NCBI GenBank assembly: GCA_028692955.1
Contig: JAQUWH010000006.1
Location: forward strand, 8,273 to 72,272
DNA length: 64,000 bases
Origin: Clostridia bacterium
Lineage (GTDB): Bacteria; Bacillota; Clostridia; TANB77; CAG-465
Reading direction: 5' to 3'
Positions within the stretch are counted from its first letter, which is position 1. Each line of letters begins with the position of its first letter. Made by a program: the position numbers and the translations under genes. The notes beneath the pieces were generated by a model. It saw only the letters and a list, made by a program, of their open reading frames with translations. It did no database searches and had not been told where the DNA came from. Positions 1 through 64,000 of this stretch are shown here, one piece after another.

Positions 1-271
1 GATGATTTATTTGTTGACATCAGCCATGTGGAAGAAGAAGTCGTAGGTGAAACTTTATAAAATAATGTATTATTTTGAATAATAAACGCTCATAGCGTGT
101 TTACAAATTCTAACAATGTGGTATAATAGATTTAAATTGTTTATAACGCATTGTTTCAGATTAGAATTAAGATGAAAAAGAATCCATCATCTGGTAGAAA
201 ATCTACACAGGGAAAGTGTTGTATTCACTTATTTTCTATGTTAAAATATATTAAATAGGCAGGTGAAATGA

Positions 272-1423
272 TTGAACAAAAATATTGGAATCTATATACA
301 TATCCCATTTTGTGCTAGCAAATGTTATTATTGTGACTTTACATCTTATTGCAATAGGGATGAAGTAATACAAGACTATATCAACAGTGTATGTAATGAA
401 ATATTAAAAAATGTAGAAATATTAAGTTCGTATCATATCATCACAGTATATTTTGGTGGAGGAACCCCTTCGTATATTAATAGCAACTATATTGTACAAA
501 TTATGGAAGTATTAAAACTTTTACAAAAAGATGAAGACGAGTTTAGAGAAGTAACAATAGAATTAAATCCAAACAGCATAACGGAAGAAAAACTAAAAGA
601 TTACTTAAATTGTGGTATCAATCGCTTTAGTATTGGACTTCAATCTACGCATAATGATATACTAAAAAATATAGGAAGAAAGCATACATTTGATGATTTT
701 AAACATTCATGTTCACTGTTTAAGAAGCTGAACATAACGAATGTTTCATTAGATATCATGTACCCATTACCTGGACTTACAATTGAAAGATTTCACGAAA
801 CCTTAAACCAAGTAATAGATATATCAAAAGAATACGCTATTGAACATATTTCTAGCTACAATTTAGAAGTACATCCTAATACCAAATTAGATTTTCTATT
901 AAAAAATGGCTTTTTATCTTTACCAAATGAAGATGAAGAGTACGAGATGAGGAATTTATTAATTAACACTTTAGAAAAAGCAGGATGGAAGCAATATGAG
1001 ATTTCTAATTTTGCCAAACCAGGATATGAATCACTACATAATTTAAATTATTGGAATCAAGGAGAATATTTAGGATTTGGTGTTGCTGCTAGTAGTTTTT
1101 TTGATGGTTCAAGATATACTAATACTAATTCTATAGAAGACTATATTGAAAGTATGGCTACTAGTACTTCTACTGTGATTGAAAAAGATGATCTGGATAA
1201 ATTGGATTTGATGAAAGAATATATCATTTTAAAATTACGATTAAAAGAAGGAATTGATATAGATAAATTTAAAACTAAATTTAATAGTGATATTTTTGAT
1301 TTATTTGAGCAAGAATTAGATTATCTGATTTCAAATCGTTTACTGATACATGATGATAAACAAATCTATTTATCGGATAGAGGAAAAGAAGTAGCCAATC
1401 TTGTTTGGGAAAAATTTATCTAG
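272..1423 (+). CDS. hemW: Radical-SAM heme chaperone HemW (HemN-like, oxygen-independent coproporphyrinogen-III oxidase family)
   Basis: 383 aa. Radical-SAM CxxxCxxC motif near the N-terminus (IPFCASKCYYCDF) and a HemN_C-like tail. TTG start 5 nt after AGGTGA. Confidence 0.85.
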   Translation: MNKNIGIYIHIPFCASKCYYCDFTSYCNRDEVIQDYINSVCNEILKNVEILSSYHIITVYFGGGTPSYINSNYIVQIMEVLKLLQKDEDEFREVTIELNPNSITEEKLKDYLNCGINRFSIGLQSTHNDILKNIGRKHTFDDFKHSCSLFKKLNITNVSLDIMYPLPGLTIERFHETLNQVIDISKEYAIEHISSYNLEVHPNTKLDFLLKNGFLSLPNEDEEYEMRNLLINTLEKAGWKQYEISNFAKPGYESLHNLNYWNQGEYLGFGVAASSFFDGSRYTNTNSIEDYIESMATSTSTVIEKDDLDKLDLMKEYIILKLRLKEGIDIDKFKTKFNSDIFDLFEQELDYLISNRLLIHDDKQIYLSDRGKEVANLVWEKFI

Positions 1424-1461
1424 TGCGTTATAAACTTTAACAAATTAAGGAGTGTTATTAT

Positions 1462-1977
1462 ATGGAACAAACAAATGTTAAAGTTTTAGATACGATAGAA
1501 AATATACTAAAAAAATTATGCAAACACAAAATTACATTAAATCATTATCATTATGATATTAAAGTATATATGGTAAAAAAAGAGTGTGATATTACGAAGA
1601 TTAATTCTTTTGAGGACTTAAAAGAATATGCATTAGTAGATGATGTAAATGGGGATAGAAATGTAACGTTATATAGCGATAAAAAATTAACTTCGAAAAT
1701 ATCTAATATTGATGTTATGGTTGAAATTTTAAATGGATTGGATTACAAAGAGCTATTATATATCAATCAAGATATCTACGATTTTACAAAAAATAACTTA
1801 TCATTTCAAATAGTAGATGTTAGAAATCAAGGCGTTTTTTTGCAATTTGATGCTACATTAAATGATACAAAGAAAGAACAAATCATCAATATGTTTCAGC
1901 ATATTGATATTAATTTAACAAAAAGTGAAGAAGTAATCAATCATTTTAACACCGCTTTAAAAGATGCAAAAAAATAA
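1462..1977 (+). CDS. Hypothetical protein, 171 aa
   Basis: ORF preceded by AAGGAG 9 nt upstream of ATG and packed tightly between hemW and polA. No family recognised. Confidence 0.5.
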   Translation: MEQTNVKVLDTIENILKKLCKHKITLNHYHYDIKVYMVKKECDITKINSFEDLKEYALVDDVNGDRNVTLYSDKKLTSKISNIDVMVEILNGLDYKELLYINQDIYDFTKNNLSFQIVDVRNQGVFLQFDATLNDTKKEQIINMFQHIDINLTKSEEVINHFNTALKDAKK

Positions 1978-1995
1978 TAAAATAGAGGAGAAAAT

Positions 1996-4737
1996 ATGAA
2001 AAAGTTTTTAGTAATTGATGGAAATAGTATTATGAATCGAGCTTTTTATGGGCTTTCTGCCAATATGACCAGTTCTTATTTAGGGATCCATACCAATGCA
2101 GTATATGGTTTTTTAAATATTTATTGGATGATAGAAGATAAAATAAAACCAGATTATATTGCTGTATCCTTTGATCTAAAAGCTCCTACTTTTAGACACA
2201 AGATGTATGATGAATACAAAGGAACTAGAAAAGGTATGCCAGAGGAATTAGCAGAACAGATGGGACCTATAAAAGAAGTATTAACTGCTATGAATATTCC
2301 TATTTTAGAATTAGAAGGATATGAAGCAGATGATATATTAGGTACTGTTGCTAAAACTAATATGAATAAGGGTATCTTTACGTATATACTAACTGGTGAT
2401 AAGGATTCTTTTCAATTAATCAGTGATACTACCTCTATTATCATTCCAACAACTAGATTTGGTAAAACAGAATATACGATTTATACTCCAGAATTACTAA
2501 AAGAAAAGCAAAATATCGAACCCTATCAAGTCGTTCATATTAAATCATTGATGGGAGATAGCTCAGATAATATTCCTGGTGTCAAGGGAATAGGAGAAAA
2601 GACCGCATATTCTTTAATTGAGAAATATACAACTCTTGAAAATATTTATACTAACATAGAACAGCTGGATGCCAGTCAGAAAATAAAAGAAAAATTAGTA
2701 AATGATAAAGAAATGGCATATTTAAGCAAAGAGCTTGCTACTATCGATCAAGAAGTACCAGTTACTATTGATTACGATAAATGTATTGTTTCTTCAGTCA
2801 ATTTAGATGAATTATTTAAATTATTTAAAAAATTAGAATTCAATAAATTTATGAGCAAGTTTGATTTTACAAATATATCTAATGATGATAATCAAATTAC
2901 CTCGAAAATAGAAATTGAAGTCTCAAATTTCTATCTATTAAATAGCAATAATATTCATCAATATAGAGACGAATTAAAGGCCGTTTTTTCAGAAGATAAA
3001 ATAGCATATATTTTAAATTACAATTATGATAATTTTGTACCTAATTGCTATTTAAATAACAAATCTATTTTTGGTGTATATTCAAATGCAAAAGATAGTA
3101 TATATGTAATAGATATAGAAGAGGTATCAAAGAAAACTCCAGAAATACTAAAAACTATCTTGGAAGATTTTGTCACAGCAGATGTAGTAAAACTTGGTTA
3201 TAACATTAAACAAGATTTGTTGTTTTTCTTTCGCCAAGGACTTAGCCATTTAACTCATTTTGATTATGATTTAATGATTGCTTACTATTTAATGAATCCT
3301 AGTAGGAACAATTACCTTATGGATTACATTTTAAATGATTTATTTGAGCTTAGTATCGAAAAAGAAAACCTAGCAGAAACAAAACAATTATCTATGTTTG
3401 AAGAAAACAGTGATGATGAAGAATTGTTAACTGCTATACAAATGAATAATATAAAAATGTATCTAAAGGGGATTTACTTATCACATGATATCATTACTAA
3501 AAAATTAAAAGAGCTAGAGATGTTAACGCTATTTTTGGATATTGAAATGCCACTAACAGAAACGCTTGCTAGTATGGAATATCATGGTATGTATATTGAT
3601 TTAACCAGATTAAATGAATTTGATGCTATGATAAGCACTACTTTAAATCAATTAGAAGAGGAAATCTATCATCTTGCAGGTGAAACCTTTAATATTAACT
3701 CTACACAGCAGCTAGGTGTAGTATTATTCGAAAAACTATCTTTACCTACTGTAAAGAAGAACAAAACCGGTTACTCAACGGATAAAACGGTGCTAGAAGA
3801 ACTCAGTGAACAGCACCCTATTATTGATAAAGTATTAGAGTATAGACAAACAATGAAGTTAAAATCTACGTATGTTGATGGATTAAGAGATAAGATTGCA
3901 GATGATGGTAGAATTCATACTACTTTTATGCAAACAGTAACAACAACTGGTAGACTAAGCAGTATTGAACCAAATCTACAAAATATACCCATCAAATTGG
4001 AACTAGGAAGCAAAATAAGAGACTTTTTTACTGCAGAGGGAATGCAACTGCTTGTAGATTCTGATTATAGCCAAATCGAACTGAGAGTACTCGCTCATAT
4101 TTCAAATGATGAGGTAATGATTGATTCTTTTAAAAATCATATTGATATTCATAAAGTGACAGCATCTCAAGTATTCAATATACCATTAGAAGATGTAACT
4201 AGTACGATGCGTTCTCATGCTAAGGCTGTTAATTTTGGTATCGTCTATGGTATTAGTGAATTTGGCCTCGCAAAAAATATTGGTTCTACTCGTTATGAAG
4301 CCAAACAATATATTGAAAATTATTTAAACAAATACCAAGGCATACATTCATTTATGACAGAGATTGTAAAAAAGGCAAAAGAAGTAGGGTATGTGAATAC
4401 TATTTTTGGAAGAAGAAGATATATTCCAGAACTAAATAGCAAGAATAAAAATATCATTCAATTTGGAGAACGTATTGCTATGAATACTCCAATACAGGGT
4501 AGTGCAGCGGATATAATTAAATTAGCCATGAATAAAATATACAAAGAAATTAAAGATAGAAACCTTAAATCTAAGCTCATTATGCAAGTACATGATGAAT
4601 TAATTATAGAGACACATCAAGACGAGATAGAAGTAATCAAAGAGATAATGAAAGATTCAATGGAAAACATAGTTAAATTAAATGTTCCACTTGAAGTCGA
4701 CTTGAACATAGGAAAAAGTTGGTATGAAGCCAAATAA
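1996..4737 (+). CDS. polA: DNA polymerase I
   Basis: 913 aa. N-terminal 5'-3' exonuclease (DGNSIMNRAFY, GDSSDNIPGVKGIGEKTA). C-terminal family A polymerase motifs (DYSQIELRVLAH, RSHAKAVNFGIVYG, QVHDEL). Confidence 0.95.
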   Translation: MKKFLVIDGNSIMNRAFYGLSANMTSSYLGIHTNAVYGFLNIYWMIEDKIKPDYIAVSFDLKAPTFRHKMYDEYKGTRKGMPEELAEQMGPIKEVLTAMNIPILELEGYEADDILGTVAKTNMNKGIFTYILTGDKDSFQLISDTTSIIIPTTRFGKTEYTIYTPELLKEKQNIEPYQVVHIKSLMGDSSDNIPGVKGIGEKTAYSLIEKYTTLENIYTNIEQLDASQKIKEKLVNDKEMAYLSKELATIDQEVPVTIDYDKCIVSSVNLDELFKLFKKLEFNKFMSKFDFTNISNDDNQITSKIEIEVSNFYLLNSNNIHQYRDELKAVFSEDKIAYILNYNYDNFVPNCYLNNKSIFGVYSNAKDSIYVIDIEEVSKKTPEILKTILEDFVTADVVKLGYNIKQDLLFFFRQGLSHLTHFDYDLMIAYYLMNPSRNNYLMDYILNDLFELSIEKENLAETKQLSMFEENSDDEELLTAIQMNNIKMYLKGIYLSHDIITKKLKELEMLTLFLDIEMPLTETLASMEYHGMYIDLTRLNEFDAMISTTLNQLEEEIYHLAGETFNINSTQQLGVVLFEKLSLPTVKKNKTGYSTDKTVLEELSEQHPIIDKVLEYRQTMKLKSTYVDGLRDKIADDGRIHTTFMQTVTTTGRLSSIEPNLQNIPIKLELGSKIRDFFTAEGMQLLVDSDYSQIELRVLAHISNDEVMIDSFKNHIDIHKVTASQVFNIPLEDVTSTMRSHAKAVNFGIVYGISEFGLAKNIGSTRYEAKQYIENYLNKYQGIHSFMTEIVKKAKEVGYVNTIFGRRRYIPELNSKNKNIIQFGERIAMNTPIQGSAADIIKLAMNKIYKEIKDRNLKSKLIMQVHDELIIETHQDEIEVIKEIMKDSMENIVKLNVPLEVDLNIGKSWYEAK

Positions 4738-4748
4738 AGGATGGTTTA

Positions 4749-5318
4749 ATGAATAAAATTGCAAAGAAAAATAAATTATTACCAAGAATATTACTGATAG
4801 CAACTATATTAATTGCTATTCTATTATTAATATATAATATCTTAAGAAATTATGTTTATCCGCTAAAACATTTTGATATAGTTAAAAATGAGGCCGCTAT
4901 TAATAACATAGATCCTTATTTAATCATGGCAATCATCAAATCAGAAAGTGGTTTTAATAAGAATGCCGTTTCTAATAAACAAGCTAGAGGTCTTATGCAA
5001 ATAATGGAATCGACAGCTAATGATATCAAAGATAAACTTGATATAGAACTTGAAACAGATAATTTATATGATGAAGAAACTAATATTAAAATTGGCTGCA
5101 AATATATGAAGTATTTGATTGATCGATATGATGGAAATTATTATATTGCAATCTGTGCATATAATGCAGGGTTGGGTAACATAGATAAATGGCTAGAACA
5201 AGGGATTATTCAAAAAGATTTAGATACTAATACTAATACACAAATTCCTTTTAAGGAAACAGCTAAATATTTAGACAAAGTAATTTCATCATATAAAATG
5301 TATCGTTTGTTATATTAG
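4749..5318 (+). CDS. Membrane-anchored lytic transglycosylase (SLT domain)
   Basis: 189 aa. N-terminal TM helix and SLT catalytic motif ESGFNKNAVSNKQARGLMQI, with AYNAG downstream. Confidence 0.8.
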   Translation: MNKIAKKNKLLPRILLIATILIAILLLIYNILRNYVYPLKHFDIVKNEAAINNIDPYLIMAIIKSESGFNKNAVSNKQARGLMQIMESTANDIKDKLDIELETDNLYDEETNIKIGCKYMKYLIDRYDGNYYIAICAYNAGLGNIDKWLEQGIIQKDLDTNTNTQIPFKETAKYLDKVISSYKMYRLLY

Positions 5319-5477
5319 TTTTAAAGTACATCTTAATTTAATATTAGGGTGTATTTTTTAACTTCTGATTGCAATTTTGCTCATTATTTGTAGTTTGAAT
5401 AGACATTTAGTCTAGACAAGAATAGATAGATTGTGGTATAATATATATTAGTAATTCAAAAAATGGGGGGATTAATT

Positions 5478-6203
5478 ATGAGTGGACATAGTAAATGGGC
5501 CAATATTAAAAGAAAAAAAGAAAGTACTGATGCTAAAAAAGCCAATATATTTTCTAAACTTGGTAAGGAAATTACTGTTGCAGTTAAAATGGGTGGTAGC
5601 CCTGACCCCAATGTCAATGCAAAATTAAAAGATGTTATTGCGAAAGCTAAATCACAAAACATGCCAAACGATAATATTAATAGATGTATTCAAAAAGCCG
5701 CCGGGGATGCCAATGCTGCTAATTATGAAGAAATAACATATGAAGGATTTGGACCATGTGGTGTTTCTGTTATTGTAGAATCAATGACAGATAACAAAAA
5801 CAGAGCTGCAGCCGATATTAGAAGTATATTTTCAAAATCTGGTGGCTCAATGGGTCAAACTGGTTCTGTTGGATATATGTTTAATAAAAAAGGATATATA
5901 TTAATAGAAAAAACAGATGGATTAGACGAAGATACTCTAATGATGGAAGCATTAGACAATGGAGCAGAAGATTTTATCTCTGAAGAAGACTATATTGAAA
6001 TATATTGCGTTCCAGAAAACTTTAGCAAATTAAGAGAATATATGGAAGGGTTATCTCTTTCTATACTGGAAGAAGATATACGACAAATTGCAACATTAAA
6101 AAAAGAATTAAATGAGGAAGAAGAAGAAAAATTACAAAGATTTCTTGATAAATTAGATGATTGTGACGACGTTCAAAACGTTTGGCATAATGCTGATATA
6201 TGA
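5478..6203 (+). CDS. yebC: YebC/PmpR family DNA-binding transcriptional regulator
   Basis: Begins MSGHSKWANIKRKK, the YebC family signature. ATG at 5478 is preferred over the upstream ATG at 5463 because GGGGG lies just upstream. Confidence 0.9.
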   Translation: MSGHSKWANIKRKKESTDAKKANIFSKLGKEITVAVKMGGSPDPNVNAKLKDVIAKAKSQNMPNDNINRCIQKAAGDANAANYEEITYEGFGPCGVSVIVESMTDNKNRAAADIRSIFSKSGGSMGQTGSVGYMFNKKGYILIEKTDGLDEDTLMMEALDNGAEDFISEEDYIEIYCVPENFSKLREYMEGLSLSILEEDIRQIATLKKELNEEEEEKLQRFLDKLDDCDDVQNVWHNADI

Positions 6204-6309
6204 TATTTTACATTTTCGTTACAAAATTATGTAATTAATATTGACTTTACATAAAAAACGTGTTATAATATTTATGTAGGTATGATTATGAAAAAGGAGG
6301 TAGTGTCTT

Positions 6310-6903
6310 ATGTATTATGATAGCAAATCTTCATTTTATATGAAACAATACGGTTTTCCAGCATTAGTAATCTTTATTTCTGTATTACTAATAGGTGGTG
6401 GATTATTTATTTATTTTGCAAGTAGTACAAAAAACGCTACTGAACAAGAAATGGTGATTGCAAGTAATGAGTTAAAAGATGTTGATTCTAAATCTGCTAC
6501 AGTTTTAACGAAAGAATTGAATGGTTTAAAACCATTACAACAATCAGATTTTGGTATGATATCTGAAATTCAAGATGATGGTAAAATAATATTTATATTT
6601 GATCATAAATTAATTGAATTTTATTTATTAGGAATTGATATACAAAACTCTAAAGGAATCATCAGTAACTTAAGAGCAGACCTACAAAGTAAGAATGTAA
6701 AAATTGCTTTTGATCAAGAAAAAGTGATGGATTCGAAAATATATGCTTATGTATATATTGATAATACATTATATAACGAAACAATATTAGAAAATGGAAA
6801 AGCTATATTAAAACAAGATACAAGCAACATTACTCTCATATCTGATTTAAAGCAAGCACAAGCTTATGCTAAACAACTTGCAAAAGGTGTTTGGAAAAAA
6901 TAA
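6310..6903 (+). CDS. Membrane-anchored SNase-like (thermonuclease-fold) protein, catalytic residues apparently substituted
   Basis: 197 aa with an N-terminal TM helix. SNase-like blocks LLGIDIQNS, YAYVYIDNTLYNETILENGKA and AKQLAKGVWK. AAGGAGG RBS lies 9 nt upstream. Confidence 0.6.
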   Translation: MYYDSKSSFYMKQYGFPALVIFISVLLIGGGLFIYFASSTKNATEQEMVIASNELKDVDSKSATVLTKELNGLKPLQQSDFGMISEIQDDGKIIFIFDHKLIEFYLLGIDIQNSKGIISNLRADLQSKNVKIAFDQEKVMDSKIYAYVYIDNTLYNETILENGKAILKQDTSNITLISDLKQAQAYAKQLAKGVWKK

Positions 6904-7054
6904 AGCATGCCAAACTAGGGAAAAACCTTAGTTTTCATATATCAACCTCTTATGATCGCCTCTATAGCAATGTAGGGGCATCTTTTTTTGTCTTTTACTT
7001 GGCATATATAACAAAATATGATATAATAATTAAGTTATAAGGAGAGGGAAGAAT

Positions 7055-7513
7055 ATGATGGAACCTGCGATTGAAGAGGCAATAAAAACAATAAACAAAA
7101 ACTTTGGTGGACCATTTGGAGCAGTTATTACCGATAAAGAAGGAAAGATAATAGCTATATCCTCTAACACTGTCTTAAGGGATAATGATTCGACTGCTCA
7201 TGCAGAAATAAATGCTATTAGAGTAGCGGAAAAGAGCCTGAAGACTCACAATTTAGAAGGATGCATCCTATATACAACATGTTATCCATGTCCCATGTGC
7301 ATGGGAGCGATTCTATGGGCCAATATACAAGAAGTTTACTATGGATGTGATGCAATAGATGCTGCTAAAATAGGGTTTAAAGATGACTATATTTACAAGT
7401 ATATTGAATCTGGATGTCATAATGAACAAGTGTTAAAGATAACGCAAATAAATAGAGATAAATGCATAAAATTATTTGAAGAATATGATAAGAAAAATAA
7501 AGAAATTTATTAA
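7055..7513 (+). CDS. guaD: Guanine deaminase (CDA-fold, GuaD-like)
   Basis: 152 aa. Zinc motifs HAEINAI and CYPCPMCMGAI. GGPFGAVI and the GFKDDYIYKYI tail resemble Bacillus GuaD rather than TadA. Confidence 0.75.
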   Translation: MMEPAIEEAIKTINKNFGGPFGAVITDKEGKIIAISSNTVLRDNDSTAHAEINAIRVAEKSLKTHNLEGCILYTTCYPCPMCMGAILWANIQEVYYGCDAIDAAKIGFKDDYIYKYIESGCHNEQVLKITQINRDKCIKLFEEYDKKNKEIY

Positions 7514-7539
7514 ACAAATAAAATAGTATAGATCATTTT

Positions 7540-8016
7540 CTATACTATTTTTAATTTATTCTTGATTTCAAGTAGATTATTTTCAATATGATTGATATCT
7601 GTTCTCATGATTTCTATACCAACTCTACTTAAAATGTAATTTTTCTTAACATCATTTTCTTTGTTTTTAGCTCTTTCATGAGTGGAATCATCCAGTTCTA
7701 TAAATAACAGTGGTTTTGTATTTTTATCAGTAATTAAGAAGTCAATATGTTTGCCACTCACTTTATTTAGATGCTTATTACTATATGTTTTAATGATATC
7801 AGCAAGTCTAACTTTAGAAAAAATAATATATTCTGTATTTTCTAATAGCTTTCTTAATGAATGATAATATTTCCTTTCATTATATGTTAAGATAACATCA
7901 TTTAGTTTCCCGTTAAATTTATATTCCTTTTTGCGTTTTTTAGTATACATTTCCGATAGTTTTATTAATATACCTAGAATTAATATAATGGAAAGTACTA
8001 ATATTAAATTTTGCAT
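7540..8016 (-). CDS. DUF2726-like (restriction-endonuclease fold) protein with N-terminal TM anchor
   Basis: 158 aa with a TM helix. Core HIDFLITDKNTKPLLFIELDDSTH fits the D..E.D/K nuclease-like pattern of DUF2726. Confidence 0.6.
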   Translation of the reverse strand: MQNLILVLSIILILGILIKLSEMYTKKRKKEYKFNGKLNDVILTYNERKYYHSLRKLLENTEYIIFSKVRLADIIKTYSNKHLNKVSGKHIDFLITDKNTKPLLFIELDDSTHERAKNKENDVKKNYILSRVGIEIMRTDINHIENNLLEIKNKLKIV

Positions 8017-8108
8017 TCAATCACCATAATTATTATACCATATTTTTATATTTTTTCCATCTATAGAATAAAAAATGTAAAAATTATATCAAAAATTCGC
8101 ATGCTGGC

Positions 8109-8137
8109 TTGACATAACAGCGCATATATATTATAAT
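8109..8137 (+). promoter_or_regulatory. Consensus sigma-A type promoter for the 8167 gene
   Basis: TTGACA, a 17-nt spacer, then TATAAT (8109-8114 and 8132-8137). Confidence 0.5.
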
Positions 8138-8166
8138 GTTAACATAATATATAAAGAAGGTGAATA

Positions 8167-8562
8167 ATGGACTTTGAACTTAATGAACGTGATCTCATAT
8201 ATCTTTTAAATTGCATGAGTTTGACTTTAAATTTTATGAAATGGCACAATCCTAATGAAAAGTCGTATGTTGAAATGTACTTTTATAATGAAAATTATGC
8301 AGATGATTATAACAGTATTATGGTATTGCACCGTTTCATGAGTTTAAAAGGGAATAGGGTGTTGTACAATTTAGAAGATGATATATTTTTTAGAGGTCAA
8401 GCAAAATATCTCATTCATAAAAATTTTGATTTTTTAAAAAGTAAATATAAACATAAACATATGATAAAAAGAAATGTTAAAAATATAAAATATAAAAAAG
8501 AAATAAATTCATTCATTGTAAAACTAAAAGTAGTGTTATATAAAATAATGAAAATAGTATAA
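8167..8562 (+). CDS. Hypothetical protein, 131 aa, basic C-terminus
   Basis: ORF after GAAGGTG RBS and a consensus promoter. No family recognised. Confidence 0.45.
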   Translation: MDFELNERDLIYLLNCMSLTLNFMKWHNPNEKSYVEMYFYNENYADDYNSIMVLHRFMSLKGNRVLYNLEDDIFFRGQAKYLIHKNFDFLKSKYKHKHMIKRNVKNIKYKKEINSFIVKLKVVLYKIMKIV

Positions 8563-8570
8563 TAAGAGGT

Positions 8571-8617
8571 AAGAGATAATTTTAGTAGGGAGATACCCTA
8601 TATTAAAATTATCTCTT
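8571..8617 (+). terminator. Perfect 14-bp-stem hairpin downstream of the 8167 gene
   Basis: AAGAGATAATTTTA (8571-8584) pairs with TAAAATTATCTCTT (8604-8617). There is no strong T-tract, so terminator function is tentative. Confidence 0.4.
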
Positions 8618-8943
8618 ATTGCGCAAAATAATAATTTTGTAAATATTAGGTGGGGATTCATTGACTAATATACGAATATATGATAATATTAATATATATT
8701 AAAATACTTGTTCCTATACATTAACCCATATACAACTATGTACTTATATTATAATGTAGATTATACTTATTTTATAATTATACTAATCTTATATTATAAT
8801 TTCATTTGTACCATTTTCTATTTTCCTCGTATATTCGATTTTAAAGCAATTGACTCTTTTTCAAGGTATGTAACTATATGCCTTAATTAACAAAAATGCC
8901 TTAAAATCGATTTTAGAGCGTCGTTTTTTGGAGGTAATTTACT

Positions 8944-9909
8944 ATGTTTGACGATGTACCAATTTATATACAAGAATTCCTAGAATACATGTCTGGAATC
9001 AAAAATCGTTCAAAATCTACTATAAAAGAATATTATTATGACTTAAGATTTGCTTTTAAATATTTAAAACTTTTGGATGCTGGATATAAAGATTCTAAAA
9101 TAAACAATGAACTAATTGAAAAAACTGACATATCCAATTTAAGTTTAAAATTTATTGAAAATATTGTTTTAGAAGATTTACATAAATATTTGAATTTTTT
9201 ATCAACGACATTAATTGACAAACCAACAACACGTGCACGAAAAGTTGCTGCCTTAAAATCTTTTTTTAATTATATGACACATAAAAGAAAATTATTGGAT
9301 AAAAATCCTGCAGTTGAATTAGAAACTCCAAAATTACCAAAAAGATTACCAAAATACTTGAGCTTAGATGAAAGTCTCTCTCTCCTCCACTCTGTTGATG
9401 GTGAATTCGAAAAAAGAGATTTATGTATACTAACATTGTTTTTAAACTGTGGCTTGCGTTTATCTGAACTTGTTAATATTAACCTTTATCATATGAGAGG
9501 AGATATCTTAACTGTTATTGGTAAAGGCGATAAAGAACGTTCTATCTACCTAAATGATGCCTGTCAGAAAGCAATTAAAGACTACATTGCCATACGTCCT
9601 AAAGATATTAAAGATAGAGATGCTTTGTTTATTTCAAAGCGTGGCACTAGAATTGGCAGGCGTACCGTTGAAGTGATGGTGAAAAAATATATTATTGCTG
9701 CAGGTCTTGATCCAAAGAAGTATTCTCCACACAAATTAAGACACACTGCTGCTACTTTAATGCATAAATATGGTGGCGTGGATATTAGAGCTTTACAGCA
9801 AGTATTAGGACATGAAAGTATCTCAACAACAGAAATCTATACACATGTAGATGATGAACAAGTAAAGGATGCCCTTTCAAAGAACCCTTTAAATAGAAAG
9901 AATATATAG
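8944..9909 (+). CDS. Tyrosine site-specific recombinase, XerC/XerD family
   Basis: 321 aa. C-terminal catalytic region HKLRHTAATLMHKYGGVDIRALQQVLGHESISTTEIYTHV (R..H-R-H..Y pattern), plus an N-terminal SAM-like domain. Confidence 0.85.
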   Translation: MFDDVPIYIQEFLEYMSGIKNRSKSTIKEYYYDLRFAFKYLKLLDAGYKDSKINNELIEKTDISNLSLKFIENIVLEDLHKYLNFLSTTLIDKPTTRARKVAALKSFFNYMTHKRKLLDKNPAVELETPKLPKRLPKYLSLDESLSLLHSVDGEFEKRDLCILTLFLNCGLRLSELVNINLYHMRGDILTVIGKGDKERSIYLNDACQKAIKDYIAIRPKDIKDRDALFISKRGTRIGRRTVEVMVKKYIIAAGLDPKKYSPHKLRHTAATLMHKYGGVDIRALQQVLGHESISTTEIYTHVDDEQVKDALSKNPLNRKNI

Positions 9910-9918
9910 ACATAAAAG

Positions 9919-9947
9919 ACACCTAGAACTGTAATGGTTCTAGGTGT
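9919..9947. terminator. Bidirectional hairpin between convergent genes
   Basis: ACACCTAGAAC (9919-9929) pairs with GTTCTAGGTGT (9937-9947), an 11-bp stem. It lies between the recombinase stop and the glycosyltransferase stop. Confidence 0.6.
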
Positions 9948-9951
9948 TTAG

Positions 9952-11283
9952 TTATATTGTATCGAAATAAGGTAAAATGGTATCTACAACTGTATCTACA
10001 GCTGACTTTACTATAATACCCTTTGCATAGATGCTAGGGGTATAAGGCTGTTGAATTAACGCATCAATTAATGCCTTCTTGCTATTTCCAACATTAGTGG
10101 CAACGCCAAGATTAGCATAATATTCTGCATTGTCCGTCTCTTGCCCCTTAATTGATTGATAAAAAATCTTGGAACCGCTTTTGGAGACCAATTCTGAAGA
10201 CATATTACCACCTGCCTTTGCAATAACAACCTCACAAGCCGTGATAAGATTTTTCAGATCCTCTGAAGCAACATAACTAAACAATGAAAGAGTAGTTTTG
10301 TATTTCTTCTGTATTTTCTTAGCATAATGGTATGCCTTTCCAATACCTGAAACACAGATTAGTTGCTTCGATGTGAGCTTGCAGTACCGTGCAATAATTG
10401 GTAAGGCATAAATACCCATTCCTAAACCTTCAGCACTACCTGGTACAAAAAGAACGGTATCTTTGATAGCATTACTGCAATCTGCTTCACCATCAAAGAA
10501 ACAAGGATTTGTACCAATATAAATCGGTCCCATAGAATCTTTAAGATAAGGATATATCCTAAGTCCATTATTCCAGGTTTCTTCAGATGCAACAAAATAG
10601 TGTAACTTACTGACATCTCCATAGGCGGACATAGCAAAGCCGAGCATTTCCGTATCCGTAACAACAACACCCGCAAATTCAATGCTAGAGTTATCATCTG
10701 CTATCTTTGAAAGAATAGCGTTGGAATACGGATAGGTGGAAAGAACAATTTTAGGTTGTATGCTCTGAATAAAACTCTTTAATCTCTTTGTATAGAGAAC
10801 TCTAAACAAAGGGGCTATATCAAAGCCTGAGTTTTCAATGTCAATCTCACCGCGTATAAAATCGTTCCAGATATCTTGTCCTCTAGATGTTTGTGAAAGC
10901 CGTACCCATGCCTTATCGTTAAAGTTTGCAATGTTTTTGGAAAATAACGATAATATATCAATGATAATCACATTTTTATCGCTTTTTTCAATAAACTTTT
11001 TAACGATTGCACGTGTAGGTGCTCTATGGCCATTACCAGCATGACCAGTAAAAAGGATAGCATCAATTGTAAGTTTCCTATGTAAAAGAAACTTTTTTAG
11101 ACCTTCAATACTTTCCCAAGTAGTATATACACTGTTGTTATATACCACGTCAAAATTAAGATTGATATTAGCAGTTTTCTCCTTTGCACCAAGATCACGA
11201 TTGAGTGCAAAATCTAAAATGCTGATACCTTTCCGACTAAGCTCTGAAAACTTATCAGTCACATCAGGGCGAATCCAAGCCAT
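9952..11283 (-). CDS. MGDG-synthase/GT28-like glycosyltransferase with a roughly 75-aa N-terminal extension
   Basis: 443 aa. FTGHAGNGHRAPTRAI resembles the G-rich loop of MGDG_synth/UgtP. The C-terminal AKAGGNMSSEL...QETDNAEY resembles Glyco_tran_28_C. Visibly G+C-richer than its neighbours. Confidence 0.65.
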   Translation of the reverse strand: MAWIRPDVTDKFSELSRKGISILDFALNRDLGAKEKTANINLNFDVVYNNSVYTTWESIEGLKKFLLHRKLTIDAILFTGHAGNGHRAPTRAIVKKFIEKSDKNVIIIDILSLFSKNIANFNDKAWVRLSQTSRGQDIWNDFIRGEIDIENSGFDIAPLFRVLYTKRLKSFIQSIQPKIVLSTYPYSNAILSKIADDNSSIEFAGVVVTDTEMLGFAMSAYGDVSKLHYFVASEETWNNGLRIYPYLKDSMGPIYIGTNPCFFDGEADCSNAIKDTVLFVPGSAEGLGMGIYALPIIARYCKLTSKQLICVSGIGKAYHYAKKIQKKYKTTLSLFSYVASEDLKNLITACEVVIAKAGGNMSSELVSKSGSKIFYQSIKGQETDNAEYYANLGVATNVGNSKKALIDALIQQPYTPSIYAKGIIVKSAVDTVVDTILPYFDTI

Positions 11284-11334
11284 GGTAACTCCTCCTTAAA
11301 ATTTTAAGTTGATAGAATATTTTTTACAACATTA

Positions 11335-11371
11335 ATTATACCACCCATTTGATTTATTGTCAAATGGGTGG
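11335..11371 (-). promoter_or_regulatory. Consensus promoter for the glycosyltransferase, overlapping a perfect 12-bp-stem hairpin
   Basis: On the minus strand: TTGACA (11363-11358), 17 nt, TATAAT (11340-11335). The hairpin CCACCCATTTGA/TCAAATGGGTGG spans 11341-11371. Confidence 0.5.
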
Positions 11372-11383
11372 TTCTCTACACTA

Positions 11384-11689
11384 CTAATATACAGGTATAT
11401 CTAATACTTGTCCAACATATATGTCACTATTTTTTAAATGGTTAATTTCTTTTATCTCTATAATGATATTTTGTATATTTAGGCCTTTTTTCTCACTACA
11501 AATACCACTAGCTATATTCCATATAGTATCACTATGTGATACTATAAATTTATCTGTAATAGCCGCTTTTTTACCAAAGTCGAAACTAGTTCCTATACCA
11601 TATATACAAAGTAATACAAATATAAATATAATGTTTGTTACCAACCTTTTACTATTTTTTTTATGATTTCTTCTTTGATTCACTTTCAT
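11384..11689 (-). CDS. Small TM + LysM protein, YneA-like candidate SOS cell-division inhibitor
   Basis: About 101 aa from the ATG (MKVNQRR...) 9 nt after GGAG. N-terminal TM helix and C-terminal LysM (HSDTIWNIA...YVGQVLDIP). LexA boxes lie upstream. Confidence 0.65.
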   Translation of the reverse strand: MKVNQRRNHKKNSKRLVTNIIFIFVLLCIYGIGTSFDFGKKAAITDKFIVSHSDTIWNIASGICSEKKGLNIQNIIIEIKEINHLKNSDIYVGQVLDIPVY

Positions 11690-11705
11690 ATAAAACAACT
11701 CCTTT

Positions 11706-11717
11706 GAACATAGGTTC
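11706..11717. promoter_or_regulatory. LexA (Cheo) box A
   Basis: GAACATAGGTTC matches the Gram-positive GAAC-N4-GTTC palindrome exactly. It lies between the -10 element and the RBS of the LysM gene. Confidence 0.6.
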
Positions 11718-11729
11718 TTTATTATCTAT

Positions 11730-11758
11730 ATTATAATATAGAAACAAACGTTTGTCAA
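11730..11758 (-). promoter_or_regulatory. Promoter of the LysM gene with an embedded degenerate LexA box B
   Basis: On the minus strand: TTGACA (11758-11753), 17 nt, TATAAT (11735-11730). AAACAAACGTTT (11742-11753) fits AAAC-N4-GTTT and overlaps the -35 element and spacer. Confidence 0.5.
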
Positions 11759-11794
11759 TAGCTTTTTATATAAAAAGTGAAAAAATGTTCTTTT

Positions 11795-12397
11795 TTATTT
11801 TAATTGCTCTATAATTTTTTTATAGAGATCCTCTCTTATATGGATATCAATTTCTACTTTATCCTGATATAAGATATTTTTTACTATTACCTGATTGTTC
11901 ATGACATATTCATCTAGCTTATCCTTAATTTTAGAAAAATCAGTATATTCTAATAAAGTATGATAATGGATATATTTGTAGATTTGTTCCTTTTTGCACT
12001 GCTTTATAGAAAGTCTAGCACAATTGAGGTAAGCGCGAGATAAGGGACCAGCACCAAGTAAAATACCTCCAAAATATCTTACGATAATAATACAAATATT
12101 AGTTAAAGTTTCTTTTGTGATAAGTTCATAGATAGCTTTGGTTCCAGTTCCTTGTGGTTCTCCATCATCTGAAAATTTAATATTTATCTTTCCATCTTCT
12201 AAATAAGAATAAATATAGACACAATGTCTTGCTTCCTTATTTTGTTCTTTTATATCATGAATATATTTTTTTGCATCATCTGAATTTGCAATTGGATAGA
12301 TATAAGAAAAAAATTTAGATTTTTTCTCATATAACTCCCCTACTCCAATTTCTTTTGAATCCGCTTTATAATTATTTACTAATGTATAATATTGCAT
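11795..12397 (-). CDS. yigZ: YigZ / IMPACT family (UPF0029) protein
   Basis: 200 aa. KSKFFSYIYP...ARHCVYIYSY...DDGEPQGTGTKAI is typical of the YigZ N-terminal domain. Confidence 0.8.
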   Translation of the reverse strand: MQYYTLVNNYKADSKEIGVGELYEKKSKFFSYIYPIANSDDAKKYIHDIKEQNKEARHCVYIYSYLEDGKINIKFSDDGEPQGTGTKAIYELITKETLTNICIIIVRYFGGILLGAGPLSRAYLNCARLSIKQCKKEQIYKYIHYHTLLEYTDFSKIKDKLDEYVMNNQVIVKNILYQDKVEIDIHIREDLYKKIIEQLK

Positions 12398-12460
12398 TCA
12401 CAAATCTCCTTAAGAAAAAATAGCCATTCTTTCAAATAGCTATTCTTTATTTATATTTTG

Positions 12461-13759
12461 TTATATTGCCTTGCTTTGTTTAGAAAACGTATAAATTGGT
12501 GAAGCTTTATTACAAACAACATCCTTTGTAATTACACATTTTGCAATTTTTTTGTTAGATGGCACTTCATACATAGCATCCATCATAACATTTTCAAGAA
12601 TAGCCCTAAGACCTCTTGCACCAGTTTTTCTTTCTAAGGCAAGTTCAACAATTTCAAGTAAAGCATCTTCCTTTATTTCTAATTCTACATTATCCATTTT
12701 AAACAATTTTTGATATTGTTTTAATAATGCATTTTTAGGTTTGGATAAGATATCGATTAAAGCTTCTCTTGTTAATTGATTTAAGTTAGTAATAATTGGT
12801 AAACGTCCTACTAATTCAGGAATTAAACCAAATTTAATAATATCGTGTGGCTGTACTTGACTAAATATTTTACCAATATCTATTTCTTTTTTAGATTCTA
12901 CCTGTGCCCCAAATCCCATTGTTTTTTCTTCTGTTCTAGTTTGAATTACCTTTTCAAGGCCGTCAAAAGCGCCACCACAAATAAACAATATATTGCTAGT
13001 ATCTATTTTAATAAATTCTTGCTGAGGATGTTTTCTACCACCTTGTGGGGGAACATTGGCAACAGTACCTTCTATGATTTTTAGAAGTGCTTGTTGTACA
13101 CCTTCACCGCTAACATCTCTTGTAATAGATGGATTTTCAGATTTTCTTGCAATTTTATCCAACTCATCAATGTAGATAATGCCTTTTTCCGCTTTTGCTA
13201 CATCAAAGTCGGCAGCTTGTATTAGCCTTAACAATATATTTTCTACATCTTCTCCTACATAACCTGCTTCTGTAAGGGTAGTAGCATCTGCAATAGCAAA
13301 TGGAACATGCAATATTTTAGCTAACGTTTGAGCAAGCATTGTTTTACCACAACCAGTAGGTCCTAGTAATAATATATTAGATTTTTGTATTTCAACATCA
13401 TCTAATTTGTTCATATTTCTAATTCTTTTATAATGATTATATACAGAAACAGAAAGTACTTTTTTAGCCTGCTCTTGACCAATAACATATTCATCTAAAA
13501 CTTTCTTGATCTGTTCAGGAGATGGTAGTTCACCAGAGGTAATTAATTCTTTATTGCCAGTTTTTTCATCTTTTACAACTTCAATCTCTTCATCTGCTAT
13601 AATCTTATGACACATTTCAACGCATTCATCACAAATAAGGATACCATCTGGTCCTTCAATTAGCTTATTTACTTCTTGTCTAAGCCTACCACAAAATGAG
13701 CAGAAGATGATATCATCATTATCAAAACTACCTTCTCCGCTTTTTGTTCTTCTTCCCAT
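12461..13759 (-). CDS. clpX: ATP-dependent Clp protease ATP-binding subunit ClpX
   Basis: 432 aa. Zinc-finger CSFCGR...CDEC, Walker [18 protein letters not shown] and GARGLR. Confidence 0.97.
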
Positions 13760-13762
13760 GAA

Positions 13763-14374
13763 TTATTTCTCCTTACTTATATTTGAAATATTAGCCATAA
13801 CGTCGTCAATAAGCCCATATGCTTTTGCCTCATCAGCAGTTAAAAAATTATCTCTATCTGTATCTTTTTCAACAACTTCTAAAGGTTTACCTGTTCTTTC
13901 ACTTAATATTTTATTTAATTGTTCTCTTGTTTTTAAGATGTAATCAGCATGAATCTTAATATCACTTGCTTGACCTTGTGCACCGCCTAATGGTTGATGT
14001 ATCATAATTGTTGAATTAGGAAGAGCAAATCTCTTACCTTTTTTTCCAGCAGCAAGCAAGAATGCACCCATACTAGCAGCCATACCTACACAAATAGTAG
14101 ATACATCTGATTTAATATATTGCATTGTATCAAAGATACCCATACCAGCAGTTACACTACCACCAGGACTATTAATATACAAGAATATATCTTTTCCTGG
14201 ATCTTCAGCATCTAAAAATAACAATTGAGCAATAACCAAAGAAGCAGTGACATCATTGACTTCATCGGATAAGAATATAATTCTTTCTTTTAAAAGTCTA
14301 GAATAAATGTCATAAGATCTTTCACCTTTACTTGTTTGTTCAATTACCATAGGTACTAAACTATTATTAATCAT
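13763..14374 (-). CDS. clpP: ATP-dependent Clp protease proteolytic subunit ClpP
   Basis: 203 aa. Ser/His/Asp context ([19 protein letters not shown]). Confidence 0.97.
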
Positions 14375-14400
14375 ACAAAAATACCTCCTCTTTTATATTG

Positions 14401-15684
14401 TTACTTTATAACAACATTATCTAAAACAATTTTTAACGTCTTATCTTGTAAAACTCTATCACTCATATATTTTTTTATATTTTCATTATTTTTTAATGAA
14501 TCAGAATTTTCATTACCATACTCTTTTGCAAGTTCATCAATCTTTGCATTAATATCTTCTTCAGTTGCTGTAATATTTTCGGTTTTAGCTATATACTCTA
14601 ATGCAAGTTTTAATTTTACATCCTTTTCAGCTTGTGGTCTTAAAGTTTCTTTAAAAGCATCAACTGTTGTATTCACATACTGACAATATGTCTCAAGATT
14701 TAAACCTTGGTAAGAAAGATTAGCATTAAATTGTTCTACCATTTGTTCCATTTGATCATGAATCATAGAATCAGGTATAGTTACTTCTGTATTTTCAACT
14801 AATTTTTCTACTGCTTGTGCTTCTTTATCAGCTTCAGCTTGTTTTTCTTTATCTTCTTTTAATTTACTTTCTAAATCTTTTTTGTATTCTTCCAATGTAT
14901 TAAATTCAGAAACATCTTTTACAAATTCATCATCTAATTCTGGTAATACTTTAGATTTGATACTAATTAATTTTACTTTAAACATAGCATCTTTATCAGC
15001 AAGATTTTCAGAATGGTACTCTTTTGGAAATTTTACAGTGATTTCTTTTTCTTCTCCAATTTTCATACCTACTAATTGTTCTTCAAATCCTGGTATAAAT
15101 TGTCCACTTCCGATAGTAAGCTCAAAGTTTTCACCTTTACCGCCTTCAAAAGCAACTCCATCTACAAAACCTTCAAAATCAATCGTTGAAATATCTTTCA
15201 TTTCTAATGCTCTATCTTCGATAGTAACAGTTCTTGCATTTTTATCTCTTGCTTGATCTAAAGCAGCATCAACATCTTTTTTCGCTACTTTAGTATCAAA
15301 TTTTTTAACTTCTAGTCCCTTGTAGTTTTTTACAGTAGCTTCTGGTTTTACAAAAACAGTTACTGTGTAAATTAGGTCTTTATCTTTTCCAATTTGTTTT
15401 ATATCTAATTCTGGTTTAGATACTACTTCTAATTTATTTTCTTCGATAGCTACTCTATATGCTTCATCTACAGTATCTTCAATAACAGAATCAAAAAGTA
15501 CAGTTTCACCATACATTTTTTCAACAATAGCTCTTGGTACTTTACCATTTCTAAAACCAGGTACTTTGAAATATTTAGCATTTTTAATAAATGCTTTATC
15601 TAAATTTTTGTTAAATTCTTCCTTTGACATTGTGAATTCTAAAACTACTTTTGAATTCTCTTGCTTTTCTACTTTTACACTCAT
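14401..15684 (-). CDS. tig: Trigger factor
   Basis: 427 aa. GFRNGKVPR ribosome-binding motif and a central FKBP-type PPIase region. Shows the conserved tig-clpP-clpX order. Confidence 0.95.
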   Translation of the reverse strand: MSVKVEKQENSKVVLEFTMSKEEFNKNLDKAFIKNAKYFKVPGFRNGKVPRAIVEKMYGETVLFDSVIEDTVDEAYRVAIEENKLEVVSKPELDIKQIGKDKDLIYTVTVFVKPEATVKNYKGLEVKKFDTKVAKKDVDAALDQARDKNARTVTIEDRALEMKDISTIDFEGFVDGVAFEGGKGENFELTIGSGQFIPGFEEQLVGMKIGEEKEITVKFPKEYHSENLADKDAMFKVKLISIKSKVLPELDDEFVKDVSEFNTLEEYKKDLESKLKEDKEKQAEADKEAQAVEKLVENTEVTIPDSMIHDQMEQMVEQFNANLSYQGLNLETYCQYVNTTVDAFKETLRPQAEKDVKLKLALEYIAKTENITATEEDINAKIDELAKEYGNENSDSLKNNENIKKYMSDRVLQDKTLKIVLDNVVIK

Positions 15685-15802
15685 TTTTATTCCTCCAATT
15701 TAATATCTCATTTTAAGTTTAACTATTATATTATATCATAAAATATGGATTTTTCAACCAATTTCCATAAATTGTCTAAAAGAAATCTTAATTTATTATA
15801 TG

Positions 15803-16609
15803 TTATTCATCTTTTCTTACGACAGGAATAAATCTCTTTGCAAAAGCATGTTCATCACGATTTTTAATGTATACTAATCCAAAGATAGAGAAAATAATCG
15901 CACCTGCAAAATTGACACTCAAATCTTTCATTGTGTCAAGTAAGCCTATATCTAAATAACCACCATCAATGACTGTTTCCTTCATTATATTTGCCTCTTT
16001 ATCATAGCTATAGATAATAGTATAGTCAATATCATTAATGACAACAGGTACATTTTTCCCTTCTGGATTTAACTCAACGGTGGATATAGATTGTACAATT
16101 CTATCTTTTTGCATATCAGTTTTTAGAAACTGATATGCAGAGAACTCAAAGAACTCCCATAAAATGCCAACTGTCATAGAGAAACAAAAAGCCACTAACG
16201 CAACGAATTTTGGAGATAATTTAAAATGTACTTTTTCATCTCTATTTAAGATATCGATTAATGAAAAGCCAATAGCAGCACATAGAAATCCATTGATAGT
16301 ATGTAGCATTGTATCCCACTGTGAAAAGATTCCATAGAAGTTTTGTATCTCTCCTAAAATTTCAGCTGAAAATATAAATAGGAGAATAATAATTTCCAAA
16401 GTGTTTGGTAATGTTATCTTAAGCTTTCTATCAATAAAATATGGTATTGTTAAAAGTACTAATGTTAAGACACAAAAGAATACGTTATTCCAATCCTGCC
16501 TTAATATCTCAGCTACCATACATACTATTACTAATATTCTTAATATTACGTATACAACAAATGTACTTTTCTTGTTTTGTTTATAAAATTCTTTTATTTT
16601 ACTTGCCAT
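15803..16609 (-). CDS. Multi-pass membrane protein of unknown function
   Basis: 268 aa with several predicted TM helices. Family not securely recognised. Confidence 0.55.
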   Translation of the reverse strand: MASKIKEFYKQNKKSTFVVYVILRILVIVCMVAEILRQDWNNVFFCVLTLVLLTIPYFIDRKLKITLPNTLEIIILLFIFSAEILGEIQNFYGIFSQWDTMLHTINGFLCAAIGFSLIDILNRDEKVHFKLSPKFVALVAFCFSMTVGILWEFFEFSAYQFLKTDMQKDRIVQSISTVELNPEGKNVPVVINDIDYTIIYSYDKEANIMKETVIDGGYLDIGLLDTMKDLSVNFAGAIIFSIFGLVYIKNRDEHAFAKRFIPVVRKDE

Positions 16610-16635
16610 AGTATCCTCCTATTTTTATATGACAT

Positions 16636-18027
16636 TTAATATCTATTCTGTTTCAATATATTTCCTTTAGTATCATATTCTATCCAAATGTTCTTATCTT
16701 TCATATCGACATTTTTATTTTCAAATTCATAGACAAGTGGTGACAACATAGATGATTTTGCCCTTTGTTCATAGGCAGTGATAAGACTAATATAGTTTTT
16801 AGTATAATACTCTTTGGACATAGTATTAATAGTATATGAAATATTAAAATAAACAACAGGATTTTTTTCATCATAACTTATACTACCAAAAATATCAAGT
16901 ATAGTCCCCTTTGATATATCAACACTATTCCTTATTAATTCAAGTTCTTTTTTAAATTGATTAATTAGCATTGATTCTAATGATTTTACTACTGGAGACG
17001 AATCATCACCTAATAAACGTACCATTTCAAACAAAGAATCATTTACCTCTCCATACCTATCATACCAAGAATTTGATTGCCAATAAAAATCGGTAAATAC
17101 AAAACGATCGTCAGCATTTGATTTTGTTTCTTCATATAAGTTTTCATTTGATTTAAAACGCTTATAAATAGCAATACTATCCATAAAATCAGGCATGTTA
17201 ATAGAGATATCATATCCAACACCTTCAATAATCAAAGATATTTTTTGTGGTGTAAAATAAAATTTTCTCCCTTTATCTTGATTAAATAATGATATAATGC
17301 GAAGTGCCTCATCATCAAAATCAGACATATCAATTTTGCCACTATCAATTTCGCCCATTAATTCATCATCGGTAAGACGAAGTTCATTACCTCTTTTCCA
17401 AAGTAAATCTTTATAAGCTGAATCAGTAATGATAGTATTGATTGGTGCGTCAGCAGTAAACATTTCTTTGAATGCAAGGGAAGTACCATCTTTTAGTTTT
17501 AAATTAAGTGATTCATTTAATGTTTTGTATTCATCTCCAAAACCAAATGTGGAACTAATATTAACTGAAATGATATCACCAAAATTAGAAAGGATATGAG
17601 CATTAACACCATAATGTTCATTGCTTTTAATCTTATTATATAATTCTATTGTTTTATCTTTAATTTGGTTATTGATCTTTTCTTGAATACTTTTATCTTT
17701 TAACCCATTAATCTGGTCATATTGTACTATTTTTTCTTTAAAACCTGTATCATACTTTTCAGCGGTAATAGTAAGTGGATTTTGGCTATATTTCTCTGAA
17801 ATACCAGTGATTTTTAAATTATCTTCATTTTTCTTGTTTTTGTTTTCTTCAATTTGAGGAGGAGGAGTGCTTTTCTCCTCTTCCTTGTTCTTTATATGAT
17901 TTGTATAGTAAATTAGCCCCGCTGTTGCTAAAGCACATACAATTATCATAATGACGATATAGATGACAAAGCCTTTCATTCCCTTTTTGACTTTTATTGT
18001 TTTAGGTTCATTATTTAACTGGGACAT
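16636..18027 (-). CDS. Membrane-anchored protein of unknown function, 463 aa
   Basis: N-terminal TM helix, a charged linker, then a large extracytoplasmic region. Its start ATG lies inside the last codons of the upstream PstS-like gene (17-nt overlap). Confidence 0.55.
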   Translation of the reverse strand: MSQLNNEPKTIKVKKGMKGFVIYIVIMIIVCALATAGLIYYTNHIKNKEEEKSTPPPQIEENKNKKNEDNLKITGISEKYSQNPLTITAEKYDTGFKEKIVQYDQINGLKDKSIQEKINNQIKDKTIELYNKIKSNEHYGVNAHILSNFGDIISVNISSTFGFGDEYKTLNESLNLKLKDGTSLAFKEMFTADAPINTIITDSAYKDLLWKRGNELRLTDDELMGEIDSGKIDMSDFDDEALRIISLFNQDKGRKFYFTPQKISLIIEGVGYDISINMPDFMDSIAIYKRFKSNENLYEETKSNADDRFVFTDFYWQSNSWYDRYGEVNDSLFEMVRLLGDDSSPVVKSLESMLINQFKKELELIRNSVDISKGTILDIFGSISYDEKNPVVYFNISYTINTMSKEYYTKNYISLITAYEQRAKSSMLSPLVYEFENKNVDMKDKNIWIEYDTKGNILKQNRY

Positions 18028-18964
18028 AGCCTGCCTCCTTTGCTGCTTTTTGACCTCTTGGAGAAAGCAATGTATTAGCTAATTTCCTTGCAGCACTATT
18101 TTCATCATCTGCTTTATTAATGACAATATAATAAGAAGTAGTAAATGGATAAGTACCGTTTTTGATAGTACTTTCATTAGGTTCTACCCCATTAATCTTA
18201 AAAAATTTTATATTCTTTGTTACTTCTTTATCAATATCCTGATACATAGTAGTCGCATAATAATAATACGAATAACCAATTGACATCTTGTTGTTATCAT
18301 ATGAGGCTACTAAATTCACAATTGCTTGCATAGTAGATATTAGATTATCTTTTACAGCTTCTTGTATCTTTTTATCTTTCATAACAAGTGATAACATTCC
18401 TGTTTGGCTTCCAGAATTGGTTGGTCTTTGATAAGCAAGAATTTCTTGATTTTCTCCACCTACTTCTGACCAGTTTTTAATATCACCAGTATAAATATTT
18501 TGTACTTGTTCAATCGTTAAATTGTCTACTTTATTTTTAGCATTCGTAAAGAAGACAAAGCCCTCTCTTACCACTGGTATTACTTCTAATTCCATACCTG
18601 CTTTTTTAGCCATCTCTAATTCTTCAGCAGATGGCTGCGTTACAACAATTAAATCAACTTCATCTTTGATTAATTTTTCGTATGCTTGATGAGTTTTACT
18701 AAAGTTTAATTTACTAACATCTGGTTCATTACCAGTTAAATTTTTTATTTCAGCTAATACAAGAGGTTGTGTTGCAGTAGATGCATCTACTTTTGGAAAA
18801 TTATCAAGTGTATAAATTGGTTCCGTTGAAATAACTTCCTCTTCTTCTTTTTTTGCTTCTTCTACCTTCTGGTCCTTTGTAAAATACCAATAAGCAAATA
18901 CACATCCAGCTAAAATAATAACGGTAATTAAGATTCCTAAAAAAACATGTTTTCCATTTTCCAT
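18011..18964 (-). CDS. PstS-family (PBP type 2) substrate-binding lipoprotein
   Basis: Start placed at ATG (MENGKH) 7 nt after GGAGGA. Lipobox LAGC. DASTATQP...YQRPTNSGSQ resembles PstS-family phosphate-binding proteins. Confidence 0.7.
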   Translation of the reverse strand: MENGKHVFLGILITVIILAGCVFAYWYFTKDQKVEEAKKEEEEVISTEPIYTLDNFPKVDASTATQPLVLAEIKNLTGNEPDVSKLNFSKTHQAYEKLIKDEVDLIVVTQPSAEELEMAKKAGMELEVIPVVREGFVFFTNAKNKVDNLTIEQVQNIYTGDIKNWSEVGGENQEILAYQRPTNSGSQTGMLSLVMKDKKIQEAVKDNLISTMQAIVNLVASYDNNKMSIGYSYYYYATTMYQDIDKEVTKNIKFFKINGVEPNESTIKNGTYPFTTSYYIVINKADDENSAARKLANTLLSPRGQKAAKEAGYVPVK

Positions 18965-19044
18965 AAACAATTCCTCCAACTTTAATATGAAATAATTGTA
19001 TCAAATTATATAACTTTATTCAACTATTTTAACTAATATGATAG

Positions 19045-19089
19045 AAAAGAAGTAGTATAAACTATAATGTTATTTATACTACTTCTTTT
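19045..19089 (-). terminator. Perfect 17-bp-stem hairpin immediately after the GH94 gene
   Basis: AAAAGAAGTAGTATAAA (19045-19061) pairs with TTTATACTACTTCTTTT (19073-19089). The stop codon is at 19092. Confidence 0.6.
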
Positions 19090-19091
19090 AT

Positions 19092-21140
19092 TTATTTTTT
19101 GTCAGACAAGTAATCCTCTATTACTTTATACATCCAAGCTGCTGAACCAGTATACCACGTCCAACCACCACGTCCAACGTGTTCGGGATTGGTATAAATA
19201 TCTGCAGCAATGACATAAGGTTCTACCATATAAGTATTCGCTTTTTCCTTCGTGTCACTATGAGAAATTGGACTTAACATTTTAAGTATTTCCATACCAT
19301 TGGCATCGTCTTTTAAATCAAAATATGCTTTTGCAAGCCAAGTGGCTGCATGTGTATATTGGCCACCATTTTCTCTAGTTCCAGGAACATACGCTTTAAT
19401 ATAACCAGGATTATTTTTAGGATTGTTAAAAGAAGGGTATAATAAACGAATAATTCCATGTTCTTTATCCACTAAATATTTATCTGCCGTTTTCATACAT
19501 TCCTTTAACTCTTCTTGCATATCAGTGTCATTTTTCATAGATATAACAGCCCAAGTTTGTGAAATCAAATCCACCTTACATTCATTGTTACTATACGAAC
19601 CAAGCACGTCTCCATTTTCAAAAAATGCTCTGACAAAATGGTCTTTATCCCAAGTATGTTCAACAATACTATGTTTTAACAAATGTCTTTGTTTTTCACA
19701 TGTTTTAACCATTTCTTCATCATTTTTAATCTTGGCCACTTTTGAAAATTTATCTAAAATATTCATCATAAACAGTGTAAGCCAAACAGATTGACCTCGT
19801 ATATTACTAAAGCCATCATTCCAGTCTCCATCACCTATATCTAGCAATCCATTTTTCAAACTTGTTCTAGATAGTCCATACAAAATAGCACGTTTAGCAT
19901 GTTCATATACTGTAGCTTTTTCCTCAGAATAGGAATAAATATCATATAACTCTCTTTTATCTCCCATTGCTTTATCTTCTAGGAAATTTGTTTCTACATC
20001 GAGTATTGAAATATCTTGTGTTTTATCAATATATTCACATAGCACATATGCAAGCCATAAATAGTCATCACTAAAGTAGGTCCTAATACCTGCATTATTG
20101 TGTTCATGCCACCAATGCAGTACATCACCTTTTTCAAACTGTTTACTAGCATGCAAAATAATTTGTGATCTGGTTTTTTCTGGCCATGAAGAAATGAGAG
20201 CAAGAGTATCTTGCAGTTGATCTCTATACCCAATTGCTCCACCAGATTGATAAAATCCAGACCTTGCATATAACCTACATACAATGGTCTGATATAATAG
20301 CCAACCATTTGCCATAATGTTTAGGTACTTATCTTCTAATTTAAAGTTTCTTACTACTTTACTTCTCCAGTACTCTATCATTTTGCTATATTCTTCTTGC
20401 ACAATATTTCCATTGCTATATTTTTCATAGATCTTTTTTGCATAAGCGTCTCCCGAGTCAGAGGCTCCTAGTATAATAGAAAACTCTTTCTTTTCACCGA
20501 CTTTTAGATGAGTAGTCACTTCTATCAAATATTCTTCTGTATTAAAATTAATATCAATATTTTCATGATTGGTTACTACAGTACAAAAAGCAGAGCAATT
20601 AGAAAAATCAATGATATATGGATTTTTAAAGTATAACGCATTCTGATCTTTTTTGCACAAAATATATTGCTGATTTGCCTCTTTAGCAACACCTAAAACA
20701 GGATCAATTTGATAAGTTATCGTAACATCTCTATCGTCTCCATAATTGTTTTCAAGTACGATATTTTGAATTTTTATCGTATCTTCTGTTGGAACAAAGA
20801 TTGTCATTGTTTTATCTAAAAATTCATCACTCTCTAGTACTTTAACATAACCAAAGCCATATACTAGGTTGTAATGATTTTCAAAAATACCAGTAAACTT
20901 TTCACCAGGTTCAAAAGTAATCCAATCATTGCACCAATTAGTCAGTTTAAATCCCTGTGAATTTTTGTAATAGGAATAAACAGTACCATAGCTAGAGATG
21001 ATAGTGCCAAATTTTTCATTTGCCATAACATTACACCAAGGAAGAGGCGTTTTTGTGTTTAAAATATGATATTCATCACCTTGTTCATTAAATCCACCAT
21101 ATGAATTAAAGGCAACATAGTCTAAATATTTATTTAACAT
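19092..21140 (-). CDS. GH94-type glucan phosphorylase module (C-terminal part of cyclic beta-1,2-glucan synthase, encoded separately)
   Basis: 682 aa. The N-terminus resembles that of cellobiose/chitobiose phosphorylases (EYHILNTKTPLPWCNV). Catalytic-region motifs GYRDQLQD and GDGDWNDG are present. Confidence 0.8.
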   Translation of the reverse strand: MLNKYLDYVAFNSYGGFNEQGDEYHILNTKTPLPWCNVMANEKFGTIISSYGTVYSYYKNSQGFKLTNWCNDWITFEPGEKFTGIFENHYNLVYGFGYVKVLESDEFLDKTMTIFVPTEDTIKIQNIVLENNYGDDRDVTITYQIDPVLGVAKEANQQYILCKKDQNALYFKNPYIIDFSNCSAFCTVVTNHENIDINFNTEEYLIEVTTHLKVGEKKEFSIILGASDSGDAYAKKIYEKYSNGNIVQEEYSKMIEYWRSKVVRNFKLEDKYLNIMANGWLLYQTIVCRLYARSGFYQSGGAIGYRDQLQDTLALISSWPEKTRSQIILHASKQFEKGDVLHWWHEHNNAGIRTYFSDDYLWLAYVLCEYIDKTQDISILDVETNFLEDKAMGDKRELYDIYSYSEEKATVYEHAKRAILYGLSRTSLKNGLLDIGDGDWNDGFSNIRGQSVWLTLFMMNILDKFSKVAKIKNDEEMVKTCEKQRHLLKHSIVEHTWDKDHFVRAFFENGDVLGSYSNNECKVDLISQTWAVISMKNDTDMQEELKECMKTADKYLVDKEHGIIRLLYPSFNNPKNNPGYIKAYVPGTRENGGQYTHAATWLAKAYFDLKDDANGMEILKMLSPISHSDTKEKANTYMVEPYVIAADIYTNPEHVGRGGWTWYTGSAAWMYKVIEDYLSDKK

Positions 21141-24100
21141 TTAAGCGTCCTCCCCCTCAATAAATTCATTTTCTTTTTTCTTTACTAGTTCTATTGCTGT
21201 ATCTTCGTCATCACTGACACATAAAAACTCATTGACGTTTTGAATATATCTCTTTGATAGAAATGAAAGTAAAGTAATTTCTTGTTTTGTTAAGTTTTTA
21301 ACATTTAATACATAGATATTACCTTTTGTATAGTCCATATAGACAGCTCTATCGATTCTAGATTTTACGTAGGTGTATACTGGTCCATATTCCTTTTGCG
21401 TTTCATCGATTAATATCACAATATCAAGTTCCACTTTTCTATTTTTAACATAATCCATAAAACTAATTACCTCATTGATAATACCAGCATCTTCTATTTT
21501 ATTGACATAAACTAGTATAATTGGTAAGTCACCAGAGATAGAATATTTCCAAAGTAAGGACTGTGAAAGTGATTCATCCCAATACTTTTCATCATTGTGT
21601 GTATTCTTTGTAAATAACACATCTTTTACGATATTATTATATACTTCCGCCCTAGATGGTTCTAATTTTAAATATCTAGCATCAACACTATTCATTTCAT
21701 TAGACAATCTAAACTGTCTCTCAATTTCTAGTTTATCTAAATTAACAATGGTATTAGAAATCTTGTATTTTGTATCAGCCACACCAACAATATAATAAAA
21801 ATCCTGTCTTTCATAAGGGTCTAATATAATCGCTGCACGATAAGATAACATAGGCCATAATGGGTATCTTACTATATTTCCATCATATGCACTCAAATCA
21901 TTTTTAGCAATTTTTGATTTCTCAGTTTCAATATCTTTTTCTAAGTCAATACCAATTAATTTAGAATAAACAAAAATATCTTCATCATTTTCATTTTTCT
22001 TTCTCTTACTTGCAATCATAACATCTAGCTCTTCATCATAGTAGGTTTCGATTTGTAAGTTACTAAACGCAGGATGAACAACATTTGTCATAAAGTCAGT
22101 CATCGCTGGTTCGATATATGTATTTATACGTATATCTCTTCTTATATTGCTATTGTTATATACACTAACCCTCTTTATCTCTATATTATATTCTGGTGAT
22201 AAAGATATTACAGACGTAATCTCGAGATTTTGACCTTCTATATAACATTCAACGCTATTTAAATTACTAATCCAATTACACCTTGTAATATTTTTACTGT
22301 TTGGACTATAGATATTGCAATTAGTTACATCAAATGCTTCTCCAGTTACTGTATCTGTTAAATATATATAATTTCCACTGTTTAATACATCAGTATATCT
22401 TTGACGATTTACTATTTTATCTTTGTATCGTAAATAATCAGCACCAGTATTAGTAATCATAGTAGAAAGCTCAGCGCCTTTTAAAAATGCAATATTAGTA
22501 TCATGAGGAGTCTCATCATTTAGTGTTTCTCTATCTGCATAATTACAACCAACATATGTAGTATACATTTGTATATTTTTTTGTTTAAATTTACTTTCTT
22601 TATCTTTGATTCCTTTTTTTATATTTACTTGTATTCTTTCTCTTTCTTTTAATAAAATCTCTGTTGCTTTTATATCAGGGCTATTATGAAATCTTCTTTG
22701 AATAATACCTTTATTAATATAGTTATTGATTGCAGAAAGTATCATTCCCTGGTGATGAGCCATATACGTTTTAACGATTTCAAAATCTGCTTCAGAGCTA
22801 ATATGTTGCTTTGTATAATCTATTGCTTCATAAAAGCCATAAGAAGAATACATACCAGCATTCTTTAGTAATTTAATATTTTTGTATACTCTTTCTGGAT
22901 CAAATTCAATCATTAATAGTGATGAATAAGGTGAAGTAACTAAATAGTCATTCAAGCCTCTTTTTAAGCCAAGCCATGGAATACCAAAAGCTTGATATTG
23001 ATAGTTTAATTCATTATCTTTTCTTGCAAAAGCAGATTCTGATATTCCCCAAGGGACATCATTTCCTTTTGCATATTTTATCTGGCTATATTCACAGAAA
23101 AATAATGATTGATCTATTAGTGTATGTTCATATGATTTATTAAATATATATGGCATAAAGTACTCAAATGCTGTACCAGTCCAAGATATAAGTCCCTTGT
23201 AGCCATCTGCTTTTACCATATTTCTAGCAAGCGCAAACCAATGTTTAGAAGTTACTTGCCTAGAAGCGATTGCAATTAAACTTGTAATTCTACTTTCAGA
23301 CATTAACATATCATAATAGCTATCAATTAATTTACCTGACTCTTGATCAAAACCAATAGTAAATAAGTTCCTAGAAGTATCATAAAGTGCTTTAAAATCT
23401 GTATTTACAATTAATTCATTAGTATACTCTAGTAAAGCATCAAGTCTTTTATCATATTGAATGGTTTCTTTTTTTCCATAATCCTTAGAACCCATCATTT
23501 CCTTAAAAAATTCTTTTGCAACATATAGACAGGCAACAAAATTACCGCTATCTACAGTTGATATAAATCTTGGTCTAATTGGCAATAATGTTTTGATGTT
23601 GTACCAATTATATAAATGACCATTCCATTTTTCAAGTTTATCAATTGTAGAATATGTATTACAAATTTTGTCAATTGCCTCCGCTAAAGAAATGAATCCT
23701 AAATCATAAGCATTAATAATAGAAAGTATTCCAAACCCAATATTAGTTGAAGACGTTCTATTTGCAATTTTGTATCTTCTGTTTTCTTGATAGTTATCAG
23801 TAGGCAAATAATTATTAGTAGCGTTCATCATTGTATCAAAGAAAAACCAAGTTCTTTTTGCAACATCTAGTACTTCTGCATCTTGTTTCTTATCTAAACG
23901 TTTCTTTCTTCCTACCAAATGGTCTTTGCCAAGTAAATAAGCAAGTATTGGTGAAATCACAAAGCAAAGTGCAATATATATATTAAAATTCATTGTAAAT
24001 ACATTCATTGTTTGAAAGAATGATATAGAAATCAACGCAATAGCAAAAATTACGCTAGGTAACATATTATATAAATAATATTGTATATTATTTTTTGAAT

Positions 24101-26735
24101 TCTTTTCCAGTACTTCACCAGTTGTCCATTCTAGTAAATGTTTCTTTGAAAAAATCATCCTATAAATAGATAAGCAAAATGCTGAAATACAAATCCATGC
24201 TCTATATGGCATTGTGACAAAGTTAAAGGACATTGTTAGTAAATCGGCTGAAATACCATGTATGATTGGTATATATTGTAATTCTTTAGAATGTCTCATT
24301 TTTCCATATAATATAGTATCAATAATGGATAACAAATGACCAAAGTTAATACTTAAAAATGTAACAAGACATGTTCCTACAAAGATATTTGGATCAATAC
24401 AAAGACTAGCGAGTATAGCAATACAACCAAATATATAAATGAATGGTCTTCGTATATTATCAAATATTTTCCATCTAGATAATAAATTAAGATTCGATTT
24501 TAATCCAAATAACCATTTTACAATTTGCATATCTCCACGGTGCCATCTATGATTTCTTTTCATATAAGCAATGTAATTATTTGGAAATCCATCTTGTGCT
24601 TCTATATCCGATGCAAGCCCAGTCCTAATAATAGATCCCTCTAACAAGTCATGTGATAATACTAAATTTTCAGGTATTTGGCTTGAAACTAAATCGTTAA
24701 ACAGTTCTATGTTATAAATACCTTTACCACCAAAAATAGCTTCTCCCATAACATCTTGATATACATTAGAAATAACGTTAGTATAAATATCTAAACCGCC
24801 AAATCCACCAAATATTTTAGAAAATATACTTTTATTGGCTGCTTCAATATCAAGTCCAACAGAAGGTTGTATCAATCCATAACCTTTTTTTACCGTTTTG
24901 CCATTTTTTGAAAGAACTGGTTGGTTTAATGGATGTGCAATAATAGCAACTAAATCTTTTGCAGTATTTAATGATAGTTGTGAATCTTCATCTAATGTAA
25001 TCGCATATTTTGCACTTACAATATCTTCGTGTATTAAGTACATTTTTTTATTAATTTCGTCTTTTGTGTATTTCCCAAGTATTAATTCGTTAAAGTGATG
25101 CAAAGCACCTCTTTTTCTCTCCCATCCCATATAACATTCTTCACACTTAGAATATACACGTTTTCTATACATAAAATTAAATATTTTATGCTCCGATTCA
25201 TATTTGTCATTTAACAAAGCAATTTTTTCTCTTGCATAAGCAACAATTTTATCATCAATATCAATATGTTCTTTATCACTAGAAATACAGTCACCTAGCA
25301 ACATATAATACATATTCTCACTACGGTTAGCAAGATATGTAACTTCCATTTTACGAATCATATCATCTAATTTTTCAATAGAAGATATGATAGTTGGCAT
25401 AACAACATAAGTTGGATATTTAGCATCCACTGTTTTTGCAAAATCAAATCGTGGTAAAATTTTTGCCTTTACTAGTTTTCCTAGTATATAGTTAACAAGT
25501 TTATCTGCAATTTCTAACGAAAAGGAAAATACTGTAACATATGCAATCAAATTGTACCATACGTTATTAAAATCAAGTATGTACTTTGCAAATAATATTG
25601 TCGTTATTATTGCTATTAAGAGTAAAGCCGCTATAAATAGGAATGGTCTTACAGGCACTAGAACTTTATAAATTAAAACATCTGATAAGTAGGCTTTACC
25701 AAGCTCTTTTTTTAATAAATATTTTTCTTCACCAATTAAAAAAAATCCTATATGCTTTTTATATTTAATAGAACATTCTACTGCCTTTTTAGCAACATAT
25801 ACTTCAGAAAGGTTATACTTTTTAGCCAGTTTTATAATATACTGTCTATACCTTGTTTTTGTTTTATAGTCACATTTTTTAAATTCTTTCGTATAATCAT
25901 CTTTTAATGTTTCATCAATTTTATTGACTTTTTCAAAAATTTCTCTAAAATTAATACCTTGTAATTGTTTGTATGACAAAATCGCTCTTCCTATATATTC
26001 AGTTGTCTTAGCAATTTCCATATGTTCTTTAACAATTGCTTCTTCTATCGTAAAACCAATTTTTTCGGCTTCAGAATTTAATATTTTATAATATTTTTCG
26101 CCCCTAGCACCCATTTCTTTTAGTCTATAAGCCATATATTCTACAAAGGCAGTATTGGTACTTTTAATCTTTTTTGGATCTTGCATATATTCTTTAAAGT
26201 TTTTTAAATACCTTAATTCAGTATATAGCTCTTTTGCTAAATTATTGTTATCATATTCAGTTGAAATAATAGCTTCAACATCCATTTTTCTAAGTTGCGA
26301 ATTAGATATATTAAGTGATATTCTAGAAATAAATTTTAACAGTGCAATCTTAATCATTAGCAAAAACATGTCTAATTCTTCAGAAGTTAAATACGATAAT
26401 TTTTGATGTTCTTTTAATGTATGTAAAATTACATTTTGATCAACATAGCCCGTATTCTTATCGACCATTTCACATGCTAAATAATAGATTGCAATATGTT
26501 TAGAATCATCATGAAGTTTAATAGTAGGTAATTTCTTTCTATGCATTCTTCTTGAATCTTCTTTTATTGTGTTATACTCTTGTTCAATGATATACATATT
26601 ATCCAGTAACCATTGTCCAGCTGAGTGAATGGATAATTTTAAATCATAAGATTTTTCTAAAGTTTTATATGTTTTCATAATAATATTATAATATTTATTT
26701 GCCTCTTTAAATAATACATTGATTGAATTTGCCAC
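21141..26735 (-). CDS. Cyclic beta-1,2-glucan synthase large subunit (GT84 glycosyltransferase + TM segments + cyclisation-like domain + GH94 N-domain), Cgs/NdvB/ChvB-like
   Basis: 1864 aa. WERKRGAL, ITLDEDSQL, GYGLIQP, LSHDLLEG and RNHRWHRGDMQ match NdvB/ChvB GT84 blocks. Multiple TM helices flank these blocks. GTG start is uncertain. Confidence 0.8.
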   Translation of the reverse strand: MANSINVLFKEANKYYNIIMKTYKTLEKSYDLKLSIHSAGQWLLDNMYIIEQEYNTIKEDSRRMHRKKLPTIKLHDDSKHIAIYYLACEMVDKNTGYVDQNVILHTLKEHQKLSYLTSEELDMFLLMIKIALLKFISRISLNISNSQLRKMDVEAIISTEYDNNNLAKELYTELRYLKNFKEYMQDPKKIKSTNTAFVEYMAYRLKEMGARGEKYYKILNSEAEKIGFTIEEAIVKEHMEIAKTTEYIGRAILSYKQLQGINFREIFEKVNKIDETLKDDYTKEFKKCDYKTKTRYRQYIIKLAKKYNLSEVYVAKKAVECSIKYKKHIGFFLIGEEKYLLKKELGKAYLSDVLIYKVLVPVRPFLFIAALLLIAIITTILFAKYILDFNNVWYNLIAYVTVFSFSLEIADKLVNYILGKLVKAKILPRFDFAKTVDAKYPTYVVMPTIISSIEKLDDMIRKMEVTYLANRSENMYYMLLGDCISSDKEHIDIDDKIVAYAREKIALLNDKYESEHKIFNFMYRKRVYSKCEECYMGWERKRGALHHFNELILGKYTKDEINKKMYLIHEDIVSAKYAITLDEDSQLSLNTAKDLVAIIAHPLNQPVLSKNGKTVKKGYGLIQPSVGLDIEAANKSIFSKIFGGFGGLDIYTNVISNVYQDVMGEAIFGGKGIYNIELFNDLVSSQIPENLVLSHDLLEGSIIRTGLASDIEAQDGFPNNYIAYMKRNHRWHRGDMQIVKWLFGLKSNLNLLSRWKIFDNIRRPFIYIFGCIAILASLCIDPNIFVGTCLVTFLSINFGHLLSIIDTILYGKMRHSKELQYIPIIHGISADLLTMSFNFVTMPYRAWICISAFCLSIYRMIFSKKHLLEWTTGEVLEKNSKNNIQYYLYNMLPSVIFAIALISISFFQTMNVFTMNFNIYIALCFVISPILAYLLGKDHLVGRKKRLDKKQDAEVLDVAKRTWFFFDTMMNATNNYLPTDNYQENRRYKIANRTSSTNIGFGILSIINAYDLGFISLAEAIDKICNTYSTIDKLEKWNGHLYNWYNIKTLLPIRPRFISTVDSGNFVACLYVAKEFFKEMMGSKDYGKKETIQYDKRLDALLEYTNELIVNTDFKALYDTSRNLFTIGFDQESGKLIDSYYDMLMSESRITSLIAIASRQVTSKHWFALARNMVKADGYKGLISWTGTAFEYFMPYIFNKSYEHTLIDQSLFFCEYSQIKYAKGNDVPWGISESAFARKDNELNYQYQAFGIPWLGLKRGLNDYLVTSPYSSLLMIEFDPERVYKNIKLLKNAGMYSSYGFYEAIDYTKQHISSEADFEIVKTYMAHHQGMILSAINNYINKGIIQRRFHNSPDIKATEILLKERERIQVNIKKGIKDKESKFKQKNIQMYTTYVGCNYADRETLNDETPHDTNIAFLKGAELSTMITNTGADYLRYKDKIVNRQRYTDVLNSGNYIYLTDTVTGEAFDVTNCNIYSPNSKNITRCNWISNLNSVECYIEGQNLEITSVISLSPEYNIEIKRVSVYNNSNIRRDIRINTYIEPAMTDFMTNVVHPAFSNLQIETYYDEELDVMIASKRKKNENDEDIFVYSKLIGIDLEKDIETEKSKIAKNDLSAYDGNIVRYPLWPMLSYRAAIILDPYERQDFYYIVGVADTKYKISNTIVNLDKLEIERQFRLSNEMNSVDARYLKLEPSRAEVYNNIVKDVLFTKNTHNDEKYWDESLSQSLLWKYSISGDLPIILVYVNKIEDAGIINEVISFMDYVKNRKVELDIVILIDETQKEYGPVYTYVKSRIDRAVYMDYTKGNIYVLNVKNLTKQEITLLSFLSKRYIQNVNEFLCVSDDEDTAIELVKKKENEFIEGEDA

Positions 26736-26773
26736 TTAAGTTCATTCCTTTCATATATAGTCTCTTAAATTTG

Positions 26774-26802
26774 ATTATATAATAAAATACGATATTTTGC
26801 AA
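26774..26802 (-). promoter_or_regulatory. Candidate sigma-A promoter of the glucan synthase operon
   Basis: On the minus strand: TTGCAA (26802-26797), 17 nt, TATAAT (26779-26774). Confidence 0.45.
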
Positions 26803-26925
26803 GCAAAAAAGGTAAAAAATAGTTATATGTTAATTAACAGAATATGTCTTAAATTTATATAAATATGGTAAAAATATAATATATATTATTAGCCAAAACA
26901 AATAAAAAATTCAACATATGATAAC

Positions 26926-27150
26926 GGTAAGGAAAAACTATACGTCAAAAACATCAAACTTGCATTTCAAAAGATCCCAATAAACTATTACATGCCTTCA
27001 AAGTATTTCCAATAGTTCTTTTTTTATGTCTAAAAGTCATGATTTTAAAGTATTTTAGACATAGTAAAGGAGATGACTTCAATATCATCTCCTTTACTGC
27101 TCACTCTTATCATTTTTTAGAATTTACACTCCAACTATTGACAAAGAGCC
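26926..27150 (+). mobile_element. ISL3-family IS remnant (3' fragment with right terminal inverted repeat)
   Basis: Shares the segment GGTAAGGAAAAACTATAC and the last ~115 nt with the copy at 47019-47297. Ends in AACTATTGACAAAGAGCC, whose reverse complement GGCTCTTTGTCAATAGTT is typical of ISL3 IRs. No intact ORF. Confidence 0.65.
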
Positions 27151-27186
27151 TGTTTTATCTTCAAATTTAAATATATCTTTATAGTA

Positions 27187-28995
27187 TTATTTGTTTGTTC
27201 TATATCTTTGTGTTGGATCTAATATCTTTTTTCTAAGTCTTATATTATCAGGAGTTATTTCAACAAGCTCATCATCAGATATAAATTCTATTGATTGTTC
27301 CAAAGATAAATTCCTTGGTGGAACAAGTTTTAATGCATCATCACTACCAGATGCTCTTGTATTTGTTAGATGTTTTTCTTTGCATACGTTAATTGTAAGA
27401 TCATCACTTCTAGAGTTTTCACCAACTATCATACCAGCGTACACTTGGGCCCCAGGACTAATAAATAGTGTTGTTCTTTCTTGAGCTTGGAATAGACCAT
27501 AACCAGTAGCTTTACCAGTTTCAAATGCAATAACGGTTCCTCTTGTTCTTGTTACTAATTCACCCTTATCTTTTTCATAACCTGCAAAGGTATGATTCAT
27601 GATGCCATTTCCTTTTGTATCAGTCATGAATTCACCTCTATAGCCAATAAGTCCACGTGCAGGTATTTTAAACTCAAGTCTTGTAAATCCAGCTTGTGAG
27701 CTAGATGGTGTCATGTTAGTCATTTCACCTTTTCTTTGACCAATTTTTTCTATAACAGAGCCAACAAATTCATCTGGTACATCAATGGTAAGATTTTCTA
27801 TTGGTTCACATTTTTCCCCATCAATTGTTTTGTAGATAACTGTTGGACGTGAAACTAATAGTTCAAAGCCCTCTCTTCTCATATTTTCAATTAGAATAGA
27901 TAAATGTAATTCTCCTCTGCCAGAAACTTTAAAAGCATCCGCTGTATCAGTATCTTCAACACGTAACGATACATTCGTTTCTAATTCTTTATATAATCTA
28001 TCTCTAATATGTCTAGAAGTAATTAATTTACCTTCTTTACCCGCAAAAGGTCCGTTATTAACACTAAATGTCATAGATACAGTAGGCTCGTCAATATCAA
28101 CAAATTCAACTGCTTCAGGAGATTGTACATCAGCAATTGTTTCGCCAATTTCTATTCCTTCTACACCATTTACTGCAACAATATCACCGCAGTATGCTTC
28201 TTCTGATTCTACTCTTTTTAATCCAGAATAAGTAAATAGTTTCCCTATTTTTATATTTTGAATAGAACCATCTTTCTTACATAAAGCTACTTGTTCACCG
28301 TTCTTAATCGTTCCTCTTGTAATTCTACCAATACCAACTCTACCAGTATATTCATCGGCATCAATGTTAGTAACTAGTAATTGTAATGGTTCATCCTTAT
28401 CACCAGCAGGCTCTGGTATTGTATCTAGAATAGTTTCAAATAATGGTTGCATATTGTTACTTTCTTCATCTAATGTAAGTTTTGCAAATCCATTCTTACC
28501 AGATGCGTATACTACTTTAAAGTCAAGTTGTTCATCACTGGCATCTAAATCCATGAACAGTTCTAAAACTTCATCTACTACTTCTTGTGGTCTTGCACCA
28601 GGTCTATCTATTTTATTAATTACAACGATTGGTACCAAATCAAGTGCTAATGCTTTACTAAGCACAAATCTTGTTTGTGGCATTGGTCCGTCAAATGAGT
28701 CGACAACTAAAATAACGCCATCAACCATTTTAAGTACACGTTCTACTTCTCCGCCAAAATCAGCATGCCCAGGCGTATCAACAATATTAATTTTTGTATC
28801 TTTATACATAATCGCTGTATTTTTAGATAATATTGTGATACCTCTTTCTTTTTCAATATCATTTGAATCCATAACACGTTCTGCAACTTGTTCATTATCC
28901 CTAAATGTACCACTTTGTCTTAAAAGTGCATCCACTAAAGTTGTTTTACCATGATCAACGTGAGCTATTATGGCAACATTTCTTAAATTTTTCAT
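27187..28995 (-). CDS. typA: Translational GTPase TypA/BipA
   Basis: Start at MKNLRNVAIIAHVDHGKTT, after an AGGGGA RBS. G-domain motifs DTPGHADF and NKID. Confidence 0.95.
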   Translation of the reverse strand: MKNLRNVAIIAHVDHGKTTLVDALLRQSGTFRDNEQVAERVMDSNDIEKERGITILSKNTAIMYKDTKINIVDTPGHADFGGEVERVLKMVDGVILVVDSFDGPMPQTRFVLSKALALDLVPIVVINKIDRPGARPQEVVDEVLELFMDLDASDEQLDFKVVYASGKNGFAKLTLDEESNNMQPLFETILDTIPEPAGDKDEPLQLLVTNIDADEYTGRVGIGRITRGTIKNGEQVALCKKDGSIQNIKIGKLFTYSGLKRVESEEAYCGDIVAVNGVEGIEIGETIADVQSPEAVEFVDIDEPTVSMTFSVNNGPFAGKEGKLITSRHIRDRLYKELETNVSLRVEDTDTADAFKVSGRGELHLSILIENMRREGFELLVSRPTVIYKTIDGEKCEPIENLTIDVPDEFVGSVIEKIGQRKGEMTNMTPSSSQAGFTRLEFKIPARGLIGYRGEFMTDTKGNGIMNHTFAGYEKDKGELVTRTRGTVIAFETGKATGYGLFQAQERTTLFISPGAQVYAGMIVGENSRSDDLTINVCKEKHLTNTRASGSDDALKLVPPRNLSLEQSIEFISDDELVEITPDNIRLRKKILDPTQRYRTNK

Positions 28996-29171
28996 TAAAA
29001 TTCCCCTTTTCAAAAATATAAAGTTTTTTCCTTACGTTATGATATTAAGCAAAATATGTCTAAAAAACACATAACTTAATATACGTGACCTATATATTAT
29101 ATATTATGTGACGTAAAATGTCAATAAATTAACATAAATTCTCTAAATATATTTTTAGGGCATCTTTGCAT

Positions 29172-29210
29172 AAAAAAAAGAACGCATTATAATTAATACG
29201 TTCTTTTTTT
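29172..29210. terminator. Bidirectional intrinsic terminator
   Basis: AAAAAAAAGAACG, a loop, then CGTTCTTTTTTT, with A-run and T-run flanks. It lies downstream of the 131-aa gene. Confidence 0.65.
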
Positions 29211-29227
29211 ATGTTACAGTTATTGTT

Positions 29228-29623
29228 TTAACTTAAAAGCAACATCGAAATTCTTATTTCTATTTTTGGGAGCTCTTTGTTAACCCTTCGATCAACAAAA
29301 AATTTAAGTTCACTGCAAGTCATTTCCGGCAACGAAAAGACAAGTTTGTTTTCGCCAGTTTTCAAATCGCATATTACAGGTACTTTATTAGTACCTACAA
29401 ATTCGATTTTAATCCGCACTGGGTTAGTCACAGTAATCATTGCGTCCACACTATTGTTCGCTGACAAAACAGCATCTATGCCATTTCTAATTGCCATACC
29501 ATACCCTGCTGCCTGTTCCTCCGGAAAGTCAATCACCATACGGCTATTGATAGGACACACCTCACCAAAATCTGCATTTCCCCCAAAAGAGAAACCGAAA
29601 AAAGTTTCAACACAAATACTCAT
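29228..29623 (-). CDS. Hypothetical protein, 131 aa, G+C-rich orphan
   Basis: AGGAGG lies 7 nt upstream of ATG and a consensus promoter is upstream. One 60-nt stretch hand-counts to 27/60 G+C. No family recognised. Confidence 0.6.
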   Translation of the reverse strand: MSICVETFFGFSFGGNADFGEVCPINSRMVIDFPEEQAAGYGMAIRNGIDAVLSANNSVDAMITVTNPVRIKIEFVGTNKVPVICDLKTGENKLVFSLPEMTCSELKFFVDRRVNKELPKIEIRISMLLLS

Positions 29624-29671
29624 AATACAACCTCCTAATTATAATTGGAATTCATATATTTGCTATGAAGT

Positions 29672-29700
29672 ATTATATCACAAACTAAAAGTTATGTCAA
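29672..29700 (-). promoter_or_regulatory. Consensus promoter of the 131-aa orphan gene
   Basis: On the minus strand: TTGACA (29700-29695), 17 nt, TATAAT (29677-29672). Confidence 0.55.
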
Positions 29701-29808
29701 GTATTATTTTCTAACTTCACTTAATGTAAAAGCAGTTCATCACATAAGGACAAACTGTTTTAATATTGTACGTAATTATTCTATTTTATTTTAATAATCA
29801 TCTTTGTT

Positions 29809-30303
29809 TTATAAATTATGTTTTAGTGTATTGTTCCAAACTTCAAATAGTCTATCAAATGTGTAAGTGGCATTAGCAGGACTCGTTGATGGTAATACTG
29901 ATATAGTTATCTGTTCTGGTATTTTGAAAGTAACATGTTTTGTAAACAACTGATAACTTGTCTTACCATTAAAAATAATCTTTTGTATATTCGCGCTTTC
30001 TATTATTTCTTCTATAGGATTTATCATAACATCTGTAATAGAAGAATCTGATGAACCATTAATCTCACAACTTGCTACACTATCCCAAAGAGCAATATGA
30101 TGTTCTAATAGAAATGCTTTCTTCCTATCAATATCATTCAAAATCTCTTCACCATATATTCTTCCTATCAATTTCCAGAATCTATTCTGTGGATGTCCAT
30201 AATAAAAGTTTATCTCACGTGATTTTACAGACGGAAAACTCCCTAATATTAATAGCTTGCTATTGCTGTCATACACTGGTTCAAAAGTGTGATATACTCT
30301 CAT
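29809..30303 (-). CDS. Uracil-DNA glycosylase superfamily protein (DNA-deoxyinosine glycosylase-like)
   Basis: 164 aa. LLILGSFPSVKSREINFYYGHPQNRFW matches the family-6 (hypoxanthine-DNA glycosylase) type N-terminal motif. Its start overlaps the plsC stop (TAATG). Confidence 0.7.
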   Translation of the reverse strand: MRVYHTFEPVYDSNSKLLILGSFPSVKSREINFYYGHPQNRFWKLIGRIYGEEILNDIDRKKAFLLEHHIALWDSVASCEINGSSDSSITDVMINPIEEIIESANIQKIIFNGKTSYQLFTKHVTFKIPEQITISVLPSTSPANATYTFDRLFEVWNNTLKHNL

Positions 30304-30905
30304 TACTTTTTACCTCTTTTGATATATTCTGCTCCCATCGCATAAATATCATCCATCATCCTATCTGCAAATTGTTGTAATTTTTCTTTATCTTTTAGCA
30401 ATTCTTCTGGTACCGTGATTGGATCTCCATAAATAATATTTACTCTAGAAAATAGTTTTACGTTTTTAGTAATAGATACTGGGATAATTGGCACATTTGC
30501 TTTCATCGCAATATATACTGGACCAACTTTAGCTGATATTCTGTCTATATCCTTCTTTAATCTTTCTCCTTCAGGAAAAACAAGTAATTTTCTTTTCTCT
30601 ACATTCTTAAATAAATTAATAGCATGCATGATACTACGTATATCATGCTCTCCACGATTAATAGGAAATACATTAAAATATGTAAAAATTTTAGCCCAAA
30701 ATTTCTTCTCAAATAATTCAGCTTTTGCCATGATGGTGATATCATCATTTCTAGCATAAAGCCAAGCTGGTTCTACTGTATTAGAATGGTTTGGACATAT
30801 CACACATCGATTCATATCTTTAATTTTATCTGCCCCGATGTATTTTACTCTATAGAATAAATGGCACAAAAATATTTTAATTAACCATTTAACAATTTTC
30901 TTCAT
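30303..30905 (-). CDS. plsC: 1-acyl-sn-glycerol-3-phosphate acyltransferase
   Basis: 200 aa. Acyltransferase block PNHSNTVEP (HX4D-like, with E in place of D) and FPEGERL. Confidence 0.8.
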   Translation of the reverse strand: MKKIVKWLIKIFLCHLFYRVKYIGADKIKDMNRCVICPNHSNTVEPAWLYARNDDITIMAKAELFEKKFWAKIFTYFNVFPINRGEHDIRSIMHAINLFKNVEKRKLLVFPEGERLKKDIDRISAKVGPVYIAMKANVPIIPVSITKNVKLFSRVNIIYGDPITVPEELLKDKEKLQQFADRMMDDIYAMGAEYIKRGKK

Positions 30906-31589
30906 TTATGCTTCAATCCTTTTCTTAAATAAATCTAACACGATACTTACATTTTTATCGATTGTATTATTTGTTGTATCTACTTCTATTGCATCTTTTA
31001 CTTTAATAAGTGGAGAGTCTTTTCTATTACTATCTTCTTCATCTCTTTTTAATAAATCTTGTTTGATTGTTTCAATTGACAAATTTTCTCCTCGTTTATC
31101 AAAATCGATTTTCCTTCTTCTTGCGCGTTCGTCTAAAGAGGCAGTTACATAGATTTTAAGAGTAGCATTTGGAAAAACAACACTTGTAATATCTCTTCCA
31201 TCCATCACAATATTATTTTCTGTTGCAAACTCTCTTTGGAGCATTAACATTCTTTCTCTTAACTTGCTTACCTTTGCCACTATTGGTGTAAGGGAAGAAA
31301 TTTTCGAACTATGTAACTCATCTGATACATCGTTTCCATTTAATATTGTGTGTAAATTACCCTCTTTTATTTCAAAAGCAATATGGATCTTTTCAATGTG
31401 TGAAATAATGTTTTCTGGAGTTAATTCAATATTATTTTGTACAAAATATAGCGTAGCAGCTCTATACATAGCTCCCGTATCAATATAAACAAAATTTAAC
31501 TGCCTTGCAACACCTTTTGCAATAGTTGATTTGCCACTCGCTGCTCCACCATCGATTGCAATTATATAATTTTGCCCTGTTTTCTCCAT
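30906..31589 (-). CDS. cmk: Cytidylate kinase
   Basis: 227 aa. P-loop IAIDGGAASGKST, DTGAMYRA and DGRD. Confidence 0.95.
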   Translation of the reverse strand: MEKTGQNYIIAIDGGAASGKSTIAKGVARQLNFVYIDTGAMYRAATLYFVQNNIELTPENIISHIEKIHIAFEIKEGNLHTILNGNDVSDELHSSKISSLTPIVAKVSKLRERMLMLQREFATENNIVMDGRDITSVVFPNATLKIYVTASLDERARRRKIDFDKRGENLSIETIKQDLLKRDEEDSNRKDSPLIKVKDAIEVDTTNNTIDKNVSIVLDLFKKRIEA

Positions 31590-31679
31590 AAATTATACCT
31601 CTTCTCTTTATTTTTAACATAAAATATGATATCATATAAGTGAAAATTTGTAAAGTGAAAATAGAAAGAAGGTAATGTC

Positions 31680-32207
31680 ATGACAAGTGATTCAAAATTA
31701 TTTGATAGCAAAATAATCGTGCTCTATATACTCGATATATCTGGTAAGTCTCTTACTATCAATCAAATAGTAAAATTTTGTGAAGAGTTTGATGATATCA
31801 CCTATTTTGATATCTGTTCCTATATCGACAGTTTGAAAAAAAGCAATTATATAGAGGAAAATTTAGAAGATAATGTGATGACATACAGCCTAAATTCTCT
31901 TGGAAAAGCTACCCTAAAAGAATTACTTGAATTAATACCAGGCGTTAACTTGCATACCATCCGAAAAATGATTAGTAAAAATATCACAAAAATTAAAACG
32001 GATTTTTCAATAAATACAAATGTAGTTCCAATTAAGGAAGATGAATATAAAGTTTCTTGCTATATCAAAGATGGCAATGATGAACTTGTAAATATTACCT
32101 TATATGCTGGTAGCAAAGAACAAGTAAAAAACATCTCAAAAAACTGGAGTGAACATGCTGAAGAAATATACAATCAATTACTAAATGCTATGACAAAAGA
32201 AGAGTGA
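31680..32207 (+). CDS. DUF4364-like putative winged-helix protein
   Basis: 175 aa. The N-terminal region resembles PadR/DUF4364-type wHTH proteins common in Clostridia. Assignment is from memory only. Confidence 0.45.
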   Translation: MTSDSKLFDSKIIVLYILDISGKSLTINQIVKFCEEFDDITYFDICSYIDSLKKSNYIEENLEDNVMTYSLNSLGKATLKELLELIPGVNLHTIRKMISKNITKIKTDFSINTNVVPIKEDEYKVSCYIKDGNDELVNITLYAGSKEQVKNISKNWSEHAEEIYNQLLNAMTKEE

Positions 32208-32234
32208 CAACGAAATATCGTTATCACTCTTTCT

Positions 32235-32678
32235 TTATACATTTTTATAAAATTTCTTATATGTAGCTACTAGTTCCATATAGTGATTTGGAATCTGTTT
32301 TGGACATGTTTCTGGCAAAAAAGCCTTAAGATATGTATCAATATGTACCCCTCTTGTTATTTGATCTTTATACACAAATGGATACTTTTCAAATACATAT
32401 GCTGAAGCGTTTTCTGCATATATCAGAACAGGAATCTTAAATTTATTTTTGTTAAGAAAGTCTAAAAAAATCAAACCCGTTCCAAAACTTCCATCCGTGC
32501 TTTTTATAGCTGGATTTAAAATAATAGCAGAAAAGTTCTCTCTTGAGGTCTCAACTTCCTCTATAGCCGCTTCCAAACTTTCGGTTAAAACAATGTCAAT
32601 ATCTTTTCTAAATATTGCAACTGGACTTGCGATCATTTGTTGCCGAAAAGAATCACTTTCAACGATAAGTATAGTCAT
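32235..32678 (-). CDS. Orphan receiver-like (pseudo-receiver) domain protein
   Basis: Start at MTILIVESD after AGAGGTAAGGG. CheY-like beta1 acidic pair, but the phospho-acceptor position reads IILNPAI (Asn, not Asp). No output domain. Confidence 0.5.
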   Translation of the reverse strand: MTILIVESDSFRQQMIASPVAIFRKDIDIVLTESLEAAIEEVETSRENFSAIILNPAIKSTDGSFGTGLIFLDFLNKNKFKIPVLIYAENASAYVFEKYPFVYKDQITRGVHIDTYLKAFLPETCPKQIPNHYMELVATYKKFYKNV

Positions 32679-32872
32679 ACCCTTACCTCTTTCTTTTACA
32701 TTTGTAATGAAATACAAATTATATTTTATATCATTATATAACAATTTAATTCATTTGTCAATATTATGTAATCTTTATGTTCTTTTAAAATTGTATAAAA
32801 TTTGAGATATATCTTGAAATTTATGGAAATATATAATATAATTGTACTATTCGAATTGAAGGAGTTGGATTT

Positions 32873-34153
32873 ATGTTAGATATAAAATATATAAGACAAA
32901 ATAGTGACATTGTAAAAAATGCTGCTAAAAATAAGTTAATAGATATTGATATTGATAGATTATTAGAAGTGGATGTAAAGCTTCGTGAACTTAATCAAAA
33001 TCTAGATGCTTTAAAAGAAGAAAGAAACAAACTTTCCGCTTCTATTCCATCTTTAAAAGCAGAAGAAAAGCAAAAAGTAATTGAATATGTAAGAGAGTTA
33101 AAGGATAAAATAGCTCCTTTAGAAGAAGAAATATCTCCTTTAAAAGAAGAATTTGATAGTTTAATGTATCAAGTACCTGGTGTTCCTTTAGAAGAAGTAC
33201 CTATTGGTAAAACTGATGAAGATAATGTGGAAATTAAAAAAGTAGGACAAATTCCTACCTTTGATTTTGAGTTAAAAGATCATGTTGATTTAGCAGAAAG
33301 TCTAGATTTGATTGATATCCCTAGAGGTGTTAAAATTGCTGGTTCAAGATCGTATTACCTAAAAAATGAAGCTGTTTTATTAGAAATGGCTCTTTGTAGA
33401 TATGTGATTGACAAGTTAATAAAAAAAGGATTTACACCAATGACAGTTCCTACTCTTGTTAAAGAAGCACCAATGTATGGTACTAGTTATTTCCCAGGTG
33501 GACGTGATCAATCTTATGCCGTAACAGAAGATGATTTGTATTTAGTAGGAACATCAGAAGTCGCTCTTGTATCCTACAACAGTAATGAAACATTTGAAAG
33601 CGCTGATGTATTACCTAAAATGTATTGTGGCTATTCAAGTTGTTTTAGACGTGAAGCTGGTACTTATGGTAAAGATACAAGAGGATTATATAGAGTTCAT
33701 CAATTTACTAAAATAGAGCAAGTGATTATGTGTGAAGCTGATTTTGATAAACAATATGAATTACACAACTTCCTATTAAATAATGCAGAAGAAATTATGC
33801 AAGAATTAAAAATACCATATAGGGTAGTAAAAGTTTGTACTGGTGATATGGGAGTCGGGCAAATTAGAAAACATGATATTGAAGCTTGGATGCCTAGTCG
33901 AGGTAAATATAGCGAAACACATTCTTGTTCTTCTTTTAATGATTTCCAATCTAGAAGAAGTAATATTAAATATAAAGATAGCAACGGAGAATTGAAATAT
34001 TGTTTTACATTAAATAATACAGCAATTGCCTCTCCTAGAATCTTAATTCCATTACTAGAATTAAATCAAAATGCAGATGGTAGTGTTAATATACCAGAAG
34101 TACTAATTCCATATATGGGTGGTATGACTAAAATAGAAAAGAAAAATAAATAA
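32873..34153 (+). CDS. serS: Seryl-tRNA synthetase
   Basis: 426 aa. N-terminal coiled-coil arm and class II motifs (FRREAG, GLYRVHQF, TLNNTAIASPR). Confidence 0.95.
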   Translation: MLDIKYIRQNSDIVKNAAKNKLIDIDIDRLLEVDVKLRELNQNLDALKEERNKLSASIPSLKAEEKQKVIEYVRELKDKIAPLEEEISPLKEEFDSLMYQVPGVPLEEVPIGKTDEDNVEIKKVGQIPTFDFELKDHVDLAESLDLIDIPRGVKIAGSRSYYLKNEAVLLEMALCRYVIDKLIKKGFTPMTVPTLVKEAPMYGTSYFPGGRDQSYAVTEDDLYLVGTSEVALVSYNSNETFESADVLPKMYCGYSSCFRREAGTYGKDTRGLYRVHQFTKIEQVIMCEADFDKQYELHNFLLNNAEEIMQELKIPYRVVKVCTGDMGVGQIRKHDIEAWMPSRGKYSETHSCSSFNDFQSRRSNIKYKDSNGELKYCFTLNNTAIASPRILIPLLELNQNADGSVNIPEVLIPYMGGMTKIEKKNK

Positions 34154-34255
34154 AAAGATAAAAATAGTCTATTGTATGCTACAGTAGATTATTTTTTATC
34201 GGTTGACAGATATTATGTAATATGGTATGATATACTGTATTGAGGAGAAAATGAA

Positions 34256-34831
34256 ATGATAAATAATATAAAATATGAAACTTCTGTATTTTCAAAAAAT
34301 AAAATACTAAAAACAGATAAAAAACAAATTGTGTTAGTAGGAAAATCAAATGTTGGTAAATCTTCTTTTATTAATGCAATTGCCAATCAAAAAAGACTTG
34401 CTAAAGTAGGTCAAACTCCAGGAAAAACAAAATCACTCAATTACTACAATGTAAATGATGAATATTATATTGTAGACTTACCTGGTTATGGTTATTCTAC
34501 GATGACTAAACAAGAAAAGCAAACAACTTCAGAAATGATTAATGAATACATTCATGATAGTGAACATATTGCATATATCTTTTTTTTAGTAGACATACGT
34601 CATAAACCAACGAATGATGATAGAACAATGTATGAGTGGTTACTAGAACAAAGCATTCCTTTTACCATTATTGCAACAAAAGCAGATAAAGTAGCAAAAA
34701 CAAAAACAGAGGAATATCTACTGGAAATTACAAAAGCACTATTTGCTAAAGAAGAAATTATCGCATTTTCTAGTGATAATAAATTAAATGTAGATAAAAT
34801 AGAAAAAATCATACAAGAAAAAATCAAGTAA
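34256..34831 (+). CDS. engB: Ribosome biogenesis GTPase YihA/YsxC (EngB)
   Basis: 191 aa. GKSNVGKSSFINA, DLPGYGY and TKADK. Confidence 0.9.
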   Translation: MINNIKYETSVFSKNKILKTDKKQIVLVGKSNVGKSSFINAIANQKRLAKVGQTPGKTKSLNYYNVNDEYYIVDLPGYGYSTMTKQEKQTTSEMINEYIHDSEHIAYIFFLVDIRHKPTNDDRTMYEWLLEQSIPFTIIATKADKVAKTKTEEYLLEITKALFAKEEIIAFSSDNKLNVDKIEKIIQEKIK

Positions 34832-34901
34832 TCATTGGTGTAAGCATGAATCAAGTGTTTACACCATATATTGTTATATAGATAAGAAAGGTTGTGTGTC
34901 T

Positions 34902-35771
34902 ATGTTATTTCAAGGTTCTGGAGTTGCGCTTATTACTCCATTTGATCCATATGGTAATGTCAATTATGCAAAATTAGAGGAATTAATTGAATTTCAGATT
35001 TTAAATCAAACTGATGCAATTATTGTATGTGGTACTACTGGTGAATCTTCTACCCTATCTACAGAGGAAAAGAAAGATGTTATCTCTTTTGTGACAAAAA
35101 AAGTAAATAAAAGAATTCCTGTTATTGCAGGAACAGGAACAAATAATACCAAAACGTCTATAGAGATGTCTAAATTTGCTGAAAGTGTTTCTGTTGATGG
35201 ATTATTACTGGTAACCCCTTATTACAACAAAACAACACAAGAAGGATTATATGCCCATTTTAACGCCATTGCAAGCAGTGTTTCTATCCCTATTATACTA
35301 TATAACGTACCAAGCAGAACTGGTCTTAATATATCAGTAGATACTGTATTAAAACTGTCTAAAATTAAAAATATTGTTGGTATTAAAGAAGCTAGTGGTG
35401 ATATCTCACAAGTTGCTCAAATCGCATCTAAAGTTGATTCAAGCTTTGCCATCTACTCTGGTAATGATGATCAAATAGTCCCTATTTTATCACTAGGAGG
35501 TGTTGGCGTTATTTCTGTACTTGCCAATATTTTTCCTAAAGAAACACATGATATTTGTAATAGTTTCTTAAATGGTGATATTACCAAGTCAAGACGATTA
35601 CAATTTCGTTATTTAGACTTAATCAAACAGTTATTTATTGAAGTAAATCCAATCCCTATTAAAGAGGCAATGAATATCCTAGATTTTGGCGTAGGTAGTT
35701 GCAGATTACCTCTTTGTAATATGGAGACTAAAAACAAAAAAATACTTACAAATGTATTAAAAAACATATAA
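34902..35771 (+). CDS. dapA: 4-hydroxy-tetrahydrodipicolinate synthase
   Basis: Starts MLFQGSGVALITPF. GTTGES, the YYNK region and the active-site Lys context GIKEASGD are present. Confidence 0.9.
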   Translation: MLFQGSGVALITPFDPYGNVNYAKLEELIEFQILNQTDAIIVCGTTGESSTLSTEEKKDVISFVTKKVNKRIPVIAGTGTNNTKTSIEMSKFAESVSVDGLLLVTPYYNKTTQEGLYAHFNAIASSVSIPIILYNVPSRTGLNISVDTVLKLSKIKNIVGIKEASGDISQVAQIASKVDSSFAIYSGNDDQIVPILSLGGVGVISVLANIFPKETHDICNSFLNGDITKSRRLQFRYLDLIKQLFIEVNPIPIKEAMNILDFGVGSCRLPLCNMETKNKKILTNVLKNI

Positions 35772-35820
35772 CAAAAGACCGCAAGAAAGTGCTAAATGTA
35801 ACCTATCTTGTGGTCTACCT

Positions 35821-36429
35821 TTATTTAAGAAAGAATGATGATAAAAACACTAAGCTCATGCTATATGCAAGAATTGTAATAGGTTTACAAATAACTAATA
35901 TAGCAACAAACTTCTTGATTGTCATTTTGGTAATACCTGCCAAATAACAAAGAAAATCATCTGGAGAGATTGGAAGCAAGATGGCAATGGCAAAGAATTT
36001 CTCAAATTTTGTTCCTTTATCTAACCAACCAATGTATTTGTCAATTGTTTTTTGTTTAAACATTTTTTTGATGAGAGGCATGCCATATTTCTTAGAAATC
36101 ATAAACACAAGGATAGAACCAAGTACAATACTAATATAGTTATATATAAATCCCCAAAAAGGACCAAATACCAATACCCCCACAGCACAACTAACACCAC
36201 CTGGTATAATTGGTATAATTACTTGAATGATTTGTATTACGAGAAATAAAACTGGGCCCCAAACTCCAATCATTTTTAAAAATTCACTTAATTTTTCTTG
36301 TGAAGTAAAAATTTGTGAATTAATCGCATAATATAAAAAGACACATAACAATATTGTTCCAATCACTGTAGAAATTTGCATTACTATTTTTAGGCTATTG
36401 TCTTTTTTAACATTAACTTGTATATCCAC
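35821..36429 (-). CDS. TVP38/TMEM64 (DedA-related) family membrane protein
   Basis: 202 aa, multi-pass. It overlaps the upstream GT4 gene by 17 nt, so the two are likely co-translated. Confidence 0.65.
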   Translation of the reverse strand: MDIQVNVKKDNSLKIVMQISTVIGTILLCVFLYYAINSQIFTSQEKLSEFLKMIGVWGPVLFLVIQIIQVIIPIIPGGVSCAVGVLVFGPFWGFIYNYISIVLGSILVFMISKKYGMPLIKKMFKQKTIDKYIGWLDKGTKFEKFFAIAILLPISPDDFLCYLAGITKMTIKKFVAILVICKPITILAYSMSLVFLSSFFLK

Positions 36430-37456
36430 GGTTTACCTCCTGACTGACATCGTGATAAAATTCACGCCATAAAGAGGACACATGTTCTCTACTGTAGAAA
36501 TCTCCACCGCGCTTTGACATCTCCACTCCTTGATTATAATAGTAAGTATTATTCTTTAACTGATTAATTTCATTGATAAACTCTTCATTATTATTTCCCT
36601 TGATATAATAATTGGGTAATATACTATGATAAATATCAAGATCGCGTAATAAAATAGGAATATTCACACACATTGCCTCTAATATACTCATTGGAAACAA
36701 TTCTTCATAAGAGGGTAAGAACATGACATTAGCAATATTATATAACTCATTCATATGTTCTCTTTCCACTAAACCTAGGAAATGTACATTAGATGGTAAA
36801 TCATTTGTTATTTTTTCTTTTATTTTTTCATATCCAGCAGTCATTTTTCCAAAAACAGCGCCTCCAGCCCAAATAAATTCTATATTAGGCATATTTTTGG
36901 CTATTTCTATAAACTCTAGAACACCTTTTCTTGTTTGGAGTTGTCCAACTCCTAGTACCGTAAATGAATTCTTCTTTATGTTATACTTTTCTCTTATTCT
37001 GTCTTTTTCTTCTTTTTCTAATGCATAGAAATGATTTGAAGAAACAAAATTGGGTATAAATGTTATCTTGTTTTTGTCGATACCATATTTTGCTAATACA
37101 TCAATAAAGTACGGATTGACAACCACTAAATGGTCTACACTTTTGTAAAAACTTATCATATATTTATAAAAGAGCGTTTTAAAAGGCTCTATCAAATTAA
37201 TACTTTTTTCAAGTGTCTCTGGCACAAAATGTACATAAGCAATTGTTCTTGCTTTTCTTCTTACGAACGGAATCGTAAAATAATATTCCGGATTAATCGT
37301 ATGATAGTGCATAATATTACAAAATTTTATTTCATTTTCCATTACATCATATTCTAATAGTTCGTTTCTAACTAAATCTACTTGTTCATCATGTGCAGAT
37401 AATACCCCTTGCCCCTTTATTTTATCAGCTTTTGAAAGCATATTAATTGAAATCAT
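36413..37456 (-). CDS. Family 4 (GT-B) glycosyltransferase
   Basis: 347 aa. C-terminal GT1/GT4 motif PSYEELFPMSILEAMCVNIPIL (EX7E). Confidence 0.8.
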   Translation of the reverse strand: MISINMLSKADKIKGQGVLSAHDEQVDLVRNELLEYDVMENEIKFCNIMHYHTINPEYYFTIPFVRRKARTIAYVHFVPETLEKSINLIEPFKTLFYKYMISFYKSVDHLVVVNPYFIDVLAKYGIDKNKITFIPNFVSSNHFYALEKEEKDRIREKYNIKKNSFTVLGVGQLQTRKGVLEFIEIAKNMPNIEFIWAGGAVFGKMTAGYEKIKEKITNDLPSNVHFLGLVEREHMNELYNIANVMFLPSYEELFPMSILEAMCVNIPILLRDLDIYHSILPNYYIKGNNNEEFINEINQLKNNTYYYNQGVEMSKRGGDFYSREHVSSLWREFYHDVSQEVNRGYTS

Positions 37457-37566
37457 ATACCCATCTCCTGTTTTTATAAAACTCTATACACGATATATAA
37501 CGACAAAACTATTAGATAAGTAACAAAAATAGATGCTATTTCTAACATCTATTTTATTTATATCTT

Positions 37567-37950
37567 TTATATTACATGTTCAAAAGAAAATTTTTGTTTA
37601 TCAACTATCTCAAATATTGTTTTATTAAGCGTCTTAGTAGCAATGACCGAGTCTTCTGTATTTTTTGCTTCTATATATGACTTAATATCATTCATATCAT
37701 TTTCTAAACTATCGATTCTTTCATGATTGACAAAAATATTCCATGTAAATCTCATTTTTTCCCATGTGTGTTCTACATTTTTAAGATTACTTTGTGCAAC
37801 ATCAAAATTATTATTTTCAATTGCATTTTTGACACTATCGACATCTCCCATTAAATAATAGGCAGTCCTTTCTAAATAGTTTACTTCCCATAGTCCACCT
37901 ACTATAAGTATAAGAAGTGAAATAACTAATATGGAAATTTGTTTAGCCAT
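37567..37950 (-). CDS. DUF4363-like small membrane-anchored protein
   Basis: 127 aa with an N-terminal TM helix. It overlaps the DUF421 gene by 8 nt, matching the DUF421-DUF4363 pairing seen in Clostridia (from memory). Confidence 0.5.
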   Translation of the reverse strand: MAKQISILVISLLILIVGGLWEVNYLERTAYYLMGDVDSVKNAIENNNFDVAQSNLKNVEHTWEKMRFTWNIFVNHERIDSLENDMNDIKSYIEAKNTEDSVIATKTLNKTIFEIVDKQKFSFEHVI

Positions 37951-38590
37951 TTTCCTTCACCTCATCTTTCAATTGATAAATAAACTGCGAATTTTCATCC
38001 ATGGTTCCTACTAATACATTTTCTAATTTTATATTCTTTTTACTAAGTAACTTATCTACATCAGTAGTATTCATATTTAATATTTTCATGTTAACATCAG
38101 AATATTTACCTTCTTCAATGATGTTTAAAGGAATAAAATCCATCTCATCTGTATTTTTAATCACAGTTAAATTACCATTTGTTTCAATAATAGCACACTT
38201 AACATCTTGTACCTTAAATACATCTTTATTTCTAAGTTGATTCATGATATCTGACATGGTGTATTGTAACTTAGAAAGTTCTGACTCTACAATTTTTCCA
38301 TCACGTATAATGACTGATATGGTACCACATACCACATCTTGTACTTTATTACTAGATTGTATAATAAGAGTAAAAATAATATAAGCTACTAGCAATGTGA
38401 TAATAGGAACAATTCCATCAAAAATAGAGATACCTCTAGAGGACATTGGAGCTGAAGCAAGGTCAGAGATTAATATAATGATGGCAAGTTCAAAAGGTTG
38501 CACCTTTGATAATTCTCTTTTTCCCATCAATCTGATTACTAAAAATACCACGGCATATAAAATTAATGCCCTAAAAAAAACGATTAACAT
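37943..38590 (-). CDS. DUF421 (YetF-like) membrane protein
   Basis: 215 aa. RLMGKRELSKVQPFELAIIILISDLAS is typical of the YetF N-terminus. Confidence 0.75.
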   Translation of the reverse strand: MLIVFFRALILYAVVFLVIRLMGKRELSKVQPFELAIIILISDLASAPMSSRGISIFDGIVPIITLLVAYIIFTLIIQSSNKVQDVVCGTISVIIRDGKIVESELSKLQYTMSDIMNQLRNKDVFKVQDVKCAIIETNGNLTVIKNTDEMDFIPLNIIEEGKYSDVNMKILNMNTTDVDKLLSKKNIKLENVLVGTMDENSQFIYQLKDEVKENG

Positions 38591-38673
38591 TTAAAAATCA
38601 CCTAACAATATTTTTTGCATAAATACAAAAATTATACAGATAATATTACAAAATAGTTTTTTAGGAGGATTTT

Positions 38674-39045
38674 ATGGAACAAGCAAGTACATTTAGGGAT
38701 AAATTTGAAAGTTTAAGAATATCACAAATGGTAATTCGATTAATTGCATCAATGTCGATATTTACCATTACGGTCTTCTTTACTCCAAATTTTAATATAT
38801 CTTCATTTCCTATCTTAGTTTTAAGTAGTTTTACTATTACAATATTTGATTACTTAATGTCTGTTATAACAGGGATACATGACATGCCACTTGGCAGAGG
38901 TTTTGTTGGATTTACATGTGCCGCTATCATTATTTACATCACTCAATTTTTCGTTGATGGTTATTATATTAGTATCATGAGTAGCTTAATTGCCGCTGCT
39001 ATCTATGGTGTAATAGATAGCTTACTGCCAAATAGGATTGTTTAA
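38674..39045 (+). CDS. Small multi-pass membrane protein
   Basis: 123 aa with 3-4 hydrophobic helices and a GGAGG RBS upstream. Family uncertain. Confidence 0.5.
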   Translation: MEQASTFRDKFESLRISQMVIRLIASMSIFTITVFFTPNFNISSFPILVLSSFTITIFDYLMSVITGIHDMPLGRGFVGFTCAAIIIYITQFFVDGYYISIMSSLIAAAIYGVIDSLLPNRIV

Positions 39046-39141
39046 ACAACAAAACCTCATTAACATTAAGATGAAGTAAAACACTTATTTATTATCACTT
39101 CAATTCTTAATATTAATGCATTTCCTGACATATCGTAGATA

Positions 39142-39267
39142 TTACTTAATTGGATTATTGTTGTTTAGAGTTAATATCACTGCTGCTAATATGCTTGCAG
39201 CAATAATTATAATAACTAGCCTAATTAGCGATATTCCTTTCTCGTTTATTTTGTTTTCATTGTTCAT
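39142..39267 (-). CDS. Candidate 41-aa single-TM small protein (below the ORF-track cutoff)
   Basis: Hand translation gives MNNENKINEKGISLIRLVIIIIAASILAAVILTLNNNNPIK. AGGAG lies just upstream (short spacing). This reading is preferred over the low-complexity plus-strand ORF at 39116-39298. Confidence 0.3.
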   Translation of the reverse strand: MNNENKINEKGISLIRLVIIIIAASILAAVILTLNNNNPIK

Positions 39268-39330
39268 TTTCTCCTATTTCATATTATATTTTTCATAATC
39301 ATCTTATGTGTTTTCGATATATTATACAAA

Positions 39331-39360
39331 AAATAGAAACGAAATAATTCGTTTCTATTT
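39331..39360 (-). terminator. Intrinsic terminator after the U32 gene
   Basis: AAATAGAAACG pairs with CGTTTCTATTT (11-bp stem), followed on the minus strand by TTTTGT. Confidence 0.65.
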
Positions 39361-39407
39361 TAAAAATGATTATATTGTATATTTTAATTACTATCTTCTT
39401 CTTTTAC

Positions 39408-41717
39408 CTATAAAATACCTTTTCTAATAGCCGTTATATTTTGTATAGCACTTTCTTTTAAATCAATATTTCTAACTTGTTTTACTAGTCTCATCACACA
39501 GTCCATCTTGTCCGTAATGATATGATATTGATAACCATAGTCATCTTTTAGATAATAGTTATCTTTTAGACAAGGCATTTTGCAATTGATACCCTCTTTT
39601 CTATCTTCCAACATACTACCTAGTAAGCAGTACCTAGATGTCATCACTGTAATATAGTCTTTGATGATTTCTATATTTACGTATTTTGACATTATTTCAA
39701 TATCACAAGTGGAGATATCATAAGCAGGGGTAATTACATCAAATCCTTGTTTTATTAAGAAAGTAGCTGAATAAACATTCGATACATTTAAGGAATCATC
39801 TGCTACTAATACAAAATTGTATTGTTGTTTCAGTTTTAAAATTATTTCTAAAAAGTCAAAACTACCAAGTAATACCCCAGCAATACTATCCTTGAAAATA
39901 TCATTGATATGCTCTACTATATATTTCTTTTTCTTGTTTAGTATTACATTTGAAAAGAAAAGATATAGTTCTATATTGCTATATTTTTGTTTGATTTCTT
40001 CTCTATACTTGATATAATCTGCAACATCAATATACAATCTTTTGATATCAGGTGTTGTCAGATAATTGACTTTGCTATTATATTCATAAATATAACTAGC
40101 TTCTACCGTATTTGTATTTTTTATCTTCACACAGTCTGAAATACTATTTCTTAACAAAGAATCCAACTTACTTTCTTGTTCTGTCACATCGATATGAACT
40201 TTATAACTATCTGCTATATCAGCTAATACTTTTCTTCTTAACTCATTAAGAATAGAAACAGGAACAAATAATCCATCGTCGATTTCAATAGTATGGTAAA
40301 TAAACTCAAAAGGTACCTCTTGCGTCTTTGAAAAAGCAGCTTCAATATCCATTTTGCTGACTGATTTATTATGGGCAGTTGGTGGTAGATAATCAAGTTC
40401 TGTTGTTATTTTTTTACCATCTACATAGCTTATTGCTATTATATTTTTATCTTTTTGAATGACAATATCTAATGCTACTTTACTTTTTACATTTTCCACG
40501 TTATTGATATACGACATTCTATATTTCTTATTTAAGGTATCGCTTGAAGTTTTGTAAATAGTAGAACCAATTGCAACATTCTTCTTGATGTCACCAATCC
40601 AAATCGTTTCTCCTATATTTTGATTACAATTAATATTTATAAATTGATCATTCTTAATACACGTCACAATATTAGATACCACTGTATTTCCATCATATAT
40701 TTCAAATCCATCATGAATATGCATATCTGCTTCTAATTTTAATTTTACATAAACGCCCTTTTTGTCTATTACTTTACCAAGATAGATTCCTGTATTTTTA
40801 GGGGAAAGTATACTAATACTATTTTTGTATTTTACACCTTCAAAATAACCAGTACTTTCCCCACTTCGGTTAAATAATTGCAGCAATTCTTGTTTTGTAT
40901 TCTTTTCTACTTCTACTTTATCAATCGCTTTTCTATAATTCTTGGTAACACCAGCAACATATTCAGGATTTTTGTTTCTTCCTTCTATTTTTAGAGAAGT
41001 AACGCCAATCTCTTTTAGTTTTTGTACATATTCAATGCCAAAGATATCTTTTTTACTTAATAGATAACTTTGTTTGATAAGTTCTTTTCCACTCTTATTG
41101 TACAAGCTATATTTCATTCGACAAGGCTGCGCACATTTACCTCTATTGGCACTTCTATCCCCAATGGTACTACTAAGTAAACATTGACCTGATACACTCA
41201 CACATAAAGCACCATGTATAAATACCTCAATTTCAATGTCTGTATTCTGACAAATGTATTCAATCTCTGAAAGTGTCAGTTCTCTTGCAAGAACAACTCT
41301 TTGAAACCCAATACTTGCTAAATAGTTGACTTGTTCTAAAGAATAAACACTCATCTGCGTACTAGCATGTAATGGTAAGTTAGGTAGCAACTGATGAATT
41401 AGCATAGCAAGTCCTATATCTTGTATAATAACAGCATCTAAGCCTCTAGCATATAACGCAAGTACAATTTCTAATGCCTCTTTGATCTCATCATCATACA
41501 TCAAAGTATTTAGCGTAAGATGTACTTTCACATGGCGAAGATGAGCATATTCAATACACTCTATATATTCTTCCATTGTAAAATTGGCTGCCATTGTTCT
41601 TGCATTAAATTTACTAACACCCATATATACGGCATCAGCACCATTTTGACATGCCGCTTTAAAGCTATCCATGCTTCCTGCTGGTGCTAGTAATTCAATT
41701 TGATTATTATTTTTCAT
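39408..41717 (-). CDS. Peptidase U32 family protein (long form with C-terminal extension)
   Basis: 769 aa. The N-terminal ELLAPAGS...GADAVY and the E.F.HGALC.S.SGQC / CAQPCR cysteine blocks are typical of the U32 family. Confidence 0.85.
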   Translation of the reverse strand: MKNNNQIELLAPAGSMDSFKAACQNGADAVYMGVSKFNARTMAANFTMEEYIECIEYAHLRHVKVHLTLNTLMYDDEIKEALEIVLALYARGLDAVIIQDIGLAMLIHQLLPNLPLHASTQMSVYSLEQVNYLASIGFQRVVLARELTLSEIEYICQNTDIEIEVFIHGALCVSVSGQCLLSSTIGDRSANRGKCAQPCRMKYSLYNKSGKELIKQSYLLSKKDIFGIEYVQKLKEIGVTSLKIEGRNKNPEYVAGVTKNYRKAIDKVEVEKNTKQELLQLFNRSGESTGYFEGVKYKNSISILSPKNTGIYLGKVIDKKGVYVKLKLEADMHIHDGFEIYDGNTVVSNIVTCIKNDQFININCNQNIGETIWIGDIKKNVAIGSTIYKTSSDTLNKKYRMSYINNVENVKSKVALDIVIQKDKNIIAISYVDGKKITTELDYLPPTAHNKSVSKMDIEAAFSKTQEVPFEFIYHTIEIDDGLFVPVSILNELRRKVLADIADSYKVHIDVTEQESKLDSLLRNSISDCVKIKNTNTVEASYIYEYNSKVNYLTTPDIKRLYIDVADYIKYREEIKQKYSNIELYLFFSNVILNKKKKYIVEHINDIFKDSIAGVLLGSFDFLEIILKLKQQYNFVLVADDSLNVSNVYSATFLIKQGFDVITPAYDISTCDIEIMSKYVNIEIIKDYITVMTSRYCLLGSMLEDRKEGINCKMPCLKDNYYLKDDYGYQYHIITDKMDCVMRLVKQVRNIDLKESAIQNITAIRKGIL

Positions 41718-41725
41718 TTTTACTC

Positions 41726-42460
41726 CTACTTTTTAGAACTGTTTTTTTGCCTTACAATCTCATAAATAGAGATAGCAGTACTAACAGACGCATTCAGTGA
41801 ATTGATTTTTCCTGTCATTGGAATATTTACCATCACATCACAGTTTTCCTTGACAAGTCTAGTGATTCCCTCACCTTCATTGCCAACTACGATACCAATT
41901 GCTCCGTCAAATTTTGTATCATAAATAGTACTTTCACCATCCATATCAAGTCCATAAATCCAAAGCCCTGCCTCTTTTAATTTCTTAATACTCTCTGTTA
42001 TATTAGTTACTCGTGCTACTTTCACAAATGAAGTGGCACCAGCAGCAACCTTTTCTACCGTATCAGTAATTTGACAAGCGTTTCTTTTTTGGATAATAAT
42101 ACCATGTACACCCATACATTCTGCACTACGTATAATTGCACCAAGATTATGTGGATCTTCTATTTTATCAAGTATGACAACAAGAGGAGCTTCTCCCTTT
42201 TCTTTGGCGTAGTTTAAGATATCTTCGATTGTAAAATACTCATAATCTGTAACACTAGCAACAATTCCTTGTGAGTTTTTAAAGTCAATCATTTTATCTA
42301 GTTTTGGTTTATCTGCCTCTACCACAACGATTCGTTTATCTTTTGCCATTTTTATAATGTCATAGACATCCTTTGTTCCCTTTGCTACATAGATTTTATT
42401 AATTGTTTTCCCAGAAGCAATTACTTCTGTTACTGGATTTTTTCCATAAATTAATCCCAT
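41726..42460 (-). CDS. rlmB: TrmH/SpoU family 23S rRNA 2'-O-methyltransferase (RlmB-like)
   Basis: 244 aa. SpoU motifs DPHNLGAIIRSA, VVGNEGEGI and SLNASVS. Confidence 0.85.
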   Translation of the reverse strand: MGLIYGKNPVTEVIASGKTINKIYVAKGTKDVYDIIKMAKDKRIVVVEADKPKLDKMIDFKNSQGIVASVTDYEYFTIEDILNYAKEKGEAPLVVILDKIEDPHNLGAIIRSAECMGVHGIIIQKRNACQITDTVEKVAAGATSFVKVARVTNITESIKKLKEAGLWIYGLDMDGESTIYDTKFDGAIGIVVGNEGEGITRLVKENCDVMVNIPMTGKINSLNASVSTAISIYEIVRQKNSSKK

Positions 42461-42472
42461 ATTCTCTCCTTA

Positions 42473-44278
42473 CTATTCATCTAATTTTAATACGCTCATG
42501 AAAGCATCTTGTGGTAATTCAACACTACCAATTTGCCTCATTTTCTTTTTACCTTCTTTTTGTTTTTCAAGAAGTTTTTTCTTTCTTGTAATATCTCCAC
42601 CATAACATTTGGCAAGTACATCTTTTCTCATTGCTTTTACGGTTTCTCTTGCTACTACTTTACCACCGATTGATGCTTGAATTGGCACTTCAAATAACTG
42701 CCTTGGAATAATGTCTTTCAATTTTTCAGCCATTTTCCTTCCCCTTGCTTCTGCTTTTTCTCTATTGACAATAAAAGATAACGCATCAACCACCTCGTTA
42801 TTTAGTAGAATATCTAGTTTAACAAGATGCGATTTTTGATATCTGTCTATTTCATAATCAAAAGAAGCATAGCCCTTTGTTCTAGATTTTAGACTATTAA
42901 AGAAATCATAGATAATCTCATTTAATGGAATGTAATAATCTAGTGAAACCCTAGACGCATCAATATACCTCATGTTGATATATTCGCCTCTTCTTTGCTG
43001 GCATAATTCCATTATATTACCTACATATTCCTTTGGTGTAATAATCTCTGTTTTAGTAATTGGTTCTTCCATATACTCTATTTCATTTAGTGTAGGTAAA
43101 TCAGAGGGATTGTATAATTCAATAACTTCACCATCTTTTTTATGTACTTTATATATAACAGAAGGTGCTGTTGTAATAATATTTAAATCATATTCTCTTT
43201 CTAAACGCTCTTCAATAATTTCCATATGAAGTAATCCAAGAAAACCACATCTAAATCCATGACCAAGAGCACTAGAAGATTCAAGTTCAAATTGTAAAGA
43301 GGCATCGTTTAGTTTTAATTTTTCTAATGCTTCTTTTAACTCTTCATAGTCACTTCCATCTGCTGGAAAGATACCAGAATACACCATTGATTTTACTTCT
43401 TTGTAACCATGTAAAGGTGTATCTACTGGATTTTCTTTTAACGTGATAGTATCTCCTACTTTAATATCTGATAAGTTCTTAATACTAGCAGCTACATAAC
43501 CAACTTCACCTGCTACAAGTTCATCTGCTTTAGTATAACCGCCTGGCTTAAAATGACCAACTGATACTACTTCATATTCTTTATGGTTTGCCATCATCAA
43601 AATTGTATCACCTTTTTTAAGTTTACCATCCATAATCCTAACAAAGGCAAGTGCCCCCTCATAATTATCATAAATAGAATCAAACACAAGTGCTGAAAGT
43701 GGTTTTGCACTATCACCACTTGGAGCAGGCACTTTCTTTACGATTTGTTCTAACACATCCTCTACATTTAAACCAGTTTTAGCAGAAATACAAGGGGCGT
43801 CACTTGCATCAATTCCAATGATATCTTCTATTTCTTTTTTAATCTCTTCCGGTCTTGCACTTGGTAAATCTATTTTGTTAATGACTGGTAATATTTCAAG
43901 GTTGTTATCTAGAGCAAGGTATACATTAGCAAGTGTTTGTGCCTCTACTCCTTGTGCTGCATCTACAACAAGAATAGCTCCTTCGCAAGCAGCAAGAGAA
44001 CGTGATACTTCATAATTAAAGTCCACATGTCCTGGTGTGTCAATTAAGTTTAAGATATACGTATTACCATTTTTTGCTATATAAGTCATTCTAACTGATT
44101 GAGATTTAATCGTAATACCTCTTTCTCGCTCAATATCCATATTATCTAGTAGTTGTTCCTGCATTTTTCGCTCATCAAAACTACCCGTCATTTGTATTAA
44201 TCTATCTGCTAGCGTCGATTTTCCATGATCGATATGCGCTATAATACTAAAATTCCTTATATTTTCTTGTTTATTCAT
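42473..44278 (-). CDS. lepA: Elongation factor 4 (LepA)
   Basis: 601 aa. [23 protein letters not shown] and the LepA-specific C-terminal domain. Confidence 0.97.
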
Positions 44279-44631
44279 ATATTACCTTTCATTTTTACTG
44301 TTCTATTATTTGATTGTCAGTTATAAATTTTCTAAATATTCAGCAATATTATACTATATTACGCCTAAAAAATATATAGTAAATCACATTTTTTCAATTA
44401 AATGTTATGGTTTTAGTTTCTATTCACTTACTTAGATGCGCTATTTTTCTTGTTTATATTCTAATTTTACGCCTAAAATAAAGAAAAATAAATTCTTTTT
44501 AAATTAACTAGTCAAAAGTATAAGAAAGCATTTTGAAACATATAAAAACAAGTTGGAGAAAAAATTTGATAAATTAGAAAATAACGAACTTACGCAATAT
44601 GATCATTATTACGAGTGTTTAATCATTTATA

Positions 44632-45456
44632 TTAAATCTTTTTAGCATGCAAAACGACTCTATAGTTGTTATTATCAGCACAAGTAGATAATGTCAAAAT
44701 ACTATCTTGACTTGTTATCTCAACTTTAAAATTTTTAATACTTCTTGATTTTATAGTATTTATAAATTCACTAAATTTGTTACCATAAAATCTTGTTTGT
44801 AAATAATAATCTTCTTTTTCGATTTGATATACTGAAAACACTTCATAAATTGCATTTTGAGTTTCTGTTATAAAAGTAATATACTTATTTTCTTCATTAT
44901 CATACCAATCTTTGTTTATAACATTTTTTAAACTTCCAAACATGTTATTATCTCTCATATTATGACCATGTATCACAATATTTTTATCAGTTCCATCAAA
45001 CTTATTTCTATAATCTGCAAATATCCAACCCGCTCTATTAAATTTTTTTTCAAAATTATGTGTTAAATAATAACTATTATTGTTTGTTTTTACAACAGGG
45101 TATTCTATTTTTGTATTGTTAACTTTTATCCAAGCTACTGTTTCATTGTTTATTTCTTTTAACTTTGAAAAATCAACTTCGTATTTTTTTTGGCCATCTT
45201 CTTTTTTATTGGAATTAACCTCTTTGTCAACAACAGTTACAGTTTGTTCAATATTATTTAATATCTTATTATTAGCATTGCTATCAATAAAATATTTTAT
45301 TATTACAATTCCGGTAATTATTAAAATTATTAAAAATAATATTTGTATAATAGATATTATTTTGCTTCTAAGATTATTATTTAATTTAGTATTTATTTTT
45401 TTATCTAATGAATTATTTGTAATTTTGTTCTTTTTTTCAAAACCATACTTTCCCAA
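44632..45456 (-). CDS. srtB: Class B sortase
   Basis: 274 aa with an N-terminal TM helix. VAWIKVNNTKIEYPVV, catalytic His (IHGHNM), TLSTC Cys motif and a C-terminal Arg. TTG start 8 nt after AAGGAGG. Confidence 0.85.
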   Translation of the reverse strand: MGKYGFEKKNKITNNSLDKKINTKLNNNLRSKIISIIQILFLIILIITGIVIIKYFIDSNANNKILNNIEQTVTVVDKEVNSNKKEDGQKKYEVDFSKLKEINNETVAWIKVNNTKIEYPVVKTNNNSYYLTHNFEKKFNRAGWIFADYRNKFDGTDKNIVIHGHNMRDNNMFGSLKNVINKDWYDNEENKYITFITETQNAIYEVFSVYQIEKEDYYLQTRFYGNKFSEFINTIKSRSIKNFKVEITSQDSILTLSTCADNNNYRVVLHAKKI

Positions 45457-45526
45457 AACTAACTGCCTCCTTATACAATAATAAGACTAGCAACATTTTA
45501 ATTACTAGTCCTATTTTTATTTAGTA

Positions 45527-45703
45527 TTAATTATTTTCTTCCTTCTTCATTTTTAACATTATTACTATTCCTGCTAGAGCTATAACAAACATCATTGTAA
45601 CAAATACAATGTTATCTCCTGTTTCTACTATATTGGAATTTAACTTATCTTCATTTTTAATTTCTTTAAGATTATTAATTGCTTCTTCTATTTGTATTAT
45701 CAT
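45527..45703 (-). other. Out-of-frame cell-wall sorting signal (58-codon frame: IVETG motif + hydrophobic helix + basic tail)
   Basis: Hand translation gives MIIQIEEAINNLKEIKNEDKLNSNIVETGDNIVFVTMMFVIALAGIVIMLKMKKEENN. This has tripartite LPXTG-type architecture. The frame is offset +1 from the upstream 196-aa ORF and overlaps it by 29 nt. Confidence 0.6.
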
Positions 45704-46265
45704 CAATTATAAAAGTTGCTGTATATGTATTTTCTTTTTTTATTATCTTAGTTCCAGCTTTCAAAGTAGCATTAGTTCCTTTTATTATAAATTGTTCTGC
45801 TGTTGGAAGCCCTTCTAATCTATTAAAGGTATTAGTGATAGTTGCCGTAACTACTACTTCTTCTTTTTCGAATTCTCCATTTTTCGCTTCTGTTTTAACG
45901 GTAATAATAGGTTTTACTTTGGTAATATTCACATTTGTTTTAACATTTAATAATACTGTTGATATTTCATACCATCCTGAATCTTCTCCTGTTAAAACTA
46001 TATCTACTAATTTAATTATATTATAATTTCCTACGTCTGCTGAATCTAATATTCCAGTTGCCACAGCAGAGACATCATCTCCTTCAAATACATCTTTAAA
46101 TATTACGTCTGTAACATCAACTGTATTTGTTCCGTTATATTCTCTACTTGTTGCAGTAGCAATATTTTCTGTACCTACTGCCATAACTAAACTTGGCATT
46201 TGTATCATACCTAATATTAGTAGGACTCCTAATATTAATAACGTTTTTTTTGCTTTTTGCATCAT
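45675..46265 (-). CDS. Secreted surface-protein passenger domain (MBG/YDG-like repeat), lacking an in-frame anchor
   Basis: 196 aa with a signal peptide (KKTLLILGVLLILGMIQMPSLVMA). EYNGTNTVDV...GDDVSAVATG...ADVGNY resembles MBG-type adhesin domains. It ends just before the CWSS frame. Confidence 0.6.
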   Translation of the reverse strand: MMQKAKKTLLILGVLLILGMIQMPSLVMAVGTENIATATSREYNGTNTVDVTDVIFKDVFEGDDVSAVATGILDSADVGNYNIIKLVDIVLTGEDSGWYEISTVLLNVKTNVNITKVKPIITVKTEAKNGEFEKEEVVVTATITNTFNRLEGLPTAEQFIIKGTNATLKAGTKIIKKENTYTATFIIDDNTNRRSN

Positions 46266-46396
46266 TTTATTCCTTCTTTCTTTATTCTTAACTTTTTTAT
46301 TTAATAAAAACTTTATGCATTATATCACAATTTTATGTAAAATTCAAGTTTTTTTATATTTTAAACGCAAAAAAAATACTATGTATTGCAAAACAC

Positions 46397-47297
46397 ATTC
46401 ATGATTACAGAACTCAAAAGATTCAGCATATCTACATTAATGGGGTTACTTCTTTTCTTTTCCTTAAAAAACGCAGATATATTTGTACTCACTGTGGTAA
46501 AAAAATTTATGAACACTATGACTTCCTTCAAAAATTCTTTAGAAAGTCTAACTCTGTTTTATCTCCTTTTGCCATGATCTTTCTAAGCTTAAAAATTTTA
46601 AAACAATTGCTTCTGATAACCATATCTCTATTCCTACTGTTGTCAGATACATGCACTATTCTATCTTGCTTAACAACAAATTTAACGTTACTCTTCCTCA
46701 CTCTATTGGTATTGATGAGTTTAAGGGTAACTGTGAACATACTAAATACCAATTCCATATCTTTAATTTAGTATTAGTAAAACTATCGATATCTTAAAAT
46801 CTAGAACTTTTGATTTCCTCGAACAATATTTTTCTTCCTTTTCTCTTTAGCAACGACTCAACGTTAAATCCGTCTCTATGGATTTATACTCCTCTTTTAA
46901 AAATATTGTGAAACAAAAATTCCTTTCTACTTCCATTGTAGCTGATTCTTTTCACTTTACTAGGATCGCAATTATACCGCTTGATTAGTTAAGACTCAAC
47001 CTTTGGAGAAATGCTCAAGGTAAGGAAAAACTATACTTCAAAAACATTAAAGAGAATATCTTTTGGTTTTAGAAATTTAAACAATTTTAGAAGTCGTATC
47101 TTAATGTCTGAACTTTAAACTAGAATACATTTATTCTCTCATTTAAGCTAAATCTCATTTAGCTCTTTTGTCATGCCTAAAAATAATGATTTTAAAGTAT
47201 TTTAGGCATAGTAAAGGAGATGACTTCAATATCATCTCCTTTACTACTCGCTCCTATCATTTTTTAGAATTTACACCCAAACTATTGACAAAGAGCC
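46397..47297 (+). mobile_element. Degraded ISL3-family insertion sequence (5'-truncated; transposase broken by frameshifts, stops and an internal deletion)
   Basis: Frame-hopping translation gives HDYRTQKIQHI, RRYICTHCGKK, SIPTVVRY, SIGIDEFKGN..KYQ, VADSFHFTR and RISFGFRNLNNFRSRIL, which are ISL3 transposase blocks. The right IR AACTATTGACAAAGAGCC ends at 47297. No left IR was found. Confidence 0.75.
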
Positions 47298-47474
47298 ATC
47301 TTTACTGTTACAAATTAACACAATTATGCCCTCTTATGTTACATTTATTATGACACTGGGGATAAATTTTATTTTTTATACTGAATAGTAACTGGTTTTA
47401 TCACATTTTTGGAACAAAGCTCTTTGTTATTCCCCCAATTTATCTGATTTCACTTTAAATTTTTTATACCTTTG

Positions 47475-47924
47475 TTATTCTAGTAATTTATTTAATTCAT
47501 CTTTAAATTCACTAATATCTTTAAACTGTCTATAGACAGAAGCAAATCTAACATAAGCAATTTCGTCAATTTCTTTTAGTTTTTGTATCACCAGATCACC
47601 TATTTTGCTAGCATAAATTTCCTTATCCAATGAATTATTAAGTTCCATTTCAATTTCATTGGTTGCTTTTTCAATTTGTTCTAAAGAAACAGGTCTCTTT
47701 TCGCACGCTCTAAGCATCCCATTAATGATTTTATCACGATTAAATTGTTGCCTTACTCCATTTTTCTTTATAATAATAATGGGTGTATATTCAATTTTTT
47801 CGTAAGTAGTAAAACGATTCTTGCATTTTAAACATTCACGTCTTCTACGAATCGAGTTTCCCTCTTCTATTGATCTGGAATCAATTACCTTACTTTCTTC
47901 ATAACCACATTTTATACAATGCAT
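47475..47924 (-). CDS. nrdR: Transcriptional repressor NrdR
   Basis: 149 aa. Zn-ribbon MHCIKCG...[12 protein letters not shown] plus an ATP-cone. Confidence 0.95.
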
Positions 47925-47936
47925 CGCATACCTCTC

Positions 47937-48458
47937 TTAAAATTCATGTAATATAACATTACCACTTTCCATACTCTCCTTGCATTTAATTGATCTTTGA
48001 TTAGAACTTCCTCTAAATAGTAAATGTTCATTCATTAGTTCTTCTTCAAATTTACCATCAATTAATATATCCGTTTGATTTAGTAATTCTTGGTATCCAT
48101 TTTCTTCATTTGCATCTTTTAACAAATCTTCAAACAAATAACCAGTATATACAATGGTTGAAAGTTTTTCTCTATTAATTTGAGATAATAATTTAGCAAC
48201 TTGTTTTGCTTGTATGAATGGTTCTCCGCCACTAATAGTAACTCCCTTTAATAGAGGATTTTTCTTAATATCTTCTACTATGTCCGATATGTTTGTAATA
48301 TTACCACCATTGTAGCTATGTGTTTGTGGATTATGGCATCCTTTACAATGATGAGGACAACCTTGTGTAAAGACAACATATCTAAATCCAGGGCCATCCA
48401 CTGTAGATTCTTTTACAATTCCAGAGATTCTTAAGGTATTATCCTCTTTGTTTTCCAT
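47937..48458 (-). CDS. nrdG: Anaerobic ribonucleoside-triphosphate reductase activating protein
   Basis: Start at MENKEDN after TAGGAGG. Radical-SAM cluster motif GCPHHCKGCHN and the GGEP motif. Confidence 0.9.
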   Translation of the reverse strand: MENKEDNTLRISGIVKESTVDGPGFRYVVFTQGCPHHCKGCHNPQTHSYNGGNITNISDIVEDIKKNPLLKGVTISGGEPFIQAKQVAKLLSQINREKLSTIVYTGYLFEDLLKDANEENGYQELLNQTDILIDGKFEEELMNEHLLFRGSSNQRSIKCKESMESGNVILHEF

Positions 48459-48472
48459 CTCAGTGCCTCCTA

Positions 48473-48760
48473 TTAACATGCACAATCTGATAATTTTTCA
48501 ACATTATGTTTTACTCTATCGTGCTCTTCTGCTCTCTTTCCGTTATTAAATCTATCAACAGTACCTACTAGATATCCTGTAATTCTTCTTATTCTTTCAA
48601 AAGGAACAGACTCAAATTTGTAATTCATATCTACAAATTCTCCATCGATCGTAATATCTAAAGTACTTAATAACTTTCCAGGATTATTGTCTTGTATATG
48701 TTTTACATAAGCATTGATTTCCTCTTGAGACATTTCTCCACCGATTACATTAATTTTCAT
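48473..48760 (-). CDS. 95-aa stand-alone glycyl-radical-motif protein (paralogue of the NrdD C-terminus)
   Basis: C-terminal FERIRRITGYLVGTVDRFNNGKRAEEHDRVKHNV is 33/34 identical to NrdD residues just before its C-terminus. The N-terminal ~55 aa are unrelated to NrdD. The ORF fills the nrdD-nrdG gap, with GGGGGAA upstream of ATG. Confidence 0.7.
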   Translation of the reverse strand: MKINVIGGEMSQEEINAYVKHIQDNNPGKLLSTLDITIDGEFVDMNYKFESVPFERIRRITGYLVGTVDRFNNGKRAEEHDRVKHNVEKLSDCAC

Positions 48761-48783
48761 ATATTGATTCCCCCTATTATCTA

Positions 48784-51324
48784 CTACTGAATACCATAAC
48801 CTACATTATGTTTTACCCTATCATGTTCTTCTGCACGTTTTGCATTATTGAATCTATCTACAGTACCTACTAAGTAACCTGTAATTCTTCTTATTCTTTC
48901 AAATCCCACATTTGTTTCATCATCATCTGTTCTACCACAATGTGGGCATTTTGATTCAATGATTCCTGTATATCCACAAATTGGATCTCTATCGACCGGA
49001 TGGTTAATTGCTCCATAACCAATACCAGACTCTTTCATACATCTGACTACTTGTTCAAATGCATCCAAGTTTTTAGTTGGATCACCATCCAATTCAACAT
49101 AGCTAATATGACCACCATTTGTTAAATTATGATATGGTGCTTCTCGTGTGATTTTGTCAAATGCACTAATCTTGTAATAAACTGGAACATGGAATGAGTT
49201 TGTATAATAATCCCTATCTGTAACACCTTCAATAATCCCAAATTTTTTCTTATCAATCTTTACAAATCTACCAGATAATCCTTCAGCAGGTGTTGCAATT
49301 AATGAGAAATTAAGGTTAGTTTTTTCACTTGTTTGATCCATTCTATCTCTCATATAGCCAACGATTCTTAAACCAAGTTTTTGTGCTTCTTCGCTTTCAC
49401 CATGATGTTTACCAATTAACGCTTTTAAACATTCTGCAAGCCCTATAAATCCTAATGTTAGAGTTCCGTGTTTTAGTATTTCTCCCACTTCATCATTTGG
49501 ATTTAGTTTTTCAGAGTCTAACCATACGCCTTGGCCCATTAAGAATGGATAGTTCATTACCTTTTTATGTGATTGTATGTTTAATCTATCTAATAGTTGA
49601 TCTACTACCAAATCAATTCTTTCAGACAACATTTCAAAGAATTTATCAACATCACCTTTTGCCAAGATGCCAAGTCTTGGTAAATTAATAGATGTAAAGC
49701 TTAAATTTCCTCTACCACAAGTAACTTCTCTTGTAGGATCATAATTATTTGCCATAACTCTTGTTCTACAACCCATATACGCAATTTCACTGTTATAATC
49801 TCCTGGTTTGTAATATTGAATATTAAATGGTGCATCAATAAATGAGAAGTTAGGGAATAATCTTTTTGCAGAAACCCTACAACCTAATTTGAAGATATCA
49901 TAGTTTGGTTCCCCTTCGTTATAGTTAATACCATCTTTGATTTTTAATATTTGAATTGGGAATATTGGTGTTTCACCTTTTCCAAGTCCTGCATCTGTAG
50001 CATATAATAATTGTTCCATGACAAGTCTACCTTCAGGTGTTGTATCAAGTCCATAGTTAATAGAAGAAAATGGTACTTGAGCGCCAGCACGTGAGTGCAT
50101 TGTATTTAAGTTATGGATAAAGCCTTCCATTGCTTGGAATGTATCTCTTGTAATTTCTTTATCTGTATATTTTACACAGAATTTTTGAATTTTTTCTGCT
50201 AAAACTTCACCATATTTTTCTATTAATATCTCTTTTTCATATGCTAAATAACCAGTGGTATCTTCTAATGATGGAATCACACCATGTTCGTTATATACTT
50301 TACTCATAATCGCTTTTGAAATATCTTCAGAACTCTCAAGTTCAGCAAGTAATTCAATTGTTTTTTGTAAAGAAGGAATAATATCTGTTTGCTCTCTTAA
50401 CTTTGAAATAATTGATTTTGCTATTTCTTTTGAATATTTTGCATCCTTTAAAACATCAATTGCTCTTTCTAAAGCAGGTACTAACATTTGTTCTTCATTA
50501 ATCTTATTGATTACCTTTTTAGAAGTATCTTCAGAATTTTCTACATCTGTTAGCAATTCTAATGCTTTTTGTAAATTCTTTAAATATAACTTTTTGTATG
50601 ATTTTCTAACACCTATTGCCATAGCATACTCAAAGTTTGGTATTGATTGTCCACCATGTTGATCGTTTTGATTCGATTGAATTGCAATTGCTGCAAGTGC
50701 TGCATACGATCCAATGGATTGCGGTTCTCTTAAATGTCCTTCACCTGTTGAAAAACCGTCTTTAAATAATTTAATAAGGTCTATTTGACAACAAGTTGTT
50801 GTTAAAGTCAAAAAGTCTAAATCATGGATATGAATATCTCCACTTGCATGAGCATCAGCATGTTCTTTCTTTAAAACAAACATTTGATAAAATTTTTTCG
50901 CACCTTCAGAACCATATTTTAACATTGTTCCCATTGCTGTATCCGCATTAACATTTGCATTTTCTCTTTTAACATCATTGTCTTTTGCATCTTCAAATGT
51001 TAATTTTTCATATGTTTTCATGATTTCAGAGTTCATTTCTCTTTGTTTTGTTCTTTCAGCCCTATAAAGAATATATGCTTTGGCAGTTGCAGCACAATCT
51101 TCATCAATTAAAGTACGTTCTACTACGTCTTGAACTTGTTCAACGGTTGGACAAGTTGTACTTGTATCTCTTTCTAAACGTTCGCATACTTTTGCTGCTA
51201 AATCCTCCGCCTCTTTATAGTTGTTTCCACCAACTGAAACAGCTGCTTTGTAAATTGCCTGTGCAATCTTTTCTACATTAAAAGGAACAGTTCTACCATC
51301 TCTTTTAATAATTTTAGTAACCAT
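48784..51324 (-). CDS. nrdD: Anaerobic (class III) ribonucleoside-triphosphate reductase
   Basis: 846 aa. N-terminal ATP-cone, NDQHGGQ, QAMEGFIHNLNTMHSRAG, C-terminal Zn site CGYTG...CPHCG and glycyl-radical motif RRITGY. Confidence 0.95.
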   Translation of the reverse strand: MVTKIIKRDGRTVPFNVEKIAQAIYKAAVSVGGNNYKEAEDLAAKVCERLERDTSTTCPTVEQVQDVVERTLIDEDCAATAKAYILYRAERTKQREMNSEIMKTYEKLTFEDAKDNDVKRENANVNADTAMGTMLKYGSEGAKKFYQMFVLKKEHADAHASGDIHIHDLDFLTLTTTCCQIDLIKLFKDGFSTGEGHLREPQSIGSYAALAAIAIQSNQNDQHGGQSIPNFEYAMAIGVRKSYKKLYLKNLQKALELLTDVENSEDTSKKVINKINEEQMLVPALERAIDVLKDAKYSKEIAKSIISKLREQTDIIPSLQKTIELLAELESSEDISKAIMSKVYNEHGVIPSLEDTTGYLAYEKEILIEKYGEVLAEKIQKFCVKYTDKEITRDTFQAMEGFIHNLNTMHSRAGAQVPFSSINYGLDTTPEGRLVMEQLLYATDAGLGKGETPIFPIQILKIKDGINYNEGEPNYDIFKLGCRVSAKRLFPNFSFIDAPFNIQYYKPGDYNSEIAYMGCRTRVMANNYDPTREVTCGRGNLSFTSINLPRLGILAKGDVDKFFEMLSERIDLVVDQLLDRLNIQSHKKVMNYPFLMGQGVWLDSEKLNPNDEVGEILKHGTLTLGFIGLAECLKALIGKHHGESEEAQKLGLRIVGYMRDRMDQTSEKTNLNFSLIATPAEGLSGRFVKIDKKKFGIIEGVTDRDYYTNSFHVPVYYKISAFDKITREAPYHNLTNGGHISYVELDGDPTKNLDAFEQVVRCMKESGIGYGAINHPVDRDPICGYTGIIESKCPHCGRTDDDETNVGFERIRRITGYLVGTVDRFNNAKRAEEHDRVKHNVGYGIQ

Positions 51325-51360
51325 AAAAATACCACCCCTTGTATTTGTCTTAAAAGTAAA

Positions 51361-51376
51361 ACACTATATATTGTGT
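51361..51376. promoter_or_regulatory. NrdR box
   Basis: ACACTATATATTGTGT matches the published 16-bp NrdR palindrome (acaCwAtATaTwGtgt) at every position. It lies 13 nt downstream of the -10 element. Confidence 0.75.
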
Positions 51377-51388
51377 TTTCTGATTGTG

Positions 51389-51417
51389 ATTATACCACCC
51401 CATTTTTTTAATGTCAA
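51389..51417 (-). promoter_or_regulatory. nrdD operon promoter
   Basis: On the minus strand: TTGACA (51417-51412), 17 nt, TGgTATAAT extended -10 (TATAAT at 51394-51389). Confidence 0.6.
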
Positions 51418-51963
51418 TACTTTTTTGAAAAAAAACCGTTACATTTTTATTACAATATTACTTTAATATTAATCCATTTTTTACCATACATGGTAGGTGG
51501 TAAATTTGGTACTTTTCAAACGACATAAACAGATTACTTTTTTGTAGAATTTTATTGAATCATGCTTGAAGAAAATTTCTCATTTAACTAAAAAATATAA
51601 ATACATCTCCTAAAAATGACATTGTAAAATATTAAATACAATATGATAATTGGTAATTACGAATCTGAACAATATTACAATCAAGAATGATACGATTGAT
51701 ATATGTGATGATTTACATGATATTCTTTTCGGCAATATAAGAATAAAGAAAAAGAGTAAAAGCACTTCATTTTAACATGAAATACTCTACTCTTTTTCTT
51801 TTCAACATTTTAGTATTGCTTCTTACTTACTCTCTGTGCAATGGCGTTCTGCATTTGTACAAGTACAATTAGTATGATATCTATTAGTACATTTCTCTAT
51901 GCCAGTATATTTTCATCATACTTTCCATATATTTTCTTCCTTTAGCCATTGTTTATTAGATCA

Positions 51964-52515
51964 TTATAGTTTATTCGGTGTAGTGTATGCTACTCCATAT
52001 GTATCTACAGTAACTTTTTTCATTACTGGTGGATTAACTGGCCTATCTTTTCCTTCTGAAGAAGCATTTCTAGATATAACTTTAGTATTTACAATTTTAT
52101 CTACAACTTCCATTCCTTGTATAACGCTACCAAAAGCGGCATATTTACCATCGAGAAATATGGCATCATCCGTAACAATGAAAAACTGTGAACCAGCACT
52201 ATTAGGAAGCATACTTCTTGCCATAGAAACAACACCTCTAACATGAGAAATATCATTTTGTACTCCATTTTCTCTAAATTCACCTTTTATGCCATATCCA
52301 GGTCCACCCATACCAGTTCCAGTTGGGTCTCCCCCTTGTGCCATAAAACCTGGTATTGTTCTATGAAAGATTAATCCATCATAAAATGATGCTTGTATTA
52401 ATGATATAAAATTATTCACAGTCTCTGGTGCTTTACTTGGATATAACTCCATTTTTATCACGCCACCATTTTCCATTTCAATGGTTACAATTGGTTTGTT
52501 ATTTGCAATTTCCAT
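51964..52515 (-). CDS. ppiB: Cyclophilin-type peptidyl-prolyl cis-trans isomerase
   Basis: Start at MEIANNKP after GGAAGGAG. FHRTIPGFMAQGGDP and GSQFFI motifs. Confidence 0.9.
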   Translation of the reverse strand: MEIANNKPIVTIEMENGGVIKMELYPSKAPETVNNFISLIQASFYDGLIFHRTIPGFMAQGGDPTGTGMGGPGYGIKGEFRENGVQNDISHVRGVVSMARSMLPNSAGSQFFIVTDDAIFLDGKYAAFGSVIQGMEVVDKIVNTKVISRNASSEGKDRPVNPPVMKKVTVDTYGVAYTTPNKL

Positions 52516-52519
52516 ATAA

Positions 52520-53620
52520 CTATTCTCCTTCCACAATATTATCTATTTCATTGATATGTTTTTTCTTTTTGCGTTTAAAAGCACTTCCTGGTATTAAGAA
52601 TAATGAACCTATTAATATTGGTAAATAAAAAGTGTAGACTCTCCAAAATAGTATTGACATATTAATGGTGCCTTTTTCAAACATGCTATTAAATAGTAAT
52701 AAAAAGCCACCTTCTGCTGCAATCCCTGCTCCTGGTACTGGAGTAAATGCCATAATCATCATCAAGAAAGCTTGCGCTGGTATAATACTAAATACACTCA
52801 CACCACTATTACCAAACGCTCTATATACTGCATAGGTAATGTAATAATAAGCCATAAATTGTATCATCGAGATGAGTGCCATTTTCACTATCATCCATTT
52901 TTCTTTTTTCATCAAAGCAAATTGATTACTAAAATCATCAATACTAATGACTAATTTTTCAATGCGCTCATCTACATTTTTAAATATTTTTAATCTGCCT
53001 AGCAATTTATAAATAGGTTTTAACATTCCAAGTACTAATTTTTTGTTAATACCTATCATAAAAATAAAAACAATTGCTGCAATATTAACAGTAAAACCAA
53101 ATATTGCTAAAAACAAAAAATTACTCACCAAACTTGCAAAGTATTCAAATTGAAATATCAGTACAATCGCCGTAAATACCACAAGAGTTGTTTGCGATAT
53201 AATAAACTTCATTACAAGTATGGAAAGAGAATCGCTCATTTTCTTTCCATCTTTACTCATCTCATAAGCTTGTATTGGTTGCCCACCAGATGAAAATGGT
53301 GTTATATTATTAAATAGCTGACCAAGCATTGAGATTCTAAAAGTATTCGCAAATTTTTGGCCCTTAAACATCTTTTTAAACGGGATATGAAGGCATAAAG
53401 CTTCTGTCATCCAATAAATAATGATACAAACAAGTCCTACTCCAACCCATCTATAGTCAGACGTTTTTAGTAAGTTTAAAATATTATCTATTCCATCTAC
53501 ACTTATCATATATATAAACATTCCAATAAAGATAAGTAATATAATAATAATATTAATCATTAAACTTTTTTTATTTGCAGGCTTTACTTGTTGTACCTCT
53601 TCTACATTTTCCTTTTCCAT
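52520..53620 (-). CDS. UPF0104 / lysylphosphatidylglycerol-synthase TM-region family (flippase-like) membrane protein
   Basis: 366 aa with about 8 TM helices. The pattern ...NITPFSSGGQP... is typical of the YbhN/MprF-TM family. Confidence 0.65.
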   Translation of the reverse strand: MEKENVEEVQQVKPANKKSLMINIIIILLIFIGMFIYMISVDGIDNILNLLKTSDYRWVGVGLVCIIIYWMTEALCLHIPFKKMFKGQKFANTFRISMLGQLFNNITPFSSGGQPIQAYEMSKDGKKMSDSLSILVMKFIISQTTLVVFTAIVLIFQFEYFASLVSNFLFLAIFGFTVNIAAIVFIFMIGINKKLVLGMLKPIYKLLGRLKIFKNVDERIEKLVISIDDFSNQFALMKKEKWMIVKMALISMIQFMAYYYITYAVYRAFGNSGVSVFSIIPAQAFLMMIMAFTPVPGAGIAAEGGFLLLFNSMFEKGTINMSILFWRVYTFYLPILIGSLFLIPGSAFKRKKKKHINEIDNIVEGE

Positions 53621-53798
53621 ATTTCACCTAAAAAATCATATGTGATTATTATAACACAAATGAACCTATTATACAATTAATAGATTCATTTTATATATTT
53701 TCTCAATTTACTATTACATATAACTATATTTGCATATTAAAAATAACAGAGGTGATAAAAATATATCACTCTGTTATTTAATTATATATATAAGAGTA

Positions 53799-54809
53799 TT
53801 ATTTGATTACTTCACTAGCATAACTGTTATTCACTATTTTATCATAAGGTGCTTTTACTTTTAATTCACCAGCTTCTTCCATAACCGTTTGTAATAAATC
53901 AAAAGATTCTTCTTTTAATACAGGAGTATCACTCCATACGTCTATTCCTTTATATCTTTCAATTACAGTTTCAAGTAATGCTAAATCTGTATCTGGGAAG
54001 AATGAAACAATAGCCTCGGCTATTTCTTTACTAGAATGCTCTTTTACCCAAGTTTGCCCTTCATATACTGCAGTAACAAACCTTTTTACCACATCACTAT
54101 TGTTTTTGATATAGCTTTTTTTAGCAAAGTAAGCAGTATAAGGAATTTCTCCAGATGCTTCCCCTACAGATGCGACAATATATCCCTTTCCAGCATTTTC
54201 TGTCATAGAAGCGGTTGGTTCAAATAATGTTACATAATCAGCATTTCCACCTGTGAATGCACCTGCCATTAAGTCAAACTTAATACTATCATCTAGTACT
54301 AAATCTGTACTTGGATTTAATCCACTTTGTTTAATGACATATTCTAATGTCATATAGGGTACGCCACCCTTTCTTCCAGGTATAACGGTGCCTCCTTTTA
54401 AATTTTTCCAATTGAAATTATCTTGTTTTGTTTTACTAACAAGAAAAGAACCGTCTTTTTTGGTCATTTGAGCAAATACTTGTGTGTAATCTTCTTTTCC
54501 TTCGTTATACACGTAAATAGAGGCCTCTGGTCCAGCAAATCCGATATCAGATTGATTAGCAAGGACAGCAGTCATTACTTTATCTGCTCCTTGACCAGTT
54601 GTTAATTCTATTTCTATATTTTGTTTCTCAAAGAAACCTTTGTTGATTGCTACATATTGTGGTGCATAAAACACTGATCTAGTTACCTCACTTACTTTTA
54701 CTTTTGTCATATCATTATTTATTTTATCATCCTTAAAATAAAAGAATGAAAATACGCCTAGTCCTACTACTAATATAGCGCATATAATTGTTATTATGTA
54801 CTTTTTCAA
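53799..54809 (-). CDS. ABC transporter substrate-binding protein (NMT1/THI5-like, NitT/TauT family)
   Basis: 336 aa with an N-terminal anchor. Last gene of the ATPase-permease-SBP operon. Confidence 0.75.
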   Translation of the reverse strand: MKKYIITIICAILVVGLGVFSFFYFKDDKINNDMTKVKVSEVTRSVFYAPQYVAINKGFFEKQNIEIELTTGQGADKVMTAVLANQSDIGFAGPEASIYVYNEGKEDYTQVFAQMTKKDGSFLVSKTKQDNFNWKNLKGGTVIPGRKGGVPYMTLEYVIKQSGLNPSTDLVLDDSIKFDLMAGAFTGGNADYVTLFEPTASMTENAGKGYIVASVGEASGEIPYTAYFAKKSYIKNNSDVVKRFVTAVYEGQTWVKEHSSKEIAEAIVSFFPDTDLALLETVIERYKGIDVWSDTPVLKEESFDLLQTVMEEAGELKVKAPYDKIVNNSYASEVIK

Positions 54810-54903
54810 AATTAATCTTCCTTTCTAATAATTAGGTCATTTAGTGACATCACTAAATCTTTCCTTACGATAAGTTATTCTTCTTTTTTAAGAATCGTTA
54901 CAA

Positions 54904-55713
54904 CTAATTCATAATATGAGTTTTTGTAATTAACTTTTCTAGTAAGACAACACTTTCATACATGATAGCTGCTACTAAGCTAAGTATAATAACACTCGTC
55001 ATGACTAAATCTAGCTGGAATACTTGACCACCATAGACAATCAGATAACCAAGACCAGCTTTTGATACTAAAAATTCTCCTGAAATAACACCCACAAGTG
55101 ATAAACCAATATTAACTTTTAACGAGTTGATAAAAGTGGAAATATTAGCTGGAATGACAATTTTAGTCAATATTTGCAATTTACTTGCCCCAAATGTTTT
55201 TACCATTTTTATCTTCTCTTTATCGGTATTTAAAAAGCCATTTAAAATTTCAAGGATAGTAACAATTAAAGAAATAGAAAGAGCCATGACAATAATTGCT
55301 GGCATACCTGCCCCTACCCATATGATAATGACAGGACCTAATGCTACTTTTGGCAAACTATTCAAAACGACTAGAAATGGCTCTGATACTTTGGAAAGAA
55401 ACTTTGACCACCATAGTATAATAGCAATAATAATACCAAGTACGGTACCCGATAGAAATCCTATGATTGTTTCAAAGCATGTTACCCCAATATGTTCCAG
55501 TAATCCATTTTGTGATAGATTCATAAAAGTATTGAGTATCCTACTTGGCTGACTCGTAATGAAAGAGTCAATGATATTGGCATTTGCACATATTTCCCAG
55601 GTAGCAATAAAAGCAATTAAAACAAATATCTGTGTTAAGATGACAGTTACTCTATTTCTCGTTACTTTTTTTAGATACTTTTTTCTTTCCATTGATATAT
55701 TTTTTTCACGCAT
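54904..55713 (-). CDS. ABC transporter permease (NitT/TauT family)
   Basis: Start placed at the ATG overlapping the ATPase stop (ATGCGTGA), with GGAAGGAG upstream. A BPD_transp_1-type EAA loop region is present. Confidence 0.8.
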   Translation of the reverse strand: MREKNISMERKKYLKKVTRNRVTVILTQIFVLIAFIATWEICANANIIDSFITSQPSRILNTFMNLSQNGLLEHIGVTCFETIIGFLSGTVLGIIIAIILWWSKFLSKVSEPFLVVLNSLPKVALGPVIIIWVGAGMPAIIVMALSISLIVTILEILNGFLNTDKEKIKMVKTFGASKLQILTKIVIPANISTFINSLKVNIGLSLVGVISGEFLVSKAGLGYLIVYGGQVFQLDLVMTSVIILSLVAAIMYESVVLLEKLITKTHIMN

Positions 55714-56482
55714 TGATATCAAGCTCCTTCCATAGATTTTCATAATATTTACTAAATTTAGGATTTTCTCTACAATTCATTGGGTCTCTATTTTCCATAT
55801 CAAATTCTATATCATGTATAGTTTTAATATGAGATGGTCGATTACTAAGCACTACCACTCTATCAGCCATACTAATTGCTTCTGATAAATCATGAGTAAC
55901 CATTAATACCGTTTTATTCTCATTCTTTAAGATTTGGTACACATCTTTAATAACTAGCATTCTTGTTTGATAATCAAGAGCAGAAAACGCTTCATCAAGT
56001 AACAATATTTGTGGTCTTATGGCAAGGGTCCTAATTAAAGCAACCCTTTGCCTCATTCCCCCTGATAACTGTGACGGGAACTTATTCTTAAATTCATAAA
56101 TATTATATTTTTTTAATAATTCATCAACATATGCTTCATTTTCTTTATTTTTAATACCTTGTATTTCAAGCCCAATCATAATGTTTTGATATATATTTCT
56201 CCATTCTAGTAGACTATCTTTTTGCAGCATATACCCAATTTTTCTTGATACTCCTACGATTTCTTCCTTGTTTATATATATCTTCCCAGATGTTTTTTCT
56301 TCAAGGCCAGCGATAATGGAAAGTAAAGTTGATTTACCACAACCACTTGGACCAATAATACTAACAAACTCTCCTTCGTTAACTGTAAGATTAATATTTT
56401 TAAGTGCTTCTACTTCACCATTTTTTGCTTGATATATTTTACTAATGTTGCTAATCTTTAACACCTCATGTATAGTAGACAT
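55706..56482 (-). CDS. ABC transporter ATP-binding protein (NitT/TauT family)
   Basis: 258 aa. Walker A GPSGCGKST, signature LSGGMRQR and Walker B LLLDEAF. Confidence 0.9.
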   Translation of the reverse strand: MSTIHEVLKISNISKIYQAKNGEVEALKNINLTVNEGEFVSIIGPSGCGKSTLLSIIAGLEEKTSGKIYINKEEIVGVSRKIGYMLQKDSLLEWRNIYQNIMIGLEIQGIKNKENEAYVDELLKKYNIYEFKNKFPSQLSGGMRQRVALIRTLAIRPQILLLDEAFSALDYQTRMLVIKDVYQILKNENKTVLMVTHDLSEAISMADRVVVLSNRPSHIKTIHDIEFDMENRDPMNCRENPKFSKYYENLWKELDINA

Positions 56483-56573
56483 TTCTTACTCCTTTCTTTA
56501 GCGAATTTTATATTTTGACAAATTAACGCTTGCTATATTATATTAATTTTTATTTAAAAGAGTTAAGAAAAGA

Positions 56574-56594
56574 TGTAAAGATAATTTCTTTACA
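56574..56594 (-). terminator. Intrinsic terminator after the 162-aa repeat-protein gene
   Basis: On the minus strand: TGTAAAGA, loop aatta, TCTTTACA, followed by TCTTTTCTT. Confidence 0.5.
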
Positions 56595-56605
56595 CCTTCA
56601 TTATT

Positions 56606-57094
56606 TTAATATTCTCTAAATGGTGGTCTTCCTGGAAAAAATGGTGGTCTACCTGGGAATAATGGTGGTCTTCCTGGAAAAAACGGTGGTCTTCCTGGAC
56701 GTCTATGTAAAAATTCTCTGATTAATAGCACACTTACTAAATCATTTAAAAATCTATTTCGTTGTCTATCTTCAGCTACACTTTCTTGTGATTCCATTCT
56801 TCCATCCATTTCCATTTTATTGCATATATCATCTGTCATTCTCATTATCATATCTCTTGTAATACGGCCTTGAACCTTATCGCATGCATTACATACCATT
56901 GGGTATATTCTTCTATATGATTCTGGATACATAGATTCTAAATCTTCTTCATATTCATTCATATCCCACATTTGATTTGGCATCATCATAGGCATATTTT
57001 GCATGGTTTGATTTGGCATATTCCACATTGGATTTGGCATATTAGAACAACTTTGCATATTTCTTTCTTGTTCGTTATAATCTGGATAATACAT
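56606..57094 (-). CDS. Low-complexity repeat protein (Met/Pro/Asn-rich N-terminus; four PGRPPFF heptads at the C-terminus)
   Basis: 162 aa with no signal peptide. N-terminal MPN/MW repeats, central YPESYRRIYPMVCNACD block and C-terminal PGRPPFFPGRPPLFPGRPPFFPGRPPF encoded by 21-nt tandem repeats (56620-56700). Confidence 0.6.
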   Translation of the reverse strand: MYYPDYNEQERNMQSCSNMPNPMWNMPNQTMQNMPMMMPNQMWDMNEYEEDLESMYPESYRRIYPMVCNACDKVQGRITRDMIMRMTDDICNKMEMDGRMESQESVAEDRQRNRFLNDLVSVLLIREFLHRRPGRPPFFPGRPPLFPGRPPFFPGRPPFREY

Positions 57095-57251
57095 TCTGCT
57101 GTCCTCCTTCCTCCTATACTCTATGCAAATTTATATTGTATTGCTATTATATATTCATGAATATGTAAAATAACTTTTATATATTGGTGCAAAATAGTGT
57201 TACAAAATGTTAGATCAGTACATAAGATATAGCATGGAAAGGAAATTGATT

Positions 57252-58145
57252 ATGAGAAATTATATTAATAAATCATTAGAACTTCATTTATTCTTCGGAA
57301 GAATTATGAAAGAACATGCTATTTTTCTACAGGGCGGATTTATGCAAAAAAATTGCGACTACATAAAAGAAGGCGAATGGTATCAAAGAGAGTTTGAAAA
57401 ACTACTATGTGAAGTTGTAAGAATGAGTAATTGTATGATTGACCCTAAAATATTAAGGTCAAATGAAATTGTAACAGAATATACCTATAAAGCTGAAATG
57501 GAAACACAACATTTAACTGGGATTTTAATTGATACAAACATCACATTACTAGAGAAAAAACTTAAAGATAATACATATTCTTGTATGCCAAACAACATGT
57601 GTGATATTGTTTGTACACTCAATAATTACGCACTTGAATTACTAGATGGTTTTATTTGTTTTAAAGAGAAAATATTAAGTAATGTAAATTGCTGCAATTT
57701 ATTTACTGCAAATTATCCATTGCTAATAGAGCACATCTTAAGAGAAGCAAAATTATACCGTTACTATGTCGCTAAATTACTAACTTGCCATGATATAGAC
57801 GACAAAGACCAAAAAGAAATAGAAATGTTTTGGAATCAAATTATGATGGAACATGCCCTATTTATACGTGGATTACTAGACCCAACAGAGGAAGATTTAA
57901 TTCACACTGCAGATGATTTTGCTAAACAATACAAAGAATTAATTGAAGAAGCAAAAATGATGAGTGACAAAACTTTAGAAGATCTTACAGAAGAAACAAT
58001 CGAAAAAACAAAGAAATACAGGGATTTTAAAGAGGCGGGTACAAAAGGAATCAGCGATTGCAAAATACGTTCCATTATACTCCCCCTACTTGCTGACCAT
58101 GTATTAAGGGAAGCAAATCATTACCTTAGAATATTGGAGCAATAA
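57252..58145 (+). CDS. DUF2935-like helical-bundle protein
   Basis: Two copies of the motif ..MKEHAIFL.. / ..MMEHALFIRGLLDPTE.. are typical of DUF2935 (recalled, not searched). Start chosen at MRNY after AAAGGAA. The ORF is open from 57207. Confidence 0.6.
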   Translation: MRNYINKSLELHLFFGRIMKEHAIFLQGGFMQKNCDYIKEGEWYQREFEKLLCEVVRMSNCMIDPKILRSNEIVTEYTYKAEMETQHLTGILIDTNITLLEKKLKDNTYSCMPNNMCDIVCTLNNYALELLDGFICFKEKILSNVNCCNLFTANYPLLIEHILREAKLYRYYVAKLLTCHDIDDKDQKEIEMFWNQIMMEHALFIRGLLDPTEEDLIHTADDFAKQYKELIEEAKMMSDKTLEDLTEETIEKTKKYRDFKEAGTKGISDCKIRSIILPLLADHVLREANHYLRILEQ

Positions 58146-58246
58146 CAAAATATTAGTCTTATAGATTAGTTAGTTGGTACTAGTTGTCTATAAGGTTAAT
58201 ATTATTTAAATGATGATGTTATAGATGATTGGCCAATACATTACTT

Positions 58247-58935
58247 ATTTAAATACAACTATTGTTAAAGTTAAACTTCAGATGGTGCTTATAAATTACC
58301 GTATAATTTTTAATTTAAATACAACTATTGTTAAAGTTAAACCTTTACACTTAAAGAACCATCATAGCTCCCCTTTAAATTTAAATACAACTATTGTTAA
58401 AGTTAAACAACACAAAATTGGACTGTGCAACAATCTACTGCAAAATTTAAATACAACTATTGTTAAAGTTAAACAGAAGTAAAACAATGTACTAAATTAA
58501 AATTACCAGATTTAAATACAACTATTGTTAAAATTAAACTCTGATGCAATGGCGTTAGTTGAAGATTCTGGCTAATTTAAATACAACTATTGTTAAATTT
58601 AAACAAGACAATCAAATATAACAGGTGCTAACGATTTTAAATTTAAATACAACTATTGTTAAAGTTAAACTTAAACTATGTGGTACAAGCCACTCTCCAT
58701 ATAATCTGATTTAAATACAACTATTGTTAAAGTTAAACTTGTACTACATTGCCAGCAACTTGCATTGTATCATTAATTTAAATACAACTATTGTTAAAGT
58801 TAAACATCAAAATGTCTTATATTTATATCAGATTCTTTTTCATTTAAATACAACTATTGTTAAAGTTAAACCTAAATTTTATTTTGACTTTGATAATTAT
58901 TGTTAATTTAAATACAACTATTGTTAAAGTTAAAC
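58247..58935 (-). CRISPR. CRISPR array: 11 x 30-bp repeats and 10 spacers (34-38 bp)
   Basis: Plus-strand repeat is ATTTAAATACAACTATTGTTAAAGTTAAAC. The minus-strand form GTTTAACTTTAACAATAGTTGTATTTAAAT resembles clostridial type I-B repeats. Repeat starts: 58247, 58313, 58379, 58445, 58510, 58575, 58641, 58709, 58776, 58842, 58906. The leader side faces cas2. Confidence 0.95.
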
Positions 58936-59073
58936 CATTGAAAAATAAGGATTCCATTATAAGTATAATACCATATACCTATTGATAATTCAACATTTTA
59001 TCATATTTTTTCCAGCTAAATGTTGTTTTTTTAATTTGTTGCTATCAGCGGGTTTCAACGATTTGGCTGGAAA

Positions 59074-59367
59074 TTACAAGAATATATCCTCTGTATTTTT
59101 ATTTATATTGCCAATGGTTGTTTCACCAATTGTTTTAAAATTCATTATTTTTATAATGGAAATAAAATCCTCTTCTTTGTTGATGACCTTTTTTAATTCA
59201 TTTTCAAGTTCAATGATACTAGAAGGAGATATGGCGCCCCTAAATACAGATTTTTGCCAATGATTTAAATATTTTTTACATTTCTTAAATACTTTTCCTA
59301 CTCTTTTTTCTTTAACATCATAAAATAAAAATACATAGTTATAATTAAAATTATCTTTCGAACTCAT
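59074..59367 (-). CDS. cas2: CRISPR-associated endoribonuclease Cas2
   Basis: 97 aa. FLFYDV...KRVGKV...L..WQKSVF fits the Cas2 ferredoxin-fold pattern. It overlaps cas1 by 4 nt and is adjacent to the array. Confidence 0.85.
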   Translation of the reverse strand: MSSKDNFNYNYVFLFYDVKEKRVGKVFKKCKKYLNHWQKSVFRGAISPSSIIELENELKKVINKEEDFISIIKIMNFKTIGETTIGNINKNTEDIFL

Positions 59368-60365
59368 TGTTTCTCCTCTATATTAAAAGGCGTAAATTCT
59401 TTGCCTTCCATAATATATTTAATTAGCTTATAACCATCTAATTTAATGGCATGTTGATATGAAATTTGCCTCTTTAATTTTGAGTGCATAAAAGTTTGAT
59501 TTAATCGCTCCTCAAAAGAATCAATAAACAGTTTTTTTCCCTCCTCATTTAATAAGGCATAATTATATTTTTTCTCAAAGTGTTTGTCAACCTTTATTTT
59601 TTCATTATTCACAAGTTCAAATATTGTTTTATACACAATAATTGGCTTAAAAGCTTCACTTAAATCTAAAGAGAGTGAAAAACGTGCCTCACTTGGTTCA
59701 TGTAAAAAAGATATAGTTTGATTAAGATGGGTACGATAAATTTGTGCTATTGTTTTTGTATATAGTAATGTATTACCAAATGATACCAATGCGTTCATAG
59801 GATTATCAGGAGGTCTCTTTACCCTTTTATTCATTAAGAACTCTTCTGGTAAAAAATATTGAAAGCTTGAATAAAACTCTGACCATATTCTGCCTTCTAT
59901 AGCTAATATTTCTTTTATATCAGTTACTTTATTTAATAATTTTGGTACTTTCTGCTTATAGAAATCAAGTATATCTTTTAGTTCATTTGTACCATGTCTA
60001 TAATAGTGATATAGTGTAAAATATATATTATTTGCCATTCCCATAACAAATACTTTTGCAATTTTTTCTCTATTATTGCTATAAGTAAATGCTTGATTTA
60101 CTACTAAATTTCCACTAATTAGTGATTCTTTTGGATAAAATGTTCCCACATAATTTCCATAGTAATTAAAAAAATTTACAGTAATCCCTGCCTTTGAAAG
60201 TATTTCTAATAATTTCGTGGAAAGTGTTATATCATTAAAACAATAGAGTTCCCTTACTTTTTCAATCGGAAGGTAAAAATTACCTTTTTCATTTTTATAT
60301 TGAATAGAGAAATCCTTTCTACTTAAGTCACCTTTTGAAAAAATATATTTGCTTTCTTCTTTCAT
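59364..60365 (-). CDS. cas1: CRISPR-associated endonuclease Cas1
   Basis: 333 aa. Cas1 blocks (RPPDNPMNALVSFGNTLLY, FLHEPSEARFSLSLDLSEAFKP). Confidence 0.93.
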   Translation of the reverse strand: MKEESKYIFSKGDLSRKDFSIQYKNEKGNFYLPIEKVRELYCFNDITLSTKLLEILSKAGITVNFFNYYGNYVGTFYPKESLISGNLVVNQAFTYSNNREKIAKVFVMGMANNIYFTLYHYYRHGTNELKDILDFYKQKVPKLLNKVTDIKEILAIEGRIWSEFYSSFQYFLPEEFLMNKRVKRPPDNPMNALVSFGNTLLYTKTIAQIYRTHLNQTISFLHEPSEARFSLSLDLSEAFKPIIVYKTIFELVNNEKIKVDKHFEKKYNYALLNEEGKKLFIDSFEERLNQTFMHSKLKRQISYQHAIKLDGYKLIKYIMEGKEFTPFNIEEKQ

Positions 60366-60379
60366 ATATTCACCTCAAA

Positions 60380-60871
60380 TTATAAATAGCAATATTCATA
60401 ATAAGCACATTTTTTACATCCTTTTAACCATTTGCCATCTGGTACTGTTTTACTTTCTAATAGTTTTTCTATGTTTTGCATACATTCTTTTAATTCTTTG
60501 ATTGTTTCTTCCTTTAATAGTATGATCGTATTTTCTTCATTACTATTTTTTTCGTTAAAAGTAAGTTTCCCATCACGGGTAATTCCTTTCTTATTTAACT
60601 CATATAAGTATAACAAGACTTGCATTCTAGCAGCTTTTATATCAGAGTCGCTCTTTTTTAGCTCTACCACATATTTATCAGTAATTTTATCAATTGCTAT
60701 AGCATCTAATTTTATCTCTGTATTGCTTTTATCCATATTTTTAATTTCATGCAACACTTTACCAATTCTCACATCTTCTGAATTGTCCTCTAAATTCATT
60801 CTATTAGCATATAAATAACACTGCCTTTTGCAATGAAAATAATAATTGATTATAGTTCCTGTTATTCTCAT
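60380..60871 (-). CDS. cas4: CRISPR-associated exonuclease Cas4
   Basis: 163 aa. N-terminal Cys plus a C-terminal CKKCAYYEYC cluster and a RecB-like core (DKYVVELKKS). Confidence 0.85.
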   Translation of the reverse strand: MRITGTIINYYFHCKRQCYLYANRMNLEDNSEDVRIGKVLHEIKNMDKSNTEIKLDAIAIDKITDKYVVELKKSDSDIKAARMQVLLYLYELNKKGITRDGKLTFNEKNSNEENTIILLKEETIKELKECMQNIEKLLESKTVPDGKWLKGCKKCAYYEYCYL

Positions 60872-63309
60872 AGAAAAATACCTCCTGTATAAGAAATGTA
60901 TTTCTCTCTATTAAATTTTCCATCTTCCATAAACTCTTTTCCATTTTGTATATAATAAATATTACCGAATTCTTCATCATAATAATTTGTATTACTATTC
61001 TTATATTTATATATTTGATAAATGAATAAGTTTAATTTTGGTTTTATTTTTGAAAGTTCTATTTGTTTTCGAGCATAAGAAATATCATTATTGAATACTA
61101 TATTTTTGTATTGTCTCCATATTTCCTCTCCGACTATTTTCTCATCATGTATTGTTATAGTATCATTCAGAAATATTTGTATGGTATTACTATCAATTAA
61201 TTTTAGTTTATTACTCATTTCTTTAAAATTTAAACTGCCACAATATTCATATAAGTTAGCTATATTGTTATTAGTATATTTTTCAGTATGAGTGTATATT
61301 TTTTCCATAATAAGTTTATAATAACTCTCAAAATCTTTTGTTTGCAATATCTTTCTTATATACTCTTCCTTTATGGTATATTCACTTCTATAATCATTTT
61401 TGTAAATAGCATCTTCATTGTCTAAATTAAAAAAGTAAGCAACACAATCTTTCTTTTTAGAAGAACGATTAATTCTTCCCAAAAATTGTTCTTCATTATC
61501 TAAATAAGAAATATCTTTAAATCCTATATCCATATCTATATCAACGCCAGCTTCAATCGTTTGCGTCGCCACTAATAGTAACGGTTTATCTTCTTTCGTT
61601 AGAGTAATAATTTGTTCCCTTGTATAAACATTATCGTCACCTGTTAATTCATACACATTTTCAAGATGACTCTCTTTTAACAATTTATAAAAAGCAGAAG
61701 CAGATTTTTTAGAGATAAATTCTACTAATACTTTCTTATTTTTATATTCTTGTATTTTTTTAAATAATGCTTCTTGTATATTTTCTACATTAAGCAGTGA
61801 AAAGTCAAGTTTTACTCTATCCTTAAACAAACTGTTTTCAAAATAATGATTTCTATTTGCCATTAAAGAACAAATTTCTTCTTCGCTGTTATCCTTTAAT
61901 AATACATTTAACTTTGGTAACGTTGCTGACATGATAATGATCTTTATATTCAAGTAACTTGCAAATTTTATGAGTAATGTAATCATTTCTCTCCATATTT
62001 TGTTAGAGTATGCCTGAATTTCATCTAACACAATGATACTATTTACTAAATCATATAGGTTATATTTCCCTGATTTAGAAGTACCAAACAGTATATCAAA
62101 TAAATTTACATGTGAAGTGAGCTTAATAGCAAACTGTCTAAACTCACTTTTTATATATGCCATTTCATAGTTTAACACTTCTTTGCTTTCCTCTACCATA
62201 GGGGTACATGAGTTAATGACTATGAAATCATTATATTCTTTAAAATACTTTGCAAGTGTTTCTTTTGTTTGATCGATCAATGTATTAAATGGAAAGATAT
62301 AATTAATGGATTTAATCTCTTTATGATTATTATATAAAATACGTGAAAGATTAATGGCCATATTTGTTTTACCACTACCAGTTGGTGCTTCTAGATAATA
62401 AATCACCTTATCTAAATGACTTAACATGTTCTCTTCTGCTTCTATGAACATATCACTTCTTAATTGATTCATTCCGTTTAGATTTATTTCCTTCTTTTCG
62501 TATTGATGAATCTGCTGATATAACTCACTAGTCTCATAATCTGAAAATAAATTTTCCTTCTTTTGCCTTGTTATCAATATTTTTTCACCTGTCATAAATT
62601 CACAAGTAGATAAAAAATCAGAGGTAACCAAACAAGAATAGAGCAATTCATTTAATAGATATAATAAAATTTCATCTATTTGGAATACTTCCATAAACTG
62701 TTTCATTCTTCCATTGGTATAGCTACTATTATTTTCTGATTCTGGATATTGAATTTTATAAGTATCATATAATTCCACAATAGAAAGTTTAGTAAGATAA
62801 TGGGATAAATCTGTTAAATTTGAATGATGTCTTGATATAATATAACTAAAATAATAAATGATATACTCCAAAAATTTCGTTTCCTTTTTGTCATATTCAC
62901 CTAATTCTTGTTCTTCATATATTTGTCTCTTAAAGGCATCCAAATAAATCCTTGCGGAGATCAATGAATGCTCTGTACTTCCTTTTTCATTTGCTTTAAT
63001 ATCATTTTCCATATTTTCTCTTTGGAAATTAGGATTAATTTTACCAATATCGTGATAGTAAATAGCGGCTTTAAAAAGTTCATATACCTTTTGTATTGAT
63101 TTATCCCCCACTTTATTCGCACGTGCTAAATCATTGATGATTTTAGTCACTACTTTATCTAGTCCTTTGTATTTTTCCATTTGTAAATAATAGTCATAGG
63201 TTAATTTCATATGTTCAAAGAGCAACTCTTTTTGCAAGTTGCCCTCCTTTTCTTTTTTATGTGCATAAATAGTATCTTTTACTAACTCATCTATATATTT
63301 GTTATACAT
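60868..63309 (-). CDS. cas3: CRISPR-associated helicase/nuclease Cas3 (HD + SF2 helicase fused)
   Basis: 813 aa. HD motif YYHDIGKINPNFQ, Walker A APTGSGKTN and DEAD-like VLDEIQ. Confidence 0.9.
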   Translation of the reverse strand: MYNKYIDELVKDTIYAHKKEKEGNLQKELLFEHMKLTYDYYLQMEKYKGLDKVVTKIINDLARANKVGDKSIQKVYELFKAAIYYHDIGKINPNFQRENMENDIKANEKGSTEHSLISARIYLDAFKRQIYEEQELGEYDKKETKFLEYIIYYFSYIISRHHSNLTDLSHYLTKLSIVELYDTYKIQYPESENNSSYTNGRMKQFMEVFQIDEILLYLLNELLYSCLVTSDFLSTCEFMTGEKILITRQKKENLFSDYETSELYQQIHQYEKKEINLNGMNQLRSDMFIEAEENMLSHLDKVIYYLEAPTGSGKTNMAINLSRILYNNHKEIKSINYIFPFNTLIDQTKETLAKYFKEYNDFIVINSCTPMVEESKEVLNYEMAYIKSEFRQFAIKLTSHVNLFDILFGTSKSGKYNLYDLVNSIIVLDEIQAYSNKIWREMITLLIKFASYLNIKIIIMSATLPKLNVLLKDNSEEEICSLMANRNHYFENSLFKDRVKLDFSLLNVENIQEALFKKIQEYKNKKVLVEFISKKSASAFYKLLKESHLENVYELTGDDNVYTREQIITLTKEDKPLLLVATQTIEAGVDIDMDIGFKDISYLDNEEQFLGRINRSSKKKDCVAYFFNLDNEDAIYKNDYRSEYTIKEEYIRKILQTKDFESYYKLIMEKIYTHTEKYTNNNIANLYEYCGSLNFKEMSNKLKLIDSNTIQIFLNDTITIHDEKIVGEEIWRQYKNIVFNNDISYARKQIELSKIKPKLNLFIYQIYKYKNSNTNYYDEEFGNIYYIQNGKEFMEDGKFNREKYISYTGGIFL

Positions 63310-63318
63310 AAACTCCTC

Positions 63319-64000
63319 CTAAAAGAAATATAGCTTTTTATTGTTTACCTCAAATAGATTTTCCGAATAATCCGTGTTAATCTTTTTATTTGTATAGGTG
63401 AATTCTTTAAAATGATCATACCCAATTTGTGCATCTAATGCAGTTGGCATCATTTCCTTGTATTCAAAATATATCGTATCATCAGAATATAGCTGCGCAT
63501 CGAAATCAAAGAAATCATCTTCTAACGAATAAGGAATATCGGTAAATATAGAGTCAATAACACCATTTAATTGTTTACACTCATTTGCTTGCAATACTTC
63601 AACATCACAAATGTCTGCAAAATGCTCATTTTTCCCTATATATGGTATGTATTCACATTTTTTATTTAGTAAATATTCTTTTAGTTTAAAAAATATTTGT
63701 GTATGATCTGAAAGAATATAGATATCCCAATCTGGTTTTTCTAAATATTGTTCTGAAACAATTAGATTATTTCCCTCTTCAAAAGAAGCATATCCAACGC
63801 TATTATTGAATTGTTGTATCTTCTTTGTAAACGTACCTACTTTTGAATTTGGTACAATAGCTATTTTTAGTTCCTTTAAATTTTCATAGAATTCAGGTAG
63901 TACATTACCTTCTTGTTTCAATTCTTGCAATAATAGGTTATAATTGTAACCATTTTCTCCAATAATAGCACCAAGAAGACCAAGTAACATAATTTTATGG
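63319..64000 (-). CDS. cas5: Cas5 (type I-B), N-terminus outside the window
   Basis: The frame is open to the window edge. GLLGAIIGE is the Cas5 glycine-rich N-terminal motif. Its position upstream of cas3 matches the I-B order cas6-cas8b-cas7-cas5-cas3-cas4-cas1-cas2. Confidence 0.7.
   Translation of the reverse strand, partial: HKIMLLGLLGAIIGENGYNYNLLLQELKQEGNVLPEFYENLKELKIAIVPNSKVGTFTKKIQQFNNSVGYASFEEGNNLIVSEQYLEKPDWDIYILSDHTQIFFKLKEYLLNKKCEYIPYIGKNEHFADICDVEVLQANECKQLNGVIDSIFTDIPYSLEDDFFDFDAQLYSDDTIYFEYKEMMPTALDAQIGYDHFKEFTYTNKKINTDYSENLFEVNNKKLYFF

What the first reader, a model, noticed from the sequence alone, without database searches (positions are those of the whole stretch)
48473..48760. 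Stand-alone glycyl-radical module between nrdD and nrdG: a possible GrcA/YfiD-style spare part for class III ribonucleotide reductase
**Seen in the sequence**
- A 95-aa ORF fills the nrdD-nrdG gap exactly.
- Its last 34 pre-terminal residues, FERIRRITGYLVGTVDRFNNGKRAEEHDRVKHNV, repeat the NrdD C-terminal glycyl-radical segment, including the RxxGY radical glycine.
- A hand alignment of 48500-48601 with 48802-48903 gives 88/102 identical nucleotides.
- Of the 14 differences, 13 are synonymous and one gives Gly/Ala. Both copies therefore appear to be under purifying selection, which argues against an assembly duplicate or a decaying fragment.
- The N-terminal ~55 aa (MKINVIGGEMSQEEINAYVKHIQDNNPGKLLSTLDITIDGEFVDMNYKFESVP) are unrelated to NrdD.
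- The NrdD Cys4 zinc site is absent, and the ORF ends in SDCAC.

**Established knowledge**
- O2 cleaves glycyl-radical enzymes at the radical glycine.
- In E. coli, the small protein GrcA/YfiD carries the PFL radical domain and replaces the damaged PFL C-terminus.
- NrdD is also cleaved at its radical glycine by O2.

**Inference**
- This ORF could be the equivalent rescue module for NrdD, or a decoy or regulator of the activase NrdG.
- I am not aware of a characterised NrdD-specific spare part, but I cannot search to confirm that.
Basis: partly seen in the sequence, partly recalled or inferred. Interest (0 to 1): 0.85.

Follow-up and report, generated by a model that had tools for sequence, protein, structure and literature searches.

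The report
Stand-alone glycyl-radical subunit for anaerobic RNR
A conserved 95-residue protein encoded between nrdD and nrdG carries a copy of the radical-bearing tail of the anaerobic ribonucleotide reductase, and comparative genomics suggests it supplies that radical in trans, which would be the first spare part or separate radical subunit for any glycyl radical enzyme other than pyruvate formate-lyase.

Summary
ORF 48473-48760 (-) lies between nrdD and nrdG. Its residues 54-87 repeat the NrdD glycyl-radical segment at 88/102 nucleotides, with 12 synonymous codon changes and one Gly/Ala.

It is a real gene family. More than 120 full-length homologues of 86-98 aa were found, in at least 190 species-representative genomes of gut Clostridia. 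Both halves are under purifying selection. No curated family exists, and members are mis-named "anaerobic RNR".

Three new lines tie it to class III RNR as a trans-acting radical module:
- In two independent lineages the adjacent NrdD has lost its own radical glycine. Its core stays under strong purifying selection (dN/dS about 0.08) and the small gene keeps RRITGY.
- Where the gene is unlinked from nrdDG, tandem NrdR boxes precede it in 35 of 55 loci, about 160-fold enrichment.
- Nineteen phage contigs carry it without nrdD or nrdG nearby, as T4 carries Y06I for PFL.

It is not homologous to GrcA. A June 2026 review says spare parts are known only for formate lyases.

The mechanism is inferred, not shown. 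Whether it repairs O2-damaged NrdD, works routinely as a subunit, or both, needs biochemistry.

The parts
51389..51417 (-). Sigma-70 promoter of the nrdD-x-nrdG-nrdR operon (TTGACA-17-TATAAT, extended -10 TG)
   Evidence: 12/12 consensus match, the only perfect one in 47300-51600. No terminator-like site on the minus strand inside the operon.
51361..51376 (.). NrdR box ACACTATATATTGTGT, just downstream of the -10 hexamer
   Evidence: 14/14 match to ACACWANATNTWGTGT, the only perfect hit in the 64-kb window. All six positions reported as highly conserved (C4 A6 A8 T9 T11 G13) are present (PMC13584703).
48784..51324 (-). nrdD, class III ribonucleotide reductase, 846 aa (ATP-cone plus NRDD barrel), with its own C-terminal glycyl-radical segment
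   Evidence: Pfam NRDD 2.8e-204 and ATP-cone 2.1e-23. NCBIfam NF005497 at 1141 bits. Closest solved structure is Prevotella copri NrdD 8p23.
48802..48903 (-). NrdD residues 808-841, the native glycyl-radical segment; radical Gly816 codon at 48877-48879
   Evidence: Aligns to P. copri NrdD QRITGYLVGT...DRVTH. It is the paralogous copy of the small ORF's segment.
48769..48775 (-). Shine-Dalgarno AGGGGGA, 8 nt before the ATG of the small ORF
   Evidence: Read directly from the sequence.
48473..48760 (-). Small ORF (95 aa plus stop): the stand-alone NrdD-type glycyl-radical module
   Evidence: ORF. Exact match is P0001; more than 120 full-length homologues. Found in 190 GTDB species genomes. dN/dS is 0.23 for the N half and 0.12 for the C half.
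48602..48760 (-). N-domain, residues 1-53: family-specific beta-alpha-beta-beta unit with no relative
   Evidence: AlphaFold2 pLDDT 79-85 over residues 1-50, with strands 2-6, 31-39 and 42-49 and helix 12-25. No Foldseek PDB hit at E <= 1e-3. A profile search of 1.84e9 representative proteins gave 290 hits, nearly all small proteins; the larger hits inspected carried or began the Gly segment, apart from truncated, frameshifted or fused sequences.
48500..48601 (-). Residues 54-87, the glycyl-radical segment FERIRRITGYLVGTVDRFNNGKRAEEHDRVKHNV; predicted radical Gly62 codon at 48575-48577
   Evidence: 88/102 nt identical to the nrdD segment. R56-T67, including G62 and Y63, are invariant in 23 family members.
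48476..48499 (-). C-terminal tail EKLSDCAC with a CxC pair, which this genome's NrdD tail lacks
   Evidence: 51 of 79 family members have at least 2 Cys in the tail. In the window and in L005-L007 only the small protein has them.
47937..48458 (-). nrdG, the radical-SAM activase; likely start is the ATG at 48458 after GGAGG (the mechanical ORF call starts at TTG 48485)
   Evidence: TIGR02491 NrdG 6.3e-44, above its cut-off. Fer4_12 and Radical_SAM domains. Start context. Orthologues are 170-173 aa.
47475..47924 (-). nrdR, the dATP/ATP-sensing repressor of RNR operons and last gene of the operon
   Evidence: Zn_ribbon_NrdR 2.4e-21 and ATP-cone 4.3e-23.

Best explanation
The ORF encodes a small, separately translated glycyl-radical subunit of the class III ribonucleotide reductase.

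Proposed mechanism; steps 2-4 are inferred, not shown:
1. The ORF is co-transcribed with nrdD, nrdG and nrdR from one NrdR-controlled promoter.
2. NrdG, with SAM and a reduced flavodoxin or ferredoxin, abstracts a hydrogen from Gly62 in the RRITG62Y loop. This is the reaction it performs on NrdD Gly816.
3. The C-terminal 34 residues are the same as NrdD's own radical segment. They insert into the NrdD barrel when the native segment is missing or cleaved by O2 at Gly816, or possibly when it is swung out. They hand the radical to the finger-loop cysteine (Cys519, MGCRTR).
4. The family-specific N-domain (residues 1-50) replaces the lost covalent tether by docking on NrdD, on NrdG, or on both.

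In this window NrdD still has its own glycine, so the module is a facultative spare or second radical cartridge. In two related lineages NrdD has lost its glycine and the module appears to be the obligatory radical subunit. Phages carry the module alone, presumably to keep host NrdD active during infection.
For: **Shown**
- The copy is exact and its differences are synonymous.
- There are more than 120 full-length homologues. R56-T67 is invariant in 23 aligned members.
- At least 190 species-representative genomes carry the gene.
- Both halves are under purifying selection: dN/dS 0.23 and 0.12.
- The nrdD-x-nrdG-nrdR order holds in 23 GTDB or ENA loci plus 6 more.
- **Natural experiment.**
  - In L001-4, L010, L013, L014, L020 and L025, NrdD ends ...KCSERLKRFVTHGECASLESF.
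  - In L009 and L112-117, independently, NrdD ends ...GTERIKRIRNYTYKDENK....
  - Neither tail has the G-Y motif or the downstream helix, and only 17-42 nt remain before the small gene.
  - The small gene keeps FERIRRITGYLVGT.
- The catalytic cysteines stay invariant. The group B Gly-less NrdD core has dN/dS of about 0.08 at dS up to 0.74 (L009 was not measured the same way), so the enzyme is still in use.
- Where the small gene is unlinked, tandem NrdR boxes lie 40-260 bp upstream in 35 of 55 loci.
  - The criterion was at least 11 of 12 core positions at 31-32 bp spacing.
  - Density is 3.6 per kb against 0.023 per kb elsewhere.
  - Box definition is from PMC13584703.
- Nineteen IMG/VR contigs carry it amid tail, endolysin, DNA polymerase and primase-helicase genes. 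None has nrdD or nrdG within 5 kb.
- In several genomes the NrdD and small-protein segments share lineage-specific residues, for example AEVRDRTKH in both copies of L018.

**From the literature**
- O2 cleaves glycyl radical enzymes at the radical glycine. YfiD/GrcA and T4 Y06I rescue cleaved PFL after activation by PFL-AE (PMC13450708; PMC8683613).
Against: - There is no biochemical, proteomic or transcript evidence.
- In the window NrdD has an intact glycine, so the module is not needed for basal activity there.
- The AlphaFold model of the isolated protein gives the C-terminal half only pLDDT of about 50. This neither supports nor contradicts docking.
- I could not check whether Gly-less-NrdD genomes carry a second, intact nrdD elsewhere.
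- I could not check whether NrdD keeps its glycine in genomes with the unlinked small gene.
- A subgroup with Gly->Asp (L037, L065, L071, L074, L076, L084) is still under purifying selection. The scaffold therefore has at least one function that needs no radical.
- Other Clostridia (C. difficile, Subdoligranulum, Monoglobus) manage without the gene.
Confidence: 0.65

Rival explanations
1. Decoy, buffer or regulator of the activase. The module is a substrate mimic that competes with NrdD for NrdG, or stores a radical, and so tunes how much NrdD is activated. It never docks productively on NrdD.
For: - It carries the full NrdG recognition loop.
- It lies directly upstream of nrdG.
- The Gly->Asp paralogues show that a non-radical version of the scaffold is maintained by selection.
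Against: - A decoy does not explain why NrdD can lose its own glycine twice, stay under strong purifying selection, and keep the module next to it.
- The helix after the loop (DRFN..KRAE..DRVKH) is as conserved as in NrdD. From my own knowledge of the PFL-AE-peptide complex, not tested here, activases mainly contact the glycine loop.
- Phages would gain little from titrating the host activase.
Confidence: 0.15
2. Alternative radical cartridge with a different turnover chemistry. The module docks as in the main explanation, but its role is to bring a C-terminal dithiol tail (CC or CxC) that NrdD lacks. That tail could change the reductant used or bind a metal. Repair of damage would not be its purpose.
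For: - 51 of 79 members carry at least 2 Cys in the tail.
- In the window and in L005-L007 the NrdD tail has none while the small protein has CxC or CC.
- Class I and II RNRs use C-terminal cysteine pairs to re-reduce the active site (PMC9669993).
Against: - 25 of 79 members have no tail cysteine.
- In many genomes NrdD itself has a similar Cys pair.
- There is no evidence that these NrdDs use thiol reductants.
Confidence: 0.1
3. Radical donor or subunit for a different acceptor, that is, another glycyl radical enzyme or an unknown partner, rather than NrdD.
For: - In most Ruminococcus-type genomes the gene is not next to nrdD.
- In one clade it sits beside metK.
Against: - The segment is NrdD-type and matches no other glycyl radical enzyme.
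- The unlinked copies carry NrdR boxes. Published descriptions place NrdR boxes in the promoter regions of RNR operons (PMC13584703).
Confidence: 0.05
4. Non-functional remnant of a partial duplication of the nrdD 3' end, or an assembly artefact.
For: The segment is a near-copy of the adjacent gene's end.
Against: - The full-length ORF is conserved in 190 or more species and in hundreds of independent assemblies.
- dN/dS is well below 1 in both halves.
- It has its own Shine-Dalgarno sequence.
- It has its own NrdR-controlled promoter when unlinked.
- Phages carry it.
Confidence: 0.02

Closest known systems
GrcA/YfiD of E. coli and Y06I of phage T4 (autonomous glycyl radical cofactors, spare parts for pyruvate formate-lyase)
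   Same: - A small stand-alone protein that duplicates the C-terminal radical segment of a large glycyl radical enzyme.
- It is expected to be activated by that enzyme's own activase.
- A phage-borne version exists.
- One half is the radical segment and the other half is unrelated to the parent enzyme.
   Different: - No sequence homology: Pfam Gly_radical does not hit, and a family profile search of all PDB sequences finds only NrdD, not YfiD or PFL.
- The target is class III RNR, not a formate lyase.
- The N-terminal half is predicted to be folded here (pLDDT about 80). It is disordered in YfiD.
- The gene sits inside the nrdDG operon or under NrdR control.
- In two lineages the parent enzyme has lost its own glycine. 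This is not reported for PFL in the papers read.
NrdD C-terminal glycyl-radical domain (class III RNR; T4 1h78, P. copri 8p23)
   Same: Residues 54-87 are 97% identical to the cognate NrdD 808-841. They align to P. copri NrdD 706-738.
   Different: - It lacks the barrel, the ATP-cone and the zinc ribbon.
- Only the last roughly 30 positions of the 562-position Pfam model match.
- Database names calling it 'anaerobic ribonucleoside-triphosphate reductase' are mis-annotations.
Split class II RNR NrdJa/NrdJb (Pseudomonas aeruginosa)
   Same: It is a precedent for an RNR whose C-terminal functional region is a separate polypeptide encoded next to the catalytic chain (PMC9669993). The Gly-less NrdD plus module arrangement is the class III counterpart.
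   Different: [quoted passage not shown]
- The class II radical comes from adenosylcobalamin.
- There is no duplication stage with both copies present.
Small accessory subunits of other glycyl radical enzymes (BssB/BssC of benzylsuccinate synthase, HpdC of 4-hydroxyphenylacetate decarboxylase)
   Same: Small proteins encoded beside a glycyl radical enzyme and its activase that bind the catalytic subunit.
   Different: From my own knowledge, those subunits carry FeS clusters or regulate access and do not bear the glycyl radical. Here the small protein carries the radical motif itself.

Membership tests
GrcA/YfiD autonomous glycyl radical cofactor (IPR011140; Pfam Gly_radical PF01228) | Sequence homology to the PFL C-terminal glycyl radical domain | tested here: not met
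   The Pfam scan of the ORF hits only NRDD (PF13597), not Gly_radical. The family profile against all PDB sequences finds NrdD 8p23 only, and no YfiD or PFL at E <= 10.
GrcA/YfiD autonomous glycyl radical cofactor (IPR011140; Pfam Gly_radical PF01228) | Small stand-alone protein carrying the glycyl-radical fingerprint (R-x-x-G-aromatic) near its C-terminus | tested here: met
   95 aa, with RRITG62Y invariant in the family.
GrcA/YfiD autonomous glycyl radical cofactor (IPR011140; Pfam Gly_radical PF01228) | Radical installed by the parent enzyme's activase | not testable with these tools
   Only context is available: the gene abuts nrdG. EPR after incubation with NrdG, SAM and a reductant is needed.
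GrcA/YfiD autonomous glycyl radical cofactor (IPR011140; Pfam Gly_radical PF01228) | Restores activity to the O2-cleaved parent enzyme | not testable with these tools
   Indirect support only: natural Gly-less NrdDs retain the module and stay under purifying selection.
NrdD (class III RNR catalytic subunit; Pfam PF13597, TIGR02487) | Ten-stranded barrel with finger-loop cysteine; full-length match above the curated cut-off | tested here: not met
   NCBIfam NrdD models score 11.9-45 bits against cut-offs of 326-764. Pfam matches only model positions 533-562 of 562.
NrdD (class III RNR catalytic subunit; Pfam PF13597, TIGR02487) | C-terminal RxxGY glycyl-radical segment | tested here: met
   33/34 residues are identical to NrdD 808-841.
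NrdD (class III RNR catalytic subunit; Pfam PF13597, TIGR02487) | Zinc ribbon preceding the radical segment | tested here: not met
   No CxxC pairs occur before residue 54. The N-domain is an unrelated beta-alpha-beta-beta unit.
NrdR regulon (RNR operons) | 16-bp NrdR boxes, usually a pair 15-16 bp apart, in the promoter region | tested here: met
   The window operon has one perfect box at 51361-51376, but no tandem pair by my criterion. Among unlinked family members, 35 of 55 loci have a tandem pair, about 160-fold over background. Box definition is from PMC13584703.
Split RNR (separate polypeptide for the C-terminal functional region, as NrdJa/NrdJb) | Catalytic chain lacks the region, which is supplied by an adjacent gene | tested here: inconclusive
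   Not met in the window, where NrdD keeps Gly816. Met by sequence in relatives L001-4, L009, L010, L013, L014, L020, L025 and L112-117. Function in trans is not shown.

The most novel reading that the evidence does not exclude
Class III ribonucleotide reductase exists in a two-component form in which the glycyl radical sits on a separate protein of about 10 kDa.

- The window would show the facultative stage, with NrdD and the module both radical-competent.
- The CAG:465-type and L009-type gut Clostridia would show the obligate stage, with a Gly-less NrdD.
- Ruminococcus-type genomes would keep the module as an unlinked NrdR-regulon gene.
- Phages would carry it as an auxiliary gene to recharge host NrdD.

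This would be the first glycyl radical enzyme whose radical normally lives on a different polypeptide from the catalytic cysteine. It would also be the first spare part outside the formate lyases.
Probability: 0.5. Interest if true: 0.92.

Novelty: new variant of a known kind. Interest (0 to 1): 0.88.

Why it matters
Glycyl radical enzymes are destroyed by O2 through backbone cleavage at the radical glycine. Only pyruvate formate-lyase is known to have a repair part.
- A June 2026 review says it is still undetermined whether spare parts exist for any other glycyl radical enzyme (PMC13450708).
- Andorfer et al. 2021 raise the same possibility (PMC8683613).

This family gives a concrete candidate for the enzyme that makes DNA precursors in strict anaerobes. 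The candidate is widespread and can be expressed for testing.

The Gly-less NrdD lineages supply a natural truncation mutant with which to test trans-complementation. If that works, it changes the accepted one-chain architecture of class III RNR.

It would bear on three further questions:
- how gut Clostridia survive transient O2;
- what gut phages do to host nucleotide supply;
- how radical domains became separate subunits, as in class I RNR.

It also corrects a systematic mis-annotation: small ORFs named "anaerobic ribonucleoside-triphosphate reductase".

Tried and rejected
- **Fold search.** Foldseek of the AlphaFold model against the PDB gave no hit at E <= 1e-3; the best was E = 0.02 with TM below 0.4. 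The N-domain fold is uninformative.
- **PHROGs.** It has no dedicated family. The ORF hits only the end of an NrdD-like family.
- **Fusion or complex model.**
  - I built paired NrdD-core plus module sequences but did not submit them.
  - The tool returns no coordinates or inter-chain confidence.
  - The segment is near-identical to the native one, so placement in the barrel would not be an independent test.
- **Gene conversion versus co-adaptation of the two copies.**
  - Within-genome synonymous difference is median pS 0.15, against 0.30-0.31 between genomes.
  - In 7 of 14 genomes the small-protein segment's nearest sequence is the same genome's NrdD segment, tied with another genome's segment in one of them.
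  - This suggests some concerted evolution, but the segment is too short and codon-biased to decide.
  - In the window the pair is the most diverged (pS 0.55).
- **Deposited phages and plasmids.**
  - Two uncultured human-gut phage contigs carry a near-full-length copy.
  - The hits inspected (C. difficile, Subdoligranulum, Monoglobus) were NrdD C-termini, and the remaining partial hits are annotated as nrdD or cover only the Gly segment.
  - The apparent N-domain match in Monoglobus NrdD was a stretched alignment over a normal zinc-ribbon NrdD.
- **Group I intron in phage locus L107.** Rfam found none, although a homing endonuclease is present.
- **Cultured carriers.** Cluster names gave no cultured carrier of a radical-competent copy. 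R. flavefaciens YAD2003 has only the Gly->Asp paralogue.

Full report
**1. The observation**

- On the minus strand the window carries nrdD (48784..51324, 846 aa), a 95-aa ORF (48473..48760), nrdG (47937..48458 from the likely ATG) and nrdR (47475..47924).
- The ORF starts 23 nt after the nrdD stop, behind an AGGGGGA Shine-Dalgarno sequence. It ends 14 nt before the nrdG ATG, with nrdG's GGAGG in between.
- Positions 48500-48601 and 48802-48903 share 88 of 102 nucleotides. The 14 differences fall in 13 codons, 12 of them synonymous and one Gly/Ala.
- Pfam and NCBIfam see only the last roughly 30 positions of their NrdD models in residues 50-87. They see nothing in residues 1-50.
- A perfect sigma-70 promoter (51417-51389) followed by a perfect NrdR box (51376-51361) precedes nrdD. 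No terminator-like site lies inside the four-gene block on that strand.

**2. It is a gene family, not a remnant**

- A search of 5.8 billion proteins returned more than 120 full-length homologues of 86-98 aa at 62-100% identity.
  - P0001 matches exactly and comes from a "Clostridia bacterium" MAG.
  - The few that carry a name are called "anaerobic ribonucleoside-triphosphate reductase" or hypothetical.
- In 23 aligned members the invariant positions are G7, E14, Y18, D39, G40 and P53 in the N half. In the C half they are R56-T67 (RIRRITGYLVGT), RFN, R76, E78, DRV and H85.
- A profile of the N-terminal 55 residues alone was run against 1.84 billion representative proteins.
  - It found 290 proteins at E <= 1e-3, and 74 at E <= 1e-10. 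Almost all are 40-140 aa.
  - The longer ones I inspected are frameshifted or fused artefacts, or short extensions.
  - The N-domain therefore does not occur in any other architecture.
- The same N-terminal profile matched 190 species-representative genomes.
  - They include Ruminococcus, Oscillospiraceae, Christensenellaceae, "Clostridium sp. CAG:465/921" and R. flavefaciens YAD2003.
  - Eighty loci were kept for analysis.
- Pairwise Nei-Gojobori dN/dS has a median of 0.23 for residues 1-53 and 0.12 for residues 54-87.

**3. Four genomic situations**

- **(A) nrdD-x-nrdG-nrdR with NrdD keeping its own FERIRRITGYLVGT.** This covers the window and 13 loci.
- **(B) The same order, but NrdD has lost the radical segment.**
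  - In L001-4, L010, L013, L014, L020 and L025, NrdD ends ...CPHCGRKEHESDIKCSERLKRFVTHGECASLESF.
  - In L009 it ends ...GTERIKRIRNYTYKDENKEDKYNLESNELEIKILD, a different sequence on a different NrdD backbone (773 against 827 aa). That makes it an independent event.
  - Only 17-42 nt separate the NrdD stop from the small gene, so no hidden frame can hold the missing segment.
  - The L009-type tail recurs in six independent assemblies.
  - The group B tail recurs in ten loci from different species or samples.
  - Across A and B, 380 of 869 NrdD columns are invariant. They include C178, the finger-loop C519 and the ribbon cysteines.
  - The group B NrdD core has a median dN/dS of 0.079 at dS up to 0.74.
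  - These NrdDs are therefore maintained as working proteins without a glycine of their own, next to a module that has one.
- **(C) The small gene stands alone, with no nrdD, nrdG or nrdR within 4.5 kb.**
  - This covers 55 loci, mostly Ruminococcus-type.
  - Neighbouring genes vary. In one clade metK follows the small gene.
- **(D) Six loci (R. flavefaciens type) have Gly->Asp (DFQRAYRSADYLVN).**
  - They always lie between an FAD-dependent protein gene and rsmA.
  - They are still under purifying selection.

**4. Regulatory link for the unlinked copies**

- Published work describes NrdR sites as two 16-bp boxes separated by 15-16 bp. Positions C4, A6, A8, T9, T11 and G13 are highly conserved (PMC13584703).
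- In group C, 45 of 55 loci have at least one box-like 16-mer within 200 bp upstream.
- Matches of 12/14 or better run at 3.45 per kb there, against 0.020 per kb in the rest of the same loci.
- Thirty-five of 55 loci have a tandem pair within 40-260 bp upstream, scoring at least 11 of 12 core positions at 31-32 bp start-to-start spacing. Density is 3.6 per kb against 0.023 per kb elsewhere.
- Group D has none.
- So even where it is not next to nrdDG, the radical-competent small gene carries the promoter signature that these papers describe for RNR operons.

**5. Phages**

- Nineteen IMG/VR contigs, up to 212 kb long, encode the module with an intact RRITGY.
  - The exception is L107, where the gene is interrupted.
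  - None has nrdD or nrdG within 5 kb.
- Neighbouring genes match PHROGs families for tail proteins, endolysins, DNA polymerase and primase-helicase.
- Two uncultured human-gut phage records in GenBank also carry it.
- This parallels T4 Y06I, the phage-borne PFL spare part.

**6. Structure**

- AlphaFold2 with the 23-sequence alignment gives pLDDT 79-85 for residues 1-50, as strand-helix-strand-strand. It gives about 50 for the C-terminal half.
- Low confidence for the isolated C half is not informative either way about docking.
- Foldseek finds no significant PDB neighbour.
- A family profile against all PDB sequences hits only P. copri NrdD residues 706-738 (1.8e-9). It does not hit YfiD or PFL.

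**7. Interpretation**

- The simplest reading that covers situations A, B and C and the phages is a trans-acting glycyl-radical subunit of class III RNR. It would be activated by NrdG and would dock in place of the native C-terminal segment.
- In the window it is facultative. In group B and the L009 lineage it appears obligatory.
- A pure NrdG decoy does not explain situation B.
- Still inferred:
  - activation by NrdG;
  - docking on NrdD;
  - any link to O2 damage;
  - the roles of the N-domain and of the Cys-pair tail. That tail is present in 51 of 79 members and, in the window, only on the small protein.
- Some within-genome co-variation of the two segments exists (L018 has AEVRDRTKH in both). 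It cannot be separated from gene conversion.

**8. Comparison with what is known, and novelty**

- Functionally the closest system is GrcA/YfiD/Y06I. By sequence this is not a member of that family. It derives from NrdD.
- Split class II NrdJa/NrdJb is a precedent for a divided RNR.
- Six full-text searches found no description of an NrdD spare part or a split NrdD.
- The June 2026 review states that formate lyases are the only glycyl radical enzyme class with spare parts, and that the question is open for the others.
- C. difficile and Subdoligranulum have nrdD-nrdG with nothing in between, and Monoglobus has nrdD alone. The module is therefore lineage-restricted.

**9. Verdict**

- It is a new, non-homologous variant of the autonomous glycyl-radical-cofactor idea, applied to class III RNR.
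- Interest is high because it makes an explicitly open question directly testable.

Noticed in passing
window about 50257-50565 (-), NrdD residues 254-356: NrdD carries three protein-level repeats of about 34 aa (A[LI][ED][LV]L...S.ED..K...[VI]P[AS]L). They lie inside an insertion that P. copri NrdD lacks. Relatives have 0-3 copies, giving NrdD lengths of 773-851 aa. No DNA-level tandem repeat is present.
   Followed up: partly
L107 (IMGVR_UViG_2075704000_000008) 694-1795: In this phage contig the small gene is split exactly at RRI|TGY, the radical glycine. The insert is about 835 nt and encodes a 220-aa HNH_3/NUMOD4/I-HmuI-like homing endonuclease. It is probably an intron or a free-standing homing endonuclease gene aimed at the most conserved codons. 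Rfam found no group I or II intron.
   Followed up: partly
L037, L065, L071, L074, L076 (R. flavefaciens YAD2003), L084; small ORF at about 4501-4770 in each: These are paralogues in which the radical Gly is Asp and the loop is rewritten (DFQ[RH]AYRSADYLVN). They always sit between an FAD-dependent protein gene (PF21688) and rsmA. They have no NrdR box. The pN/pS ratio is about 0.2, so a non-radical version of the scaffold is maintained.
   Followed up: partly
L022 4501-6311, L087 1476-3348 and other Ruminococcus-type loci: In the 97-aa clade with the ...DCGCSLEEIA tail, the small gene lies just upstream of metK (SAM synthetase), which makes the activase's co-substrate. Several of these loci have two tandem NrdR-box pairs, at about -192 and -105.
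   Followed up: partly
window 48476-48499 (-) and the tails of family members and of NrdD in L005-L059: A Cys pair (CC, CxC or DCGC) follows the radical segment in 51 of 79 small proteins and in some NrdDs. In the window and in L005-L007 only the small protein has it. It resembles the redox-active C-terminal tails of class I and II RNRs, but its role here is unknown.
   Followed up: partly
L001-4, L010, L013, L014, L020, L025: NrdD C-terminus: The replacement tail of the Gly-less NrdD (KCSERLKRF[VI]T[HC]GEC[AS]SLE[SN]F) is itself conserved across species. It keeps the ER[LI][KR]R strand that an O2-cleaved NrdD would also retain, and it adds cysteines. It may have become a docking element for the module.
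   Followed up: no
window 47937-48485 (-): The mechanical ORF call for nrdG starts at TTG 48485 and overlaps the small ORF. The ATG at 48458, behind GGAGG, gives 173 aa like the orthologues and is the more likely start.
   Followed up: yes
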